Source: Sedimentisphaerales bacterium | GTDB taxonomy: Bacteria; Planctomycetota; Phycisphaerae; Sedimentisphaerales; SM23-30 | Reading direction: 5' to 3' | Assembly: GCA_963663965.2 (NCBI GenBank) | Contig: CAXXFK010000020.1 | Coordinates: 128,001 to 192,000 of the forward strand | DNA: 64,000 nt | Shown here: positions 1 through 64,000 of the stretch, in pieces | How positions within the stretch are numbered: the first letter of the stretch is position 1 | How the letters are laid out: each line of letters starts with the position of its first letter | Program-made: the position numbers and the translations under genes | Notes under the pieces: generated by a model | The model's input: the letters and a program-made list of their open reading frames with translations, nothing else | Told to the model about the DNA's origin: nothing | Databases searched by the model: none

Positions 1-1836
1 ATGCCCAAATGCACATTGGTGATGATCAGCAATCTCAGAGGATTTGAGTTCTGATTTCCCATGCAACATATCAGCCAGCCGTTTTTTCCACATACTATGC
101 CCGGCCTTGATTCCGAGTATATCAATCCCGGACCGCTGGATAGTGAATTGATCGACCTGGCGCAAGAGGCCCTGGACGGTTGTCACCAGTTGATCACCGG
201 AATTGAAGATATCGTGCGCCCCTTTGCTGGTTTCGCGATTGGCCTGTTCGAGCCGGGCCATATTTTTTGAGATTTCATCGGCGGCAATGGCGATCTGATC
301 GATCTGAGAATTAAAGTTCTGGGTCGCATCCGTAGTATGGGTTACCCGCTGAGCCATTTCATTGGTCATTTGACCCTGGTCTTCAATCGCCCGGGATATT
401 TCGCTATAGGACTGGCCGGTTTGTTGAATGGACTGGCTGGCCTGATGAATGGAATCGATCGAGCGTGCCGTCATGTTCTGGACCGCTTGAATCTGTTTCT
501 GGATTTCCTGGGTGGCATCGGCGCTCTGGCGCGCCAGTTCCTTTACTTCATTGGCGACAATGGCGAAACCTTTACCGGCTTCTCCGGCGCGCGCCGCTTC
601 GATAGTCGCGTTTAATGCCAGCAGATTGGTTTTATCCGCGATATCCTGAATCATATCCACCACGTTCCCGATCGTCTGCGCGGCGTCATCGAGCTGCTTG
701 ATGTCCTGGCTGCCGCTTTGGGATAGTTCAACGGCCTGATGAACCAATTTGCCCACATGCTGTGTGTTACTCGCTGCCGATTGACTGCCCAGCATAATCG
801 CCTCAATGGCCTGCGACATGTTTCGCATATTTTCAACCACCTCCCTGGCAATGGTGGTCATATTGGCCATGCTGACGGACAGTTCTTCGGTTGCCGCAGC
901 GGTACTGGTCAGGCGGTCGGTATTTTTTTCGGTATCGTAAATGATACAAGTGGACGATGAAGCCTGTTCGGTGGCAACCAGGGTTAAGCGGGCGCAATCA
1001 TTGGCAATACTTGATATAATCTGATGAACCTGTTCGATGAACTGATTGAAATAACCGGCGATCTCACTTAATTCATTTTTGCCGGTAATGGCCACACGCC
1101 GGGTTAAATCGCACTGACCGGAGGCGAAGGCTTGTAAGCGGTGGGACAGTGCGCCAATGGCCCGCATCTGCCAGACAAAAAATATTATAAAGGCGGTCAG
1201 GAACAGTCCTAAACCCGTTAATCCTATGGCCCACTGTCTGGAAGCCCAGGAAGCGTTTTCCCGACACCCGGTTTCCATTACAGAGGTCAACCGAGAACGG
1301 CTGGTGTGATATAAGGCCTCGATATCGGTTTCCAGAGCGTGGATACTGTCTTTAATCGGTGTCATCATTTTATTGGCCTGCTGTGGATTAATATTCGGAT
1401 CCTGAGAGAGCGTTTGAGCCAACTGGACAAATCCTTTGGAATAGTTTTGGAACTCCGTTTTCAGACCCTGGATTTTTGCCAGAGACTCTGAATCGATATG
1501 GGTATTCTGACTCGTCAGATGATTCAATTCATCCAGACGGGCAAGCATTGATCCCGACTGATCGGTGAACTGGTCCAGGTAATTTTTTTGTTTATCCGGG
1601 TTTCCAATATTCAGGAAATAGTCCTTTTCGTATCGGCGGTGCTGCAACATCAATCGATTGACTTCGGATATCGAGCAGCTCAAATCGATGGCCTGATCAA
1701 TTTGAGTTCCTATCGTATCGCGCGAATGTATCAGACCCAGATTGCCCACCAGACAGGTAAGGATCAGAATCGTCACTGAGAAAAACAACAAATAAGTCAA
1801 ACGAGCTTTGATGCTGCCTAATTGAAATTTGAACAT
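1..1836 (-). CDS. Methyl-accepting chemotaxis protein (TM - periplasmic helical sensor - TM - HAMP - MCP signalling domain - C-terminal CZB-like domain); 3' end runs off the window
   Basis: Not in the ORF track; translated by hand. ATG at 1836 follows AAGGGGA. Sequence runs [19 protein letters not shown]...RRYEKDYF (sensor)...[24 protein letters not shown] (HAMP)...[34 protein letters not shown] (MCP hairpin)...HSMWKKRL...DHHQCAFGH. Frame is open to base 1. Confidence 0.92.
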
Positions 1837-1912
1837 AAGAATCCCCTTAGATTTTTGTATTTCGGTACGGTCATCATGAGGCAATACGGCAAATCCAATA
1901 TTTGAACGGCTT

Positions 1913-2017
1913 TATACTGATTACAATTGAAAATGCCCGCCAAGCTGTGATATAAGTTCTTCATGAGTAAAGACTTATCTTGCGAGCAATCAGGAATTTT
2001 CATACCCATCGGGTATA
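1913..2017 (-). mobile_element. 105-bp dispersed MITE-like repeat, family A, copy 1
   Basis: Reverse complement TATACCCGATGGGTATGAAAATTCCTGA...GGGCATTTTCAATTGTAATCAGTATA aligns end to end with copies at 39736, 44439 and 54715. Confidence 0.8.
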
Positions 2018-2300
2018 AGTATCTTATTGATAATCAGATCGAATCATTACAACGATAACTTTACCTAATTGCCTGACTATGCACTTAACTTGATCGATTT
2101 CATTGAATGGGCACGATTATCGTCTGATAACCAGTATGATTCGCCCGTATTCATCCTTTCATGTTTGCCTGATACACTAAGGAATAAATGGGGTTTCATT
2201 GTATGGGTAATGGCGTTGATCAGGCGAACCGAATCTGCCAGATTGAGTTGTTCTGTCAATCCAATGGGTAAATAGTCAGTATTGAATCTTTGACGTTATT

Positions 2301-3140
2301 TTACTTTTTAATCTCCTGGATGGGGATATCGACCGGTGGTTTGGTGGGGATGCCGAGGGCGTGGAGGGCTTCTTCGCCGTTCTGCTGGGAGAACGTGTTG
2401 AGGGCTTCGTAGCGATTGCAGGCGTAACTAAAGACCTGGTCGTCAGTTACGCTGTGGTCTTTCATCAATTCGGGGAGTCGGTCTTTGATGTATTCGGGGG
2501 CCAGTTTGGCTTCGCTGGGGTGCGTGGGGATTCTGGGGGGGTCGGGGATGTGGACGCGGGGTAAATCGGGAAATGGGTACTCTGGGGGATATCCATTGGG
2601 TTCGTTTGGTTTTTGTTGTAATTGCAACTGTTGCAGGAGCTTAAGATTGGCCTGGAAGGTTCGGTTGAGGTGGGCTTCGTAGCGGGCCAGGCAGTTGAAG
2701 GCGGGGACTTCGAGGGTGAAAGCCGTGCCGACTTCGTTGTGGCGTGGAAGATAGATGCTGGAGTGGGCGAAGGGCTGGTCGATGACGGTGTCTTTGCGGA
2801 TTTCTTCGTTGGTGAGGCGGAGTTTATAGACGCGGGCGTCGATCATTTCGGCTTCGATGCGGCCGATCCGTTCGAGGCGCCAGGCGGCCGAGACGATCTG
2901 GTCGGCGATGTGGCGCTGGAGGTAGGTGGTGGGTTTGAGGTCTTGCAGCAGCGCGGCGCGGAACTCGAGGTAGGTGAGTTCGGATTCGCCGGGGACGATG
3001 AGATGGGCGGGGTCCTGGCCGCTGAGGCCGTGCTTGATGGCGTTTCTGGATGAGATGGCCTTACCTTCGGGGGTTTTGGGGCCGGTGGATTTCTGGGCGT
3101 TGCGACGGTTGGCTCTGAGTCTTCTTAGTGACGATGACAT
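2301..3140 (-). CDS. Conserved hypothetical protein with N-terminal RRNAQKSTGPKTPEGKAISSRNAIKHGL motif, helical core, NEPN motif and Pro-rich tail
   Basis: 279-aa ORF with CAGGAGG RBS. I recognise the motif as a widespread uncharacterised family in Planctomycetes/Acidobacteria. Coding strand is strongly C-rich. Confidence 0.8.
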   Translation of the reverse strand: MSSSLRRLRANRRNAQKSTGPKTPEGKAISSRNAIKHGLSGQDPAHLIVPGESELTYLEFRAALLQDLKPTTYLQRHIADQIVSAAWRLERIGRIEAEMIDARVYKLRLTNEEIRKDTVIDQPFAHSSIYLPRHNEVGTAFTLEVPAFNCLARYEAHLNRTFQANLKLLQQLQLQQKPNEPNGYPPEYPFPDLPRVHIPDPPRIPTHPSEAKLAPEYIKDRLPELMKDHSVTDDQVFSYACNRYEALNTFSQQNGEEALHALGIPTKPPVDIPIQEIKK

Positions 3141-3195
3141 GGTTGGTACCTCCTGTTTAGAAATTTAAAATTTAGAATTTAAAATGCAAAATTGT

Positions 3196-3736
3196 GGTAT
3201 CCGCCTTGGGGCGGATGAGTTTTTAATTTTTGTTAAGCTCATTTCGTTGCTGAGGTTATGGTGATATTTTTTGTCATTGGGTTCGTTTCGTTTTCTGTTG
3301 TTATTCGCTGCGCTCATGGTTTGTTTTATCTATCTCTTTTGCGAGATATCCTGTCGGTACGCCTCTGCGAGGCGTGGATTAAAAATTTCAATCTCATGAT
3401 CGTTACCCAGGGTGGCGCTCGTCCCGTTATACGGGATTCGCTCTACCCTGGGCTGTTTTATGCCGGCCCGTTGGGCCGCTTTGGGTATCCGCCTGCGGCG
3501 GATGTTCGTATAATTTTGGTTAAGTTTCGTTCGTTGTTCAGGTTAGAGTGATATTTTTTTATGTTGGCTTTGTTTCGTTTTGTGTTGGTATTCGCTGCTC
3601 TCATGTTAGTTTTATCTTTCGCCTCCGGTGCGGAATCCTGTCGGTACGCCTCTACGAGGCGTGGGTTTAAAATTAAATTTCAATCTCTATCCGGGGCCTT
3701 ACGGACCCCGGCTAGTTACTTTCGGCTTTTCAAGCC
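3196..3736. repeat. Two imperfect tandem units, period 288 bp (core 3196-3395 and 3484-3687), each followed by a REP-like double hairpin
   Basis: Both cores start GGTATCCGCCT...GGCGGATG and share GTGATATTTTTT, TATTCGCTGC.CTCATG, ATCCTGTCGGTACGCCTCT.CGAGGCGTGG and AAATTTCAATCTC. Confidence 0.9.
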
Positions 3737-4132
3737 TTTTATGGCTGGGTTGTCGGGTTGTGTCATATTTGTATATCCCATTTCATTCGTATTGTTAAAA
3801 CAGCCAAAATAAATTGGCTGGTTGGGCCTGGTTCGTACGCTATCGCACCAAGCCAAGAATGCACCCACAAGCTGCGCTTGAAGGCGCCACGGTTTATGCG
3901 CATAAAATCTCTGTAGGCGTGGCCGGTTGGGTGTGGGGCACACCGGGAGTTCGGGGGCTATTGGGGCGACTTTGGGATTATAGACTGAGTTATTATATTG
4001 GTCAAATTAAAAACAATATTATTATATTATATAACTAATAATTTGTGAACATGCGCATTTGTTTAAGATGGGAAATTCGGTTGACTTGATCTTAAGGGTT
4101 TGTTTTTAAAGATTTATGTTGATTTCAGGAGT

Positions 4133-4160
4133 TGTCAACAAAATAAAATACACTGTGTAT
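4133..4160 (-). repeat. 28-bp motif, copy A (TGTCAACAAAATAAAATACACTGTGTAT)
   Basis: Near-identical to copies at 20818, 29726, 35798 and 37135. Confidence 0.85.
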
Positions 4161-4313
4161 AGTAGGAATCTGAATTATTCAGGTATTTGATTGAGGCCAG
4201 ATTATGAAGTATAATTAACCAGTGAAGGTTTTCAGTGTTCGGAGAGCATGAAACGTAAACAGGTAAGCAAGGTATTTCTGCCCAGAGGTTAAACAAAATT
4301 CAGGAGAAACCAT

Positions 4314-5006
4314 ATGAAATCGGGATATCTCTATTCGCGCATAGGTGTATTGGTAGCTTTGGCCGGTCTGATCGCCTTTTCATACTTTGCCCTGGCCGGG
4401 AATCTTGAGCCTACGGCGGCGCCCGGGCCTACCATGAAAACGCTGGATGAGATCTATGATAAGATGGATAACATTATCCCGGATAATGGCTGCTGTGAGG
4501 ATGATCCAACGATCTTGCCGAAATACGAGCAAATTGCCGGCAAGGCAAGAACGCATATGTGGGTGGATGGCATACCCGGCAGTTGTACGGAACAGGAATA
4601 TGAAGACTCCATTGTCGTAGTGGGCCATTGTTATGAAGGCTCTATCACGGTTGATCCGATTTCCGGCACTATTACCGGGCGGCCTTATTCGGGAGTTTTC
4701 ACGGTGAAAAAGTATATTGATCAATCCTCTCCCAGGCTGTTACAGAGTATGTTTACCGGCCAGGATATCAGCAATATTCATATTCGATTTTATATGGAGA
4801 TGCCCGCGGGAACCCGGGCTGAACCTGGTGACGAAAGCGCTGCGGTTAACTACTATACCATCGAGTTGCGTCACGCCAAAGTGGTGAGGCACCTGACCTA
4901 CGCGCCGAATTTTGAAGAAGTTTCCTTTGAGTATGAACGTATCCGCTGGATATGGGAAAACGGCGGGATCGAATATGAATACGATAAAAGAAATGTGGCC
5001 AGCTGA
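4314..5006 (+). CDS. Hcp/TssD-family (type VI tube-like) domain protein with N-terminal signal peptide
   Basis: CAGGAG RBS. Hydrophobic N-terminus ends in ALA, followed by GNLEPTAAPGPTMKTLDEIY. Hcp motifs follow: GIPGSC...EDSI, DPISGTITG, FTVKKYIDQSSPRLLQ, YYTIELRHA, EEVSFEYERIRW. Confidence 0.85.
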   Translation: MKSGYLYSRIGVLVALAGLIAFSYFALAGNLEPTAAPGPTMKTLDEIYDKMDNIIPDNGCCEDDPTILPKYEQIAGKARTHMWVDGIPGSCTEQEYEDSIVVVGHCYEGSITVDPISGTITGRPYSGVFTVKKYIDQSSPRLLQSMFTGQDISNIHIRFYMEMPAGTRAEPGDESAAVNYYTIELRHAKVVRHLTYAPNFEEVSFEYERIRWIWENGGIEYEYDKRNVAS

Positions 5007-5020
5007 GCAGGGAACTGGTG

Positions 5021-6673
5021 ATGCGTTTATTGCTGATCTTATTTTGGTCTTTCGTTTTTACGGGGTCTGTGTGGGCAGAGAATATTGACCCGTACGATAC
5101 GGACCGCCAATACGCCTGGGGTGAAAATGTGGGCTGGCTGAATTTTGAGCCCGGCCAGGGAGAGGGCGTTACGGTCAGTCGGAATTCGCTGAGCGGTTAT
5201 TTATGGTCAGAGAATGTGGGCTGGATCAATCTCTCGCCTGGTGAGTATGGCGGGGTATTGAATGATGGGAGCGGTAACCTGTCCGGTTATGGGTGGGGTG
5301 AAAATGTGGGCTGGATCAATTTTGATCCGCAGGTACCGGGAGATCCAACCTGCTATGGAGTGAAAATCGATCAGGATGGCAACTTTCAGGGTTGGGCCTG
5401 GGGTGAGACTATCGGCTGGATTCACCTGAATGGATCGGGGGCGGTTGACTATGGGGTACAAACCGGAGAATGCCCGCTCGATACCGATCGTCTGGAAAAC
5501 TGGACGCCGGTAAAAATTTCGAACAACCAAGATCGGTGGCTGGCCCCAAGAATTGCCGTTCATGAGGATTCCATTCATGTGGTCTGGTATAATCTGGCGG
5601 TTGACTCGCTGATCTATCGCCGCAGTACCGATGGCGGTTTAAGCTGGGACGATCCGCAAATTCTGGCCAGTGGCACGGTTCATACGCCGGCCATTGCCGT
5701 TTCCGGTCAGGATGTGCATGTGGTCTGGCGCGGGGCCAGTTCGACGATATGCTATCGGCGGAGCGTGAATAATGGGGCATCGTTTGGCTCGGTGGTGAAT
5801 TTGAGTACCGGGCCGGATGATGGTTATTTACCGGACATTGCCGTATACAGTCCGATGGTCTATGTGATCTGGATCCAATCGGGGCCTACTTATGATATTC
5901 GTCTGGCTCGCAGTCTGGACGATGGCGCTAACTGGCAAGCCTCTGCTTTGATAACCAGTGATGGCGGTACAACCGAGGAGCGTGTGCCCAGGATCGCGGC
6001 GGGGTATCAACGCGCCTATGTCGCCTGGCTGGAAATTGACGATGCCACGGTGTTTACTCGTTATTCGTTATCCAGCAACTCCGGCGTAAACTGGACCCCC
6101 AAGACGACGCTTTGGGCAGAGCCTATCGATACTATCAACCAGGTCGCGATTGCCTGTCAGGGCAGTAATGTCTATGTCGTTCGAGACGCGCCGGAGAACG
6201 GGCCGCTGCAAAAGGTCAGTATCAATGGCGGATCGACGTTTTCAGCTGAAATCCGGTTGGGTAACGGCAACAATTATGGCCCGGAAATGGACGCGGTCAG
6301 TGTCTATAGTCAAAACGGCTGTTCGGTTTACGCCAGGGACAGCGGCCTGTTTGTGTCGAACGGTCTGTGCCGGGCCTGTCAGATCGATACGAACCTGAGC
6401 GGCTTTGTTCATGTCGATATCGGTGTCAGTTCCAGCGGCCGCCGCCATGTGGTGTGCGGCTATGGTTCCAGTATCTATTACTATCGAGAGGTGCCGGGAG
6501 ATTTTAATGGGGACGGCGAGGTTGATTTGAAGGATTTCGCCAGCTTTGCGGCGGAAGGCTGGTTATCTGACAACTGTATGGGGTGCGGCGGCTATGATCT
6601 GACATTCGATGGCCGGGTCTCGATCGATGATATCCAGAAATTCATTGAGGACTGGCTGGTTGGGATTCAGTAA
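5021..6673 (+). CDS. Secreted protein: 4x W(G/S)E(N/T)(V/I)GW(L/I) repeats, BNR/Asp-box beta-propeller, C-terminal dockerin-like repeat
   Basis: Signal peptide (VWA). Asp boxes STDGGLSW, SVNNGASF, SLDDGANW, SSNSGVNW, SINGGSTF. Tail GDFNGDGEVDLKDF...DLTFDGRVSIDDIQKFIEDWL. Confidence 0.85.
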   Translation: MRLLLILFWSFVFTGSVWAENIDPYDTDRQYAWGENVGWLNFEPGQGEGVTVSRNSLSGYLWSENVGWINLSPGEYGGVLNDGSGNLSGYGWGENVGWINFDPQVPGDPTCYGVKIDQDGNFQGWAWGETIGWIHLNGSGAVDYGVQTGECPLDTDRLENWTPVKISNNQDRWLAPRIAVHEDSIHVVWYNLAVDSLIYRRSTDGGLSWDDPQILASGTVHTPAIAVSGQDVHVVWRGASSTICYRRSVNNGASFGSVVNLSTGPDDGYLPDIAVYSPMVYVIWIQSGPTYDIRLARSLDDGANWQASALITSDGGTTEERVPRIAAGYQRAYVAWLEIDDATVFTRYSLSSNSGVNWTPKTTLWAEPIDTINQVAIACQGSNVYVVRDAPENGPLQKVSINGGSTFSAEIRLGNGNNYGPEMDAVSVYSQNGCSVYARDSGLFVSNGLCRACQIDTNLSGFVHVDIGVSSSGRRHVVCGYGSSIYYYREVPGDFNGDGEVDLKDFASFAAEGWLSDNCMGCGGYDLTFDGRVSIDDIQKFIEDWLVGIQ

Positions 6674-6755
6674 TACAGGGCAGGATGCTATTCAAGGTTT
6701 CGAGCCAACTGAACACACAGGGTGGTCAAGTCGCAACCAAAGAAGAAATAGTTCA

Positions 6756-6819
6756 CACAAAGCCACTAAGCCACGAAGATTAACAGCCATTTAGACAGGA
6801 TCACAGGATCGACAGGATA
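6756..6819 (+). repeat. Short tandem repeats: CACnAAG(C/A) x3 and (G)ACAGGAT(C/A) x3
   Basis: CACAAAGC-CACTAAGC-CACGAAGA (6756-6779) and GACAGGATC-ACAGGATC-GACAGGATA (6794-6819). Confidence 0.75.
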
Positions 6820-7032
6820 AAAAGTTCGGGACCATTAAAATATCTTATAAGATGTAGTCATTACTTTGCTTATAAAACATACTAACAAAAAGCTTGCTAA
6901 GAAAACAAAGAAATGATGGATTGTAGTATGAAAAAACGCGTAAATGAGTCAGAGGCTTGACAGGAATATCGATTGAAACGGAAACATCAACTCGCACAAA
7001 AATCATTTTGTCAGGCACCCTAAGTCTGATCA

Positions 7033-7074
7033 ACAAAGAAACGCCGGATCGATAATCTGGTCAATCCGGCGTTT
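7033..7074 (-). terminator. Intrinsic terminator downstream of xfp
   Basis: Stem AAACGCCGGAT/ATCCGGCGTTT followed on the minus strand by TTTCTTTGT. Confidence 0.7.
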
Positions 7075-7132
7075 ATCTTCAAGTTAATCATTCATCGATT
7101 ATGAAAAATGGGCGATAAAAATTGATCCCTGT

Positions 7133-9511
7133 TCAATCGGGCCACTGGAACTGATCGAACTGGGGTTTGTCCACGCCATATTGGTAGGCGTAATTCTGGC
7201 ATTCGATCTGCATATTGCGCATCTTCTCTTTGACGTGGGCGCCGGCGACATGGAGGGCCGGGACCCGGTCGATGACATCCATGGCCAGGCTGAACCGGTC
7301 GATCTGATTGCGAATCGCCAGGTCGAGGGGGGTATTGATGTTGCCCTTTTCCTTATAGCCGCGCACATGGAGGTTGCGATGGTTGGTTCGCCGGTAGGTT
7401 AAGCGGTGAATCAGCCAGGGGTAACCGTGGAAATTGAAGATGATCGGCTTGTCTATGGTAAACAGGCTGTCGAAGTCCCGGTCGGACAGGCCGTGCGGAT
7501 GCTCGGTGGCAGGGGTCAGTTTGAACAGATCGACCACATTGACAAACCGGATTTTCAAATCGGGGAAGTGCTCGCGCAGCAGGACTACCGCCGCCAGCGC
7601 TTCCTTGGTGGGGATATCGCCCGCCGAGGCCATGACCACATCCGGCTCGACCCCGTCGTCGTTGCTGGCCTGCTGCCAGAGGCCGATCCCCTTGGTGCAA
7701 TGGGCCACGGCTTCCTCCATGTTCAGGTACTGCAAATGCTTCTGCTTGTCGGACACAATTACGTTGATGTAGTTGGTACTCCGCAGGCAGTGATTGGCTA
7801 CGCTCAGCAGGCAGTTGACATCCGGCGGCAGATAGATTCGGCAGACATCCGGGCTTTTGTTACAAACCACATCCAGAAAACCGGGGTCCTGATGGGTGAA
7901 GCCGTTGTGGTCCTGGCGCCATACTGTTGAGGTGATCAGCAGGTTCAGCGAGGAGATCGGCGAGCGCCAGGGTAACTGGCGGCAGATCGCCAGCCACTTG
8001 GCATGCTGGTTGAACATCGAATCGATCACATGGACAAACGCCTCGTAGGTGGAGAAGAATCCGTGCCGTCCGGTCAGCAGGTATCCTTCCAGCCAGCCTT
8101 CCAGGGTGTGTTCCGAGAGCATTTCGAGCACCCGGCCATCCGGCGCCAGTTCGCCGCCATCGGCGTCCTCCGGCAGATAATCCGCCAGCCACAGTTTTTT
8201 GCTCGCCTCATAGATCGCATCCAGTTTGTTGGAGCTGTTTTCATCCGGACCAAAAACACGGAAATTGGTCATATTCTGGCGCATGACATCGCGTAAAAAC
8301 CGGCCCAGCGGGCGGGTGTTTTCGGCGGTGATCTGGCCCAGCTTTTCCACCGGGATAGCGTAGTCCTGAAATTCCGGCATACGCAGGGGCTTGCGCAACA
8401 GACCGCCATTGGCGTGGGGATTGGCGCTCATCCGGCGGGTTCCCCGGGGAGCCAGCGCTTTTAATTCGGGAATCAACCGGCCCTGCTGATCGAAGAGGGT
8501 CTCGGGCTGGTAGCTGCGCAGCCAGGTCTCCAGCTGGCTTAGATGGGCGGGTTTTTCGCGCAATCCGCTCAGCGGCACCTGATGCGCCCGCCAGAATCCT
8601 TCGACCTTTTTGCCATCCACTTCAGCGGGGCCGGTCCAGCCTTTGGGACTTCGCAAGACGATCATCGGCCAGCGCGGGCGGGTGGGCCGGCCGCTACTGC
8701 GCGCCTCCTGCTGGATGCGGCGGATCTCCAGAACACAGGCTTCCATGGTCGCGGCCATTGCCTGATGCATCGCCATGGGCTCGTGGCCTTCGACAAAATG
8801 GGGCGTCCAGCCGTAGCCGGTAAACAGGGCCGCCAGTTCCTCGTGCGAAATCCGCGCCAACAGGGTTGGATTGTTGATTTTGTAACCGTTCAAGTGCAAT
8901 ATTGGCAATACCGCCCCGTCCCGGATCGGATTGAGGTATTTGTTGGAATGCCAGGAGGTGGCCAGCGGGCCGGTCTCGGATTCGCCGTCGCCTACCATGA
9001 CCGTTACGATCAGATCGGGATTGTCGAACGCCGCGCCGAAGGCATGGGAAATACTATAGCCCAGTTCGCCGCCTTCATGAATGGAGCCGGGGGTTTCGGG
9101 GGTGCAATGGCTGCCAATGCCGCCGGGAAAGGAGAACTCCTGGAAGAATTCGCACATTCCCTCTTCATCTTCGCCCTTGTTGGGATATACTTCGGAATAG
9201 GCGCCTTCCAGATAGACCGGCGCCAGTACGCCCGGCGCGCCATGGCCCGGTCCGGCCAGGAAGATCGCGTCCAGATCATACTTGTTGATCAAGCGGTTCA
9301 TGTGTATGTAAGTAAAGCTCAGGCCGGGACTGGCGCCCCAATGGCCCAGCAGCCGCTGCTTGATATGTTCCGGCTTGAGCGGCTCGCGCAACAGGGGGTT
9401 GGCCTGCAGGTAGATCATCCCCGCCGCCAGATAATTACAGGCCCGCCAATAGGCATCCAAACGGGATAACTCATCGGGCGCCAACGTCTGACTCTCTTTC
9501 GAATTTGACAT
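7133..9511 (-). CDS. xfp: Xylulose-5-phosphate/fructose-6-phosphate phosphoketolase
   Basis: [23 protein letters not shown] motif [14 protein letters not shown]...[21 protein letters not shown]; 792 aa. Confidence 0.97.
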
Positions 9512-9635
9512 AAAGACCCTTTCTAACCGGTCGGGCCGGTTTTATGACATCGCGTTTTTTGCGGAGGAACCCCCCTCAGTCTGCCGCAATGGTTCCATGA
9601 CTGTTTCCCATGAACATTTATCTTCCTCGGTCCTT

Positions 9636-12182
9636 TCATCGTTGCCAGATAATATAATTGGCTTCCAGCGGAACCGCAACACCCGGCCGGTGGGGAATGA
9701 TCCGCGGGGTATAATCATCCGCCGGACGGTTGGCCGGAACAATCGCCGTATACCAATGCCCTTCACCATGACCGGCGCCATCGCCATCCGGCTTCATTTC
9801 CTGCCGCATCTTATCCCGGTTGGGACCCCCCTCGGCATACAATTCAACCCGCACTTCATCAGGATTGAGCCCATTAAGAAAAACCTCCGTCATAAATCGA
9901 TAAGCATCGGTCCGGGTGTCGATCTCCAGGGTCCCAAACCGGACCAGGCTCCACCGATCTTTGAGTTTTGACAACCATTCGGCAATTTGCCCGCCAACTT
10001 CCGCCTTGGCGGCGGCTCGCTCATTATACTTTCTGGCGGCGGGTATATAATAGTGTTCTGTGTACTCGCGCACGGTTCGATTGGCAGAAAACTGAGCCGT
10101 CAGGGTTGCCATGCTTTCGCGCACCCGGCCAATCCAGGCCCGGGGCAGCCCCGCGCTGTCCCGGTCGTAAAACTCCGGGGCAACTTGCGATTCCAGCAAA
10201 TCAAAAAGCTGTTCGGCCTCCGCCCGGTCCCACGCCGGATCGTCACCATGCTCGCGGCCATCGCCCAATGCCCAACCCACCTCCGGCCGGTAAGCCTCCG
10301 CCCACCAGCCATCCAGTTCCGACAGATTAATACCGCCGTTAACCAATACCTTCATTCCGCTGGTTCCGCTAGCCTCCCATGGCCGGCGCGGCGTATTGAG
10401 CCAGACATCCACACCCTGAACCAGATGCTCTGTCAGGCTCATATCATAATCGCTTAAAAATATTACCCGGCCCTGTACCTCCGGCCGCCGGATAAATCCG
10501 GTCCACTCCTTTATCAGCGCCTGTCCTCCCGCATCCGCCGGATGCGCCTTACCCGCGATGATCAACTGCACCGGACACCGAGAGTCGGTCAGCAATCGAA
10601 TCAATCGTTCCGGATCGAAAAGCAGCAGATTCGGACGCTTGTAAGTGGCGAACCGGCGCGCGAATCCCAGAGTCAATACCCCGGGCTCCAAAACTGTCCG
10701 GGCCGCTTCCACCTCGTCCGACGACGCGCCGGAGGTGGCCCGTTGCAATGTCAGCCGGCGGCGGGCATAGTCGATCAGAGCGCGGCGGCCCTCGTTGCGA
10801 AAGTTCCAGAGCTCCTCATCGTCAATATGCCGGACATCCGGCTCGCAAGTCTGGTCCGCCTTACGCCAGCGGTCTTTGCCGCACGCTTTGGTCCACAGGC
10901 CATCGGCCGCTTCCGAATCCCAGCTTGGAACATGGACTCCGTTGGTCACGTGCCCCACCGGGATCTCCAGTTGCGGCCAGCGGGGATATAGCGGGCTGAA
11001 TAACTCGCGGCTGACCTCGCCATGTAAACGGCTGACCCCATTGGCCGCCCCGCAACCGCGCAATGCCAGATACGCCATATTGAAAGGCTCCGCCGGATTG
11101 CTGCCATTGAGTCGCCCCAGGGCCAGCAACTCATCTCCGGATAATCCCAGCCGTTTCTGTGCGTAGCCGGCCAGATAATAATAGATCAGATCGGGAGAAA
11201 AACGATCGAAGCCGGCCGCCACCGCAGTATGGGTGGTGAACAGATTGCCGGCCCGAGTTACTGCCAGGGCGATATGAAACGGTTGACCAGTCTCCGCCAT
11301 AAAATCAGCCGCTCGCTCCAGTATGGCAAACGCCGCGTGCCCCTCGTTCAAATGGCACACTTGCGGCGGCATTCCCAGTTCCCTTAACAGCCGCCAGCCA
11401 CCGATGCCCAGCACCATTTCCTGCTTGAGTCGCAGTTCAGAACCACCGCCATATAACTCGCTGGTGATTCCCCGGTGTGCCGGGAAATTCGCGGCGTCGT
11501 TGGTGTCCAGCAGCAATAATCTGACAGAACCCACCTGAGCCTGCCATGCGCGCAGCCAGACGGAATAACCGGGCAATTCGATTTCCAGTCGCAACCACTG
11601 ACCATCGGGTTTACGCAGGGGCGTTATGGGCAACTGCGACGGATCATTGTAAGGATACCACGCCTGTTGTTCGCCATTCTTACCGATGATCTGCCGAAAA
11701 TAACCCTGCTGATACAGCAGGCCCACGCCCACTACTGGGACACCCAGATCGCTGGCCGCTTTTAACTGGTCGCCCGCCACATTGCCCAGCCCGCCCGAAT
11801 ATATCGGCAAGGCCTCGCTCAGCATAAACTCCATGCTGAAATAAGCCACACTCTTCAGCCCGCTAGTCCCATGCTGTCGTTCAAACCAAGTCGCATGGCG
11901 CGACTGTTCCCGCTTAATTTTTACAAACTCATCGAGTTGGTGACGAAAAACCGGATCCCTCAGGATATCGTCAAGACGCGCCCGGGCGACGGACTGAAGA
12001 ATCACCCAGGGATTCCGGGTCAATTCCCATAACGCCGGATCGAGCTGCTGCCAGATTTCATCGGTCGAGTGGCTCCAGGACCAGCGTAAATCCAATGCCA
12101 GCTCGGCCAGTAAATCGAATCCCTCAGTTGCATCCGGGTCATTGGTTCGGCCTGAACGGTTAAGCTTTTCCTCACGTTTCAT
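9636..12182 (-). CDS. glgP: Alpha-glucan (glycogen/starch) phosphorylase
   Basis: AYFSMEF...YSGGLGNVAGD, HLNEGH, FARRFATYKR, AGKAHP and the PLP-lysine motif EASGTSGMK. Confidence 0.96.
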   Translation of the reverse strand: MKREEKLNRSGRTNDPDATEGFDLLAELALDLRWSWSHSTDEIWQQLDPALWELTRNPWVILQSVARARLDDILRDPVFRHQLDEFVKIKREQSRHATWFERQHGTSGLKSVAYFSMEFMLSEALPIYSGGLGNVAGDQLKAASDLGVPVVGVGLLYQQGYFRQIIGKNGEQQAWYPYNDPSQLPITPLRKPDGQWLRLEIELPGYSVWLRAWQAQVGSVRLLLLDTNDAANFPAHRGITSELYGGGSELRLKQEMVLGIGGWRLLRELGMPPQVCHLNEGHAAFAILERAADFMAETGQPFHIALAVTRAGNLFTTHTAVAAGFDRFSPDLIYYYLAGYAQKRLGLSGDELLALGRLNGSNPAEPFNMAYLALRGCGAANGVSRLHGEVSRELFSPLYPRWPQLEIPVGHVTNGVHVPSWDSEAADGLWTKACGKDRWRKADQTCEPDVRHIDDEELWNFRNEGRRALIDYARRRLTLQRATSGASSDEVEAARTVLEPGVLTLGFARRFATYKRPNLLLFDPERLIRLLTDSRCPVQLIIAGKAHPADAGGQALIKEWTGFIRRPEVQGRVIFLSDYDMSLTEHLVQGVDVWLNTPRRPWEASGTSGMKVLVNGGINLSELDGWWAEAYRPEVGWALGDGREHGDDPAWDRAEAEQLFDLLESQVAPEFYDRDSAGLPRAWIGRVRESMATLTAQFSANRTVREYTEHYYIPAARKYNERAAAKAEVGGQIAEWLSKLKDRWSLVRFGTLEIDTRTDAYRFMTEVFLNGLNPDEVRVELYAEGGPNRDKMRQEMKPDGDGAGHGEGHWYTAIVPANRPADDYTPRIIPHRPGVAVPLEANYIIWQR

Positions 12183-12530
12183 GGCAAATTCGCTTTCATG
12201 TGTTCAAGTTCCGATCGGACCGGCCTCCGGCCGGATAAGATGAACCGATCATTTACATCATAGCCCTGCCGAAAATCGTTTTCCATGCCAAATTTATTTT
12301 AGACACTACATTAAACATTACTTTTTATTTAATAGAGAGTTACACACAGAATGCCTGGCCGATATCCACCAATATTGGCCAGTATTTGACGGCACTGTGA
12401 GACCTCCAAGGCCTGTAACATCAGGCTGGTTTTGATGGTTATATCAATATTTTATGCAATTCTCTATCCAACATCACGTAATATTATTATTAACAAGGGT
12501 CTGCAACCTCTATAGCAAGGAACTGAACTT

Positions 12531-13754
12531 ATGAAATTATTTACATGGCTTACACGTATCTTGCCGGTTATTGGGATTGTTTGTGTGAGTGGTCTGGCGG
12601 CCTGGGGGGAGGGTGAGCGTTTCGAACAGGACCGGTTCGCGATCGGGTTCTGGGTGGATCCGCCGGCGGATGAGACAATGGACCTGCGTTACCGGGAAAT
12701 TGCCCAGGCTAATTTTACTTTGGTGATTGGCGGTTTCGGGGCCAACAACAAAGCCGCCGTGACCCGGCAGATCGAGCTTTGCGAAAAATATGATCTAAGA
12801 TTGATCGCCCATCTGCCATTGACCGACATAGGAAACCTGCCCGAATCGCCGGTGTGCTGGGGGTATAGTATCCGCGATGAACCCTCGACCCGGGATTTTC
12901 CTGCGTTGAGCGCCACAGTCACCAAGCTCCGTCAGCAGGCGCCCGGTAAGCTGGCCTATATCAATCTGTTTCCGAATTACGCCAACAGCGCGCAGCTGGG
13001 CGCGGACAGTTATGATGAGCATGTCAGCCGGTTTGTCAATGAGGTCGATCCCGATGTGCTGAGTATGGACCATTACCCGAAAATGACGCCCAGGGCGGAT
13101 GGCCGCCAGGGGTATTGCGATAATCTGGCGGTGATGCGGAAGTATTCCCTCGAAAAGAACATTCCGTTCTGGAACTTCTTTAATACCATGCCCTACGGGC
13201 CCCATTATGATCCCACCGAAGCGCAGTTGCGCTGGCAGATTTATACCTCGCTGGCCTATGGCGCCAAGGGGGTGCTTTATTTCTGCTATTATACCCCGGC
13301 CGGGGGCGAGTTTCCCAAGGGCGGCGCGATTATCGCCCGGGATGACCGCAAAACCCGCCATTACGAAGAGGCCAGGCGCATCAATCATGCCATAAAAAAC
13401 CTGGGGCCCACGCTGATGCAGTTAACCAGCAGGGCGGTTTATCGGGTCCGGCCGGAAGATCAGCCGGCGGACATCCTGAAAGGATCGCCCATCCGGGAGA
13501 TGACGCCCGGCGATTACCTGATTGGCGAGTTCCGGCACAAAGATGGTCAGCGGGTGGTTCTGCTCAACAATTATGACTTTGCTTACGCGGCCTGGCCCAC
13601 GGTGACCTTCGACACCCAGCCGGCGGTCGTCTATGAAATTGATCAGGAAACCGGACAGAAACATCCGGTTATCGATGACAGCCCGGCGATGGAGGGTTTG
13701 CAGATTTCGCTGGACGCGGGGGGTGGACGATTGTTTATAATGGCATCGAATTGA
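12531..13754 (+). CDS. Secreted putative glycoside hydrolase (TIM-barrel, clan GH-A-like)
   Basis: AAGGAA RBS, signal peptide, GYSIRDEP, YINLFPNY, LSMDHYP and LRWQIYTSLAYGAKGVLYF motifs. Family not assignable by eye. Confidence 0.65.
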   Translation: MKLFTWLTRILPVIGIVCVSGLAAWGEGERFEQDRFAIGFWVDPPADETMDLRYREIAQANFTLVIGGFGANNKAAVTRQIELCEKYDLRLIAHLPLTDIGNLPESPVCWGYSIRDEPSTRDFPALSATVTKLRQQAPGKLAYINLFPNYANSAQLGADSYDEHVSRFVNEVDPDVLSMDHYPKMTPRADGRQGYCDNLAVMRKYSLEKNIPFWNFFNTMPYGPHYDPTEAQLRWQIYTSLAYGAKGVLYFCYYTPAGGEFPKGGAIIARDDRKTRHYEEARRINHAIKNLGPTLMQLTSRAVYRVRPEDQPADILKGSPIREMTPGDYLIGEFRHKDGQRVVLLNNYDFAYAAWPTVTFDTQPAVVYEIDQETGQKHPVIDDSPAMEGLQISLDAGGGRLFIMASN

Positions 13755-13765
13755 ACTTAACCGAT

Positions 13766-15112
13766 ATGAACCTGATAAACCGAACTATTATCTTTCTTAT
13801 TCTGGTGTTGTCTGGCTTGATAGTTTCGAGTGTCTGGGCTGAGAAGCCGGTGGCCGGCGATCCCAATGCCCTGATAATTCCTCATCGCGGCGCGTTGGCG
13901 GGAGACCGTTACCGGGTTGTGGTGACCTCCGATATTGGCGGGACCGATCCGGATGATTTTCAATCCATGGTGCATCTGCTGGTTTACGCGGACTGCTTCG
14001 ATCTGGAAGGGCTGGTCGCGTCGCCTTATGGCGAGGGTCGAATCAGCGATATTCTAACAGTGATTGACTGCTATGCCCGGGATTATCCGAACCTGAAAAC
14101 CTATTCCGACCGCTACCCCACCCCGCAGGCCCTGCGCGCGATCACCAAGCAGGGCGCCCTGGCGAGGCCCGGCCTGGCCGGTGTGGGCCAGAGTACGGCG
14201 GGCTCCGACTGGATTATCCGATGCGCGAAGCGTGAGGATCCGCGCCCGCTTTATCTGCTGGTGTGGGGCGGAATCGAAGACCTCGCCCAGGCGCTGCATG
14301 ACGCGCCGGAGATTCTGCCGAAATTGCGCGTCTATATGATTGGCGGGCCGAACAAAATGTGGAGTGTGGATGCTTATCAATACATCGCCGAGCATCATCC
14401 CGAACTATGGATAATTGAGGCCAACGCCACATATCGGGGCTGGTTTACGGGTGGGAATCAGCAAGGCGAGTGGGGTAACCAAATGTTTGTCAGTTCGCAT
14501 ATTGCCGGGAAAGGCGCGCTGGGCAGTTACTTTGCCACACACCTTGGAGGCAAGATCAAGATGGGCGATACACCCTCGGTGGCCTGGCTATTGCGGGGCA
14601 CCCCGGACGATCCATCGCAGTTGAGCTGGGGCGGTACGTTTGTGCGGATCTGGGATGGCCGCCGGACTGTTTTTAACCGCCTGACCACCGAGGCGGATCA
14701 GGTGGAGGTTTTTGGTGTGGTTGAGTTTGCCCTTTCGGTTCCCAAAGGGTTGAGTCATTTAAATACAGTCCGTGTTGTCTTTGATAACCGCATTTCTGCG
14801 GTGTGCAGTATCGAGGGAGAAGTATTGAGGTTCCGTTTTTCGCCGCGTGACGCCAAGGTGTGGCCTTATGTGATTCACAGTGAAAATCCCGGACTCGATG
14901 GCTGGTCGGGTGAGTTTGCCGCCGTGCTGCCTACGGTGGAACGGAGGGGCCGCCGTTCTTTGCGATATCCCAACTGGTGGATCGATGATCCCGATCCGGC
15001 GGTTGCTGAAGGGGTTCATCCCGGCGCAAAAAGCGTGAACCGGTGGCGTGAAGAGTTTCTACGTGATTTTGCCAACCGGATGTTACGCTGTCAATCGCCC
15101 TGTGGGCAGTGA
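13766..15112 (+). CDS. DUF1593 nucleoside-hydrolase-like secreted protein
   Basis: Signal peptide; RVVVTSDIGGTDPDDFQSMVHLLVYAD, RPLYLLVWGG..DLAQAL, MGDTPS, SWGG and RWREEFLRDFANRM. Confidence 0.85.
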   Translation: MNLINRTIIFLILVLSGLIVSSVWAEKPVAGDPNALIIPHRGALAGDRYRVVVTSDIGGTDPDDFQSMVHLLVYADCFDLEGLVASPYGEGRISDILTVIDCYARDYPNLKTYSDRYPTPQALRAITKQGALARPGLAGVGQSTAGSDWIIRCAKREDPRPLYLLVWGGIEDLAQALHDAPEILPKLRVYMIGGPNKMWSVDAYQYIAEHHPELWIIEANATYRGWFTGGNQQGEWGNQMFVSSHIAGKGALGSYFATHLGGKIKMGDTPSVAWLLRGTPDDPSQLSWGGTFVRIWDGRRTVFNRLTTEADQVEVFGVVEFALSVPKGLSHLNTVRVVFDNRISAVCSIEGEVLRFRFSPRDAKVWPYVIHSENPGLDGWSGEFAAVLPTVERRGRRSLRYPNWWIDDPDPAVAEGVHPGAKSVNRWREEFLRDFANRMLRCQSPCGQ

Positions 15113-15184
15113 AACGCCATCAGGTTCCGGCCGAGTTGAACGCTATGCCGGGCAACTGAAGATGGATGTCGGTTATGATGGTTT

Positions 15185-15973
15185 TTAATCGCCGGTAGCC
15201 GATAAAAACGCGCAGAGATCGGGGTCTTCAACGAGCCAGAATTGAACGAAAAGGGTGAGGTCCTGATAGTCGATGAGGTTGTCGGGATGGAGATCGAACC
15301 GGGATTCCTGGGGGACATTTAACCAGTTACGGAAGAGCAAGACGCAATCGTGGAGATCGACGCGGCAATTGTGATCGAAATCGGCCGGGAGATCGGGGCC
15401 GACAAGCGCGACGGAATCGAGATCGGTGGTCTCTTCGATGATGCTGCCGAATTCGGCTGAGATGCGCAAGGCGGTGAGGTTACTCATGACCGCGGCGAAA
15501 TCGGCCTCGCTGACGAGGGCTCCGGATTTGGAATTATAGTGAAATGTTGCGGCGGTTAACGGAATGGCATAGCGGGTCCAGCTGGTGGCCGGCAGTGGCC
15601 CGATGGGCGCGACAATCATAAGACCGTTGCCGACCAGCACGACGATATCCGTTTCGGTCCAGTTGTTCATGGTCGAGCGTAAACTGAACTTCAACGCGCC
15701 CCCGATTTTTTCGACCTGGTTGCCCAGGAATTCCGCAGGGGCGGCAAAGAAAAAGCAGTTGCCCGAAGGATCATGGCGGCCGATGTAGCCGCCGGTATCG
15801 CCGGCGGCGGCAGTGTGGTTGACGGTATAGCTGCCCAGGAGGGTATTGTAGTTGGAACAGCCGGCGTCGAAGATGGTCCAGCCCTGTGAATCGGAGGTGA
15901 AGTCACTGACCTGGCCGGGGCACAAACCGCACATTATCATGATGAGCAACAAAAAAGCTATATGTTTCCGCAT
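15185..15973 (-). CDS. Secreted laminin-B (domain IV)-like protein with dockerin-like C-terminus
   Basis: Likely start MRKHIAFLLL at 15973 (AGGAGG RBS). FFAAPAEFLGNQ...GGALKF, FAAVMSNLTALRISAEF and DLDSVAL motifs; tail ADFDHNCRVDLHD...DLHPDNLIDYQDL...WL. Confidence 0.8.
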   Translation of the reverse strand: MRKHIAFLLLIMIMCGLCPGQVSDFTSDSQGWTIFDAGCSNYNTLLGSYTVNHTAAAGDTGGYIGRHDPSGNCFFFAAPAEFLGNQVEKIGGALKFSLRSTMNNWTETDIVVLVGNGLMIVAPIGPLPATSWTRYAIPLTAATFHYNSKSGALVSEADFAAVMSNLTALRISAEFGSIIEETTDLDSVALVGPDLPADFDHNCRVDLHDCVLLFRNWLNVPQESRFDLHPDNLIDYQDLTLFVQFWLVEDPDLCAFLSATGD

Positions 15974-16082
15974 CGAGGCGCCTCCTGAGCTATAAACATT
16001 GGAATAATACCGATGGCGCTGTTCAAAAGCACCCTTAGTATGTTGTATTATCTGAGGGGGGATAGCGATTATCCCCCCCTTA

Positions 16083-16204
16083 GGGACCGTAAATAAATAA
16101 CTACTACAATTCTCGTTCCATCTTGCCGCCATCTTCAGCCGCTTCTCAATCGCGCAAACCTCGACATAGAATAGCTATGCCTGCGGTTTCGCTCAATCGG
16201 CGCG
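16083..16204 (+). mobile_element. Truncated copy of MITE-like family B (left end plus internal hairpin)
   Basis: Preceded by TTA. First 70 bp match 38406-38475 at 65/70. Internal stem-loop GCGCAAACC..CATAG-AATAG-CTATG..GGTTTCGC. Right end absent. Confidence 0.75.
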
Positions 16205-16789
16205 ACGGCGTCTGATCAGGGCCAGTCCACCCAGTGCGAAAATGGAGAGCGTGGCCGGTTCGGGCACGATCTGGATGTTATCAATCCAGATGGTCGATCC
16301 AGATCCGGTATTGGTAATAAACATTAATTCGGCCCAGTCGCTGCCATTGGCAAAAGCGGCGTTCACGTCAGGGGTAATATCCCAGGAAACCGAAAAGGTT
16401 TGCGGACTCCATGGGACACCGGGCTCGACGGTACCGAGATCTTTCCAGCCGGTCACATCGCTGTTAATAATCAAGGTAAACTGCATCCACCAGCTGGGGA
16501 TCTGGTTATTATCATTGCGCATGGTAATATCGGCGGTAATGGCGGTGGCCTGAGCCAGTTCGGTATCTAAAGAGTCAATGGGTTTTTTCATGGCCGATTT
16601 CCAATCGGCGGGCACCACCAGTTCCAGCGAATTGACACCATTAGTTGCGCCAAACGCGGCAATCGATGACGTGGCGTTTTCCATGATCCAGCCATCCGTA
16701 TCCCCTTCAAAATTGCCAATGATGGAAGCCGGGCAAGCCCAAGCCAGACACAGAACCGATAGAATTGACAATACCAACAAATGCTTCAT
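16193..16789 (-). CDS. PEP-CTERM protein with carbohydrate-binding-like beta-sandwich
   Basis: CAGGAG RBS, signal peptide, GNFEGDTDGW...IWIDNIQI, C-terminal VPEPATLSIFALGGLALIRRRR. Confidence 0.9.
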   Translation of the reverse strand: MKHLLVLSILSVLCLAWACPASIIGNFEGDTDGWIMENATSSIAAFGATNGVNSLELVVPADWKSAMKKPIDSLDTELAQATAITADITMRNDNNQIPSWWMQFTLIINSDVTGWKDLGTVEPGVPWSPQTFSVSWDITPDVNAAFANGSDWAELMFITNTGSGSTIWIDNIQIVPEPATLSIFALGGLALIRRRRAD

Positions 16790-17147
16790 TTTCTTTTCTC
16801 CTGAGTATAATCAACGTTAAAGACCAACAGGGACACCCTGTCCGATTTAAAAATACTTAGCACACCTAACAAAATGAATTAACTATTTATTATAGCATTA
16901 TTCTAGCAAAAATGAAATTTTTAAAAAGGGCGATTTACGAATCAAACGTGAATAACAAACAGATCCGCCGTAATCTGGCAAAACTTTAGCGATTATAACG
17001 ATTGCCATTAACCATGACTCGATGATGCCGGGACTGTTTTAAACCGATTGGAACACCGCAAGTTATTCTCAAAATCTGCTATGATCGTTAAAATTTATCT
17101 ATATTGTCATAACTATATATATTAAGTTTCAATATAAAATATTATTC

Positions 17148-17176
17148 TTGACATTGAGGCGTTAATCGGGTAGAGT
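17148..17176 (+). promoter_or_regulatory. Sigma70-like promoter for the 17298 gene
   Basis: TTGACA-N17-TAGAGT, with an AT-rich upstream region. Confidence 0.55.
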
Positions 17177-17297
17177 GTGGATTAGCACTGGAATGAGAAG
17201 AGAAATACCCGGTATGGTATTTCCCTGTTAATTACGTCCGCGGAGAATTGATTCTCTGTGGGGAAAAACTGTGAATAGAGTACCAACTCAGGAGAAA

Positions 17298-17822
17298 ATG
17301 ATGAGAAAATGTGTTTGCCTGCTGGCGGTTATGGCCGCCCTGTCAACTGCGTCGTTCGCGAATATGACCTATGATGTCATCGCCAAGGATCATACGATTC
17401 AGAATCCGCTGGTGACTGATATTTATCTGAACATCGGTGATCAGCTGACCGTAAGCGCTGATGAAGATGATACCTGGAGCGCCGGTTCCGGCGCGCGCAT
17501 TTCCAATGCCGACGGTTTACATAATTTTAACGAGTATGTTTATGATGGTTTCAGCTTCCGTTATGGATCGCTGATTGGCCAGATCGGAGATGGCGATTAT
17601 TTCTTTATCGGCCTGAATTACAATAAGGCGGCAAACGAAGCCGGTTATCTCAAGTTGATGTACTGGGATTCGAATTATGGCGACAACTTCGATTCGATCG
17701 AAGCGGTAACCTCTTATGTTCAGGTATCGCCTCCGACCGCCGCGGTTCCGGCTCCGGGCGCATTGATTTTAAGCTCGCTGGGCACCAGCCTGGTGGGTTA
17801 CCTGCGCCGCAAGAAAAACTAA
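17298..17822 (+). CDS. PEP-CTERM-variant (VPAPGA) protein with PA-IL/LecA-like lectin domain
   Basis: CAGGAG RBS before ATG 17298; signal peptide; GDQLTVSA..DTWSAG, GSLIGQIGDGDYFFIG, LKLMYWDSNYGDN; tail VPAPGALILSSLGTSLVGYLRRKK. Confidence 0.8.
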   Translation: MMRKCVCLLAVMAALSTASFANMTYDVIAKDHTIQNPLVTDIYLNIGDQLTVSADEDDTWSAGSGARISNADGLHNFNEYVYDGFSFRYGSLIGQIGDGDYFFIGLNYNKAANEAGYLKLMYWDSNYGDNFDSIEAVTSYVQVSPPTAAVPAPGALILSSLGTSLVGYLRRKKN

Positions 17823-17850
17823 TCTTACCCCCAAAACTCCTTTTTCCCAT

Positions 17851-17891
17851 AAGCCGCCTTTTGTTACATGCAAAAGGCGGCTTTTTTGTTT
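17851..17891 (+). terminator. Intrinsic terminator
   Basis: 13-bp perfect stem AAGCCGCCTTTTG/CAAAAGGCGGCTT followed by TTTTGTTT. Confidence 0.85.
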
Positions 17892-17919
17892 GGGCATGAC
17901 TATCGCCGTTCAGGCGCTC

Positions 17920-19326
17920 TTAATGCCAGAGAACAGAATACTCGACGAAATCGCAAAGATTGACGAGCGAGTCTCCGTTCAAATCGCCGGGTAAATCCGG
18001 TCCGGTTTGATACCAATCGTTCATAAAGAGGACCAGATCGGTTTTATCAACCTTGCCATCCTGATTGAGATCGGGGGTTTTGGTTATGGTAAAGTCAATA
18101 TCTGCTATATAAATGCCCTGTGACCCATCAACAAAGAAGGCGGTAAACACCGCCCGATTGCCGTCCAGACCCTCGTGACCCAGTTTAAGATCATCGATCA
18201 CCTTGCCATCCAGTTCATCATTACGGGCGATGACTTTTCCCAGCACACCCCCATAACGGGCATAGAGACCGGGATTTCCTGCGGCGTCATGAGCCAGAAA
18301 AACGACCGTATCGGTGGGACCGTCAACCGCGGCATCGTTGAAAGTGGAAAACGGTTCGCTCTGGCCGGGAACGGGCGTATTCAAATCGGCCACGACACTC
18401 AGGGTATATCCGGCGGTATCGTACCAGTAGATACCCTGTACGGAAAAATCGGCATTCTGGCCCCGAAAGACGATATCGCCGCCATCAAAGGAAAGCGAAA
18501 CGGTATACTGCAAATTGAATACTTCGCCGGGTGCCTGAGGGATCGCGGTCTCGCCGCTGTAAACACGCGGTGAGATGGCAAACAGGCTGCCAATGGTACG
18601 GGTGGAATACAAGCCATAATTGCCCGTGGTATCGCGGGCAATAAACGCGGTTTCAGAACCATCCTGATCCACCCCTGAGGCATGGAACAGATCGTAATAA
18701 CGGATGGGATTGTTTTTACCAAAAACTACATCACCTTCGTCGGCGATTTTTTTGATTGAACCGCCCGGCCCGCCGGAATGTTCATAGATCCCGTCAAAAT
18801 ATCCGCTGCTGGGAACAAACGTCCAGAAACCGACATAATCGCCGCTGACCGCGGGACTGGACAGGGTTGAGAATAAACTGGATCCCCGGGTATCGGCGAT
18901 GACCTCAAGCGGATTAGCGCCGAACCGGGCATAAACACCGCGATCCATAGCCCCATCGCTGTCGCCTTTGAATACAATATTTGCCCCGCTTATCGAAGGC
19001 GATCCGAATCCGTGGACCGAACTGGTATCGAAGGTATCGCCTGACGGGGCGCCGGGAATCTGGGTATTGGTATCAGCGACCACTTCCAGGGATCCATTCA
19101 GATCGGTATAGATACCGTCGACAGGATTAGAAGCGGCATCCATGCCGAAAGCGCGAAAAACAACTTTGCCGTCGTCGATAGCAGGGGTATCGAAGGCGGA
19201 AAAGCCGGTAAAGAATCCGACACCGCCGGGGATGGGTGTTGTGGTATCGGCGATCCGGGTAAAAGTGGTGGCGGAGGCTGTTAATGAGAATGCCAAAACC
19301 AGATAAAAAAAGATGCGTGTTTTCAT
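17920..19326 (-). CDS. Secreted beta-propeller-like repeat protein with dockerin-like C-terminus
   Basis: Start MKTRIFF with GAGG RBS. Repeats of IADT.T.IPG...F..P.I.G..VVF....GIY; tail PDLNQDGKVDKTDL...GDLNGDSLVNLCDF. Confidence 0.8.
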   Translation of the reverse strand: MKTRIFFYLVLAFSLTASATTFTRIADTTTPIPGGVGFFTGFSAFDTPAIDDGKVVFRAFGMDAASNPVDGIYTDLNGSLEVVADTNTQIPGAPSGDTFDTSSVHGFGSPSISGANIVFKGDSDGAMDRGVYARFGANPLEVIADTRGSSLFSTLSSPAVSGDYVGFWTFVPSSGYFDGIYEHSGGPGGSIKKIADEGDVVFGKNNPIRYYDLFHASGVDQDGSETAFIARDTTGNYGLYSTRTIGSLFAISPRVYSGETAIPQAPGEVFNLQYTVSLSFDGGDIVFRGQNADFSVQGIYWYDTAGYTLSVVADLNTPVPGQSEPFSTFNDAAVDGPTDTVVFLAHDAAGNPGLYARYGGVLGKVIARNDELDGKVIDDLKLGHEGLDGNRAVFTAFFVDGSQGIYIADIDFTITKTPDLNQDGKVDKTDLVLFMNDWYQTGPDLPGDLNGDSLVNLCDFVEYSVLWH

Positions 19327-19664
19327 AATCAATTTTCCTCACGACTACGAATGATTAATGATGCGTCTAAAAACTTCAATAAGTTTATACGATCAGGTAT
19401 CAGCGATCTTCCGACCTGATTATATGGTCTGATTTTTTACGAAGGCCAGTCCATATAATATTTTTTAATTTTATTTTGACTTCCAATAAAATATTGATTC
19501 TATTTAATCTTGTCGAACTCATGTTTACCTGCCTGAACCAATCACAATATCAGAAATCAGTGAGGGTTATAAACCAAATAAATGGAATACGTAAAACTCC
19601 CATTATTTAAAGTATAAAGACCTGAGCGAGAAAAAATATTCATTGAATCTTTAATTGATTGCAC

Positions 19665-20603
19665 TCACCAGCAGGCGGAGGGGTTCGGCCGGCCGCATTC
19701 CAGCCAATTGGCTGTCAAGAGGGCCAGGTCCGTCAGATCGACCCGGCAATCCAGATTGATATCGCCTGTGGGCCGGTTCAGGCAGGCCAGGCCCAGCGCC
19801 GCGAAATGGTCGTCGATTTCTTCAGTCGTTAAGACACGATCATAAACCGCCACTTCATCCAGTATTCCGGTAAAATATCGATTGCCTTCCCGGGCCCGGT
19901 TGATGCGAAAAGTGGAAGCGATTATCGCAGGAACCAACACGCCCGGAGACAGGTCGGGATCGACGATCAGGGCGACATTCTGTCCATTGACATAAAGACT
20001 GGTACCCGTGGCGCTGTTGCCACCGCCCTGCCGAACCATAACCAGATGGTACCATTGCCCCAGAGACAAGGGCTGATTGGTACTCATGCCGCCATTGAAA
20101 AAGCCCGCGTAGATATTTCTGGGATCGTTATGATGCAGTCCAAAATACACTTCCCTGCCATCCCGACTGGCGCCGCCATCGCCCCAGTGCATAAAAGGCG
20201 GCCAGTATGAAGCGTAACTATCCATTCCCAGATAGACTACCACTTCGATAGAAAATGAGGGATTGCCGCTCAAGGAGGGAGGGGAAACAGCCAATGACTC
20301 CAGGTAATCATCCCCGGAATCCAGGGTGATGCCACTATCGCCGCCTGCCGTGGCGGTATTTCGACCGATGGCGCCGAAATACTGACCATCACAGGCTGGG
20401 CCCAGACTGCCGTAATTGATGGCGTAGCCGACTGTTTCGTTAAGCTGGTAATATAATAAAGGCCCGGATCCCTGAACGATGGTCTGGAATGATGGCGGCG
20501 CTCCCAATATAACATTTGCGGGGAGAACTAATAAATAGATTGAAGCGAATGGTAACAGCAGGGATAGACAGACCAAATATGTACGTTTAAAAGGGTGATA
20601 CAT
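19665..20603 (-). CDS. Secreted LamG/concanavalin-A-like domain protein with dockerin-like C-terminus
   Basis: GGAGG RBS; PLLYYQLNE, FSIEVVV, GQWYHLVMVR, LYVNG, FTGILDEVAVYDRVLTTEEI; GDINLDCRVDLTDLALLTANWL. Confidence 0.85.
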   Translation of the reverse strand: MYHPFKRTYLVCLSLLLPFASIYLLVLPANVILGAPPSFQTIVQGSGPLLYYQLNETVGYAINYGSLGPACDGQYFGAIGRNTATAGGDSGITLDSGDDYLESLAVSPPSLSGNPSFSIEVVVYLGMDSYASYWPPFMHWGDGGASRDGREVYFGLHHNDPRNIYAGFFNGGMSTNQPLSLGQWYHLVMVRQGGGNSATGTSLYVNGQNVALIVDPDLSPGVLVPAIIASTFRINRAREGNRYFTGILDEVAVYDRVLTTEEIDDHFAALGLACLNRPTGDINLDCRVDLTDLALLTANWLECGRPNPSACW

Positions 20604-20614
20604 AACAAACCTCC

Positions 20615-20655
20615 GAAGTTATGCCCTGCGGGCATTTTCAATTGTAAATGGTGTA
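20615..20655 (+). repeat. Degenerate right-end fragment of MITE family A
   Basis: GAAGTTAT..GCCCTGCGGGCATTTTCAATTGTAAATGGTGTA resembles the right end of the 105-bp element. Confidence 0.5.
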
Positions 20656-20817
20656 ATATAACAGAATTAAGGCATACTGAATGATCAGATATATTCAGAC
20701 AGAAAACCAAACCATTGAATTTTTCATAGAGAGATCCATCCGGTCTGAATAATAGAAAGAGTCACTCCCGGATTGATGCCGTATTATAGAGCTCAAATTT
20801 TTACTGTTTCCGCTAAA

Positions 20818-20845
20818 ATACACAGTGTTTATTATTTTGTTGACA
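20818..20845 (+). repeat. 28-bp motif, copy B (ATACACAGTGTTTATTATTTTGTTGACA)
   Basis: Exact reverse complement of copies C and E. Confidence 0.85.
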
Positions 20846-21074
20846 GCAACTGGTGTGCCCAGCCGTAGGTAGTGATTAATAAAAATTGGTGACTTACATC
20901 ACAAATAGTGGCTAAGATTTCGCATAGGATATTTTAGATCAATTTTAATATCCGGTGTGTCAACGCTATAAGCGAAGGAATCAGGCTAATTCCTTTAGTC
21001 ATAAAACTTTTTGGTTTCGATTCTCTCGGATTCGGTTATAGTATCACCCGTCAAGTATTCTTCAGGGAGAGGCT

Positions 21075-23546
21075 ATGAACAGTACAACAAGTAAAATGCA
21101 GCTGAAATCGATTATCAACCGAGGTATGGCCGGGGTGTCGTCGCGTTTTCCCGTGGTGGTTGAACTGGTGCCGCAGGGTGGCTATCGTCTGGACAATATG
21201 CGTAAGTTTTTGCAGGATTACGCCCAAGGCAAGGATCGGATTCCGGATGCTTTTGAGATCGTCGGGATTACCCTGCCGCAAAGTCCCGGTGGTGTCGCGG
21301 CGATGGATCCGAAGGATGTCTATGCGATCCTGGCGACAGAAGGACTCTGGGCGGACCTGGATGTGATATGTCATGTTTCCGCCAAAGACGCCAACCTGGA
21401 CGCGCTGAAAAGTGAACTGATCGGGTTGCGTGAGATGGGGATCGAATCGGTACTGGCTTTAACCGGGGATAAGCCGGTATCCAGTAAAGGGGTATTTGAG
21501 GTGGATTCGATCGGTCTGATCAAGACAATGCGGCGAATGAACAATGAATCGATCCAGCGCGCCCGGCCGGGAGAATTCGACCAGGCGCACCAGTTTTATA
21601 TTGCGGCGGCAGTTTCTCCTTATAAGTACACTGAAGCGTCGCAGATGCAGCAATATTATAAAATGACCAAAAAGCTGGAAGCCGGGGCCAATTGCCTGAT
21701 TACCCAATTGGGTTGGGACTGGCGTAAGAGCCGGGAGTTGTTTCAATATTTAAAGGATGAAGGAATTTCGGTTCCAGTCATCGGCAATGTTTACGCGCTG
21801 ACCACACAGACGCCGGCGCCTCGGCTGATGTATGAAGGGCGGCTGCCCGGTTGTGTGGTGACGAGGGAATTATTCGAACAGTTGCGGGACGAAACGCTCG
21901 AACAGCAGCTGGAACGTACCGCGGTCCAGGTGGCGATGTATCGTCAGATGGGCGCCGCGGCAATCGACCTGGGCGGTCTGGATGATTTTGACAAGGTGGT
22001 TGCGACTCTGGAACGCGCCGCGGCAATCGGCGAATTCTGGCAGTCCTATCAGGAAAAGCTGGATTATGGCGTGAAGGATGGATATTATCTGTTCAATGAA
22101 GATGGCAGTCGCAAGCCAAACCAGCGTCCACGTGCGAACACCGCGAAAAAGGCCTTCGATTTTTTCCACCATATGATATTTGAACCGGGTAAAGGGCTGA
22201 ACCGTCCGGCCCGGGCGATGGCCTGCAAGAGCAAAGGCCTGAGCGAGCGCCGCGGCCCGTTGTACAAATTCTTTTTCGATTTCATCGAAACGCCAGTTAA
22301 GAAGATATTGTTCGATTGCGAAGGCTGCGGTGACTGCTATCTGACGGAAAATTTCGGCATCTGCTCGCTGGGCCGCTGCGCCAAGGGTTTGCCGAATGTG
22401 CCTTGCGGTGATGCCTGCCCGGATGGCACGTGCGGCAACGACGCCAACCGGGTCTGCGCGGGTGAGCTGGTTTACCAGGCAGCCGCCAGCGAAGGGCCGG
22501 AAGGTTTAAATAAACTGAAACAAACCCTGAATTTCCGGCGCGATCCGGCCCTGAAAGCCACCGCGTCGATGTTGAATAACCTGTTAGGAAAGGATCACAT
22601 GAAGAAAAGTTGCCTGATACAGATTGGTGAGAGTGTTCATGCCAGTATTCCCAAATGCGGCGCGGCGATGAAAGAACTGCAAGCGGCCGGGCCGGGCGCC
22701 TATGAGAAATCCTCAGGCGCGCTGGATTATATTATCTCACTGATCCGTACCCAGGCGGAAGAGGATGCGGCCTATATCGCCATCAACGTCGACGCGTTCG
22801 GCGAAGACAATCCACAGATTGCAATCGATCTGATGCGGGAGTATGTCAAGCTGGTGCGACGCCATGGTCAGGGTGTGCCGGTCTGTGTGGACAGCAGTAA
22901 CGACGATGTGCTGCGGGCGGGTTTGGAGCAATGGTATGCCGATGCCCCGGCCGATATCGCGATCCCCCTGCTGAATTCGGTGAAAGTGTATACTATTGAC
23001 CACGTTTTACCCTGGCGCAAGGATTATGCCTTTAAGATTATCGGCCTGCTGGTGGATGACAAAAATCCGGAAGGCAATACCAAAGAAAATCTGTTCACCA
23101 TGGCCCGGACAATTTTCGAGGCCGCGGTGAAACAGGGTTTCGCTCCGGATGATATGTTCTTTGATTCGACCGTATTTCCACTGGCGATCGATATGCCCAT
23201 GATGCCGGATACAGCCGGGTATACCTATACTGCTTTTGAAACGATTAAAATGATCAAAAACGAACCTCAGATGAAAGGCGTCCACTGTTCGCTGGGGATT
23301 TCCAATTGTGTGCGCGATCTGCCGGGGCGAAAGATCGGGGTTTGCCGGGCCTATGTCGCCAAGGCGATGGAATACGGACTGGACGCCGGGATTGTCAATA
23401 CCGCGCATCAATACGGATCGGTCGAACCGGCCCCGGAACTGCTGGAACTGGTGGGCGCGTTTGCCGCCCAGGATGGTTCGCCGGACAACACGGAAAAAGC
23501 GGTTATGCTGATGAGTGAGTTCTGCGCGGCCAATCGTAAAAGTTAG
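21075..23546 (+). CDS. Fusion: methylenetetrahydrofolate reductase (MetF) + Cys-rich MTHFR_C/MetV-like domain + pterin-binding methyltransferase domain
   Basis: VVVELVP, HVSAKDAN, VLALTGD, KKLEAGANCLITQLGWD (MTHFR). FDCEGCGDC..C..C.K.LPNVPCG..C..G.C..C (MetV-like). IQIGESVHASIP, INVD, CVDSS, LLNSV, FDSTVFPL, HCSLGISN, GLDAGI (pterin-binding). Confidence 0.85.
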   Translation: MNSTTSKMQLKSIINRGMAGVSSRFPVVVELVPQGGYRLDNMRKFLQDYAQGKDRIPDAFEIVGITLPQSPGGVAAMDPKDVYAILATEGLWADLDVICHVSAKDANLDALKSELIGLREMGIESVLALTGDKPVSSKGVFEVDSIGLIKTMRRMNNESIQRARPGEFDQAHQFYIAAAVSPYKYTEASQMQQYYKMTKKLEAGANCLITQLGWDWRKSRELFQYLKDEGISVPVIGNVYALTTQTPAPRLMYEGRLPGCVVTRELFEQLRDETLEQQLERTAVQVAMYRQMGAAAIDLGGLDDFDKVVATLERAAAIGEFWQSYQEKLDYGVKDGYYLFNEDGSRKPNQRPRANTAKKAFDFFHHMIFEPGKGLNRPARAMACKSKGLSERRGPLYKFFFDFIETPVKKILFDCEGCGDCYLTENFGICSLGRCAKGLPNVPCGDACPDGTCGNDANRVCAGELVYQAAASEGPEGLNKLKQTLNFRRDPALKATASMLNNLLGKDHMKKSCLIQIGESVHASIPKCGAAMKELQAAGPGAYEKSSGALDYIISLIRTQAEEDAAYIAINVDAFGEDNPQIAIDLMREYVKLVRRHGQGVPVCVDSSNDDVLRAGLEQWYADAPADIAIPLLNSVKVYTIDHVLPWRKDYAFKIIGLLVDDKNPEGNTKENLFTMARTIFEAAVKQGFAPDDMFFDSTVFPLAIDMPMMPDTAGYTYTAFETIKMIKNEPQMKGVHCSLGISNCVRDLPGRKIGVCRAYVAKAMEYGLDAGIVNTAHQYGSVEPAPELLELVGAFAAQDGSPDNTEKAVMLMSEFCAANRKS

Positions 23547-23867
23547 GCGGCCGGATATCCGAATACAACCAGGGTAAATGATAAATTTGTGAAAGTTTTT
23601 GTGCTGATACAATCCCGTTATCGGACGCTTTTCATTTTCTTAAATAATTCAGGGTTGCAATCTGTTGAATCCAAATTCTTGCAGGCTTGTTCATAGAACT
23701 GTCTAACAGCCGCAAGATGGATCGTATACACGCAAAATTCGCTATATTCGGCCAGCCACTGACGCAATTATTTGCGGATTCACATTAAGCCGGGTGAAGC
23801 ATCAACCGAAAACAATAAAGAGTTATATACAATCTTTGTTGAAAGTAATGGTTTTGGAATATAAAGC

Positions 23868-26360
23868 ATGAAATTGAAAGAGACCAAACCAGGCCGGAAG
23901 GCCGGCATGAGCCTAACCAGCACATTTATGATCTGGTCCATGTTCATCCTGTTTGTCGGTTGTGTTTCTACCGGGGCATTTTTGATCTGGAATAAACACA
24001 CAGAATACAGTGACTGGATGGTAAAAATCGAACGTAAGAATCTGGAGGAGCACAAGCGTTATCTTCGTGACGAAACGCTTAAGGCCGTTTCGTGTGTCAA
24101 AGACATACGGGATAAAATGGAAAAAGACCTACGTCAGGAATTAAAGCGAACGGCGGATTTTGCCTGTGAAACCCTGGATATTCTTCATCAATCCGCGGAT
24201 ACCACGATCAAGGCGCGGCCGGAAGCACTGGTTACGCTATTAAGTGAGGCCGTGGGGCATTTTAGCCAACTGGGCGAATTTTTTATTGTTGATTTATCCG
24301 GTACGGTTATTTTTTCGAACAACTATGATATGCCTTATGGCACCAATGCCTATGATCTGGTTAATCATAATAATCAATATTATATTCGCGATATTGTGGA
24401 CCAGGCCCGCGGGAGCAGGGAAGGTTTTTATACCTATTTATGCTCGAAAGGCAATTTATCGGAGGGTCGAGACTGCCAGAAACTGGTCTACCTGAAACTG
24501 TACGAATCCTTTCAGTGGGCCATTGGAGTTGAGATATTTTTAGAGGACCTGGAATCGCTCATTCAGCAGCGAACACTGGTGGATCTGGAAAAAATTAATT
24601 ATTTGAACAATGGATACCTCTTTGCCAGCGACTGGAAAGGCAACGGATTATTGGGGCCGAGCAAAGGTAAAAACAATCTGAATATCACCGATCATAATGG
24701 CATGAAAGTGGTCCAAGAATTAATTCATACCTCCCAGGCAGGGGGCGGATTTGTGCGGTATGTTATGCCCGCTATCGATGATATGGCGCCCAAGGCCAAG
24801 ATCAGTTATGTGGCTCCGATCAAAGACTGGCAATGGTATATTGGCGCGGGTCTATATCTTGACGATATCGATAAAAACATTCAGGCTCGCAGCCGGGAGA
24901 TTAAATCGGAACTGCGCTCTGAGATTTCCATGCTGCTTTTTGTTTACTCGGGGACCCTGTTGCTGGCTCTGGGATTAATGGGATGGCTTTCTCAGTTGGT
25001 GAGGAGTCAAATAGCTGTTTTCTCCGATTTTTTCAATCAAGCGGCTCACGCCACCAATCCCGAGCAGGTCGATGTCAACCGTCTTCGTTTCAGCGAGTTG
25101 AAACTGTTAGGCTCGGCAGCGAACGAAATGATTATGGAACGGCGGCAGCTGGAAAATGAACTGGAAATCCAGAACTTACGTTCTTTATCATTGGCCAAGC
25201 AGGCGACCATGGCGAATGAGGCCAAAAGTAATTTTCTGGCACGCATCAGTCATGAATTAAAAACCCCTCTTAACGCCATTCTGGGTTTTTCGGAAGTCTT
25301 GCAACAGGATGGGCTCGATTCGGTCCAAATCGAATATCTGAACCACATTCACAAGGCCGGAATGGATCTGGATCGGTTGATCAGCGATATTCTGCTCTAT
25401 TCGGGAATGGAAATCAGCGGTTTGCAATGTCTGGTTCGCGACAGTTCTCTTCCGGATTTAATTTTACTGGCCAAGCGGCGCTTCGAATCCGAGGCTCAAG
25501 CCAAGGGGCTGGGCTTTAAGGTATCCATTAAAGATCGTATCCCCATCACGATATCGACCGATTTTGATTTCCTGCTACAATGCTTAAATCAGTTGTTGGA
25601 CAATGCAGTCAAATTTACCGATCAGGGTGAAATTAAAGTAACGATCGGCGCCCAGAAGCAGGGAAATCGCCAATTTATTCAGATTGAAGTCAGCGATACC
25701 GGGATTGGAATTTCTCCCGAGAAGGTTGAAACCATTTTCGCGCCATTCGCTCAGGCCGATGAAAGATTAAATCGTTGTTATGAAGGCGCGGGGATTGGAT
25801 TGGCGGTCGTCAAAAAGATTGTCGATAAATTAGACGGCGCCATTACGGTTAAGAGCGAATTACAATGCGGTTCAACCTTTTCATTAATTATTCCCGATCA
25901 GAATGACCACCCCGCCGATGACATAGAAACGCTTAATTCTGATGAGTTTCTCAGCTATATCGCTAATCTTGAAGCCGACGGAGACGGATTCCTGGATAGC
26001 CCGGGCCGGATCGGCATCGATACCGGTATGCCGAACGTTACCGAAAGAGACTCGGAGCCGGAAGACCTATTGATATCAACACTGGCAAACGATCCGGATT
26101 TGGGCATTGTTGTTACCATGTTTGTGGGTCAGGATTTGCCTGAATTTATCAGTCGGATTCGAGTTGCCCTGGTCGGCAACGATTTTGAAGGGTTACTTAG
26201 CGCGGTTCATGATTTAAAAGGCACCAGCGGAAATGCCGGATTCGATCAGGTCTGCGATCGCGCACGTGAGTTGGAGAAGCAGTTGCTTGACGCCGGCCGG
26301 ATCGTCGATAAAAATGCCATACAGAGCCTGGTCGCTTTATGCGATCGGGTGACGGTTTAG
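23868..26360 (+). CDS. Membrane sensor histidine kinase: two Cache-like domains, HisKA, HATPase, C-terminal Hpt
   Basis: Two TM segments; GFYTY/GGFVRY and PKAKISYV...WQWYIGAGLY Cache motifs; ISHELKTPLN; LLDNAVKFT, DTGIGI, GAGIGL; VHDLKGTSGNAG. Confidence 0.9.
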   Translation: MKLKETKPGRKAGMSLTSTFMIWSMFILFVGCVSTGAFLIWNKHTEYSDWMVKIERKNLEEHKRYLRDETLKAVSCVKDIRDKMEKDLRQELKRTADFACETLDILHQSADTTIKARPEALVTLLSEAVGHFSQLGEFFIVDLSGTVIFSNNYDMPYGTNAYDLVNHNNQYYIRDIVDQARGSREGFYTYLCSKGNLSEGRDCQKLVYLKLYESFQWAIGVEIFLEDLESLIQQRTLVDLEKINYLNNGYLFASDWKGNGLLGPSKGKNNLNITDHNGMKVVQELIHTSQAGGGFVRYVMPAIDDMAPKAKISYVAPIKDWQWYIGAGLYLDDIDKNIQARSREIKSELRSEISMLLFVYSGTLLLALGLMGWLSQLVRSQIAVFSDFFNQAAHATNPEQVDVNRLRFSELKLLGSAANEMIMERRQLENELEIQNLRSLSLAKQATMANEAKSNFLARISHELKTPLNAILGFSEVLQQDGLDSVQIEYLNHIHKAGMDLDRLISDILLYSGMEISGLQCLVRDSSLPDLILLAKRRFESEAQAKGLGFKVSIKDRIPITISTDFDFLLQCLNQLLDNAVKFTDQGEIKVTIGAQKQGNRQFIQIEVSDTGIGISPEKVETIFAPFAQADERLNRCYEGAGIGLAVVKKIVDKLDGAITVKSELQCGSTFSLIIPDQNDHPADDIETLNSDEFLSYIANLEADGDGFLDSPGRIGIDTGMPNVTERDSEPEDLLISTLANDPDLGIVVTMFVGQDLPEFISRIRVALVGNDFEGLLSAVHDLKGTSGNAGFDQVCDRARELEKQLLDAGRIVDKNAIQSLVALCDRVTV

Positions 26361-26379
26361 CCTGAAGTTATCTCCTGGT

Positions 26380-27063
26380 TCAATCGTGATACCGATCCAG
26401 CAGCCATTGACTCACCTGGTCCATAGTATCGAACAGCGGTACGCCACACCGATCCAGGATAGAACGGCATTGGTGGCCGCAGGTCAATAAGACACAGTCT
26501 ATGCCCATGGCGGTCGCAACCTCGAAATCGTGGTACATATCGCCAACCATCACCACCTCGTTACGGTCAAAGTCCATAGACTTGATCCACTGCCGGCCAT
26601 TTTCGATTTTACTGGTGGCATGATAGTCATCCAGCCCGATCACCTTGACAAAACAATCCGACAAACCGTAATGCCGGATGGCCTCGAACAGCCGGTCCTG
26701 TTGGTACGCCGACAGCACGGAATGGGTATAGCCGCGTTCTGACAACATCGTCAAAGCCTCAATAGCGCCTTGCTGAAGCGAGCAATTCTGGAAGGCGGCC
26801 AGGTATTGGTCGATATATTCCACCGCCAGATCGTCCATGGTTTCGCGGCTGAAGTCAAAACCGAGGCGTTCGTAAAACCGGATGATGGGAAAAATGACTT
26901 CGCGTCGATACCGAGGCATTGTCAGGGAATTCAGGCCGCGTTTTTCCATCATATTGCTGACGATACTGACGCAGGCGTGTGCATCGTTGAGCAACGTTCC
27001 ATTCCAATCCCAGACGATATGCCGGTAACGGGTTTCATTGGCAATGGCAGAGTTATTATTCAT
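26380..27063 (-). CDS. HAD-family phosphatase (phosphoglycolate phosphatase-like)
   Basis: IVWDWNGTLLND, VLSA, SK and MVGDMYHD motifs. Confidence 0.9.
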   Translation of the reverse strand: MNNNSAIANETRYRHIVWDWNGTLLNDAHACVSIVSNMMEKRGLNSLTMPRYRREVIFPIIRFYERLGFDFSRETMDDLAVEYIDQYLAAFQNCSLQQGAIEALTMLSERGYTHSVLSAYQQDRLFEAIRHYGLSDCFVKVIGLDDYHATSKIENGRQWIKSMDFDRNEVVMVGDMYHDFEVATAMGIDCVLLTCGHQCRSILDRCGVPLFDTMDQVSQWLLDRYHD

Positions 27064-27077
27064 GTTAGCTGCAACTA

Positions 27078-28151
27078 TTATTTGATGGTTACCTGGCCGG
27101 ATCCTTTTTTAACTTTACCGAGAAAAAACGGGGTTTCGCCCAGTTTTTTCAATTGCGACATGATGGACCGGCTGAAACTGGGGGCAACGATCAGCACATA
27201 GCCGATGCCCATATTGAATACCCGGTACATCTCATCGGTATCCACTGGCCCCAGTTTTTGGAGATAGCTGAATATCGGTGGAACCGGCCATTTTTTCTGT
27301 TCGAGGACGACGTCGAATTTGCCGTTTAAGACCCTAGGAATATTGCCCACCAGGCCGCCGCCGGTGATGTGAGCCATAGCTTTAACGACTTTTTTGACCC
27401 GGTATTTACGCAGCAGTCGAACAATCGCACGGGTATAGATCCGGGTGGGGCGCAGCAACGCATCGCCGATGCATTCACCCAGTTCTTCGACAGGATCATC
27501 GACATTCAGTCCGGCGCGATCGAAACAGATGGTGCGGGCCAGGGAATACCCGTTGGAATGCAGGCCGCTGCTGGCCAGTCCGATGACACTGTCGCCAGCT
27601 TCGATATGGCTGCCATCGACGATCCGGTCTTTTTCAACCACCCCGACGGCAAAGCCGGCCAGGTCGAATTCGCCACGCCGGTAGACCGAGGGCATTTCGG
27701 CGGTTTCGCCTCCGATCAGGGCGCACTCCGATTGAAGGCAGCCATCGCTGACACCTTTGACAAACTGGTTGATCTGATCCGGATCGAGGCTGTTGACCGC
27801 GACGTAATCCAGGAAGAACAGCGGTTCGGCTCCCTGGACCAGCATATCGTTGACACTCATGGCCACCAGATCGATGCCGACCGTATCGTATTTTTTCATC
27901 AGCGCGGCAATTTTGATTTTGGTGCCCACGCCATCCGTGCAGGCTACCAGGACCGGATTACGATAATTACGCTTGAACAGTTTTTCGTCGTAGTCCAGGC
28001 GAAACAACCCGGCAAACGCGTTGTGCATGTGGATCACGCGCGGGGTATGGGTGCGCCGGACATTATCTTTGATCTTTTCGACCATCCGGTCGTTGGCGTC
28101 GATACTGACACCGGCCTGTTCATAGGTAATGTTACCGTTATTTGAAGACAT
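27078..28151 (-). CDS. purM: Phosphoribosylformylglycinamidine cyclo-ligase (AIR synthetase)
   Basis: TYEQAGVSID, TDGVGTK, GGETAEMP, SSGLHSNGYS, HITGGGL, FNMGIG. Confidence 0.98.
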   Translation of the reverse strand: MSSNNGNITYEQAGVSIDANDRMVEKIKDNVRRTHTPRVIHMHNAFAGLFRLDYDEKLFKRNYRNPVLVACTDGVGTKIKIAALMKKYDTVGIDLVAMSVNDMLVQGAEPLFFLDYVAVNSLDPDQINQFVKGVSDGCLQSECALIGGETAEMPSVYRRGEFDLAGFAVGVVEKDRIVDGSHIEAGDSVIGLASSGLHSNGYSLARTICFDRAGLNVDDPVEELGECIGDALLRPTRIYTRAIVRLLRKYRVKKVVKAMAHITGGGLVGNIPRVLNGKFDVVLEQKKWPVPPIFSYLQKLGPVDTDEMYRVFNMGIGYVLIVAPSFSRSIMSQLKKLGETPFFLGKVKKGSGQVTIK

Positions 28152-28181
28152 AACAGGACTCGCAACAGGAGTAATGAAATT

Positions 28182-29600
28182 TTATTCGAATAATTTTTTC
28201 TGATAACGCTCAAAGGCGAACTTGCTGACCGCGCAATCGACCGGTATCGGATACTTGCCCGACCAGCAGGCGTTGCAATAATGATCGGGCGGCGATTTGA
28301 CGCAACTGAGCATGCCTTCCAGCGAGAGATAAGCCAGTGAATCCACTTCGAGATATTCCCGGATTTCTTCGATGGTGCGTTTGTTGGCGATCAGTTCTTC
28401 GCGACTGGGGAAATCGATGCCATAAAAACAGGGATACCGAATCGGCGGGGAGGCGACCCGCAGGTGAATTTCTTTGGCGCCGGCCCGGCGTAAGGCGCCC
28501 ATCTTTCCGCGGGTGGTGGTGCCGCGAACCACGGAATCTTCAATGACGACCAGGCGTTTATCTTTTACCACTTCGCGAATGACGTTGAGTTTCATTTTGA
28601 CGGCCAGGTCGCGCATGGGCTGTTCGGGTTCGATGAAGCTGCGACCGGCATAGTGACTGACAGTGAATCCTCTGGAATAGGGAATGCCACTTTCTTCGGC
28701 GTAACCACCGGCCGCACAGCGGGCGCAGTTGGGGACCGGAGTAACCAGATCCGCTTCGACCGGGGCTTCCCGGGCCAGTTGGCGTCCCATTTCACTGCGG
28801 ACCAGGTGGACATTTTCGCCAAAGATGGTACTGGAAGGATCGGCAAAATAGACCTGTTCAAAAATACAATGGGCCGGACGGCCGCCTTTGGCATAAAACC
28901 GGCTGTGCAGACCGTTTTTGTCCAGGGTAATAATTTCTCCGGGCTCCACCTCGCGGATGAATTCGGCATCGACGATATCCAGGGCGCAGGTCTCGGAGGC
29001 CACCATCCACGCGCCATCGGGCAGCCGGCCCAGGCATAGCGGACGGATACCGTAGGGATCGCGGGCGGCTTCCAGTTTGTCGGGAGTTAATAATAACAGG
29101 CAAAAAGAACCCTGAAGATGGCCCAGGACATGCGCCAGGGTATCCGGCTTGGCGATATGGGAAGGCTTGGCCAGTAAGTGAACAATAATTTCACTGTCGC
29201 TGGTTCCTTTGAAAATATGGCCATGCGCCTCGTACTCATCACGCAACAGCATGGCATTAATAAGGTTACCGTTATGAGCGATCGCCAGCTGGCCCAGGGA
29301 ATACTCCACCAGCAGGGGTTGGGCGTTATTAAGACTGGAAGAACCACTGGTGGAATAACGCACATGTCCGATGGCGGTGTTCCCCAGTTTGGCCAGTTCA
29401 CCCTGAAGCGGCTGGCCAAAAACATCCGAGACCAGTCCCATACCGGTATGGCCGTGAATTTGTCTGCCATCGCTGATAGCAATACCGGCTGATTCCTGAC
29501 CGCGATGCTGCAGGGCGTGGAGGGCCATATACACCTTGTCCACCGCACCTTGATGATTATAAATGCCTGCTAAGCCGCAGCTTTCTTTTGCTTCTTTCAT
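28182..29600 (-). CDS. purF: Amidophosphoribosyltransferase
   Basis: Short propeptide then CGLAG; ALQHRGQESAG, GHVRYSTSG, HNGNL, CIFEQVYF, EDSVVRGTT, C-terminal CNAC Fe-S ligands. Confidence 0.98.
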   Translation of the reverse strand: MKEAKESCGLAGIYNHQGAVDKVYMALHALQHRGQESAGIAISDGRQIHGHTGMGLVSDVFGQPLQGELAKLGNTAIGHVRYSTSGSSSLNNAQPLLVEYSLGQLAIAHNGNLINAMLLRDEYEAHGHIFKGTSDSEIIVHLLAKPSHIAKPDTLAHVLGHLQGSFCLLLLTPDKLEAARDPYGIRPLCLGRLPDGAWMVASETCALDIVDAEFIREVEPGEIITLDKNGLHSRFYAKGGRPAHCIFEQVYFADPSSTIFGENVHLVRSEMGRQLAREAPVEADLVTPVPNCARCAAGGYAEESGIPYSRGFTVSHYAGRSFIEPEQPMRDLAVKMKLNVIREVVKDKRLVVIEDSVVRGTTTRGKMGALRRAGAKEIHLRVASPPIRYPCFYGIDFPSREELIANKRTIEEIREYLEVDSLAYLSLEGMLSCVKSPPDHYCNACWSGKYPIPVDCAVSKFAFERYQKKLFE

Positions 29601-29725
29601 ATTAATATTTGCTCTTATTTTAAAAAGTGGATTGTAGCAATCAGGGGTATTTAAGTCAATATGGCGCTGAGATCAAATCAATCACAACCATCAGAATTAT
29701 TTGCAGCAGAAAACGCAATCTGACT

Positions 29726-29753
29726 TGTCAACAAAATAATAAACACTGTGTAT
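29726..29753 (-). repeat. 28-bp motif, copy C (TGTCAACAAAATAATAAACACTGTGTAT)
   Basis: Identical to copy E. GTGTATTTAAT is locally duplicated 15 bp downstream. Confidence 0.85.
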
Positions 29754-30030
29754 TTAATGAAGGTGTATTTAATAATGTGGCAAAATGGGGCGGATTTTAT
29801 TTTGAATGGTTGCAATTGCCGATGAAATACCATAAAATACGTATTAAAAGTATGTTATGGTTGATCGCTATCAATAGCTGATAGAAACCATCAGTTTATT
29901 TGATATCTTAAACCGCAAGCACTCCTGGCGTCATATCTGATCGTTAAAGTTCCACGGTGGACTTTGAACCACAGGTAACACGTTACAGATAATAGAGTTC
30001 CATTTGAGACAGAGATGGAGTTTGGACGAG

Positions 30031-31275
30031 ATGACTGGGCAGGCCAGTACAAATTATCCCTACCTGACCGCAGAGATCGCCGGTATCGGCGGTCATATTA
30101 AACGGCGCGAAGAAGATTTCCTGGTCGATGAAATTCCGCTTTACCCATCCTGCGGAGAAGGAACCCATGTTTATGTTCGTATTGAAAAGAAATCGTGTAC
30201 GACGCTGACCGCCATGAACCGGATCGCCCGCGCGTTGCGAGTCTCGAACCGGTCCATCGGCTATGCCGGCCTGAAGGATGCCCGGGCCGTTACCCGCCAG
30301 TGGATCTCCATTGAACATGTCAATCCGGATGATATCTGGAAGCTGGATGTCCCGAATATCCGGATACTGGAAATCAGCCGCCATACCAACAAGATCAAGA
30401 TCGGTCATCTGGCCGGGAATCGTTTTGTGATAAAATTGCGCCAGACCAACCTGCCGGTTTCTCAGTGCCTGGCGCCGGTCAGGCGTATCCTGACCATTTT
30501 AACCCAACGCGGCGTCCCCAACTATTTTGGCGAGCAGCGTTTCGGCGCCCGCGGCGATTATCCCAGACTGGGCGCGGCGATCATTCGTAATGATCCGAAA
30601 GAGTTTCTGGATCTGTTACTGGGACGCCCCAACCGCTTTGAGAATCCGCAAATCCAGAAGGCGCGTACTTATTACGAAGCCCAGAATTACTATGACGCCT
30701 TCTATCACTGGCCATCGGATTTCAGTGATCAGATGAGCGCGCTCAAGATGCTGATGAAAGGAGCGACCTTCGAGCGTGTTTTTGACTGTGTCGACAAACG
30801 CCAGAAGAAATTTTTTGTATCGTCGTTTCAATCGCTGTTGTTTAACCAGGCCCTGGCCGCGCGCATGCCGGATATCGATCGCTTAATTGTGGGCGATCTG
30901 GCCATGAAACATCTCAACGGCGTCTGTTTCCGGGTGGAAAATCCCGCCTTGGAACAACCTCGTTGTGACACCAGAGAAATCAGTCCAACCGGCCCGATCT
31001 TTGGTTATAAAATGCTGTTTCCAGACGGCAAACAAGGCGAGTTGGAAGAAAAGATTCTGGCCGAGGCCGGTTTAAAATTGGATGAATTTCTGGAAGTCAG
31101 TTCCCATCGAGCCTCCGGTTGTCGCCGACCGTTGCGCTTTATGCCTTCCGACGCCCAGGTGGAAGGCGGCAAAGATGATCTAAGCTCTTATGTCCAGCTA
31201 AGTTTTACTCTGCCATCGGGATGTTACGCGACGACCCTGACCCGGGAAATCACCAAGACCGATCTGGATGAATAA
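30031..31275 (+). CDS. truD: tRNA pseudouridine(13) synthase
   Basis: EDFLVDEI, AGLKDARAVTRQWIS, GHLAGNRF, PNYFGEQRFG, FTLPSGCYAT. Start uncertain (30004 or 30031). Confidence 0.96.
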   Translation: MTGQASTNYPYLTAEIAGIGGHIKRREEDFLVDEIPLYPSCGEGTHVYVRIEKKSCTTLTAMNRIARALRVSNRSIGYAGLKDARAVTRQWISIEHVNPDDIWKLDVPNIRILEISRHTNKIKIGHLAGNRFVIKLRQTNLPVSQCLAPVRRILTILTQRGVPNYFGEQRFGARGDYPRLGAAIIRNDPKEFLDLLLGRPNRFENPQIQKARTYYEAQNYYDAFYHWPSDFSDQMSALKMLMKGATFERVFDCVDKRQKKFFVSSFQSLLFNQALAARMPDIDRLIVGDLAMKHLNGVCFRVENPALEQPRCDTREISPTGPIFGYKMLFPDGKQGELEEKILAEAGLKLDEFLEVSSHRASGCRRPLRFMPSDAQVEGGKDDLSSYVQLSFTLPSGCYATTLTREITKTDLDE

Positions 31276-31372
31276 TCCGTATATATACGATTAGTCTATC
31301 ACCAGTTAAGCCGGCAGACGATTTATCTATACGAGTATCACACTGTCGTCTGCCAAGCGCTATCTGAAATGA

Positions 31373-32872
31373 TTAATACCGTTGCAACAGTTCGAGCATC
31401 TGGCGGTCCAGCTGGTGGCCGTGGAAGGGTTCGTACCGAACATCTTTGCGGCCGGAATCCAGGATACCGAACGATCCGCGGAAATTCCACAGCGCCCAGC
31501 CCAGGTTGCCGCGCTGATAGTTGGCCAGGCAATCTTCCATCCAGCGCAGGGTGACATCATGCGGCGTTTTGTTATAAGCTCCCCACTCACCGATCATGGC
31601 GCCGACATGCTGTTCCTGCTGGAGCCGGACCCAGGTCAGCACATCATCGGTCCAGAGCTGTTCGCGGCCGGAAGTTTTCGCATAATGGAGCGGAGCGGGT
31701 TTGGAAGGATCGAAATCGATATCATAATGGGGTGTTGCCCAGTTGGGATTAATCGAAATGGCATATTGCCGGTCGGCGCAGCGGACTTCGGCGCGTGAGA
31801 TTGTCATCCAATCCCCTTCGGTATTGGCAATGGTCAGGCGATATGATCCGATGGGCAGATCGACCGCAAACTCCTGATCGTAGCGGGCCCGATATACTTC
31901 CCATTGGGGCTGGAGGGTAGATTCTTTCCAAGGTCCTGCGCCCGGGCCGGGTTTAAACGGCGTATCGAGTAAGGGGGCGGAATCCCCTTGTTTACGAACA
32001 ACCAGATGGGATAAGGCGGATACCTCACCCACGGTAAAACTGAGAACAGCAGGTTTTGCCGAGGTAACATTCAAAACCATCGGCTTTTGAAGCTCCGCTT
32101 TAGCAGGGCCAAACAGATAGCCGCCCCAGCCCTGCGGGACCGGCCAGACCGGCTCCGACCAGTTGGCGCTATTGACCCAGGAGGCTTGATAATGCGTGAG
32201 CTGGAAAGGTTGATATCCCCGGCCGGCCTGGGCAATATTGAGTTCAAAAATTTCCTGACAGGGTGTCCTGCCCCAGCCCAGACCATCACTGATAATGAGC
32301 CGGTCCGGATCTTCATCCCGGATGGCTTTGGCCAGTTGCCGGACCACCGCGGCATATTTCGGGCCCTCGATACTGGCCGGCTCGTTCATCAGGTTGAAAC
32401 TCAGGTATCGATTGGAGATGCCGCGATAGCGCCGGGCGAACGTACCCCAATGCCGGGCGCAGACCTGCTGAACTTCGGGCTCATCCCAGAGACTGCGCGG
32501 TTCCGGCGGTTGGGCCACGGTATAACCGGGAGCACGATGGAAATTTAAACAAACATGAATCTGGTATTGCTGACCCCAGGCCACTGCCTGATCGATTTCT
32601 TTGAGAACGGATTCATTGAAACGGTTCCAGTCGCCATCGACGATCCAGACCCGGTAATCCATCGGCAACCGGACAAAGTTAAAGCCCAGCTCGGAAATGA
32701 GCTGAAAGTCCTGCTCTTTATAAGGGCCGGCATTGCCCTTGTTGAATTTTTCCAGTAAATTAAAACCTCGCCAGCGGGGTAATTTTTGCGGGGTCGGCAT
32801 GGGCAGCTTTTCTTCGGCGGCATAGCTAACCGTCAGTAATGTTACTAAGACCAGGAGCATTCGATTTAACAT
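31373..32872 (-). CDS. Secreted glycoside hydrolase family 5
   Basis: Likely start MLNRMLLV. WRGFNL, GFNFVRLPMDY, HRAPG, acid/base NEP, nucleophile IGEWG, WALWNFRG. Confidence 0.92.
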   Translation of the reverse strand: MLNRMLLVLVTLLTVSYAAEEKLPMPTPQKLPRWRGFNLLEKFNKGNAGPYKEQDFQLISELGFNFVRLPMDYRVWIVDGDWNRFNESVLKEIDQAVAWGQQYQIHVCLNFHRAPGYTVAQPPEPRSLWDEPEVQQVCARHWGTFARRYRGISNRYLSFNLMNEPASIEGPKYAAVVRQLAKAIRDEDPDRLIISDGLGWGRTPCQEIFELNIAQAGRGYQPFQLTHYQASWVNSANWSEPVWPVPQGWGGYLFGPAKAELQKPMVLNVTSAKPAVLSFTVGEVSALSHLVVRKQGDSAPLLDTPFKPGPGAGPWKESTLQPQWEVYRARYDQEFAVDLPIGSYRLTIANTEGDWMTISRAEVRCADRQYAISINPNWATPHYDIDFDPSKPAPLHYAKTSGREQLWTDDVLTWVRLQQEQHVGAMIGEWGAYNKTPHDVTLRWMEDCLANYQRGNLGWALWNFRGSFGILDSGRKDVRYEPFHGHQLDRQMLELLQRY

Positions 32873-32921
32873 AAGGTCACCTGTTAAGTTTTGGTTTTGA
32901 TACTTTAGCTTGGATATTACA

Positions 32922-35714
32922 TTAATGTTGGTACTGTATGGCAACAGGCCCAATCAGGCCGGCGGGCACCAGCGGTTTTTCGCCCCGTGCCGGGTACCAG
33001 CGGGCGGCTTCAACCTCTTTGATTGTGCGAGTCAGGTTGTTCAGAGTCGTTGTCACTTTGATCTGGAGCGTATTGGAGCCGGGTCGGACCGCCTGGTTTA
33101 AATCATACGTGTGTTGGCCGTACCAGCGCACACCCAGTGATTTACCGTTAAGAACCACTTCAGAAATATCACCGACCATGCCCAGGTCGAGCTGCACACG
33201 GGTCATGTTGGGATTAAGATTGATGTTTGTTTTATAGGTGACTGTTCCGGCAAATTGATTGAGACGGGGGTCTTTGCTTTGCGACAGGTCGGCCAGTTCA
33301 AAACGCGCCAGGGTAAATGGCTGAGACTGAACGGGTTGAAAACTGGCCTGCCAGGGGGTATTGATCGTCAATGCGCGCTGAGTTTGATATCGTTTTTCCA
33401 TTTCGATGGCCACACCGGCCTGATTGTCATACACCAGCAGCAACGATTCCAGTGGCGGCAAATCGATCTGAATCTGATTGGCATCCTGGCCCTGTTTTAT
33501 GGCGGTTGCCTGACCAGTATGGGGATCCCAGCGCCAGGCCGTCAGGTTGCCGGTCTGGAGCTGGGCTTTGGCTCGAATAGCGTCTCTTTCGTTCTGATTA
33601 CATAGAAAAAACAGGTCGGCGCTCTCATACCGGGTATGAATCTGGTACAGGTTGGGATTAAGTTGATTAAACTGTACTGAGCGTTTGATGCCCAGTTGAT
33701 CCAGCAGTTCATCGGTCCAGTGCAACAGGGCCGGCTTTCCCGGCGCGCGGAGCAGCCTGACTGACCGGTTATTTCGCTGGACAATATCGGCAATCGTCTG
33801 CTTGACGGTCTGATCGTTGGAAGTTGCCTGATCCAGGCCGGGCGCCCGGTCGGGCAGTCGGTTAATGAATGCAATCTGTCCGCCTGACTGAGCATAATCT
33901 GCCAATGCCCGTACGGTTTTGGGCTGAAGACTTTCGACATCGCAGACGATAAGCGCCTGGTATTGCATGGGGCCATAGTGGATCTCGCCATCTTTGAACT
34001 CGGCTTGTTGCAGCGTGGCCTCGCCCAGATAGTCGGACGTTGCGCCACAATTGGAGATTGTCTTCCAGAGCTGGTGCAGGTACCAGGGGGTTTGATGGAA
34101 TGGCGGACGGGCCAGTCCATCCACTGACCAGATATCGGCGGTTGGGCCCATGATAGCAACCTGAACAACGGGGCTGGTTGATTGAAAGACTGCCGATAAG
34201 CGGGCGTTATAATCCGTCCAGTAACGAAGATAGGGCCACCAGCTGTTTTGCTCGCTGAAATAAGCGCCATAGCGGACCCAGCCGGGGAATCCGGCCGACA
34301 AGGGTGAATAGTTAAATCCATGCAGGACGGAATGATTGATACCCATGATGAAATTATAATCATCGGCCGCTTTGATCTGCTGGAGTGTGGCGCGGAAAAC
34401 GCCGCGAGTATTGGTCATGGCTTCGGTACTGATGATGTTGCGGCCGGTGAGGTGGCCGCCGGAAGAACAATATTTGGTCCAGACCAGAAAACCATGAGAA
34501 TCCGGTTCTGAAAAAAGCCAGTTGTTTGTTTCGGGAATATCGGGGATTTTGTAGCCTTCGGCCATCTCCATCAGAAAAGGAATGCCGTAGGCCTGGTAAC
34601 GGGAAATGGCGCCGTGCGCATGACACCAGTCATGATAGGTACGGGTGAAACGTTCCAGAAAGAGCTCGGTCAGGGTTTTGCAGAAATCATAACGGGCGCG
34701 ACGGACAGCATCACGCAGCTTTGCGCCGGGAGTTACCGGCTTTTTGAAGTCGATCAGCCAAGGCAGCCAGGGTTCGATCGCGTATCCGCGCCGGGTGGCG
34801 AATTCTTTCGACATGTCATTAGTCCAGTTGGCGCCGGCCAGTTCGATACTGTCGCAGAAAACGGCGCGGATTCCGTTGCCCAATCTGCCGCCGAAGGCCG
34901 GATCGAGGGCATCCGACATGCGGTTGAGGTAGTCGAGTACAGATTGTTTGTTATAATGATCCAATACCGGGCCCATGGCTCCGGGCGAACCGTGAACAAC
35001 GGTACGGAAACCTTTGACGATGATTCCGATGCAAAGCGTGTGTTTGCCTGAGGGCACTGCGATATTCAGGACACCGGTTGGATCGATGTGGCCGGACAGG
35101 TCCTGAACCTGGTCGATAGAGTCGATGCCGTCGAGGATCAGCCGGACAAAGAGCCGCCGGGCACTCAGGAGCGCCGGATCCGCATCGGCGTCGGCTGATT
35201 TGAGGGCGGAGGATTCTTTTTTTATTAATTCGTCGATATTAGCCTGGTAGCGTTTCGGGCCGTTGATATCGACGGTGATCAGGTCGAGCTTCTGCAAAAT
35301 CTGGTCGGGCCGGAGGAATTCGCCGCCAAATGGCCAGCCGGATCCAACGATCAGATCGGCAATCATATCCTGCTGATGGGCCAGATCGGCAGTATATTTC
35401 ACGAGTTGGTTCCATTCATCGCTGAGCCAGGCCAATTGTGGTATGCTGGGCTTACGGGTTACCGGAGGCAGGGCGATCGGATTGATCTCAAATCCACCGA
35501 TTCCGGCTTGCTTCAGGATGTCAATTTCCCGGGCGATCTCAGTTTTGTCAAGATAACAGCCGTTCCACCACCAGCGGACAAATGGACGGGCCTCGGCCGG
35601 AGGTTGCTGAAATTGGGCCAGCAATGCTTCAGTACCAGCCATGGCATAATGCTGCCCGGCGACCACCGTCATCAATATAAATAGAATGAGTATAGTTGAA
35701 AAAGCAGATTTCAT
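32922..35714 (-). CDS. Secreted GH106-like (alpha-L-rhamnosidase family) glycoside hydrolase
   Basis: GGGAGG RBS before MKSAF; FQQPPAEARPFVRWWW, GIGGFEI, GSGWPFGG, FCDSIE, GINHSVLHG, C-terminal LDLG.V..ISEVVLNG...GLIGPV. Confidence 0.88.
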   Translation of the reverse strand: MKSAFSTILILFILMTVVAGQHYAMAGTEALLAQFQQPPAEARPFVRWWWNGCYLDKTEIAREIDILKQAGIGGFEINPIALPPVTRKPSIPQLAWLSDEWNQLVKYTADLAHQQDMIADLIVGSGWPFGGEFLRPDQILQKLDLITVDINGPKRYQANIDELIKKESSALKSADADADPALLSARRLFVRLILDGIDSIDQVQDLSGHIDPTGVLNIAVPSGKHTLCIGIIVKGFRTVVHGSPGAMGPVLDHYNKQSVLDYLNRMSDALDPAFGGRLGNGIRAVFCDSIELAGANWTNDMSKEFATRRGYAIEPWLPWLIDFKKPVTPGAKLRDAVRRARYDFCKTLTELFLERFTRTYHDWCHAHGAISRYQAYGIPFLMEMAEGYKIPDIPETNNWLFSEPDSHGFLVWTKYCSSGGHLTGRNIISTEAMTNTRGVFRATLQQIKAADDYNFIMGINHSVLHGFNYSPLSAGFPGWVRYGAYFSEQNSWWPYLRYWTDYNARLSAVFQSTSPVVQVAIMGPTADIWSVDGLARPPFHQTPWYLHQLWKTISNCGATSDYLGEATLQQAEFKDGEIHYGPMQYQALIVCDVESLQPKTVRALADYAQSGGQIAFINRLPDRAPGLDQATSNDQTVKQTIADIVQRNNRSVRLLRAPGKPALLHWTDELLDQLGIKRSVQFNQLNPNLYQIHTRYESADLFFLCNQNERDAIRAKAQLQTGNLTAWRWDPHTGQATAIKQGQDANQIQIDLPPLESLLLVYDNQAGVAIEMEKRYQTQRALTINTPWQASFQPVQSQPFTLARFELADLSQSKDPRLNQFAGTVTYKTNINLNPNMTRVQLDLGMVGDISEVVLNGKSLGVRWYGQHTYDLNQAVRPGSNTLQIKVTTTLNNLTRTIKEVEAARWYPARGEKPLVPAGLIGPVAIQYQH

Positions 35715-35797
35715 GTCAAGCCTCCCTGGGAAATTCAAAATGTATTAAATCAAGAACGATCCATAACCCCAAAGTATTACCTAATCAATTTATTTAT

Positions 35798-35825
35798 ATA
35801 CACAGTGTATATTAATTTGTTGACA
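35798..35825 (+). repeat. 28-bp motif, copy D; left boundary of the RAYT module
   Basis: ATACACAGTGTATATTAATTTGTTGACA; 26/28 match to copy B. Confidence 0.85.
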
Positions 35826-35848
35826 ATTCATTTTTCACCCATTATTCT
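35820..35848 (+). promoter_or_regulatory. Sigma70-like promoter for the RAYT gene, with the -35 box supplied by the 28-bp motif
   Basis: TTGACA-N17-TATTCT about 70 bp upstream of ATG 35917 (AAGGAG RBS). Confidence 0.6.
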
Positions 35849-35916
35849 TCAACTATCCAAAGCCCTCATACCAATCATTAATTAGTATATCGTATTTATA
35901 TAAAAGGAGTTACGTT

Positions 35917-36867
35917 ATGTCCTGCCGCCTTCGCTTCAAGCAAACCCGCTTCGCCGCCTTTTACCACGTCTACAGCCGCATCGCCGGCTCACCCGCCGAC
36001 CGCCCACTCCAGCAGCCCAATTGCCGCCGCAAACTCCTCGCCCTCATCCAGCACTACACCCGCGCCTACTGCTGCGAAGTCGCCGCCTTCGCCCTCATGG
36101 GCAACCACTACCACCTTGTCCTCCGCTTCGACCCCAAATCCCAGCTCCCGCCCGCCGAACTCGCCTGCCGCGCCCACCTCCTCTACCCCGGCCCCCACTC
36201 CCAGGAAATCATCGCCAACTGGTCCCCGGCCCAATGGCAGCGCTTCAACGACCGCCTCTTCGACCTCTCCGAGCTCCTCCGCAACCTCCAGGCCCGCTTC
36301 GCCAAATGGTACAACCAGACCTTCGAACGCCGCGGCCGCTTCTGGGCCACGCGCTTCAAGTCAGTATTCCTCAAAGACTTACGCGCCGTCCGCGACTGCA
36401 TGCTCTACGTCGATCTCAACCCCGTCCGCGCCGGCCAGGCCGCCCACCCCGCCGATTACGAGTTCTGCTCCTACCACCATCGCACCCAAAACCGCCACGC
36501 CGCCGCCTGGCTATTACCCCTCCACCAACTCTTCGACCAGCGCACCACCGAGCCCCAGGCCCTCAAAGATTACACCCACCGCCTCACCTACCGCGGCAAC
36601 CTCACACCTTCAGACGCCGACTCCCAGGCCAAACATCCCCCAATCCCCGCCGCCATCCTCGAAGATGAGCAATCCATGGGCTTCGCCCACCCCGGCCTCT
36701 TCCTGCAACAGTTCAAACACTTCATCGACGGGCTGGCCATCGGCTCCGAAACCTACATCCGCCAGCAACTTCAAACCTTCCGACAAACCGGCCAATACCA
36801 CCGCCGCACCAACCCCATCCCACTCCCCACCGGCCTCTTCGCCCTCAAAGCCGTAAGAACAATCTGA
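35917..36867 (+). mobile_element. REP-associated tyrosine transposase-like (HUH/Y1, RAYT/TnpA-REP-type) gene
   Basis: YHVYSR, AFALMGNHYHLV (HUH), WYNQTFERRGRFWATRFKS, YVDLNPVRAG (catalytic Tyr), YEFCSY; extended C-terminus. Confidence 0.92.
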
Positions 36868-37134
36868 GCCTCACTAAATTTAACACATAATAAAATGTTG
36901 TCTTACCCGAAGACTGTCGCATATCTGCCATGTTCTGTAGAAATATTATGACTCTAACCGGTCCAAGACCTCAAATAGAACCATCAGCCCAAGTTTGATT
37001 GATTATAACGCCAAAACCCGGTACATAATTTACTGATTTTTATCCGAAGTACTTGACCGATACCCGGTCGATATACTAATTAATCGGTCCGAAAATTTAT
37101 GATATCCCAATAAATCATAATCAGATACATTCGG

Positions 37135-37162
37135 TGTCAACAAAATAATAAACACTGTGTAT
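37135..37162 (-). repeat. 28-bp motif, copy E; right boundary of the RAYT module
   Basis: TGTCAACAAAATAATAAACACTGTGTAT, inverted relative to copy D. Confidence 0.85.
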
Positions 37163-37310
37163 AATAAAATTTTGAGTGAGAAATGGGGAAAAATCGGTAT
37201 AGTAATGGGGGATGTGTCAGATTGGGCGATACTCGCTACTGATATTTCAATTATTTCATACAAGTTTTCAAGGTTTTCATATTATGGCTGATATTGATAT
37301 TGTTATAGAA

Positions 37311-38381
37311 ATGAAAATAAGGTCCAGGTCCATACTGTCGCTGTTTTTGGTGGGTGTATTGATTGAATTATTCGCTCATGCCGGCATTAATGCCGGGCAG
37401 CCGGATCCGCCTGGTCAAGCCCAGAATGGCCCGGCAATTCACGAAGCGTATTTATTCGCGCACATGATGCATGGCGATTATGGCCGCCTGTATTATACCG
37501 TGAGTCAAGACGGCCTGCACTGGACCCAGCTTAACAGTGGCAAGCGAGTCTTCAATGAATACCGCGGCCATCCCGATATCTGCCTGGGGCACGACCAGCG
37601 TTATTATCTGGTGGGCAACCGCAACGATTCGGCTGCGGATATCAATTTCTGGGTTTCGGACGATTTGATCCATTGGAGTCCGTACAGCAGCGTTACACCC
37701 GATCTGAAAAATACTCCTAACTACAGCAATGCCTTGCAGCGTATTGGTGCTCCCAAGCTCTATTATGACCAACCCTCCAAAACCTACCTGTTGACCTGGC
37801 ATACCCCCCATGAGCCCGGCACCGCCGAAGATCCGGAACGTTACTGGGCCAGCCAGCGAACGCTTTATCTTACCTCAAATGACTTAAAGACCTTTTCAGA
37901 ATATCCCAAACGGTTATTCGATCAATGGGATATGGCCACTATCGACACAATCATTCGCCCGGAAGACGGCCGGTATTATGCCATCATCAAAGATGAACGT
38001 TACCCGACTCTCGACTGGACCACTGGCAAAACCATACGGATATGCAGCGCCCCATCCCTGCTGGGTCCCTACTCAGAGCCATCGTCTCCGGTCAGTCCCA
38101 ATTTTCGAGAAGCCCCCATGTTGATTCCAACGCCCGATGACACTGCCTGGTATCTTTATTACGAACAGTATCCTGGTGTGTCATACGGTTTGTCAGTTGC
38201 GGCCCAACTGGATGGCCCCTGGTATCAGGTCAGTGGTTACACGTTTTATAATGACTGGGACAAATACACCATGCCGGCCAAGGTCCGACACGGCTGTATG
38301 GTCCCGATTCGCTTGAATCAATACGAGGCATTGATCAAGGCTTTTGGGAACCAACCTCAGGAAGCAACATCCGGACAATAG
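37311..38381 (+). CDS. Secreted GH43-like five-bladed beta-propeller glycoside hydrolase
   Basis: Signal peptide from MKIRSRS; YLFAH, SQDGLHW, SDDLIHWS, GAPKLYYD, IDTII...YAIIKDE, EAP, RHG. Start uncertain. Confidence 0.8.
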   Translation: MKIRSRSILSLFLVGVLIELFAHAGINAGQPDPPGQAQNGPAIHEAYLFAHMMHGDYGRLYYTVSQDGLHWTQLNSGKRVFNEYRGHPDICLGHDQRYYLVGNRNDSAADINFWVSDDLIHWSPYSSVTPDLKNTPNYSNALQRIGAPKLYYDQPSKTYLLTWHTPHEPGTAEDPERYWASQRTLYLTSNDLKTFSEYPKRLFDQWDMATIDTIIRPEDGRYYAIIKDERYPTLDWTTGKTIRICSAPSLLGPYSEPSSPVSPNFREAPMLIPTPDDTAWYLYYEQYPGVSYGLSVAAQLDGPWYQVSGYTFYNDWDKYTMPAKVRHGCMVPIRLNQYEALIKAFGNQPQEATSGQ

Positions 38382-38405
38382 CCAGGAATGCCGGGCAACG
38401 CCTTA

Positions 38406-38536
38406 GGGACCGCAAATAAATAACTACTTCATTTCTCATCCCATCTTGCCGCCATCTTCAGCCGCTTCTCAATCGGCGCATCTGAATCTGACGACAAGCT
38501 GTGCGATAAATGCAGCATTTATTTATATACGGACCC
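38406..38536. mobile_element. 131-bp MITE-like element (family B) with 18-bp imperfect TIRs and TTA target-site duplication
   Basis: TTA|GGGACCGCAAATAAATAA ... TTATTTATATACGGACCC|TTA; TIRs match 15/18; second copy at 16083. Confidence 0.85.
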
Positions 38537-39502
38537 TTAGAGCATATTCATGGCATTGTTGAAATAGTTCGACCAGAATTGTACGACGATCATGGCAACA
38601 TAGATCAGAATGCCAAAATAAACCAGGCGCGGGAACCAGAAACAAAACGCCTTGATACGACGGCGTGAGATATCATCGTAAACTTTGCTCAGTCGTTCGG
38701 CAACCGTATCCATTTCACCGGTTTCTTCGCCGACCAGCCAGGCTTCGGTAAATTCGATCGGCAAACCCGGCTTAAAGCCGCTGGACACCGGCTGACCCAG
38801 GCGCGCCTGGGCGCCGCCGGAATATAACCGGTTACAAATGACCGCGTTACCACAACTCATGGCCGCCATTTCAATGGCTTCGTCGATCATAATGCCGGCT
38901 CGAAGCAGTAAACGGAATGTATTGCAAAAGAAGCTGAGCGCGGTAGCTTTTAAGGCCGGCCCCAGCAATGGAAGGCGTAAGAGCAGTTCATCGGCGATCA
39001 GTCGAATCGGTCCGACTTGCGGTGTGGTTTTGAATATAATCACAAATACAATCGCGGGGATATAAAACCACAATAACAGACCAAAGGCGCCCAGCAGATA
39101 TTGTGCGGTGGTCTGCTTGCCAAAAACACACAGTAACAGACCGGGAATAAACGCCGCGGCATGAATCATGAGGCCCGGCAGCCACAATCCGGACAAAAAC
39201 CGCCGGATCATTTCACGTTTAAACCGGATCCATTCCGCCAGCAGTTTCATGGTTTCGCCCAGGTTTCCAGAACGTTCCCCGGCTCCGATCAGTTCGCGTT
39301 CGATCACCGGGAACTGGCGTGGATGGCGATTCAGCGCCTCGGTCAGGGATTCTCCTTCGCTGACCTGGGCCTGGATATCTCTGATCGCCCGGTTACCCAG
39401 AGAGGCATTGGGTTTCTGAGCGGCAACCGCCCGCCGAATATCCACGCCGGCATCGGTCATCATTCCCATACTGTAATAAAATTGTTCACGATGCTTGAGC
39501 AT
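38537..39502 (-). CDS. Type II secretion system F / PilC-family inner-membrane protein
   Basis: Two GspF repeats (GESLTEAL..F...LIGAGERSGNL; LVGEETGEMD) and TM helices. Confidence 0.88.
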   Translation of the reverse strand: MLKHREQFYYSMGMMTDAGVDIRRAVAAQKPNASLGNRAIRDIQAQVSEGESLTEALNRHPRQFPVIERELIGAGERSGNLGETMKLLAEWIRFKREMIRRFLSGLWLPGLMIHAAAFIPGLLLCVFGKQTTAQYLLGAFGLLLWFYIPAIVFVIIFKTTPQVGPIRLIADELLLRLPLLGPALKATALSFFCNTFRLLLRAGIMIDEAIEMAAMSCGNAVICNRLYSGGAQARLGQPVSSGFKPGLPIEFTEAWLVGEETGEMDTVAERLSKVYDDISRRRIKAFCFWFPRLVYFGILIYVAMIVVQFWSNYFNNAMNML

Positions 39503-39735
39503 AGAGCGCCTTAATCAGAGTTTATAAGGTTGCCAGCGGTTATGGATCATATCATAACACATCAATTGCCGTGAGAAAATAATTTTTTCATCTGATCCCG
39601 CTTAAAAATTCTACCACGTCACAATCCGCCAGAACCTGAATCAAGTCGCCGGCCAGGGTTGCCACTACTGAAGGAATTAACCATTGCCTCGATCGGAACT
39701 CCATTCAAATTGGTCTGCCATGTTATCATCGATTT

Positions 39736-39840
39736 TATGCCCAATGGGTATGAAAATTCCTGATCGCTCGCAAGATAAGTATTTACCCGTATATAACTTA
39801 TATTACGTCCCAGTGGGCATTTTCAAAGGCAAGCAGTATA
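39736..39840 (+). mobile_element. 105-bp MITE-like repeat, family A, copy 2
   Basis: TATGCCCAATGGGTATGAAAATTCCTGATCGCTCGCAAGATAAG...GGGCATTTTCAAAGGCAAGCAGTATA. Confidence 0.8.
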
Positions 39841-40067
39841 AATACTCAGGCAAGATAAAAAGTTAAATCAAACTTTTGACCCAAATAGCCCTATCTCAAA
39901 CCATAACATAGTTATTCACGTACAGTTATAATGCCCCGCAAATAATTCATCCCAATAATAGAAATTCCTGTTATAAAACGATAATCAACGATCACTAATC
40001 AGTAGTTCGCATGCGATGGACATTTAACCCTTAAGTTCATTAATCCTATTCAACAAATGAGGTAATC

Positions 40068-40628
40068 ATGAAAAAACATACATTAATTCTGACCGTATTA
40101 GTATGCGCCCTGTCGTTTTTGCCGGCGCTGGCACGCGGCCCCCAAAAAGGGCCCGGTGGCGGAGGAACCGCTCCTGTCCTGACCACCGCGGAAAAAGAAT
40201 CTTTAATCTTTATGCGTGAAGAAGAGAAACTGGCACGCGATGTTTATCTGGGGCTCTATGAGCGATGGGGGTTGCCTGTTTTTGATCATATTGCGCAATC
40301 GGAACAGCGTCACATGGATGCCGTGAAAACCCTGATCGACAAGTATGGCCTGACTGACCCGGTGGTTAATGACAGCATCGGGGTATTTGCCAATTCAGAA
40401 TTGCAGGAATTATACGATTATCTGGTTGACCTGGGTTCTGAATCATTGCTCGACGGCCTCTATGTGGGACAGCTCATCGAAATCACCGACATTGCAGACC
40501 TCGAGTCGGCCCTGGCTAATCCCGATATTACCAAACCGGATATTGTGCGAGTTTACGGCAATCTACTAGCCGGCTCCTATAACCATCTGGCCGCATTTAA
40601 CAGCCTGATCGACGCCTTGCAGGAATAA
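40068..40628 (+). CDS. Secreted DUF2202 ferritin-like protein
   Basis: GAGG RBS, signal peptide, FMREEEKLARDVY, SEQRHMDAV, IEITDIADL, GSYNHLAAF. Confidence 0.9.
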   Translation: MKKHTLILTVLVCALSFLPALARGPQKGPGGGGTAPVLTTAEKESLIFMREEEKLARDVYLGLYERWGLPVFDHIAQSEQRHMDAVKTLIDKYGLTDPVVNDSIGVFANSELQELYDYLVDLGSESLLDGLYVGQLIEITDIADLESALANPDITKPDIVRVYGNLLAGSYNHLAAFNSLIDALQE

Positions 40629-40659
40629 AACCGTATAATTTATTGTCATCCCTGGCTTG

Positions 40660-40699
40660 AGCGCCCGTTTGATAAGGCGAAAACGGGCGCTTATTATTT
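40660..40699. terminator. Probable terminator between convergent genes
   Basis: Stem AGCGCCCGTTT/AAACGGGCGCT followed by TATTATTT. Confidence 0.6.
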
Positions 40700-40709
40700 A
40701 TCAATCCGT

Positions 40710-43700
40710 TCAACTGACCCGGAAAGATTCTTGCGGTTGACAATACTTAAGCAGCACCTTGCGCAATGCCTCCAGTTCGATAGGTTTGCCAAGATAATCA
40801 TCACATCCGGCTTCCAGGCATTTGGTTTTATCATCCTGCATGACATTCGCCGTCAAGGCGATAATCGGGATCCGTATTTTATTTTGACGCAAAGTTTCGG
40901 TTGCATCATAGCCATTCATTTCGGGCATCTGCATATCCATAAAGACCAGATCGTACCCCATCTCCCGGATTCGCTCGACAGCATCACGACCATTGGTAAC
41001 CAGTTCCGGTTCAAGACCAAAACGGGACAGCATTTTTTTAATTAACAATGAATTGGCCGGATTATCTTCCGCGACGAGAATCCGTCCGATCAGTTGAGGA
41101 TAATCCTGCTGTAAACCGGCCGGTTTTTTCTCAACATCAATTTCGGTTTTAGCCTTGGGATCCCCGGTAACCACCGGGTGACAGGGCAAGCTCAAAATAA
41201 AGGTGCTTCCCTGCCCGGTTTGACTGCGTAAAGAAATCGATCCCCCTAATAATTCAGCCAGACGTCGCGTTAAACTCAAGCCCAGACCGGTGCCGCCGAA
41301 GGTGCGCGTGGTACTGGAATCCGCCTGAACAAACGGTTCAAAAATCACCTGTTGCTTTTCCGGATCGATGCCAATTCCGCTATCAGAGACTTCAAACAGC
41401 AACCGATCCCCCTGCGAACCGTCAGTGACATGGCGGACCGTCGCCCGCACGAATCCCTGCCTGGTAAACTTGATCGCATTGCTCACCAGGTTAATCAGAC
41501 ATTGCTGGAGTCGCACCGGATCAGACAGGAACCTGGCAGGACACTGGGGTTCGGCTTGAACCGTAAATTCCAGGCCTTTTTCCCGCGCTTTATGTTTCAG
41601 CATGGCCGTTAATCTGTCAAAGACCTCATGAAGGTCAACCTCCACCATTTCCAGTTCTATGCGATCCGCCTCCACTTTGGAGAAATCCAGAATATCATTA
41701 ATCAACCCGAGTAAATGGTTGCCTGACTCGCGAATGATATCCACATATTCACATTGTTCATCGTTGAGTTTTTCCAGGGCCAGCAATTCTCCAAAACCAA
41801 CAATCGCGTTCATGGGCGTGCGAATTTCATGACTCATATTGGCCAGGAATTGCGTCTTGGCCTGACTGGCGACAACCGCTTCCTGGGCCATGATATTGGC
41901 CCGTTCGATCGCGTTTTCCAGTTGCTCGTTAATGTGCTGGGTTTCCTGTTGACTTTGAACCAGCCGATGTTCGATATTCTTCTGATCGGTGATATCGACC
42001 AGAACTTCCACAATCAGTTCAGGGTCCCCCCGTTCATTCACTTCCGCGATATTGGAGGTGCACAGGAACACCCGTTCGCGCCCGTCAGAGATTTTCAGGA
42101 TTTTTTCGCACGTATGGATCTGGTTGTCGGTCATGGTATCGCAAACCGGACAGGTTTCGCAATTACTTTGACGACCATGATGAAATTCATAGCATCGGGT
42201 CCCGATGCTATCCGGTCCGAACAGTTCAATAAATCGCTCGTTAGCCCATACGACCTGGTAGTTGTGGTCGATCATACAGATTCCGGCAACGATAGCCCCC
42301 AGAATACCGGCGAGTTTATCCTGGGTTTCGCGATATTTCTGCTCAATGGCGATGCGATCGCTGATATCACAAACAATCCCTTCATAATGAGTAATCACGC
42401 CTTCACTATCCCGGCGAACGGTAATGCGGCTCTCGATCCACATGATCCGGCCAATATGATTATAAATCCGGTAGGGTTTATGCGTCAGCGGCGATGACCA
42501 GTCGTGAACATTCAATTGCCGAACGACTTCATCCAGATCATCCGGATGGATCATCCGGTAATACTCCCGCTCGCCATTGATAAATTCCTCCGCCGGACAA
42601 CCCAGTAATTTCAACACATTTTCCGAAACATATTCCGTTGGCCAGCCAACCTCATTACGCCAGATGAAAGCCGTATAGGGGCTATGATCGATAATTTCGT
42701 AAGCCTGCCGCAATTTATCGTCCATGAGTTTTTTCTGGGTAATGTCGCGTAATTGTTCGACAATCAACTCGATCTGACCGTCCTGATTTAACACCGGGAT
42801 CGCCGTTGCTTCAATCCATAATCCGCGTTCGGGTACAAACTTCATAACCGTTTCAGCACGTTTGCTTTTTTTGACTTCGATAGCAGCACAAATATCGCAA
42901 GGCCGGGCCCGACCGATGAGTTCGTAGCATTTGCGGCCTATCACCTCCTGAGCGTTCATATTCAACAATTTATATCCAGCTTGATTATAAGATAATATCG
43001 TATGATCCGGCTTCATAATCGAAAGAACATCCTGAACCCCATCATATATCGTTTGTAAAATTTCCTGATTTTCGTTCAGTTCGACCTGAATTTTTTTCCG
43101 ATGTTCAATTTCTTCCTGTAAACTGGCCGTACGTATCCGAACGGTCCGGCGCATGTGATAGATAAATAATCCAAATACCCCGGCCAGTAATAAAACAAGC
43201 CCTCCCCCCATTACACTGTATTTCAGCCATTGCCGGGGAGTCATACGAAATGGTTCATGAACACCCAGCCACCGGTCAAAAATGGCCTGATATTCCCCGG
43301 ATTGACTGACCAGCGCCAATCCTTCATTCAAGTCATTCTGTAACGCATGATGACCCTCTGTAACGGCAAAACAATAACTTTGGGTCATGATTTCATAATT
43401 CGTTGCATGCAGATTTTTCAAGTTGAGTTTATCGATCCAGTACAATCCCGGCAAGTGGGCCATTAAAGCGCAGTCATATTGGCCACTGTCCAGCCACTGC
43501 ATGACTTCAGCCGGCGATTCAGCGAGAATAACCTGATCCGCCAGCTGGTGTTTCTCCAAATAATCATGCATGATATCGCCGCGAATCACGACGACGTTCA
43601 ATCCCTTCAGCTCGTACAGATCGCGCGGATACGCCTGATTTTCAAGCGTGAAAATCGCATGATGCACTTTGGTGATACTTGCGGAAAAATCGACTACCGA

Positions 43701-44057
43701 GTCCCTTTCCGGAGAATAATACATTCCCGCAACCGCATCGATTTCGCCTTTTTCCAGAGCCTGGCGGATCTCATTCCAGGGCCCCATTCTGAATTCGATT
43801 TTCATACCGAGCTTTCGGGCGATCGCTTGGGTCAAATCAATATTAAACCCCTGCATTTGTCCATGTTCATCTCGCCAGGAATAAGGCGGATAATTATCTT
43901 CCGTTCCAATCACAATATCCTGAGAGATACCCGCCGCCCCCCGGCCCCACACTGTCAGGACCAAAACAATAAACACAATCCGCCTGCCAACGGCTTTTAT
44001 CCAATCCATGGTACTGTCTCTTCTCTCTTTCGGGACATTATTGACTGGCGAATTCAT
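40710..44057 (-). CDS. Hybrid sensor kinase: periplasmic SBP family-3 domain, 3 PAS, HisKA, HATPase, receiver
   Basis: EDNYPPYS..GFNIDL (SBP); PAS repeats; LANMSHEIRTPMN; NLVSNAIKFT, GGTGLGL; LVAEDN..FMDMQMP..KP. Start may be 44009. Confidence 0.93.
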   Translation of the reverse strand: MNSPVNNVPKERRDSTMDWIKAVGRRIVFIVLVLTVWGRGAAGISQDIVIGTEDNYPPYSWRDEHGQMQGFNIDLTQAIARKLGMKIEFRMGPWNEIRQALEKGEIDAVAGMYYSPERDSVVDFSASITKVHHAIFTLENQAYPRDLYELKGLNVVVIRGDIMHDYLEKHQLADQVILAESPAEVMQWLDSGQYDCALMAHLPGLYWIDKLNLKNLHATNYEIMTQSYCFAVTEGHHALQNDLNEGLALVSQSGEYQAIFDRWLGVHEPFRMTPRQWLKYSVMGGGLVLLLAGVFGLFIYHMRRTVRIRTASLQEEIEHRKKIQVELNENQEILQTIYDGVQDVLSIMKPDHTILSYNQAGYKLLNMNAQEVIGRKCYELIGRARPCDICAAIEVKKSKRAETVMKFVPERGLWIEATAIPVLNQDGQIELIVEQLRDITQKKLMDDKLRQAYEIIDHSPYTAFIWRNEVGWPTEYVSENVLKLLGCPAEEFINGEREYYRMIHPDDLDEVVRQLNVHDWSSPLTHKPYRIYNHIGRIMWIESRITVRRDSEGVITHYEGIVCDISDRIAIEQKYRETQDKLAGILGAIVAGICMIDHNYQVVWANERFIELFGPDSIGTRCYEFHHGRQSNCETCPVCDTMTDNQIHTCEKILKISDGRERVFLCTSNIAEVNERGDPELIVEVLVDITDQKNIEHRLVQSQQETQHINEQLENAIERANIMAQEAVVASQAKTQFLANMSHEIRTPMNAIVGFGELLALEKLNDEQCEYVDIIRESGNHLLGLINDILDFSKVEADRIELEMVEVDLHEVFDRLTAMLKHKAREKGLEFTVQAEPQCPARFLSDPVRLQQCLINLVSNAIKFTRQGFVRATVRHVTDGSQGDRLLFEVSDSGIGIDPEKQQVIFEPFVQADSSTTRTFGGTGLGLSLTRRLAELLGGSISLRSQTGQGSTFILSLPCHPVVTGDPKAKTEIDVEKKPAGLQQDYPQLIGRILVAEDNPANSLLIKKMLSRFGLEPELVTNGRDAVERIREMGYDLVFMDMQMPEMNGYDATETLRQNKIRIPIIALTANVMQDDKTKCLEAGCDDYLGKPIELEALRKVLLKYCQPQESFRVS

Positions 44058-44385
44058 CCAGCTTAACTCTCTAATTTGAATTACCTCATGTTAACATATT
44101 CCTTTTCGACCAGAACCCCGCGTTAATTAGCTAAAAAGAATCCGAACTGTGCCTCATTTACGATTATCACCCACCTAATGATGGTCTGGAAAATCCATTG
44201 AAAAACAAAAATCATAACCATAATGTTAGAAATACTTTAAGCAAATTTTTCTCCAAGAGCCTTCAAACGGTTTCCTGACAGTACTCAATATGCCCGATAA
44301 CTTGCCGCAAAAAACAGGGCGCTTGATTTTTTATCAGACGAATCTATCCTTCACAATTCGATGTTTTGAATTGGCCCCGAACAAT

Positions 44386-44429
44386 AAAAAAAGGCGTTCG
44401 CTAAAACGAAATCTGTTTTAGCAACGCCT
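44386..44429 (-). terminator. Intrinsic terminator of thrS-infC
   Basis: Stem AGGCGTT(C)GCTAAAAC/GTTTTAGCAACGCCT followed by T7 on the minus strand. Confidence 0.8.
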
Positions 44430-44438
44430 GAAAAATTT

Positions 44439-44543
44439 TATCCCCAATGGTTATAAAAATTCCCGATCGCTCGCAAGATAAGATTTTACTTGCGTAGAAC
44501 TTATATCACGGCCTAGCGGGCATTTTCAATGGCAAGCAGTATA
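44439..44543 (+). mobile_element. 105-bp MITE-like repeat, family A, copy 3
   Basis: TATCCCCAATGGTTATAAAAATTCCCGATCGCTCGCAAGATAAG...CGGGCATTTTCAATGGCAAGCAGTATA, between the infC stop and its terminator. Confidence 0.8.
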
Positions 44544-44555
44544 CTAATAAGCCGG

Positions 44556-45077
44556 TCAGGCCTTATTGTGGACTTGCGGGGCCATCACCATCATCAGTCG
44601 CCTCCCCATGCGTTTGGCCGGTTGTTCGATCTTGCCGATATCGCTTAATTGTTCTGCCAGGGTCTTGAAAGTATCCTCCGCCAAATCCAGATGCATCATT
44701 TCGCGACCGCGAAACATCATGGTAAATTGCACTTTGTTCCCTTTGGTCAGGAACTGGCGCGCCTGTTTCATCTTGAAATCGCGGTCATGCGTATCGGTTT
44801 TTGGACGCAAACGCACTTCTTTCAAGCTGACAATATGTTGTTTGACCTTGGCCTTATGATCCTTTTTCTTCTGATCATATTTCCATTTACCATAGTCCAT
44901 CAGTCGACAGACCGGCGGATCGCTGTTGGGCGAAACCTCCACCAGATCCATACCTACTTCACGAGCTATGTTTAATGCTTCGATCGTTTTGACTATACCG
45001 ACCTGTTTGTTTTCATGATCAATCAGGCGTACCGCCGGTACGCGTACCCGTTCGTTAATGCGCAAATCTTTTGTTAT
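44556..45077 (-). CDS. infC: Translation initiation factor IF-3 (probable ATA start)
   Basis: RINERVR, DLVEVSP..PPVCRLMDYGK, KEVRLRP, FRGRE. AGGAG lies 7 nt before an in-frame ATA at 45077. Confidence 0.97.
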   Translation of the reverse strand: MTKDLRINERVRVPAVRLIDHENKQVGIVKTIEALNIAREVGMDLVEVSPNSDPPVCRLMDYGKWKYDQKKKDHKAKVKQHIVSLKEVRLRPKTDTHDRDFKMKQARQFLTKGNKVQFTMMFRGREMMHLDLAEDTFKTLAEQLSDIGKIEQPAKRMGRRLMMVMAPQVHNKA

Positions 45078-45136
45078 GGTTTTTCTCCTGAAAAGAGTCT
45101 AACTATTTTAAAAATAACCAGCTACGTACTGGTCTA

Positions 45137-47095
45137 CTAATCGGCATTCATTAATTCCAGCTTGCGCTCGCCGGCATCTGCCACAGCCCGGTTAATAAAT
45201 TCATCCACTTTCATCTGGAGTTGACGCTCTGAACCGCGTACCCGAACTGTTACAGAATCCTGTTCGGCCTCTTTTGGGCCGACCACCAACATGTATGGGA
45301 GCTTCATTTCATGCCCACGTTTGATTTTGGCATTTATCTTATCATCGGCAGCATCGATCGAAGTCCTTAATCCAGCTTGTTTAATCCTCTGGAAAACCTG
45401 AAATCCAAATTCATTGGTTTTTTCACTGATCGGCATCACCCGGGCCTGTTCCGGCGCGAGCCAGAGCGGGAAATTGCCGGCGAAATGCTCGATCAGTATC
45501 CCGAAGAATCGCTCAATACTGCCATAAATCACGCGGTGAATCATGGCCGGGCGTTTTTCGGTGTTATCCTTGGCCACATAACTCAGATCAAATCGTTCCG
45601 GCATGGAGAAATCGAGCTGGATCGTACCGGTCTGCCAGGTTCGGCCCAGGCAATCACGGACGTGAACATCGATTTTCGGGCCATAAAAAGCGCCGTCACC
45701 CGGATTGATCTTAAACTCAACCCCCTGCGATTTAAGCGCGGTCTCTAATGCTGAGGTGGCCTTGTCCCACATCTCATCCGAACCGATACTTTTGGCCGGC
45801 CGGGTGGATAATTCCATCTTGCAGTCGGTCAGCCCAAACACCTGATACGCGTCCCAGATCAGCTTCATAACGCCAACGACTTCATCTTCAATCTGGTCCG
45901 GCAGGCAATAGATATGGGCATCATCCTGCACAAACTGGCGCACCCGCATGAGGCCATGCAAAACACCGCTGGCTTCGTGACGATGAACCAGTCCCAGTTC
46001 GGCCACCCGGATTGGAAACTCGCGATAGGAATGCGGTCGTGATTTAAATACCAGACAGGCGCCCGGACAGTTCATCGGCTTGACCGCGTAATCCACTTCG
46101 TCAATCTGGGTAAAATACATATTTTCACGGTAATTATCCCAGTGGCCCGATTGATGCCAGAGCCGCTCATTGAGGATAATCGGGGTACGAATCTGCTTAT
46201 ATTCCGCTTTGTCATGCAGTTCGTGCCAGTATTTCATCAGTTCGTTCCAGACGACCATGCCATTGGCATGCAGAAACGGGAATCCGGGTCCCTCATCCTG
46301 GAAACTGAACAAATCCATCTGACGGCCAATCAGGCGATGATCGCGCTTTTTGGCTTCTTCCAGCATATGCAGATACTGTTTCAGCTCTTTCCGATCGGCA
46401 AAGGCGGTCCCATAGACGCGCTGAAGCATTTTTTCGCTGGCATCGCCATGGAAATAGGCGCCCGCCACACTCATCACCTTGAAATCACCGATCTGGCCGG
46501 TACGGCAGATATGCGGCCCCATACAGAGATCTTCAAACCGGCCGGCCGCCGGTTCGCCCGTGACATAAAAACTGATACAATTTCCTTTGGCGCGTTTAGC
46601 ATTTTCCAGCTTGTAACGATTGCCTTCCGCTTGCAGTTTGGGCATCGCATCGTCCAACGACATTTCATAGCGGACAAATGGGCGGTCCTCCTGCACGATA
46701 CGGCGCATTTCAACTTCAATCGCTTCGAAATCATCCGGGGTAATCGGTCGATCCAGATCGATATCGTAATAGAATCCATTTTCAACCGTCGGGCCATAAA
46801 CCAGTCTGGCATCAGGAAACAGGTGGCAAATTGCTTCGGCCATGACATGGGCGCAACTATGCCGGATCAGATTCCGCGCGGTGTCCGGGTCGCTTTTGGC
46901 AGTGACGATCTCCAACGCAGTGTCTCGATCAATCATCCGCTGCATATCGGTTAACTGACCATCGAGCCGTACCCCCAAGGCGGCTTTGGCCAGACCGGGA
47001 CTGATCTGTTCGGCCACCTGCAAGGCAGTGACCGGACTGTCGAATTCTAATACTTTACCATCCAGAAGCGTTACTTTAATCATTTCGGCATCCAT
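45137..47095 (-). CDS. thrS: Threonine--tRNA ligase
   Basis: TGS domain, RHSCAH, DLCMGPH, KRDHR, KPMNCP, AFYGPK, HRVIYGSIERF. Confidence 0.98.
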   Translation of the reverse strand: MDAEMIKVTLLDGKVLEFDSPVTALQVAEQISPGLAKAALGVRLDGQLTDMQRMIDRDTALEIVTAKSDPDTARNLIRHSCAHVMAEAICHLFPDARLVYGPTVENGFYYDIDLDRPITPDDFEAIEVEMRRIVQEDRPFVRYEMSLDDAMPKLQAEGNRYKLENAKRAKGNCISFYVTGEPAAGRFEDLCMGPHICRTGQIGDFKVMSVAGAYFHGDASEKMLQRVYGTAFADRKELKQYLHMLEEAKKRDHRLIGRQMDLFSFQDEGPGFPFLHANGMVVWNELMKYWHELHDKAEYKQIRTPIILNERLWHQSGHWDNYRENMYFTQIDEVDYAVKPMNCPGACLVFKSRPHSYREFPIRVAELGLVHRHEASGVLHGLMRVRQFVQDDAHIYCLPDQIEDEVVGVMKLIWDAYQVFGLTDCKMELSTRPAKSIGSDEMWDKATSALETALKSQGVEFKINPGDGAFYGPKIDVHVRDCLGRTWQTGTIQLDFSMPERFDLSYVAKDNTEKRPAMIHRVIYGSIERFFGILIEHFAGNFPLWLAPEQARVMPISEKTNEFGFQVFQRIKQAGLRTSIDAADDKINAKIKRGHEMKLPYMLVVGPKEAEQDSVTVRVRGSERQLQMKVDEFINRAVADAGERKLELMNAD

Positions 47096-47262
47096 AAAAA
47101 AACGGCCTTCCACCCCACTGAAATATTAGCAACAACACCTCCAAGGTGTTATTATACAAGCTACATTTGAATTTCAGTGAAGTTCAAGCCGTTTCCTGAT
47201 TACTTAAGCCAAGGTTTAACAATACATTATAGCAATTCTGCGCAAGAACCGTCTATAATAAT

Positions 47263-47290
47263 ATTTTACCCGGAGACCCCTGAGTGTCAA
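47263..47290 (-). promoter_or_regulatory. Possible sigma70 promoter for thrS
   Basis: TTGACA-N16-TAAAAT on the minus strand. Confidence 0.45.
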
Positions 47291-47336
47291 GAAATTATCT
47301 AATTTTTTAAACTCGCTTAACCTCGGCAGGGGTACT

Positions 47337-48629
47337 TCAAATCAAAATTTCCCGTTTTGCCTTATCATACCGGGCTATTTTGCCTGACTGCCAGCCCAGC
47401 ATCGCCATCTGCAAGACCGTTTGTGTTCGAAACGCCAGATCCATCGGACTCCAGGTTTTTCTGGTTCGGGTCCGACAGCAAGCCAGAAAATGCTTCCAGT
47501 ATTCATGCATATATTCGGGACGTTCGATCGCAAATCTCTGGAATGGCTTGGCGCCTTTCACCTGGATCGGGGTAAAAACGATCTCCTTATTACCGGGATC
47601 GATTGTCAGCGTGCCATCCCAGCCTCGAATGACGGGCGACCGGCCTCCGGCGCCGCGGGGAGCAGTGGTCTGGTAATCATTGCCCTGGGTTCCCATCACC
47701 GCAATCGACACCTCTTCGGGATAATGGGCAATCAAACTGAACGTGTCCGGTACTTCACGTAATTCATAAGGATAACGTTGTATCGCGCCGATCCCGGCCA
47801 CACAATCTGGCATGCCCACGCCAAGAATATCGATAACCTGCGTTAAAGAATGGGGATACAAATCGGTGACCGGCCCTCCAGCATAATCCATAAATAATCG
47901 CCACCTAAAAAAACGATCGATACTGAATGGTTTCCTGGGGGCATCACCCAGAAAAGCCTCCCAGTCAAGATTATCACCGGGTCTGGCATCAGGATCATCG
48001 ACCGGCATCCCGCGCTCCCCCCAATCTCCCGTTCGGAAATAACCGGTCTCACCGTAGAGCGGCTGGCCAATCAAACCCTCTTTCACCAGTTGTTTCATCT
48101 GGTGCCAGGCGGAATCGGCCATTCCCTGGGTGCCCAATTGAAAGACCCGGTCACTGGCATTGACCACATCCAGCAACTGACGGGTCAGTTCAAACTGGCT
48201 CCAATGTGTCACCGGTTTTTCACAGTAAACATCTTTTCCGGCTTGAATCGCATCGATCGCCTGGCGGCCATGCAGATGATCACAGGTGGCGATACAGACC
48301 ACATCCACATTTTTATCGGCCAGCAGGGCCTGATGACTGGAATAAGCCCGGGCGCCATATTGCGTTGCCGCCTTTTCCAAACGGGGCTTATAGACATCAC
48401 AAACCGCAATAATCTCAAGCGGTTCGCCCTGGTCTTTCAGGGCCTTGAGTTGTTGAAGGTGAAAACTGCCCCGGCCTCCGGCACCAATGACCCCCACTCC
48501 CAGCATATCTTTACCCGGGGCAGGAGACTCGGCCGCATAGAGTGTCGGGCCTAAGGTTGAGGCCGCGGCCAGCAAACCGCTGGTTTTCAAAAAGTCACGA
48601 CGGGTAGTTGACGGACTGTCGTTATTCAT
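47337..48629 (-). CDS. Tat-exported Gfo/Idh/MocA oxidoreductase
   Basis: TTRRDFLK twin-arginine signal; GVIGAGGRG; DVYCEKP; WRLFMDYAGG..TD..PH. Confidence 0.93.
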   Translation of the reverse strand: MNNDSPSTTRRDFLKTSGLLAAASTLGPTLYAAESPAPGKDMLGVGVIGAGGRGSFHLQQLKALKDQGEPLEIIAVCDVYKPRLEKAATQYGARAYSSHQALLADKNVDVVCIATCDHLHGRQAIDAIQAGKDVYCEKPVTHWSQFELTRQLLDVVNASDRVFQLGTQGMADSAWHQMKQLVKEGLIGQPLYGETGYFRTGDWGERGMPVDDPDARPGDNLDWEAFLGDAPRKPFSIDRFFRWRLFMDYAGGPVTDLYPHSLTQVIDILGVGMPDCVAGIGAIQRYPYELREVPDTFSLIAHYPEEVSIAVMGTQGNDYQTTAPRGAGGRSPVIRGWDGTLTIDPGNKEIVFTPIQVKGAKPFQRFAIERPEYMHEYWKHFLACCRTRTRKTWSPMDLAFRTQTVLQMAMLGWQSGKIARYDKAKREILI

Positions 48630-49578
48630 TTTTGGACTCCTGTTGAGGTAGGTGTTTCAGCCATAAATTATAAGCCTGTTGGATGGATTCGAACTCTATG
48701 ACACCATCCCAGACCGCAACCGCATATGTCAGTCTTAATGACTCATCATCAGTCAATGTAAGTGGCTCTGTATGGTATTTCAGGGTAGCCGAAAGATAGG
48801 CAAATGGTTCCTTCATGGTAAACCAGGTGGCCGCCCGGGGATTGCCAGGACTATCAAACATGGCCACCGTAACCGGATGGTTATCCCCCTGCGCGGTATA
48901 AGCACACCAGCGCCCGGCCATCAAACGTTCCTCACCTCGAAAAATCACCCCCGGATCACCTGCTTCATTAAAAAAGCGGCCTGTTTTATCCATACCCGGC
49001 ACAAACCGCATCCCGACGCCATAATAGTGACTGCCGGAGATTGAGGACTGCTTTTTGCCATCGGGAAGACGCAGGCAGGACGACCAGGTTAGCAGGTTAT
49101 AATCGGCGGCAGATTGAAAACTCAGCGTTCTTTTTTCAGCGAGCATTGGATCCTTGTCAGCCGGTCCAATCCATTTCAGGCTCTCTTCGAAAGCAGCCTG
49201 CGCCTCTTTATCCGACGGCAAAACCCGTATCGGTCCAAGTTGCTGATGGATCTGTTTGCCGGCGTTGTCCAATTCGCTCCAGAACTCTGTCTGATCAATC
49301 GCCAAACCGAACATCAGGCCGCGATGGTGAATATGGTCCGGAGGACTATCCAGCAGAATGTTGACACCCGATGGTGTTGTTAATGTTTTAACATAGGGTT
49401 TGTAGGGCGCATCGCCATAGCGATAGGATAATACCGTACAGCCCGCCGAATCCAGTGACAGGGTATTGGCTTCAACAATCATCCGCATGGTGGAACGCTC
49501 AGGCGGGGCGTCAGAATAACCATGGTTTGATAGCGTTACGCCCAGCAGCATCAAAGCGACAAGATATCTTAGAGTCAT
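48622..49578 (-). CDS. Secreted DUF6807 ('PmoA family') protein
   Basis: Signal peptide from MTLRYL (GGGAG RBS); KPYV..LTTPSG...DSPPDHIHHRGLMFG, HYYGVGMRF, FDSPGNP..TWF. Commonly paired with Gfo/Idh/MocA in planctomycetes. Confidence 0.75.
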   Translation of the reverse strand: MTLRYLVALMLLGVTLSNHGYSDAPPERSTMRMIVEANTLSLDSAGCTVLSYRYGDAPYKPYVKTLTTPSGVNILLDSPPDHIHHRGLMFGLAIDQTEFWSELDNAGKQIHQQLGPIRVLPSDKEAQAAFEESLKWIGPADKDPMLAEKRTLSFQSAADYNLLTWSSCLRLPDGKKQSSISGSHYYGVGMRFVPGMDKTGRFFNEAGDPGVIFRGEERLMAGRWCAYTAQGDNHPVTVAMFDSPGNPRAATWFTMKEPFAYLSATLKYHTEPLTLTDDESLRLTYAVAVWDGVIEFESIQQAYNLWLKHLPQQESKNE

Positions 49579-49861
49579 TTCGTATCTCCCTGCAGTCAGG
49601 TAATTCCAGAACACAATCTGACCGATAGCAAACCTCTGACATCAATTTTGCCGCTGGACATATCCATGTCAAGATGATTTCGGAAAATAATTTTGGTATC
49701 CGTATCGCATAGCTGACAGCATTGTTGTTTCTTTGTTATCGAGCGACTCACAAAACGTCATCTCGATTCAGCAACCGACTGATAAAACAGCAGTTAATCG
49801 CACCCGGGCCAAGGTCAGACAACGACTGGCCTCCTGACTTCTACTGCGCCGCCAGGTACAT

Positions 49862-49895
49862 AAAAAAACCCCGGAAGAGGTGGGCCTTCCGGGGT
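49862..49895 (-). terminator. Intrinsic terminator
   Basis: Stem ACCCCGGAAG/CTTCCGGGGT with a T-tract on the minus strand. Confidence 0.85.
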
Positions 49896-49968
49896 CCGAT
49901 TAATGAATAATGCTGGAAGTTGTACGAAATAGAGAAGAAAGTAGAACAGCATTATTCAGGGTTTGCTT

Positions 49969-52332
49969 TTAATCGACCAGCCAATTGGCCGCCATGATAG
50001 CCAGATCGCTCAGATCCACAACGCCATCGTTGTTCAGATCGGCAACGTTGATCTTGTTTATGGCAACATACAGGTCGCTGTGGGTGACATACCCGTCGCC
50101 ATCGATATCGCCATCGGCAAAACCTTTGCCATAAGCGGTATAGTCGATATTGGCCATGATGATGTCCAGGTCGGCTTGATTCATCATGCCGTCCAGGTTG
50201 ACATCGCCCAGGCAGGTACCCAGGATATCTTCAACGATAACCTTTACGTCGCGGATATCGACAATCAGGTCGGCGTTCATATCGCAGCTCAGGTCCATAT
50301 ACACCGCGTCATCCAGATCGCTCCAGTCCAGGGCGGCGATCATCGAACCGTCAACCGGCGGAACCGTACCCAGAGCCGTATACATCAACCCTTTGCGGGC
50401 AATCATCTGGACATAGCTGATATCTGCCGCGTCAACGATACCATCGGCGCCTTCAGGAGCGTCACCCGGAGTGGTGGCATTCCCGGCCACGTCAGCCATA
50501 CTGTCGCCGGCTTTGTAGGCGCCAACTGCCAGAGTGGCGCCGAACAGGTTACCGCCGGTAGCGGCAGTATCCACCATCATGAACCCTTTGGCGCGGTTAA
50601 GGCTGCCGCCGTCCATGGCCAGACCATCGGCAAAATAACGGACGTCGTCAATATCGAATACGCCATTGCCATCAAAATCGCCAATCACATCGGGAATCAA
50701 TGTCTTGTCGCTCTCGGCCGCGGCAAAACCATTGGGATCTTGCAGGGCTTTGACCATTTTGGCAATATCATCCACATTGCGGGCAAAGTCACCATTAAAG
50801 TCACCGGCGATACGGTTACGAACCTCTAACACAACTCCAGCGGCGTAAACGTCGCCAGCCAGATCCTTATAGGAGCCTTGAACGCGTTTGGGTGTCAAAC
50901 CGGCAGTATTGATTGAACCGAATGCGGGAACGTTCAGGGTCGTATTGTTTAAAATGTAGGCCTGTAATGACCCAACGACGCTGGCATTAGCAACCAGATT
51001 GGATGGATTGTTTTCCGCCGGCAGATAATCGATGGCGGACATCAGGGTAAAGTCACGAGCCAGCATCTGGCCGGGCATATAATTTTCTTCGGTGGCGTTT
51101 TCGCCGGAAATCACCAGACTTTCGAAATGATCAATACTATACAAAATATTCTGAATAAAATCGGCCGCGTGAGGATTGTGCAGATTCGTGCGTACCGCAG
51201 GATCACCCACTGTCGCGAAGGTTTCGATACCGCCAACGGCGTAACCGCCCGCGGTTGGATTATTGTGCAGAATATTCTCAATACCGGGTCGAACCGGGCC
51301 ATATCCCATATCGACATTCAGAATTTCATACTTGCCGGCTGCGGCGTCCAGGGCAGAACGGCTGGCGCCCATCAAGCCGGTATAACCAACGGCCAGACGG
51401 CGGTTTTGAACGATATTTTCCATCACGGAAGAGCCGCCCAGGTTCGCCGCGTCATATCGATTGCCCAGAATCGCGGCATTGGAATCAGACTGTTTGGCGC
51501 CAACATTATCGCCACGTCCCCAGCTGGGATCAACCCCGATCGAGTTCATCGAACCATTACGGGTACCCGAACCGCTGTCACGAGTGGCGGCGGCCAGGTT
51601 TTCTCCACTGGGCAAACGACCGGTTACATACAGGTGCTGCAATTCGGCCTTGGTAATGTTTTCCAAACCGGTACCCCGGTTGGCAATGAAGGTGATGGGG
51701 ACATAGGCGATCTGGGTGTCGAAAATCGTATATTGATCCGGATCGCTGGTATTGGTATTCAAACTTCCAATCGTCTTCAGGTTGTTGCTCAATCCGCTGT
51801 CCCAGGCCTTGAAAATATTCAAACCATAACCGGTTTCAGTGGGCTTGCGGCTCCAGAATCCCTGACCGGGTTCACCTACATAGGCAAACCATTTGGTCGG
51901 AACATCCATCACGGCAATATCGATGCGGTTGGGAGCCACCGCATATTTCCCGGTAGTAAATTTGGTATGATTAATATAACTGTCTTCTGAAACGTCTTTC
52001 AGTTTGGAGGGATCAGGCACACCCATGTAATAAGCGACCATATCCGCCAGACCGGTGCCAGAACCCACACCGCGATGCTGCATGATCCAGTGGGTGTTGA
52101 CCAGGTCGTTTTGGACGGCCAGCTGATCCAGCTGAGGGTATCCCCCCACAATCTGGAATCCTTTAATGCCATCCCCATCGACATCCATCGCATCATTCGT
52201 GGATGAGTTGGCCTTGAAAAAATCACCGAACAGGGTCGCGCCACTGGTGTTCACCTGATACGGCTGAGCCATCACGGCCACATTCAGCGCCAGCAGGGCG
52301 CTTACAACTGCAATTGAATTCATTTTTCTCAT
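49969..52332 (-). CDS. Secreted protein with PstS/PBP-like N-terminal domain and multiple dockerin-like EF-hand repeats
   Basis: Signal peptide; SGATLF, GVGSGTG, VPITFIAN, ITKAELQHLY..G and TRDSGSGTRN (PBP-like). Repeated GDFNGD/GDVNLDG/ADLNNDG..DL..MAANWL. Confidence 0.75.
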   Translation of the reverse strand: MRKMNSIAVVSALLALNVAVMAQPYQVNTSGATLFGDFFKANSSTNDAMDVDGDGIKGFQIVGGYPQLDQLAVQNDLVNTHWIMQHRGVGSGTGLADMVAYYMGVPDPSKLKDVSEDSYINHTKFTTGKYAVAPNRIDIAVMDVPTKWFAYVGEPGQGFWSRKPTETGYGLNIFKAWDSGLSNNLKTIGSLNTNTSDPDQYTIFDTQIAYVPITFIANRGTGLENITKAELQHLYVTGRLPSGENLAAATRDSGSGTRNGSMNSIGVDPSWGRGDNVGAKQSDSNAAILGNRYDAANLGGSSVMENIVQNRRLAVGYTGLMGASRSALDAAAGKYEILNVDMGYGPVRPGIENILHNNPTAGGYAVGGIETFATVGDPAVRTNLHNPHAADFIQNILYSIDHFESLVISGENATEENYMPGQMLARDFTLMSAIDYLPAENNPSNLVANASVVGSLQAYILNNTTLNVPAFGSINTAGLTPKRVQGSYKDLAGDVYAAGVVLEVRNRIAGDFNGDFARNVDDIAKMVKALQDPNGFAAAESDKTLIPDVIGDFDGNGVFDIDDVRYFADGLAMDGGSLNRAKGFMMVDTAATGGNLFGATLAVGAYKAGDSMADVAGNATTPGDAPEGADGIVDAADISYVQMIARKGLMYTALGTVPPVDGSMIAALDWSDLDDAVYMDLSCDMNADLIVDIRDVKVIVEDILGTCLGDVNLDGMMNQADLDIIMANIDYTAYGKGFADGDIDGDGYVTHSDLYVAINKINVADLNNDGVVDLSDLAIMAANWLVD

Positions 52333-52527
52333 AGTCCATCCTTTCGGAATTTGAAGGAATATAACACATTACTTTTTTACATCAGACATCGGGAACCATC
52401 CGCCAGAATCTCTCATTTTGAAATCGGCAACCTCCTTTCGCGTATCGTGAGTTCAGGTTTTCTCATAGCTCGTCTCGAAAATAAAATCTCTTTTCTCGTC
52501 CACAAAGCAAGTTTACACCCGTGTGAC

Positions 52528-53580
52528 TTATTTCGGCCGCGCGTAAATAACTTTCGAGGCGCCCGACAGGGTATAAAACTTCTGCCCCCACATGCGTTGT
52601 TTGATCGTCTCGACAACATGCAGATTACTGACATGTCCGTCCAGATACACATAGTTGGCATTACCGCCCAGATCGGCGCCCAACTGCCCCTTATAATTAG
52701 TCGGCGGATGATGCCGGCCAACGGCATTCAATGGATGGGCGTTGACTCCCGTAATCAAATCCCCCAACGTATCGAGCTGATCGACCGGGACAATGCCAAG
52801 GTCAACCTGTTGATCCATCCCACACGTAAAATAACCGCCCGAATCGCTGTAGATCTGATTGATCGCGGTACTGCCCAGGCTGGTGAATGGCGTAATCGGA
52901 CGATGGCTTTTGACCAGATAAGAACTGCTCGAGAGTTCGGAGATCGCTTTCCAGTTCTTATTGAAATCCGCAGCCAGAATGACATTCGACGGCATTCTGA
53001 CCATCGAACTGCGCGCCAGCACATTCACGCGCGGACCGCCAAAGGCGGATTGCGCGCTGAACTTGTTTCGAGGCACCAACGCGGCATTGGCGCCATACCC
53101 AATACGGGGCGCCTGGCGATCTTCCACCTGGGCATTGGCGTAACTGGTTCGAGTTATGCCATTCTGATCGTACATTTCATCTTCCCAGTAGGTGTCTTTT
53201 GCCGGCCCCGGATTCGTGCGCGGCGCTCCCCCATTGCGCATGCCGGGACATTCGAACGCATCGGGATCGACCTGGCCGCCGGAGAACATAAAATACGACC
53301 AGTGCAGGTATCCGCCCGGATGGTTCAGATCGTTGTTATTGACATTCCCGCCGGCATCCAGATATTGATAAGACGGCGGCAAGGTGTCCTGATATTCGGT
53401 GAGATAGCCGGCCACGGCCTGTCCCACACTTTTCAGATTGGCCATGCACTTTACCGATTTGGCCGATTCGCGCGCTTTGCCCAGCGCCGGCATCAAAATA
53501 CTGATCAGCAATGCGATGATCGAAATGACTACGAGCAATTCGATCAAAGTGAATCCTTTCACACGAATAAGTTTCTTCAT
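52528..53580 (-). CDS. Prepilin-type N-terminal cleavage/methylation protein (DUF1559-like, H-X-DG C-terminal motif)
   Basis: KGFTLIELLVVISIIALLISILMPALGKARESAKSVKCMANLK; FECPG; RHH...GGNANYVYLDGHV. Confidence 0.92.
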   Translation of the reverse strand: MKKLIRVKGFTLIELLVVISIIALLISILMPALGKARESAKSVKCMANLKSVGQAVAGYLTEYQDTLPPSYQYLDAGGNVNNNDLNHPGGYLHWSYFMFSGGQVDPDAFECPGMRNGGAPRTNPGPAKDTYWEDEMYDQNGITRTSYANAQVEDRQAPRIGYGANAALVPRNKFSAQSAFGGPRVNVLARSSMVRMPSNVILAADFNKNWKAISELSSSSYLVKSHRPITPFTSLGSTAINQIYSDSGGYFTCGMDQQVDLGIVPVDQLDTLGDLITGVNAHPLNAVGRHHPPTNYKGQLGADLGGNANYVYLDGHVSNLHVVETIKQRMWGQKFYTLSGASKVIYARPK

Positions 53581-53818
53581 TTGGATCTCCCTGAATAATG
53601 TTCTTTAATAAAATAGCAGTTCAACTTATATTCCATTTAGACGATCTATATATAACTCTTTAATCCTTTGCTGGTTTGACAGGCTTCGATTTCAGCCCTT
53701 GTCAATTCATGGCCGCACCAGATACTACCCACAAATCGCAGTTTTATGCATGCCATAGACAAGGCTGTTCTTTATGGATGATCATGTTAAAATTCAAAAG
53801 GAAGCATAAGCCCGCCAT

Positions 53819-53856
53819 GTTCCGCTATGATTAATGACCGATTAGAATGAAGTTAA
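53819..53856 (-). promoter_or_regulatory. Possible PhoB/OmpR-type tandem boxes
   Basis: Minus strand TTAAC, CTAAT, TTAAT and GGAAC at exactly 11-bp spacing, with TATGCT about 10 nt downstream. Confidence 0.35.
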
Positions 53857-54116
53857 TTTTAGACACCTCGACCGGCCTTCAAAAGCACCTATCTTATATA
53901 TAGATATTTATGGCAGGTATTATCTTCTATATTTTACGGGTCCCATAAAACGCTATTCTTATTTTAACCAAACACTTGCTTAACAAATTCGAGTTATACT
54001 CTGAGTAGATTATTAGGGATTTGTACAAAACATGGACAATCCTGCCGGGCTATGACAGAATATTAATAAAATTCCAATGTCAGTACACAACCGGATCCAT
54101 AGGCAAGGAATACGCA

Positions 54117-54380
54117 ATGACTAATCTTAAATTCAATCTGGCCACTACGGTCAGAAAAGACCTGATCAATTTACACGAACTGATTCACCGGGCCGGTGAT
54201 CATCTCGAAGACGATCATTATCAACAGGCTGCGGATGTATTGCAGGATGCGATCAAGCCGCTCATCTTCCTGATTGGCAAACTGCGCCAGGAAAATATTA
54301 CCCGGGAGCGCCTGGTGGGTAACATGCCCGGCCGGGATTTAACTATAATGAAGTGCATATCAGACAAACTGTGTGTCTGA
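54117..54380 (+). CDS. Small helical hypothetical protein, paralog 1
   Basis: AAGGA RBS before MTNLKFNL; strong similarity to 55215-55481. Confidence 0.75.
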   Translation: MTNLKFNLATTVRKDLINLHELIHRAGDHLEDDHYQQAADVLQDAIKPLIFLIGKLRQENITRERLVGNMPGRDLTIMKCISDKLCV

Positions 54381-54424
54381 TTCCCGACAACGGCGCCTTT
54401 TCACAATGGAACAGGAGTATTTGG

Positions 54425-54631
54425 GTGTCAACGACCATTACCTGCACGCGGTGTTTTTGTTGCCTATTGATTACCGGCAATTTTTTGGAATACAGCGTGA
54501 CCTGCCCATTTTGCGGAAGGGAACTGCCGGTTTCCGGTCACTTCGAAGACCTTAATCTGGAGGATGAATATGCATTAATCCCAGATGGCTTTGACGGCTC
54601 TGATTGGAGTTTTGAAGACGTGTTGAATTGA
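54425..54631 (+). CDS. Small zinc-ribbon protein with acidic tail
   Basis: AGGAG 7 nt before GTG 54425; CTRC...CPFCG; D/E-rich C-terminus. Confidence 0.6.
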   Translation: MSTTITCTRCFCCLLITGNFLEYSVTCPFCGRELPVSGHFEDLNLEDEYALIPDGFDGSDWSFEDVLN

Positions 54632-54714
54632 CCAGGCGGGCGGTACCATTTCTTGTCCTGGATCGAGACCAGACCGTTAGCCTCCTTGTTAACGGCAATA
54701 ACACCTACTTAATC

Positions 54715-54818
54715 TATCCCCAATGGGTATAAAAATTCCCGATCGCTTGCAAGATAAGTATCTGCCCGTGTAGAAGTTATACACGGGCCTGCGAGCGTTT
54801 TCAATTGTAACCAGTACA
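54715..54818 (+). mobile_element. MITE-like repeat, family A, copy 4 (104 bp)
   Basis: TATCCCCAATGGGTATAAAAATTCCCGATCGCTTGCAAGATAAG...GCGTTTTCAATTGTAACCAGTACA. Confidence 0.8.
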
Positions 54819-55214
54819 AATTCCCCCTGACTATTGGAATCCTGATACGGCTCTATTGCTAACGAGTAGGAATAAAGGGCATCTCTAACAATTCATTTTG
54901 GGCTGTAAACGGTCTGATTTTCTTCTGAACTGCGTCAACAAGAACCGTGAATATGACAAATATGCCCGTTTTTTGTTCCTTGCCCGAGAAAAATACCCCA
55001 CGCTTTCGCCTTTAAAACTATTTTCAGGGGCACCTTTAAAATCAACAAATTTTTTACATTATCCGAACTACTTTTCAATTATATACGTTATATAATTAGT
55101 ATAGAGACTTGAAAATTAATTTGAACGGGCTATGGCCAATCCGATGATGATAAAGCCTGATACTCAAGAACTCCCAGTGTTTGAAGGCAGCGGATTAACG
55201 GCGAGGATAACGCT

Positions 55215-55481
55215 ATGACAAATATCAAGTTCAATCTGTCTACCCCGGCTAAAAAAGATCTGGTCGAATTGCACGAACTGATCCATCGCGCCGGTGATTG
55301 TCTGGAGGATGATCAGTACCAGCATGCCGCTGATGTATTGCAGGATGCCATTAAACCCCTTATTTTCCTGATCGGTAAATTGCGACAGGAAAAGATCGCC
55401 GGGGACAATTGTTTCAATAGGCCATCCAACCGTAATATTAAAGAATGGATTCAGCAGCCGGACGAAGAAGTTTACGCCTGA
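55215..55481 (+). CDS. Small helical hypothetical protein, paralog 2
   Basis: GAGG RBS; shares LHELIHRAGD.LEDD.YQ.AADVLQDAIKPLIFLIGKLRQE with paralog 1. Confidence 0.75.
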   Translation: MTNIKFNLSTPAKKDLVELHELIHRAGDCLEDDQYQHAADVLQDAIKPLIFLIGKLRQEKIAGDNCFNRPSNRNIKEWIQQPDEEVYA

Positions 55482-55572
55482 TCAAACAAACACCGAGATG
55501 TTTTTTCACTCTTTGATCAAAATCAAAGGGCCTGCTGTGTCAGGGTTTTAATTCAAATTCCACAATGCCTGA

Positions 55573-56913
55573 TTATTCCACCTGTATGGAAAGATTATTC
55601 GTTTCGGTACGATAACCACCGCCTAGAGTGCCGTTAAGAATAAAATTCTCACTGCGATATCCGCCTGACATCCCAAATCCGCCATATCCGGAACGACGAC
55701 CGCTGCTATAGCCGCCACTGCCATAACCGACTCGCGCGGAGCCCATCCCGCCAAAGCCGCCATAACCGCCGCCACTCCGGCCACCCATCATGCCACGGCC
55801 GCCATAACCGCCCATGCCGCCCATGCCGCCGCCCATACCGCCCATACCGCCTCCCATACCGCCCATACCCATCCCCATACTCGACATTGGCGAAGTCTCG
55901 ATCAGATCGGCTATATAATGAGACTTGAATTGATAGTCATCCGTCTCTGAAGCCACCTTGATCACTACGATCCCATCATCATCCACTTTATAAGTCGCGC
56001 GACCGGTTTTACCTCCCGAGATATATTCCAGCGATTTACGTAAAACCGTGCCCGGTGTGACATCCTGCAGGCTCATGGTCACTGGATCATCTTCCAGAAT
56101 ACCGACCACGGATAGCTCATTCCAGTTGGCGACGATATTCAACCCGGTTTTCGCCCGGACTTGCGAAATCACTTCGCTGATTGGGGTATCCTGATAATTT
56201 ACTGTCATTCCCCTGGCCACGGCTACTGTCTGCTTCGGGGCCTGGGCCGGTAATGGCATGGCGGCAATACGATTGGCCAGGTTCTGCCGCTGCTCGGCGG
56301 GCACTTCACTTAAACTCCGCGGCGCTGACGATGAGGCCGCCATAACAGGAGTGGCGGCCTTGGTAAAACTACCCAGACGCTCAAGCAGCCAGCGGGCCTG
56401 GTAATTCCCCGGCTCAAGCGCGATCACCTGATTGAGAGTCGCCATCGCGGCCTCTTTCTGGCCGGCTTCAATCTGCTGGGTTGCCTGGCCGTACAATTCC
56501 CCGATCTTTCGCTGGCGCTCGATCTCCTGAGACTGGGTTCGAATCTCATTTTCTTTACGAGATTTTTCGATAATCTGCTGCAGCCGATCCGCCCGATATT
56601 GGGTATACTCCGTCTGGATAGATTCGTGCCATTGAGAAATCCTGGCCGAATAATTCCGGTAAGCCTCATCTCCTAATATCGTCCGGTTCCGGTCCAGATC
56701 GTCGGAGACCACCCTGATCTGAGCCAAAGCGGATTCGTAATCGCCCCCGCTTGTCGCCTTCTGAACCAGCGCCTGGCTTTGCTGCAATTTATCCGTAAAG
56801 GCTTTTTCCCGTTCCTGGCGAATGGACTGGGCATCGACGGCCATCAGGTTATAACTCATTGATAACAAGACTGTTAAAACGAATAATCGGATAGGTTTGG
56901 ACAGGATATTCAT
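55573..56913 (-). CDS. Secreted coiled-coil/TPR protein with STN-like (secretin N-terminal) domain and Gly/Met-rich tail
   Basis: GGGAG RBS, signal peptide, TPR-like LNQVIALEPGNYQA, VNYQDTPISEVI...NIVANWNEL..VG..DDPVTMSL, YIADL, GGMGG repeats. Confidence 0.65.
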   Translation of the reverse strand: MNILSKPIRLFVLTVLLSMSYNLMAVDAQSIRQEREKAFTDKLQQSQALVQKATSGGDYESALAQIRVVSDDLDRNRTILGDEAYRNYSARISQWHESIQTEYTQYRADRLQQIIEKSRKENEIRTQSQEIERQRKIGELYGQATQQIEAGQKEAAMATLNQVIALEPGNYQARWLLERLGSFTKAATPVMAASSSAPRSLSEVPAEQRQNLANRIAAMPLPAQAPKQTVAVARGMTVNYQDTPISEVISQVRAKTGLNIVANWNELSVVGILEDDPVTMSLQDVTPGTVLRKSLEYISGGKTGRATYKVDDDGIVVIKVASETDDYQFKSHYIADLIETSPMSSMGMGMGGMGGGMGGMGGGMGGMGGYGGRGMMGGRSGGGYGGFGGMGSARVGYGSGGYSSGRRSGYGGFGMSGGYRSENFILNGTLGGGYRTETNNLSIQVE

Positions 56914-57310
56914 GATTGTCTCCCTGTTTTATACTTTGAACCGCGGATTTGCGGCCCAGGCTACAGTTAATTTTGTTATCGGTTGCTAGAGAAGCATCGG
57001 CAGGCGTTATGAAGGATATTTACTATAATATTATACCTCAATCTTCCACTTTAAGCCACCTCTCTTTAGTTTATCGCACAATTCTCATAGATATAAATGG
57101 TTCTTGCTTTTAATAATGCCTTAATTACAAATAAGTTATGATAAATAATCTTCCCCTGGCTCTCAAAAGCCTCCCATTTTTCCTAAATCTGACTCTGGTA
57201 TTAATCACATTAGATATTTCTAATCAGAGGTACCCGACCAATCCCATTTGACTATAATATGAAAAATATCAGCATCCAATATTGTAACCTGCTTAAGAAC
57301 GAAATTAAAA

Positions 57311-58156
57311 ATGCCTGAATTACCCGAAGTAGAACATGTGGCCGCCGGACTGCGAACGGAAATCCTGAACAGCATCATCGATAAGATTACCGTTCACACA
57401 CCGGTGATTGTTAAAAGTCCCCGATTGACCAACTGGCAGGCGGAATTGAACAGCTACGCCGGTCAGAGGATCAGCGAGATATCCCGCCGGGCCAAGCGCT
57501 TGATCCTGACAATTGCGCCCAACCGGATCCTGATCGTACAGCTTGGGATGACCGGTCGTTTCATGCTGTACCGTACCGGCCAGTCGCATCTGAAACATAC
57601 CCATTTTTCCATTCATATCCGTGATGGCCGCCGACTGGATTTTGTGGATCCGCGCCGCTTTGGCTGGCTCTGGATTCTGGGCCCGGTTGTGGGAAACCTC
57701 GAATCTATCATGGAACAAGTTGGCTTTGGCAAACTTGGCCCCGAACCCTTTAACCTGAAACCGTCCCGTTTTAACACCATTCTCCAGAGCGAACGCCCCA
57801 TTAAAAACCTGCTGCTCGACCAGACCCGGATCGCCGGCCTGGGTAACATTTACGCGGATGAATCCCTGTTTGCCGCCGGTATCGATCCCCGCTCTGTCAG
57901 TTGCCGGATTCCACCCGACCGGGTCGAAACGCTGCGCCGAGCCATTCCCAAGATCCTGCGCCGCTCCATCCGCAACGGTGGAACGACTTTCAGTGACTTC
58001 CACAATCCCTATGGCGAACCCGGCCGTTTTCTTAACCTGCTGCAAGTGTACGGCCGCGAAGCTAAACCCTGCCAAACCTGCCGGACTCCCATCCAACGCA
58101 CTGTCCTGTCCAACCGCAGCGCCCATTTCTGTCCGGCTTGCCAGATACAATATTAA
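57311..58156 (+). CDS. mutM: Formamidopyrimidine-DNA glycosylase
   Basis: MPELPEVE, RRAK, LGMTG, DPRRFG, LLDQ..IAGLGNIYADE, C-terminal CxxC...CxxC zinc finger. Confidence 0.97.
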   Translation: MPELPEVEHVAAGLRTEILNSIIDKITVHTPVIVKSPRLTNWQAELNSYAGQRISEISRRAKRLILTIAPNRILIVQLGMTGRFMLYRTGQSHLKHTHFSIHIRDGRRLDFVDPRRFGWLWILGPVVGNLESIMEQVGFGKLGPEPFNLKPSRFNTILQSERPIKNLLLDQTRIAGLGNIYADESLFAAGIDPRSVSCRIPPDRVETLRRAIPKILRRSIRNGGTTFSDFHNPYGEPGRFLNLLQVYGREAKPCQTCRTPIQRTVLSNRSAHFCPACQIQY

Positions 58157-58164
58157 TGGATGGA

Positions 58165-58524
58165 TTACTCTTTTTTTAACAGGCCGGCCAGTTCCGCTAC
58201 ACGCAACTCCAATCTCTTGATCTCGCGCTTGAGGTTATTACGATTAATGATCTGCCAGGCCAGCACCTTTACCAATCCAACCCAGCCACACATCACCAGA
58301 AAAATAGTCGCATGCATTAACTGGTACGTAATCCCCTCAACCCGAAAAAACATGATCCCGCTATAAATAGCGACGCCCATGCAAGCGATCCCCCAGGCCC
58401 AGATCGTTATCACAATCGACATCATTCGCCGGTTATAAAAGTCGCGAACCATCGCCATCAGGCCATCTTCTTTGCTGTCATCATAAATATCATCCATCAT
58501 CTGTTGTAACCGTTCATCTTTCAT
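58165..58524 (-). CDS. Two-TM membrane protein (DUF6768-like), putative anti-sigma factor
   Basis: Overlaps the ECF gene; AAGGAG RBS; two TM helices; REIKRLELRVAEL tail. Confidence 0.7.
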   Translation of the reverse strand: MKDERLQQMMDDIYDDSKEDGLMAMVRDFYNRRMMSIVITIWAWGIACMGVAIYSGIMFFRVEGITYQLMHATIFLVMCGWVGLVKVLAWQIINRNNLKREIKRLELRVAELAGLLKKE

Positions 58525-59071
58525 AATTGATCTCCTTATTAGAGTCTTGTTCTATGAGAGTCTTTAACGCCAGCCGGGCATGATACAACCGCGATTTAAC
58601 CGTACCCGCCGGAATGCTCAGGGCCGTGGCAATCTCAGACGTGGACAACTGATCGAAATAATAGAGTTGCAACACCAACCGCTGATCCAGTTTCAAGAGC
58701 GCCAGCAACTCATCCAATCCACCCGCGTCCGTTGTTTGAGCCGCCGGCCGGCCCTGGGGATCAACAACCAGTGTTTCCGTTCGCTGTTTACTTTTTTTAC
58801 GAATCCAGTCGCGGGCCCTATTCGTTGCAATACGGTATGCCCATCCCCGAAAGCTGGCCGGGTCATTCAACGAGGATAATCCACGAATAATCCCCAGCCA
58901 GGTTTCCTGGCTGATATCCCAGGCACCCTGCTCACTGCCACATAATCGCCAGGCATGGTACCAGAGTCGCTTCTGCCAGCGCTTGACCAGATATTCCATA
59001 GCCGGGCGCCGACCATCCTGGGCCGCCATTATCAGCAGTTCATCTTCCAGTTGTGTTGCATCGTCTGCCAT
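58514..59071 (-). CDS. ECF RNA polymerase sigma factor
   Basis: DELLI..AQDG, DISQETW, FRGWAYRIATN, LSTSEIATALSIPAGTVKSRLYHAR. Likely start ATG 59071. Confidence 0.93.
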   Translation of the reverse strand: MADDATQLEDELLIMAAQDGRRPAMEYLVKRWQKRLWYHAWRLCGSEQGAWDISQETWLGIIRGLSSLNDPASFRGWAYRIATNRARDWIRKKSKQRTETLVVDPQGRPAAQTTDAGGLDELLALLKLDQRLVLQLYYFDQLSTSEIATALSIPAGTVKSRLYHARLALKTLIEQDSNKEINYER

Positions 59072-59081
59072 CTGTCCCGAT

Positions 59082-59108
59082 AGTCGCACCTCGTCCCCGA
59101 ACGGTTCA
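59082..59108 (-). promoter_or_regulatory. ECF-type autoregulatory promoter
   Basis: TGAACC-N16-CGACT, ending 10 nt before the ATG. Confidence 0.5.
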
Positions 59109-59159
59109 AAAAAATATCCCGCATCCTTCTTTTTTCTCCGCCTTATAATCTGTAACTTA

Positions 59160-60245
59160 TTATTTTATGGGCTGTTCCAGAATGGCGATAATCGATACAA
59201 TCATAATCGTCTGGGCAAAAATCAGTATCATACCGGTAGTACTGGCGTGCAGCAGAATGATTCCCCCCAGACCGGTACAGGCCGTGGCCAGATAAATCGT
59301 CAAAACCGCCTGAGGGGTTGACATGCCCCGTTTGACCAGCCGGTGCGAAAAATGCTGGGTATCGCCCACAAACGGGCTTTTACCCTGGCTTAATCGCAAC
59401 AGGGTCACACTGACAAAATCATAAAGTGGAATTGCCAGTACCACCAGCGGCATCATCGCGGCATACCAGGACCCTTCCTCCGCCTGGGTATTAAAATAGG
59501 TCGTCCGTACCGCCGCCGCCGCAACGACCGCGCCGACAACCAGCGATCCCCCATCCCCCATAAAAATCCTGGCCGGGGCAAAGTTGAGAACCAGAAATCC
59601 CAACAGCGCGCCCATTACGATAGCCAGAAACGCGCCGACAAAAATTTGCCCGGCCATGAGCGCCGCCACAAAAATAACCGCCGCGCAGATCGCCGCCATT
59701 CCTGCTGACAAACCATCCATGTTGTCCAGAAAATTGAACGCATTGACAATTACCACAATCCAGAGCACCGATAATATGGTGGTCACTGTCGTATTGGCAA
59801 TAAAAAAGTCGAACCGGATCCCGGCAAACAGCGCCATGGCGGCCGCCACTGCGATTTGTACAAACAACTTGATGAACGGGCCCAGATGCTTGCGGTCATC
59901 GATGATCCCCAGGATATGCAATACCGTTAAGCATCCAATCAATACCCAGACCTGTGGCGCGCGCGCGACCAGGCCGGGAATATGGTCTTTAATAATCCAT
60001 GGCAGAAAATCCGCCTGCCCGCAACGCTGACAAACCAGCACCGCTCCCAGCGATGCGATTAACAACGGCAATACAATTGTCCAGTAGATCGCGATCCCGC
60101 CCCCCAGGGCAATCGGCCTGGTATGGATCTTGCGATGGCCGGGTTTATCGACAAATCCGGCCCGAATCGCCCACAGGCGCACTAGAATCGTCAGGGTCAG
60201 GGAGACGACAAACGCCGCTATTCCAATAACAATGATATATTTCAG
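59160..60245 (-). CDS. MraY/WecA/TagO-family glycosyltransferase 4 (polyprenyl-phosphate GlcNAc-1-P transferase); start uncertain
   Basis: VDKPGHRKIHTRPIALGGG, GIIDD, NAFNFLDNMDGL, NFAPARIFMGDGGS, DTQHFSHRL. The first TM helix lies upstream of the GTG at 60182. Confidence 0.9.
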   Translation of the reverse strand: MKYIIVIGIAAFVVSLTLTILVRLWAIRAGFVDKPGHRKIHTRPIALGGGIAIYWTIVLPLLIASLGAVLVCQRCGQADFLPWIIKDHIPGLVARAPQVWVLIGCLTVLHILGIIDDRKHLGPFIKLFVQIAVAAAMALFAGIRFDFFIANTTVTTILSVLWIVVIVNAFNFLDNMDGLSAGMAAICAAVIFVAALMAGQIFVGAFLAIVMGALLGFLVLNFAPARIFMGDGGSLVVGAVVAAAAVRTTYFNTQAEEGSWYAAMMPLVVLAIPLYDFVSVTLLRLSQGKSPFVGDTQHFSHRLVKRGMSTPQAVLTIYLATACTGLGGIILLHASTTGMILIFAQTIMIVSIIAILEQPIK

Positions 60246-60796
60246 CTCTTCGATGACAGTTGCTCCACTAATCGGTTGCGTGCCTGATTCAAAAACGGAT
60301 CGTACTGACCGCTGGAATAATCCGGAAAACTGAACGGCCAGCCGTACCAGTGTCCCCGCTTGTAATGCAGGGTCGGCTCAGCGTATATATTATCACCGAT
60401 ATAGATCCGGTGCGAAAAATTTTTCGTGGACGCCAGCACCAGCTTACTGGGCTCAATATATCCCGGATCCAGATTGATCGGCCGGACCACAGCCAGCGCC
60501 TGCCCTTCCGGCAACTCAGCCAGTTGAGCTTCCATGGCATTGGCCCGATGCTTGATCGGCCCCAGCTGCCCTGGATCGATCAGCGCCTCAAAACTGACAA
60601 ACTGCCGCAGCAGATCGACTCCCATCTCCTGTTCGTAATATTTCGTAAACGTAAAGGGCATTGTCTCACTGACAATATCCACCTCGCCCCATTCCACCGC
60701 CATCAATTCCCGCGCCCGCGCAAGCAGCTCCTTAGACTGGCACAACATGCCAACCATCAACTTAACCGGGCGCGGCGGATGTAAGGTTTGAGACAT
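60242..60796 (-). CDS. DUF4416 family protein
   Basis: PVKL, FTFTKYYEQEMG, RPINLDPGYI, VLASTKNFSHRIYIG, WPFSFPDY. Confidence 0.85.
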   Translation of the reverse strand: MSQTLHPPRPVKLMVGMLCQSKELLARARELMAVEWGEVDIVSETMPFTFTKYYEQEMGVDLLRQFVSFEALIDPGQLGPIKHRANAMEAQLAELPEGQALAVVRPINLDPGYIEPSKLVLASTKNFSHRIYIGDNIYAEPTLHYKRGHWYGWPFSFPDYSSGQYDPFLNQARNRLVEQLSSKS

Positions 60797-60811
60797 AGTG
60801 GTAAAACTTCC

Positions 60812-62554
60812 TTATGATTCCTGAACGATTTGTTTGAGTAACTCCAAACCCTTGGCCGTCAAACGATACTTCTGATTGCGACTGCGAGGTTTATCAGGAA
60901 CAGTCATCTCGATGAGTTTTTCCCTTAAAGCCGGTCTGATATGATTATCTCTAAATGTTTGCTGATGTTTCATGCCTACTAGCTCTTGAAGCTCCTTCGC
61001 AGACATTTCGCCATCCAATAAGCCTCGAAGGAGTGCAAATATCAAAGAATTTAACTTAGCCGGTGACGGGGTTGGCAACTTAGCCGGTTGGGCCTCACCT
61101 TGTCTCCCACTATGGGCCCTTTTGGGCTTATCATGGGCCCCCACATGGGCCTCTTTTTCTTCGTCATGAGCCTTATTATAGGACTTTGGCTCGGATTGCC
61201 CATTTAACTTAGCCGGTAACTTAGCCGGTAACTTAGCCGGTAACTGGGTCGGTTCGTCCGCAAACATCGCCCGCACCAGATCCGAAGCCATATCGACTTC
61301 AACATCCAGTTCCGGAATGAAAAATTCAAAGGCCTTACGGGATCGGTCGTTCCGATAGGTTGGTTCCGAATGACCAAGCGCCTGCCATTCTTTGCTCATC
61401 ATTCGAAAACCGGTTCCAGCCTGTTCGCACATGACAATCCGCCGCATGGCCGCGGCGATTCCCGGGTTACGGACCTCTTTTTCACCGGGTTCCAACAATC
61501 GGGCGTCGTCACCGAAAACATCACCCGGATTCCAGAATTCGATACCATCTCGATAAAATTTAATGACTGCCTTGCGTGAATGGTCACCGTAGTCCTGATG
61601 GATCAGCAGGTTCATGGCCGCCTCGCGAAAAACTCGAAAACCGGGCGGATCGTCGCGCCGGCCTAACGTAACCGGATCAATATCCCGAAATGGTTTTGGC
61701 ATAAAAAACATATACTTGGCCACTAATTGCTGCCAGGACCGAATAATATTATCTTCACTGACAATCCGGTCGATCCAGCGAGTCTCTGGTATTTCATCCT
61801 GTGTTCCATAGCCCAAAAATTGGACATCGAGAGTTGGGCGGGGCATAAGCTGGTGTACCGCCAACGATGAGCCAAACAACATAACCGCACCGCGCGTGGG
61901 TATTAGACAGTTCCCGTCACGAATTAAGTAGCCCCAATGATAAAGAAAATCTTCATCAGACTCATCCGTATCGATACCCGCATTGGCCTGTTCGAATCGA
62001 TTGCGATACCAGCGCAAGCTGCCCGGATGAAACGCCTCTTCATACAATACCCGCTCAAATGGCTGGCCATCCCAGCGATCTTCCGTCGCGTCCCGCAGGA
62101 GTCGTTCAATATCCTGGGGCTGGGCCCGGTAATCTCCGCCGCCCTTGCGCAAAAAGGTTCGTCGGATATCACCATCCAGATAAACAGGTTTGCGAGTGCG
62201 AACATTTTCATTGATTTTGAAAATTAAGATAATTTTGCCGGAAACAACTATTCGTTCTTCGCTAACTGTAATGTCGTGATTGACTTTCTGACCGGCATGA
62301 AGAACAGACAGGAAATCATTCTGGACCTTATCGGGCTGCTCGACCCCCACGATTTCAAAATCTGACAGATCTGCTCCGCGCTCGTTTTTGTTCTGATGTT
62401 GACGTATACCAAAAATAAGAATACCGCCATGGGTATTGGCAAACGCAGAAATCGTTTCGAAAGCGGAACGAGGAACCGCACCTTGCGCTTCCTTGAACTC
62501 AACATCGTTCCATTCTCCGATTTTCAGCAACTGTTTTAGTTCGTCAACATTCAT
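60812..62554 (-). CDS. AlbA_2 (Schlafen-like) domain + 'RecG C-terminal' HATPase-like domain + C-terminal wHTH
   Basis: EWNDVEFKEA...ETISAFANTHGG.L.FG; REAAMNLLIHQDY, NPG, RNP.IA, EQAGTG; IEMTVPDKPRSRNQKYRLT. Start uncertain (62554 or upstream). Confidence 0.88.
   Translation of the reverse strand: MNVDELKQLLKIGEWNDVEFKEAQGAVPRSAFETISAFANTHGGILIFGIRQHQNKNERGADLSDFEIVGVEQPDKVQNDFLSVLHAGQKVNHDITVSEERIVVSGKIILIFKINENVRTRKPVYLDGDIRRTFLRKGGGDYRAQPQDIERLLRDATEDRWDGQPFERVLYEEAFHPGSLRWYRNRFEQANAGIDTDESDEDFLYHWGYLIRDGNCLIPTRGAVMLFGSSLAVHQLMPRPTLDVQFLGYGTQDEIPETRWIDRIVSEDNIIRSWQQLVAKYMFFMPKPFRDIDPVTLGRRDDPPGFRVFREAAMNLLIHQDYGDHSRKAVIKFYRDGIEFWNPGDVFGDDARLLEPGEKEVRNPGIAAAMRRIVMCEQAGTGFRMMSKEWQALGHSEPTYRNDRSRKAFEFFIPELDVEVDMASDLVRAMFADEPTQLPAKLPAKLPAKLNGQSEPKSYNKAHDEEKEAHVGAHDKPKRAHSGRQGEAQPAKLPTPSPAKLNSLIFALLRGLLDGEMSAKELQELVGMKHQQTFRDNHIRPALREKLIEMTVPDKPRSRNQKYRLTAKGLELLKQIVQES
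61053..61245. repeat. 12-bp repeat AACTTAGCCGGT x5 within the AlbA_2 gene linker
   Basis: Tandem at 61206, 61218 and 61230, plus copies at 61053 and 61077; encodes PAKL. Confidence 0.9.
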
Positions 62555-62683
62555 TTCTATTCTGGAACCTGAGCCGGCAGTGCCGGAACCAAACAGGGTC
62601 ATAGGAATATCAGGCAATACGACATTGTTTTTTGCCATTTTGCACAAGATTTTACTCGTAAGAGACTAAGTCATCTTAAGAAT

Positions 62684-64000
62684 TCAATCCAGTCCATCCA
62701 GAATTTCATCGTAAAGCTTCTGGACCAGTTCAACCGTTTTGTCGGCGGCGGTATCGATAGCAATCGTCTGAGTTTCTGAATCGCGACGGAGTTTGATTTC
62801 AACCGTACCTTCAGCTATCCCGCGCTGGCCAACGGTGATTCGGACAGGAATACCGATCAGATCGGCATCTTTAAACTTGCCGCCGGCCCGAATCGTACGG
62901 TCATCCAGCAGCACATCGATATCACAATCGCACAATTGGTTATAAAGCTTTTCGGCAACGCCGGCCACCTGTTCATCATTCTGGTTGGCCGCGGTAATCA
63001 GTACCTCAAAGGGCGCTATGGTGATCGGCCAGATAATCCCGTCATTATCAAATCCCAGTTCGATCGCCGAAGCCATAATCCGGTTGATTCCGATGCCATA
63101 ACATCCCATCAGACACGGCTTGCTTTTGCCATTTTCATCCAGGAAATTGGCATTCAGCTTGGTACTGTATTTGGTACCCAACTTAAAGACCTGGCCGACT
63201 TCAATGCCGCGTTTAAACAGCAGCGTCTTGCCATCGCGCGTGTCCCCGGGCACAGCATTGCGGATATCAACCACTTTGACATGCTCCCCGCTCAACGGAA
63301 AATCACGGCCCGGAACCACATTGCGTGTGTGGTAATCGGTTTTATTAGCGCCGGCGATACCAACGGTCATGGCCGCGACCGCATGATCGATCAACAGCAA
63401 GCTGACCTTGGATGCCAGACCCATCGGGCCGGCAAAACCCACCCCGGCGCCGGTGACCTGCTGAATCGTGGCTTCATCCGCCAACAGGCACTGCTTGCGA
63501 TCCACCAGCTGGGTCAGCTTTTCCGGATTCAGCTCATGATCACCCCGCAAAACCGCTACCACCGTCTGACCTTCCACACTATAAATCAGCGTCTTGATCA
63601 TCTGTTGGGGCGAGGTTTTCAAAAACGCGCAGACCGCTTCAATTGAACCAACATTGGGAGTATGAACCTCTTCCATCGCCGGAGCTGCCACATCCACCGT
63701 CACTGGCGGTATAGCATCGACCCCGGCCTTTTCGATATTGGCGGCATAGCGGCCATCTTCGGTATAAACAATCATATCTTCCCCATTTTCACAGGGGATT
63801 GTAAACTGATGAGAACCGGAACCGCCAATTTCACCGGTTTCCGCTTCTACAATCACATATTCCAGACCGCACCGCTGGAAAATCCGGCAATAGGCGTTGT
63901 ACATGGCCCGATAGGATTGTTCGAGCATGTCATCATCGGCATCGAAACTGTACGCGTCTTTCATGATAAATTCGCGGCTGCGCAATACCCCAAAACGCGG
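62684..64000 (-). CDS. proS: Proline--tRNA ligase (5' part outside the window)
   Basis: RSREFIMKDAYSF, INS editing domain (IKTLIY..VLRGDHELN), GIEVGQVFKLGTKYS, MGCYGIG, KFKDADLIG. Confidence 0.97.
   Translation of the reverse strand, partial: PRFGVLRSREFIMKDAYSFDADDDMLEQSYRAMYNAYCRIFQRCGLEYVIVEAETGEIGGSGSHQFTIPCENGEDMIVYTEDGRYAANIEKAGVDAIPPVTVDVAAPAMEEVHTPNVGSIEAVCAFLKTSPQQMIKTLIYSVEGQTVVAVLRGDHELNPEKLTQLVDRKQCLLADEATIQQVTGAGVGFAGPMGLASKVSLLLIDHAVAAMTVGIAGANKTDYHTRNVVPGRDFPLSGEHVKVVDIRNAVPGDTRDGKTLLFKRGIEVGQVFKLGTKYSTKLNANFLDENGKSKPCLMGCYGIGINRIMASAIELGFDNDGIIWPITIAPFEVLITAANQNDEQVAGVAEKLYNQLCDCDIDVLLDDRTIRAGGKFKDADLIGIPVRITVGQRGIAEGTVEIKLRRDSETQTIAIDTAADKTVELVQKLYDEILDGLD

Follow-up and report, generated by a model that had tools for sequence, protein, structure and literature searches.

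What kind of element is a RAYT-like transposase gene that stands between two copies of a 28-bp inverted repeat, and how did further copies of that repeat come to be scattered through the same genome? The question is raised by a locus in the 64,000-nucleotide stretch of DNA analysed here (‘the window’), which belongs to a genome of 7.24 Mb in 42 contigs (94.6% complete). The original prediction had described a 1365-bp module with 28-bp inverted repeats around an intact gene, had proposed it as an undescribed system, and had contrasted it with known Y1 enzymes, which were said not to use terminal inverted repeats (TIRs). The module is as described, and its two ends match at 26 of 28 positions. 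The novelty is not: the names ‘TIRYT’ and ‘TIRtron’ were given in 2013 (PMC3733652) to RAYT-like genes with flanking TIRs, a common GGGGWSAS motif and TIR families scattered through the genome, and the available text of that paper, together with that of the paper describing subclass 2.1 (PMC6006769), also contradicts the statement that Y1 enzymes do not use TIRs.

Anatomy of the element

The module opens with the left TIR (35798..35825, + strand), apparently an AT-rich variant of the GGGACAG...TTGAC left end of TIRYTs, continues through a leader, a gene for a transposase of 316 amino acids (35917..36867, + strand) and a 3′ spacer of 267 bp (36868..37134, + strand), and closes with the right TIR (37135..37162, − strand). 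Its neighbours are a GH106 gene (E 3e-70) and a weak GH43 match (E 1e-6, below the cut-off), both oriented away from it. Strand composition within the gene (35917-36867) is extreme, C making up 47% of all bases and 73% of those in third codon positions; the orthologue at locus L011, unlike the window gene, is G/T-rich.

The inner end of the left repeat is TTGACA, with TATTCT 17 bp further on, and the predicted promoter that results (TTGACA-17-TATTCT; 35820..35848, + strand; 10/12 to consensus) overlaps the TIR, as was anticipated when the repeat was said to supply the −35 box of the gene. A TAnnnT-type −10 element at 17 bp is present in six of seven gene-left ends and is not enriched in the lone ends discussed below. 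Because the left end overlaps the predicted −35 box, repression of the gene by its own enzyme is plausible. In the right TIR, an outward promoter-like match (TCAACA-17-TATAAT; 37137..37165, + strand; a consensus match only) lies about 47 bp before the GH43-like open reading frame.

The leader carries a 16-bp inner box 51 bp inside the left TIR (35877..35892, + strand; z 5.3 against the right end), and an exact inverted copy of that box stands 50 bp inside the right TIR (37069..37084, − strand). The box thus recurs in inverse orientation at nearly equal distance inside both TIRs, the right-end box being particular to the window copy. In run X3 of the source sample, the homology of one gene copy breaks at about this box.

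Two expected features of better known Y1 systems had been reported missing, and both absences were upheld: PF07282, the mark of tnpB, does not occur in the genome (94.6% complete), and the near non-coding flanks contain a single GTAG (18 in the locus against 15.5 expected), with no GTAG-footed REP hairpins. The end repeat itself forms no consistent hairpin. The 3′ spacer folds no better than its shuffles (z -1.13), and an Rfam search of the window, spacer included, returned no match; on these two results a guide or structured RNA in the spacer was rejected. No target duplication is consistent over the four two-ended copies in the genome (a 5-bp match occurs at one of the four), and duplication was rejected.

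The enzyme and its placement

The gene product is a RAYT-like Y1 enzyme, as first proposed; it matches Pfam Y1_Tnp (E 3e-6), possesses the catalytic residues (motifs H64-Y-H66, W143 and Y164) and is predicted to adopt a TnpA-REP-like fold. Across 60 aligned relatives, in which no Pfam family other than Y1_Tnp was found, H64, H66, W143, Y164 and N168 are nearly invariant. The protein scores below cut-off with the NCBIfam models for REP-associated enzymes (NF047646; 51 bits against 80) and for IS200 (NF033573; 14 bits against 55). An AlphaFold model (pLDDT 91.7) finds its best structural match in E. coli TnpA-REP (4er8; E 2e-6), on which it superimposes with a Z score of 15.9 over 161 residues at 2.4 Å.

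Both the NHYH and the YVDLNP signatures are present (N63-H66 and Y164), and the W motif reads WA, not WE. The distance from the histidine motif to the catalytic tyrosine is 98 residues, about 41 above that of subclass 2.1; it spans 94-99 in the clade of the window protein and 57-59 in subclass 2.1, and 105-113 in most rows of subclass 2.3 (one row has 99), those reference rows having been assigned by organism and signature and not by the profiles of Quentin et al. Placement in a Y1/TnpA-REP phylogeny, which had been suggested as a check, was carried out with two quick tree searches, with and without the insertion (the first left out seven rows missed by the motif pattern). The window protein falls in a separate clade of its own (SH-aLRT 99 and 96), sister to subclass 2.3: the gammaproteobacterial 2.3 clade (support 99 and 100) adjoins it, and the short 2.1-type proteins stand apart.

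Kinship of the end repeat

The published GGGGWSAS motif is not found literally in the window ends (ATACACAG/AAACACAG). These ends are in register with the end AGGGACAGT-N13-TTGAC that one of the genome’s classical TIRYTs has, where ACAGT, 13 bases and TTGAC occupy exactly the register of the window repeat. Judged by that alignment, the 28-bp repeat appears to be an AT-rich form of the GGGACAG end of TIRYTs, kept in register with it. Two classical TIRYT families (with GGGACAGTCA and GGGTCAGGAACC ends) coexist in the genome with several other genes, of the RAYT or class 1/3 Y1 type, that have repeats of their own (C13:10948; C11:18105, C22:74056, C28:556367 and C30:159531); two copies have a partial gene duplication upstream of the left end.

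The flanks of homologues, whose inspection had likewise been proposed, tell of the same kinship. A close orthologue was found in one of 24 same-family genomes (47% identity); its GGGACAG-type TIRs, which match each other at 12/12 positions, lie 115 bp ahead of the start and 217 bp beyond the stop. In those clade loci whose flanks were long enough, GGGAC[AG] is present upstream in 15/21 (1/21 in a reverse-orientation control), downstream in 8/16 (control 5/16) and at both ends in 6/13. Short stuttered repeats lie just outside the GGGACA ends of L014, L032, L049, L076 and L078, and no such repeats are evident beside the AT-rich ends in the present genome. At three of seven gammaproteobacterial 2.3 loci (L175, L176 and L180), GACA-type inverted ends that score above all shuffles were observed 178-268 bp after the stop.

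The window version of the repeat is tied to the gene, standing at seven of its eight copies and occurring in none of 60 relatives; a search of JGI metagenomes gave 0 records. The orthologue’s end, sought as an exact 11-mer in its genome (70% complete), gave two hits, both at the gene, and no lone copies. Taken together, the empty relatives, the empty metagenome search and the lack of lone copies of the orthologue’s end indicate that expansion of the repeat was local. A host transcription-factor site conserved in the lineage was rejected as an identity for the repeat on its absence from all 60 relatives.

Within the available text of PMC6006769, 20 of 26 TIRYT examples fall in subclass 2.1 and none in 2.3. 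The literature searched (from which subscription journals were largely absent) yielded no experimental test of any TIRYT and no TIR ends for subclass 2.3, and the words TIRYT and TIRtron appeared in it, as far as its available text goes, only in PMC3733652 and PMC6006769.

Gene copies in the genome

The transposase gene is present at eight loci, whose products are 73-97% identical to the window protein (six genes unbroken, two frameshifted). Homology among the copies begins at the left repeat in 7/8 and ends within the last codons in 8/8. The left end is present in seven copies and both ends in four: a full inverted repeat lies 282-330 bp past the last shared codons at four loci, a degenerate one at 38 bp at one locus, and none at three. 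The two-ended copies are similar in length (1365-1416 bp, n=4).

The spacers and the genes of these copies differ in their relationships. Two copies (C25 and C30) differ at a single position in 389 columns that extend to 5 bp beyond the right TIR, and the spacer of a third (C33) is a diverged homologue of theirs (z about 5); the remaining spacers are unrelated, that of the window copy being unrelated to those of all seven others. The genes are mosaics of common tracts, and the C30 gene is 99.6% identical to a copy with different flanks, against 96.9% to the copy that shares its spacer. From this pattern we infer that the copies exchange sequence by gene conversion among resident copies, which would explain how near-identical genes come to have unrelated spacers.

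The window locus was found, as contigs, in the source sample only; unitigs from that sample support each half, and join the 3′ end of the gene to the right TIR; none spans the gene. The original prediction had pointed to empty sites and circular junctions as informative, and no circle or empty-site joint was present among the matches listed for assembled contigs of one study; around seven GH106 loci in five relatives, no GH43 or transposase match lies within 1.5 kb. Insertion beside a resident lone end, considered as a general origin of right TIRs, was weakened by the right TIRs that other genomes have 150-270 bp after the stop. For the window copy itself, whose right end shares the 16-bp leader box, such an origin is possible. 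At three of the four two-ended copies (G000 C20:163917, C25:218435 and C1:253069) the replication-strand signal weakly switches sign from one side to the other, which could reflect rearrangement, misjoins or divergent gene clusters.

Dispersed copies of the end

A profile built from the genome’s own hits finds 56 sites at or above 24 bits, and none in either the reversed or the locally shuffled genome. Beyond the gene copies there are 45, of which 21 are ‘lone’ and 24 head a shared non-coding leader of repeated modules, in most cases the module of the 279-amino-acid protein described below. The claim that three more solo copies occur in the window stood as to their number; one of the three (copy A, 4133..4160, − strand) proved not to be solo and heads a repeated 1.9-kb module. 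The others are lone ends: copy B in a divergent intergenic region (20818..20845, + strand), and copy C between purF and truD, upstream of the conserved promoter of purF (29726..29753, − strand). An unrelated repeat of about 110 bp was also noticed in the window (1911-2018, 39732-39840, 44435-44543, 54711-54819 and 20623-20658); its core has about 60 genome hits, with a strand bias of 39/49.

The lone ends average 87% identity to each other and have unrelated flanks. Like the module-heading ends, they have a second box, located 14-15 bp inward of TTGACA (p 5e-4, with a profile trained on module-heading ends only and scored on 24 lone and right ends). On that box, on the lack of short inward-facing pairs and on the strand bias given below, they are judged to be left-type. 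No gene remnants were found after them, and short inward-facing, gene-less pairs of ends do not occur in the genome, so MITE- or REPIN-like dimers at short range were rejected.

In placement, the lone ends favour divergent intergenic regions (15/21, against 35% of AT-matched intergenic positions; p 7e-4, with mechanical calls of open reading frames), and the genes beside them have no evident common function. In orientation, they lie on the C-rich strand at 15 of the 17 sites that could be scored (p 0.002, by a third-position measure that removes gene orientation), and AT-rich TTGACA control sites do so at 348/692 (by total skew). This bias fits targeting of the lagging-strand template and is not specific, being seen also in four other repeat sets (two REP-like families, the D2 repeat and the second module described below). 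Lagging-strand-template targeting is noted for IS608 and ISDra2 (PMC6006769, available text).

An outward −10 match of at least 5/6 accompanies 15 of the 32 gene-end and lone copies and one of the 24 module-heading copies. IHF-like sites occur on the inner side in 13/24 cases and on the outer side in 5/24 (shuffle mean 5.4, maximum 11), and are no more than a lead because the same box may be a −10 element. A DnaA box at the outer edge was rejected, being present at 10 of 56 copies among 492 matches in the genome.

Repeated modules headed by the end

The module headed by copy A is about 1.9 kb long (window 2200-4160, − strand, with 25 other loci in the genome) and includes a strong promoter match and embedded REP-like repeats. 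It encodes a helical protein of 279 amino acids of unassigned function (the ‘STGP’ family; 2301..3140, − strand; 26 copies at 92-98% identity), a possible passenger of the end repeat. The protein matches no Pfam family and no known fold (helical model, pTM 0.57); its homologues, more than 1000 in number, are widespread and unannotated. STGP as its own transposase was considered, and these searches gave the idea no support, a missing match being no evidence against it. A strong end lies within 3 kb upstream of 13 of the 26 full STGP copies and a weak end upstream of five more, and no inverted end was seen close downstream of any of the 26. A hairpin about 80 bp past the stop, four of whose six pairs show compensatory changes (12 of 26 copies aligned), closes the module. 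At 11 loci in other genomes, no TIRYT end is close to an STGP homologue. The STGP module may itself be an independent mobile element.

A second module was also observed, with about 13 copies at 79-83% DNA identity and an unannotated open reading frame of 180-235 amino acids (C1:378998, + strand; C30:124690, − strand; 11 others). Its AT-rich promoter leader is apparently the one found in the STGP module, and the end repeat is present in two of its 13 copies.

The best explanation and its alternatives

On balance the element is probably a TIRtron. Its enzyme is predicted to use the 28-bp end as a recognition site, and has likely spread that end through the genome by nicking and rejoining single-stranded DNA. 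The proposal draws by analogy on TnpA-REP, a monomer described as cutting on either side of its site and far from it, with strand transfer (PMC3479197, available text). At the replication fork, where DNA lies exposed, the enzyme would nick close to the T-rich outer edge of the end and would transfer the end with a variable length of adjoining inner DNA, so that two-ended modules, lone left-type ends and ends heading other modules could all arise by one route. The gene copies would now be mostly resident, exchanging sequence by gene conversion. In favour of this reading are the nearly invariant HUH, W and Y residues, the TnpA-REP-like model, the link of the ends to the gene, the left-type and strand-biased lone ends and the mosaic genes; against it stand the lack of specificity of the strand bias, the weaker support for the right end in the clade, the lack of lone copies of the orthologue’s end, of a consistent hairpin and of a consistent target duplication, and the frameshifts in two of the eight genes. 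A more ambitious form of this proposal, speculative and improbable, is that a hairpin-free HUH/Y1 enzyme performs one-ended, replication-strand-biased transfer from a single 28-bp end, and that it has thereby amplified STGP (26 copies, with a covarying hairpin in place of a second TIR) and seeded some 20 promoter-bearing ends in divergent promoter regions; it would amount to Helitron/ISCR-like gene capture and promoter seeding for a RAYT branch. Helitrons and ISCR elements provide parallels to one-ended gene capture. If the enzyme does move single ends together with passengers, relatives of RAYTs would drive the amplification of genes and the turnover of promoters; if it does not, the element is one more member of a common and understudied class.

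The scattered ends could also owe their present distribution to selection and not to transfer. They may have derived from a TIRtron and now be kept as regulatory sites (operators or portable promoters), bound by a domesticated enzyme or a host factor, with mobility largely past; the excess of lone ends in divergent intergenic regions, their 87% identity between unrelated flanks and the frequent outward −10 matches all suit this account. It is nevertheless improbable, given that inward −10 elements are not enriched in the lone ends, that purF retains its own conserved promoter downstream of copy C, that the neighbouring genes have no evident common function, and that the outward −10 matches are due in part to AT-rich flanks and are found in a single module-heading copy. 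Somewhat less probable still is a plain two-ended insertion element whose lone ends are decayed complete copies, an idea that agrees with the four two-ended gene copies of similar length, with the one copy whose right end is degenerate and another whose homologous spacer has decayed, and with the long 3′ spacers and TIRs of relatives. Decay should leave left and right ends on both strands; the lone ends, however, divide 15:2 and carry the left-type second box, they are not followed by gene remnants, and they are much better conserved than their flanks.

The original prediction had raised a further use for paired sites, namely the movement of DNA between copies B and C, which face inward and are identical over 30 bp. 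As a general account, in which site-specific recombination by the enzyme moves or inverts stretches of host DNA (the 8.9 kb from B to C being one example), it could also draw on the weak change of replication-strand signal across three of four two-ended copies. The interval itself argues otherwise, and makes this account very improbable: it contains purM, purF, an MTHFR-domain gene, a histidine kinase and a HAD hydrolase (a housekeeping set), and in 5 of 15 same-family relatives purF and truD are divergent neighbours on either side of the copy C position, keeping the synteny that a composite or cargo-carrying unit would break. That synteny, with the promoter of purF conserved downstream of C, marks copy C as an insert in an old intergenic region and not a junction. 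No inversion or excision junction at B or C was present among the matches listed, and inversions at the repeat were set aside on finding skew breakpoints unenriched near it (2/33 within 5 kb, against 2.0 expected). It is just as improbable that the pairing of left flank and right end in the window is an assembly join through a collapsed repeat. Depth is low, the gene collapses in the unitigs with no piece spanning it, its copies are mosaic, and the skew changes sign across the locus; yet the unitigs support both left flank, TIR and leader, and gene end, spacer and TIR, with 0 differences each, and the orthologue, present once in another genome, is likewise laid out between two TIRs. A misjoin would in any case alter the pairing of flanks and not the architecture.

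Comparison with known systems

As a member of the TIRtrons the element offers a natural test set, with six unbroken genes and 56 end variants in three contexts (gene ends, lone ends and module heads), and it extends TIR ends to the insertion-bearing 2.3 branch, previously reported (in the available text of PMC6006769) only as having ‘no REP’. With IS200/IS605 TnpA it shares HUH/Y1 chemistry and a strand bias that fits lagging-strand-template targeting; it differs in that its protein is twice as long as those enzymes (about 150 amino acids) and has YxxxNP instead of YxxxQ, in that its ends are inverted repeats and not hairpins, and in having no tnpB. E. coli TnpA-REP, or ‘REPtron’ (PMC3479197 and PMC8266576, available text), is the closest solved fold and likewise has a gene bracketed by inverted, dispersed recognition sites. 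Unlike it, the present system lacks the GTAG foot and the GC-rich hairpin, and has a protein about 150 residues longer, a multicopy gene and a score below the NF047646 cut-off. The REP-associated RAYTs of subclasses 2.2 and 2.5 are set apart from it by their flanking GTAG-footed hairpin REPs.

Subclass 2.1 (the group 1 RAYTs of Bertels, and the main TIRYT group) resembles the element in its GGGACAG-type ends with TTGAC in the left end, and has classical members in the same genome, but its proteins have no core insertion (His-to-Tyr distance 57-59) and often bear an HTH or DnaA_C tail (HTH/DnaA_C-like in 2.1.2). The likeness to subclass 2.3, as described in the available text of PMC6006769, is in the protein: NHYH and YVDLNP, about 320 amino acids, an insertion that separates the HUH motif from the catalytic tyrosine, a long C-terminal tail, several copies per genome and no REPs. 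The conserved insertion of that subclass is 55 amino acids long and its His-to-Tyr distance about 110, against 98 in the window protein, which lies outside the Alteromonadales-type clade in a separate supported clade. Ends are not reported for subclass 2.3 in that text, whereas the window element has TIRs.

The TIRtrons, or TIRYTs, of PMC3733652 (available text) share with the window element a RAYT-like gene with inverted repeats that are not REPs, a dispersed repeat family (as some of them have), and probably an end homologous to the GGGGWSAS motif seen in some, not all, of the described TIRs. The present system differs from them in that the GGG run has drifted to ATA/AAA, departing from the literal published consensus, and in that TTGACA is found in both ends and in all lone copies. 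Its ends are dispersed as single copies, mostly of one type, and not as dimers or clusters, its gene is present in eight copies, and its end also heads a second multicopy gene.
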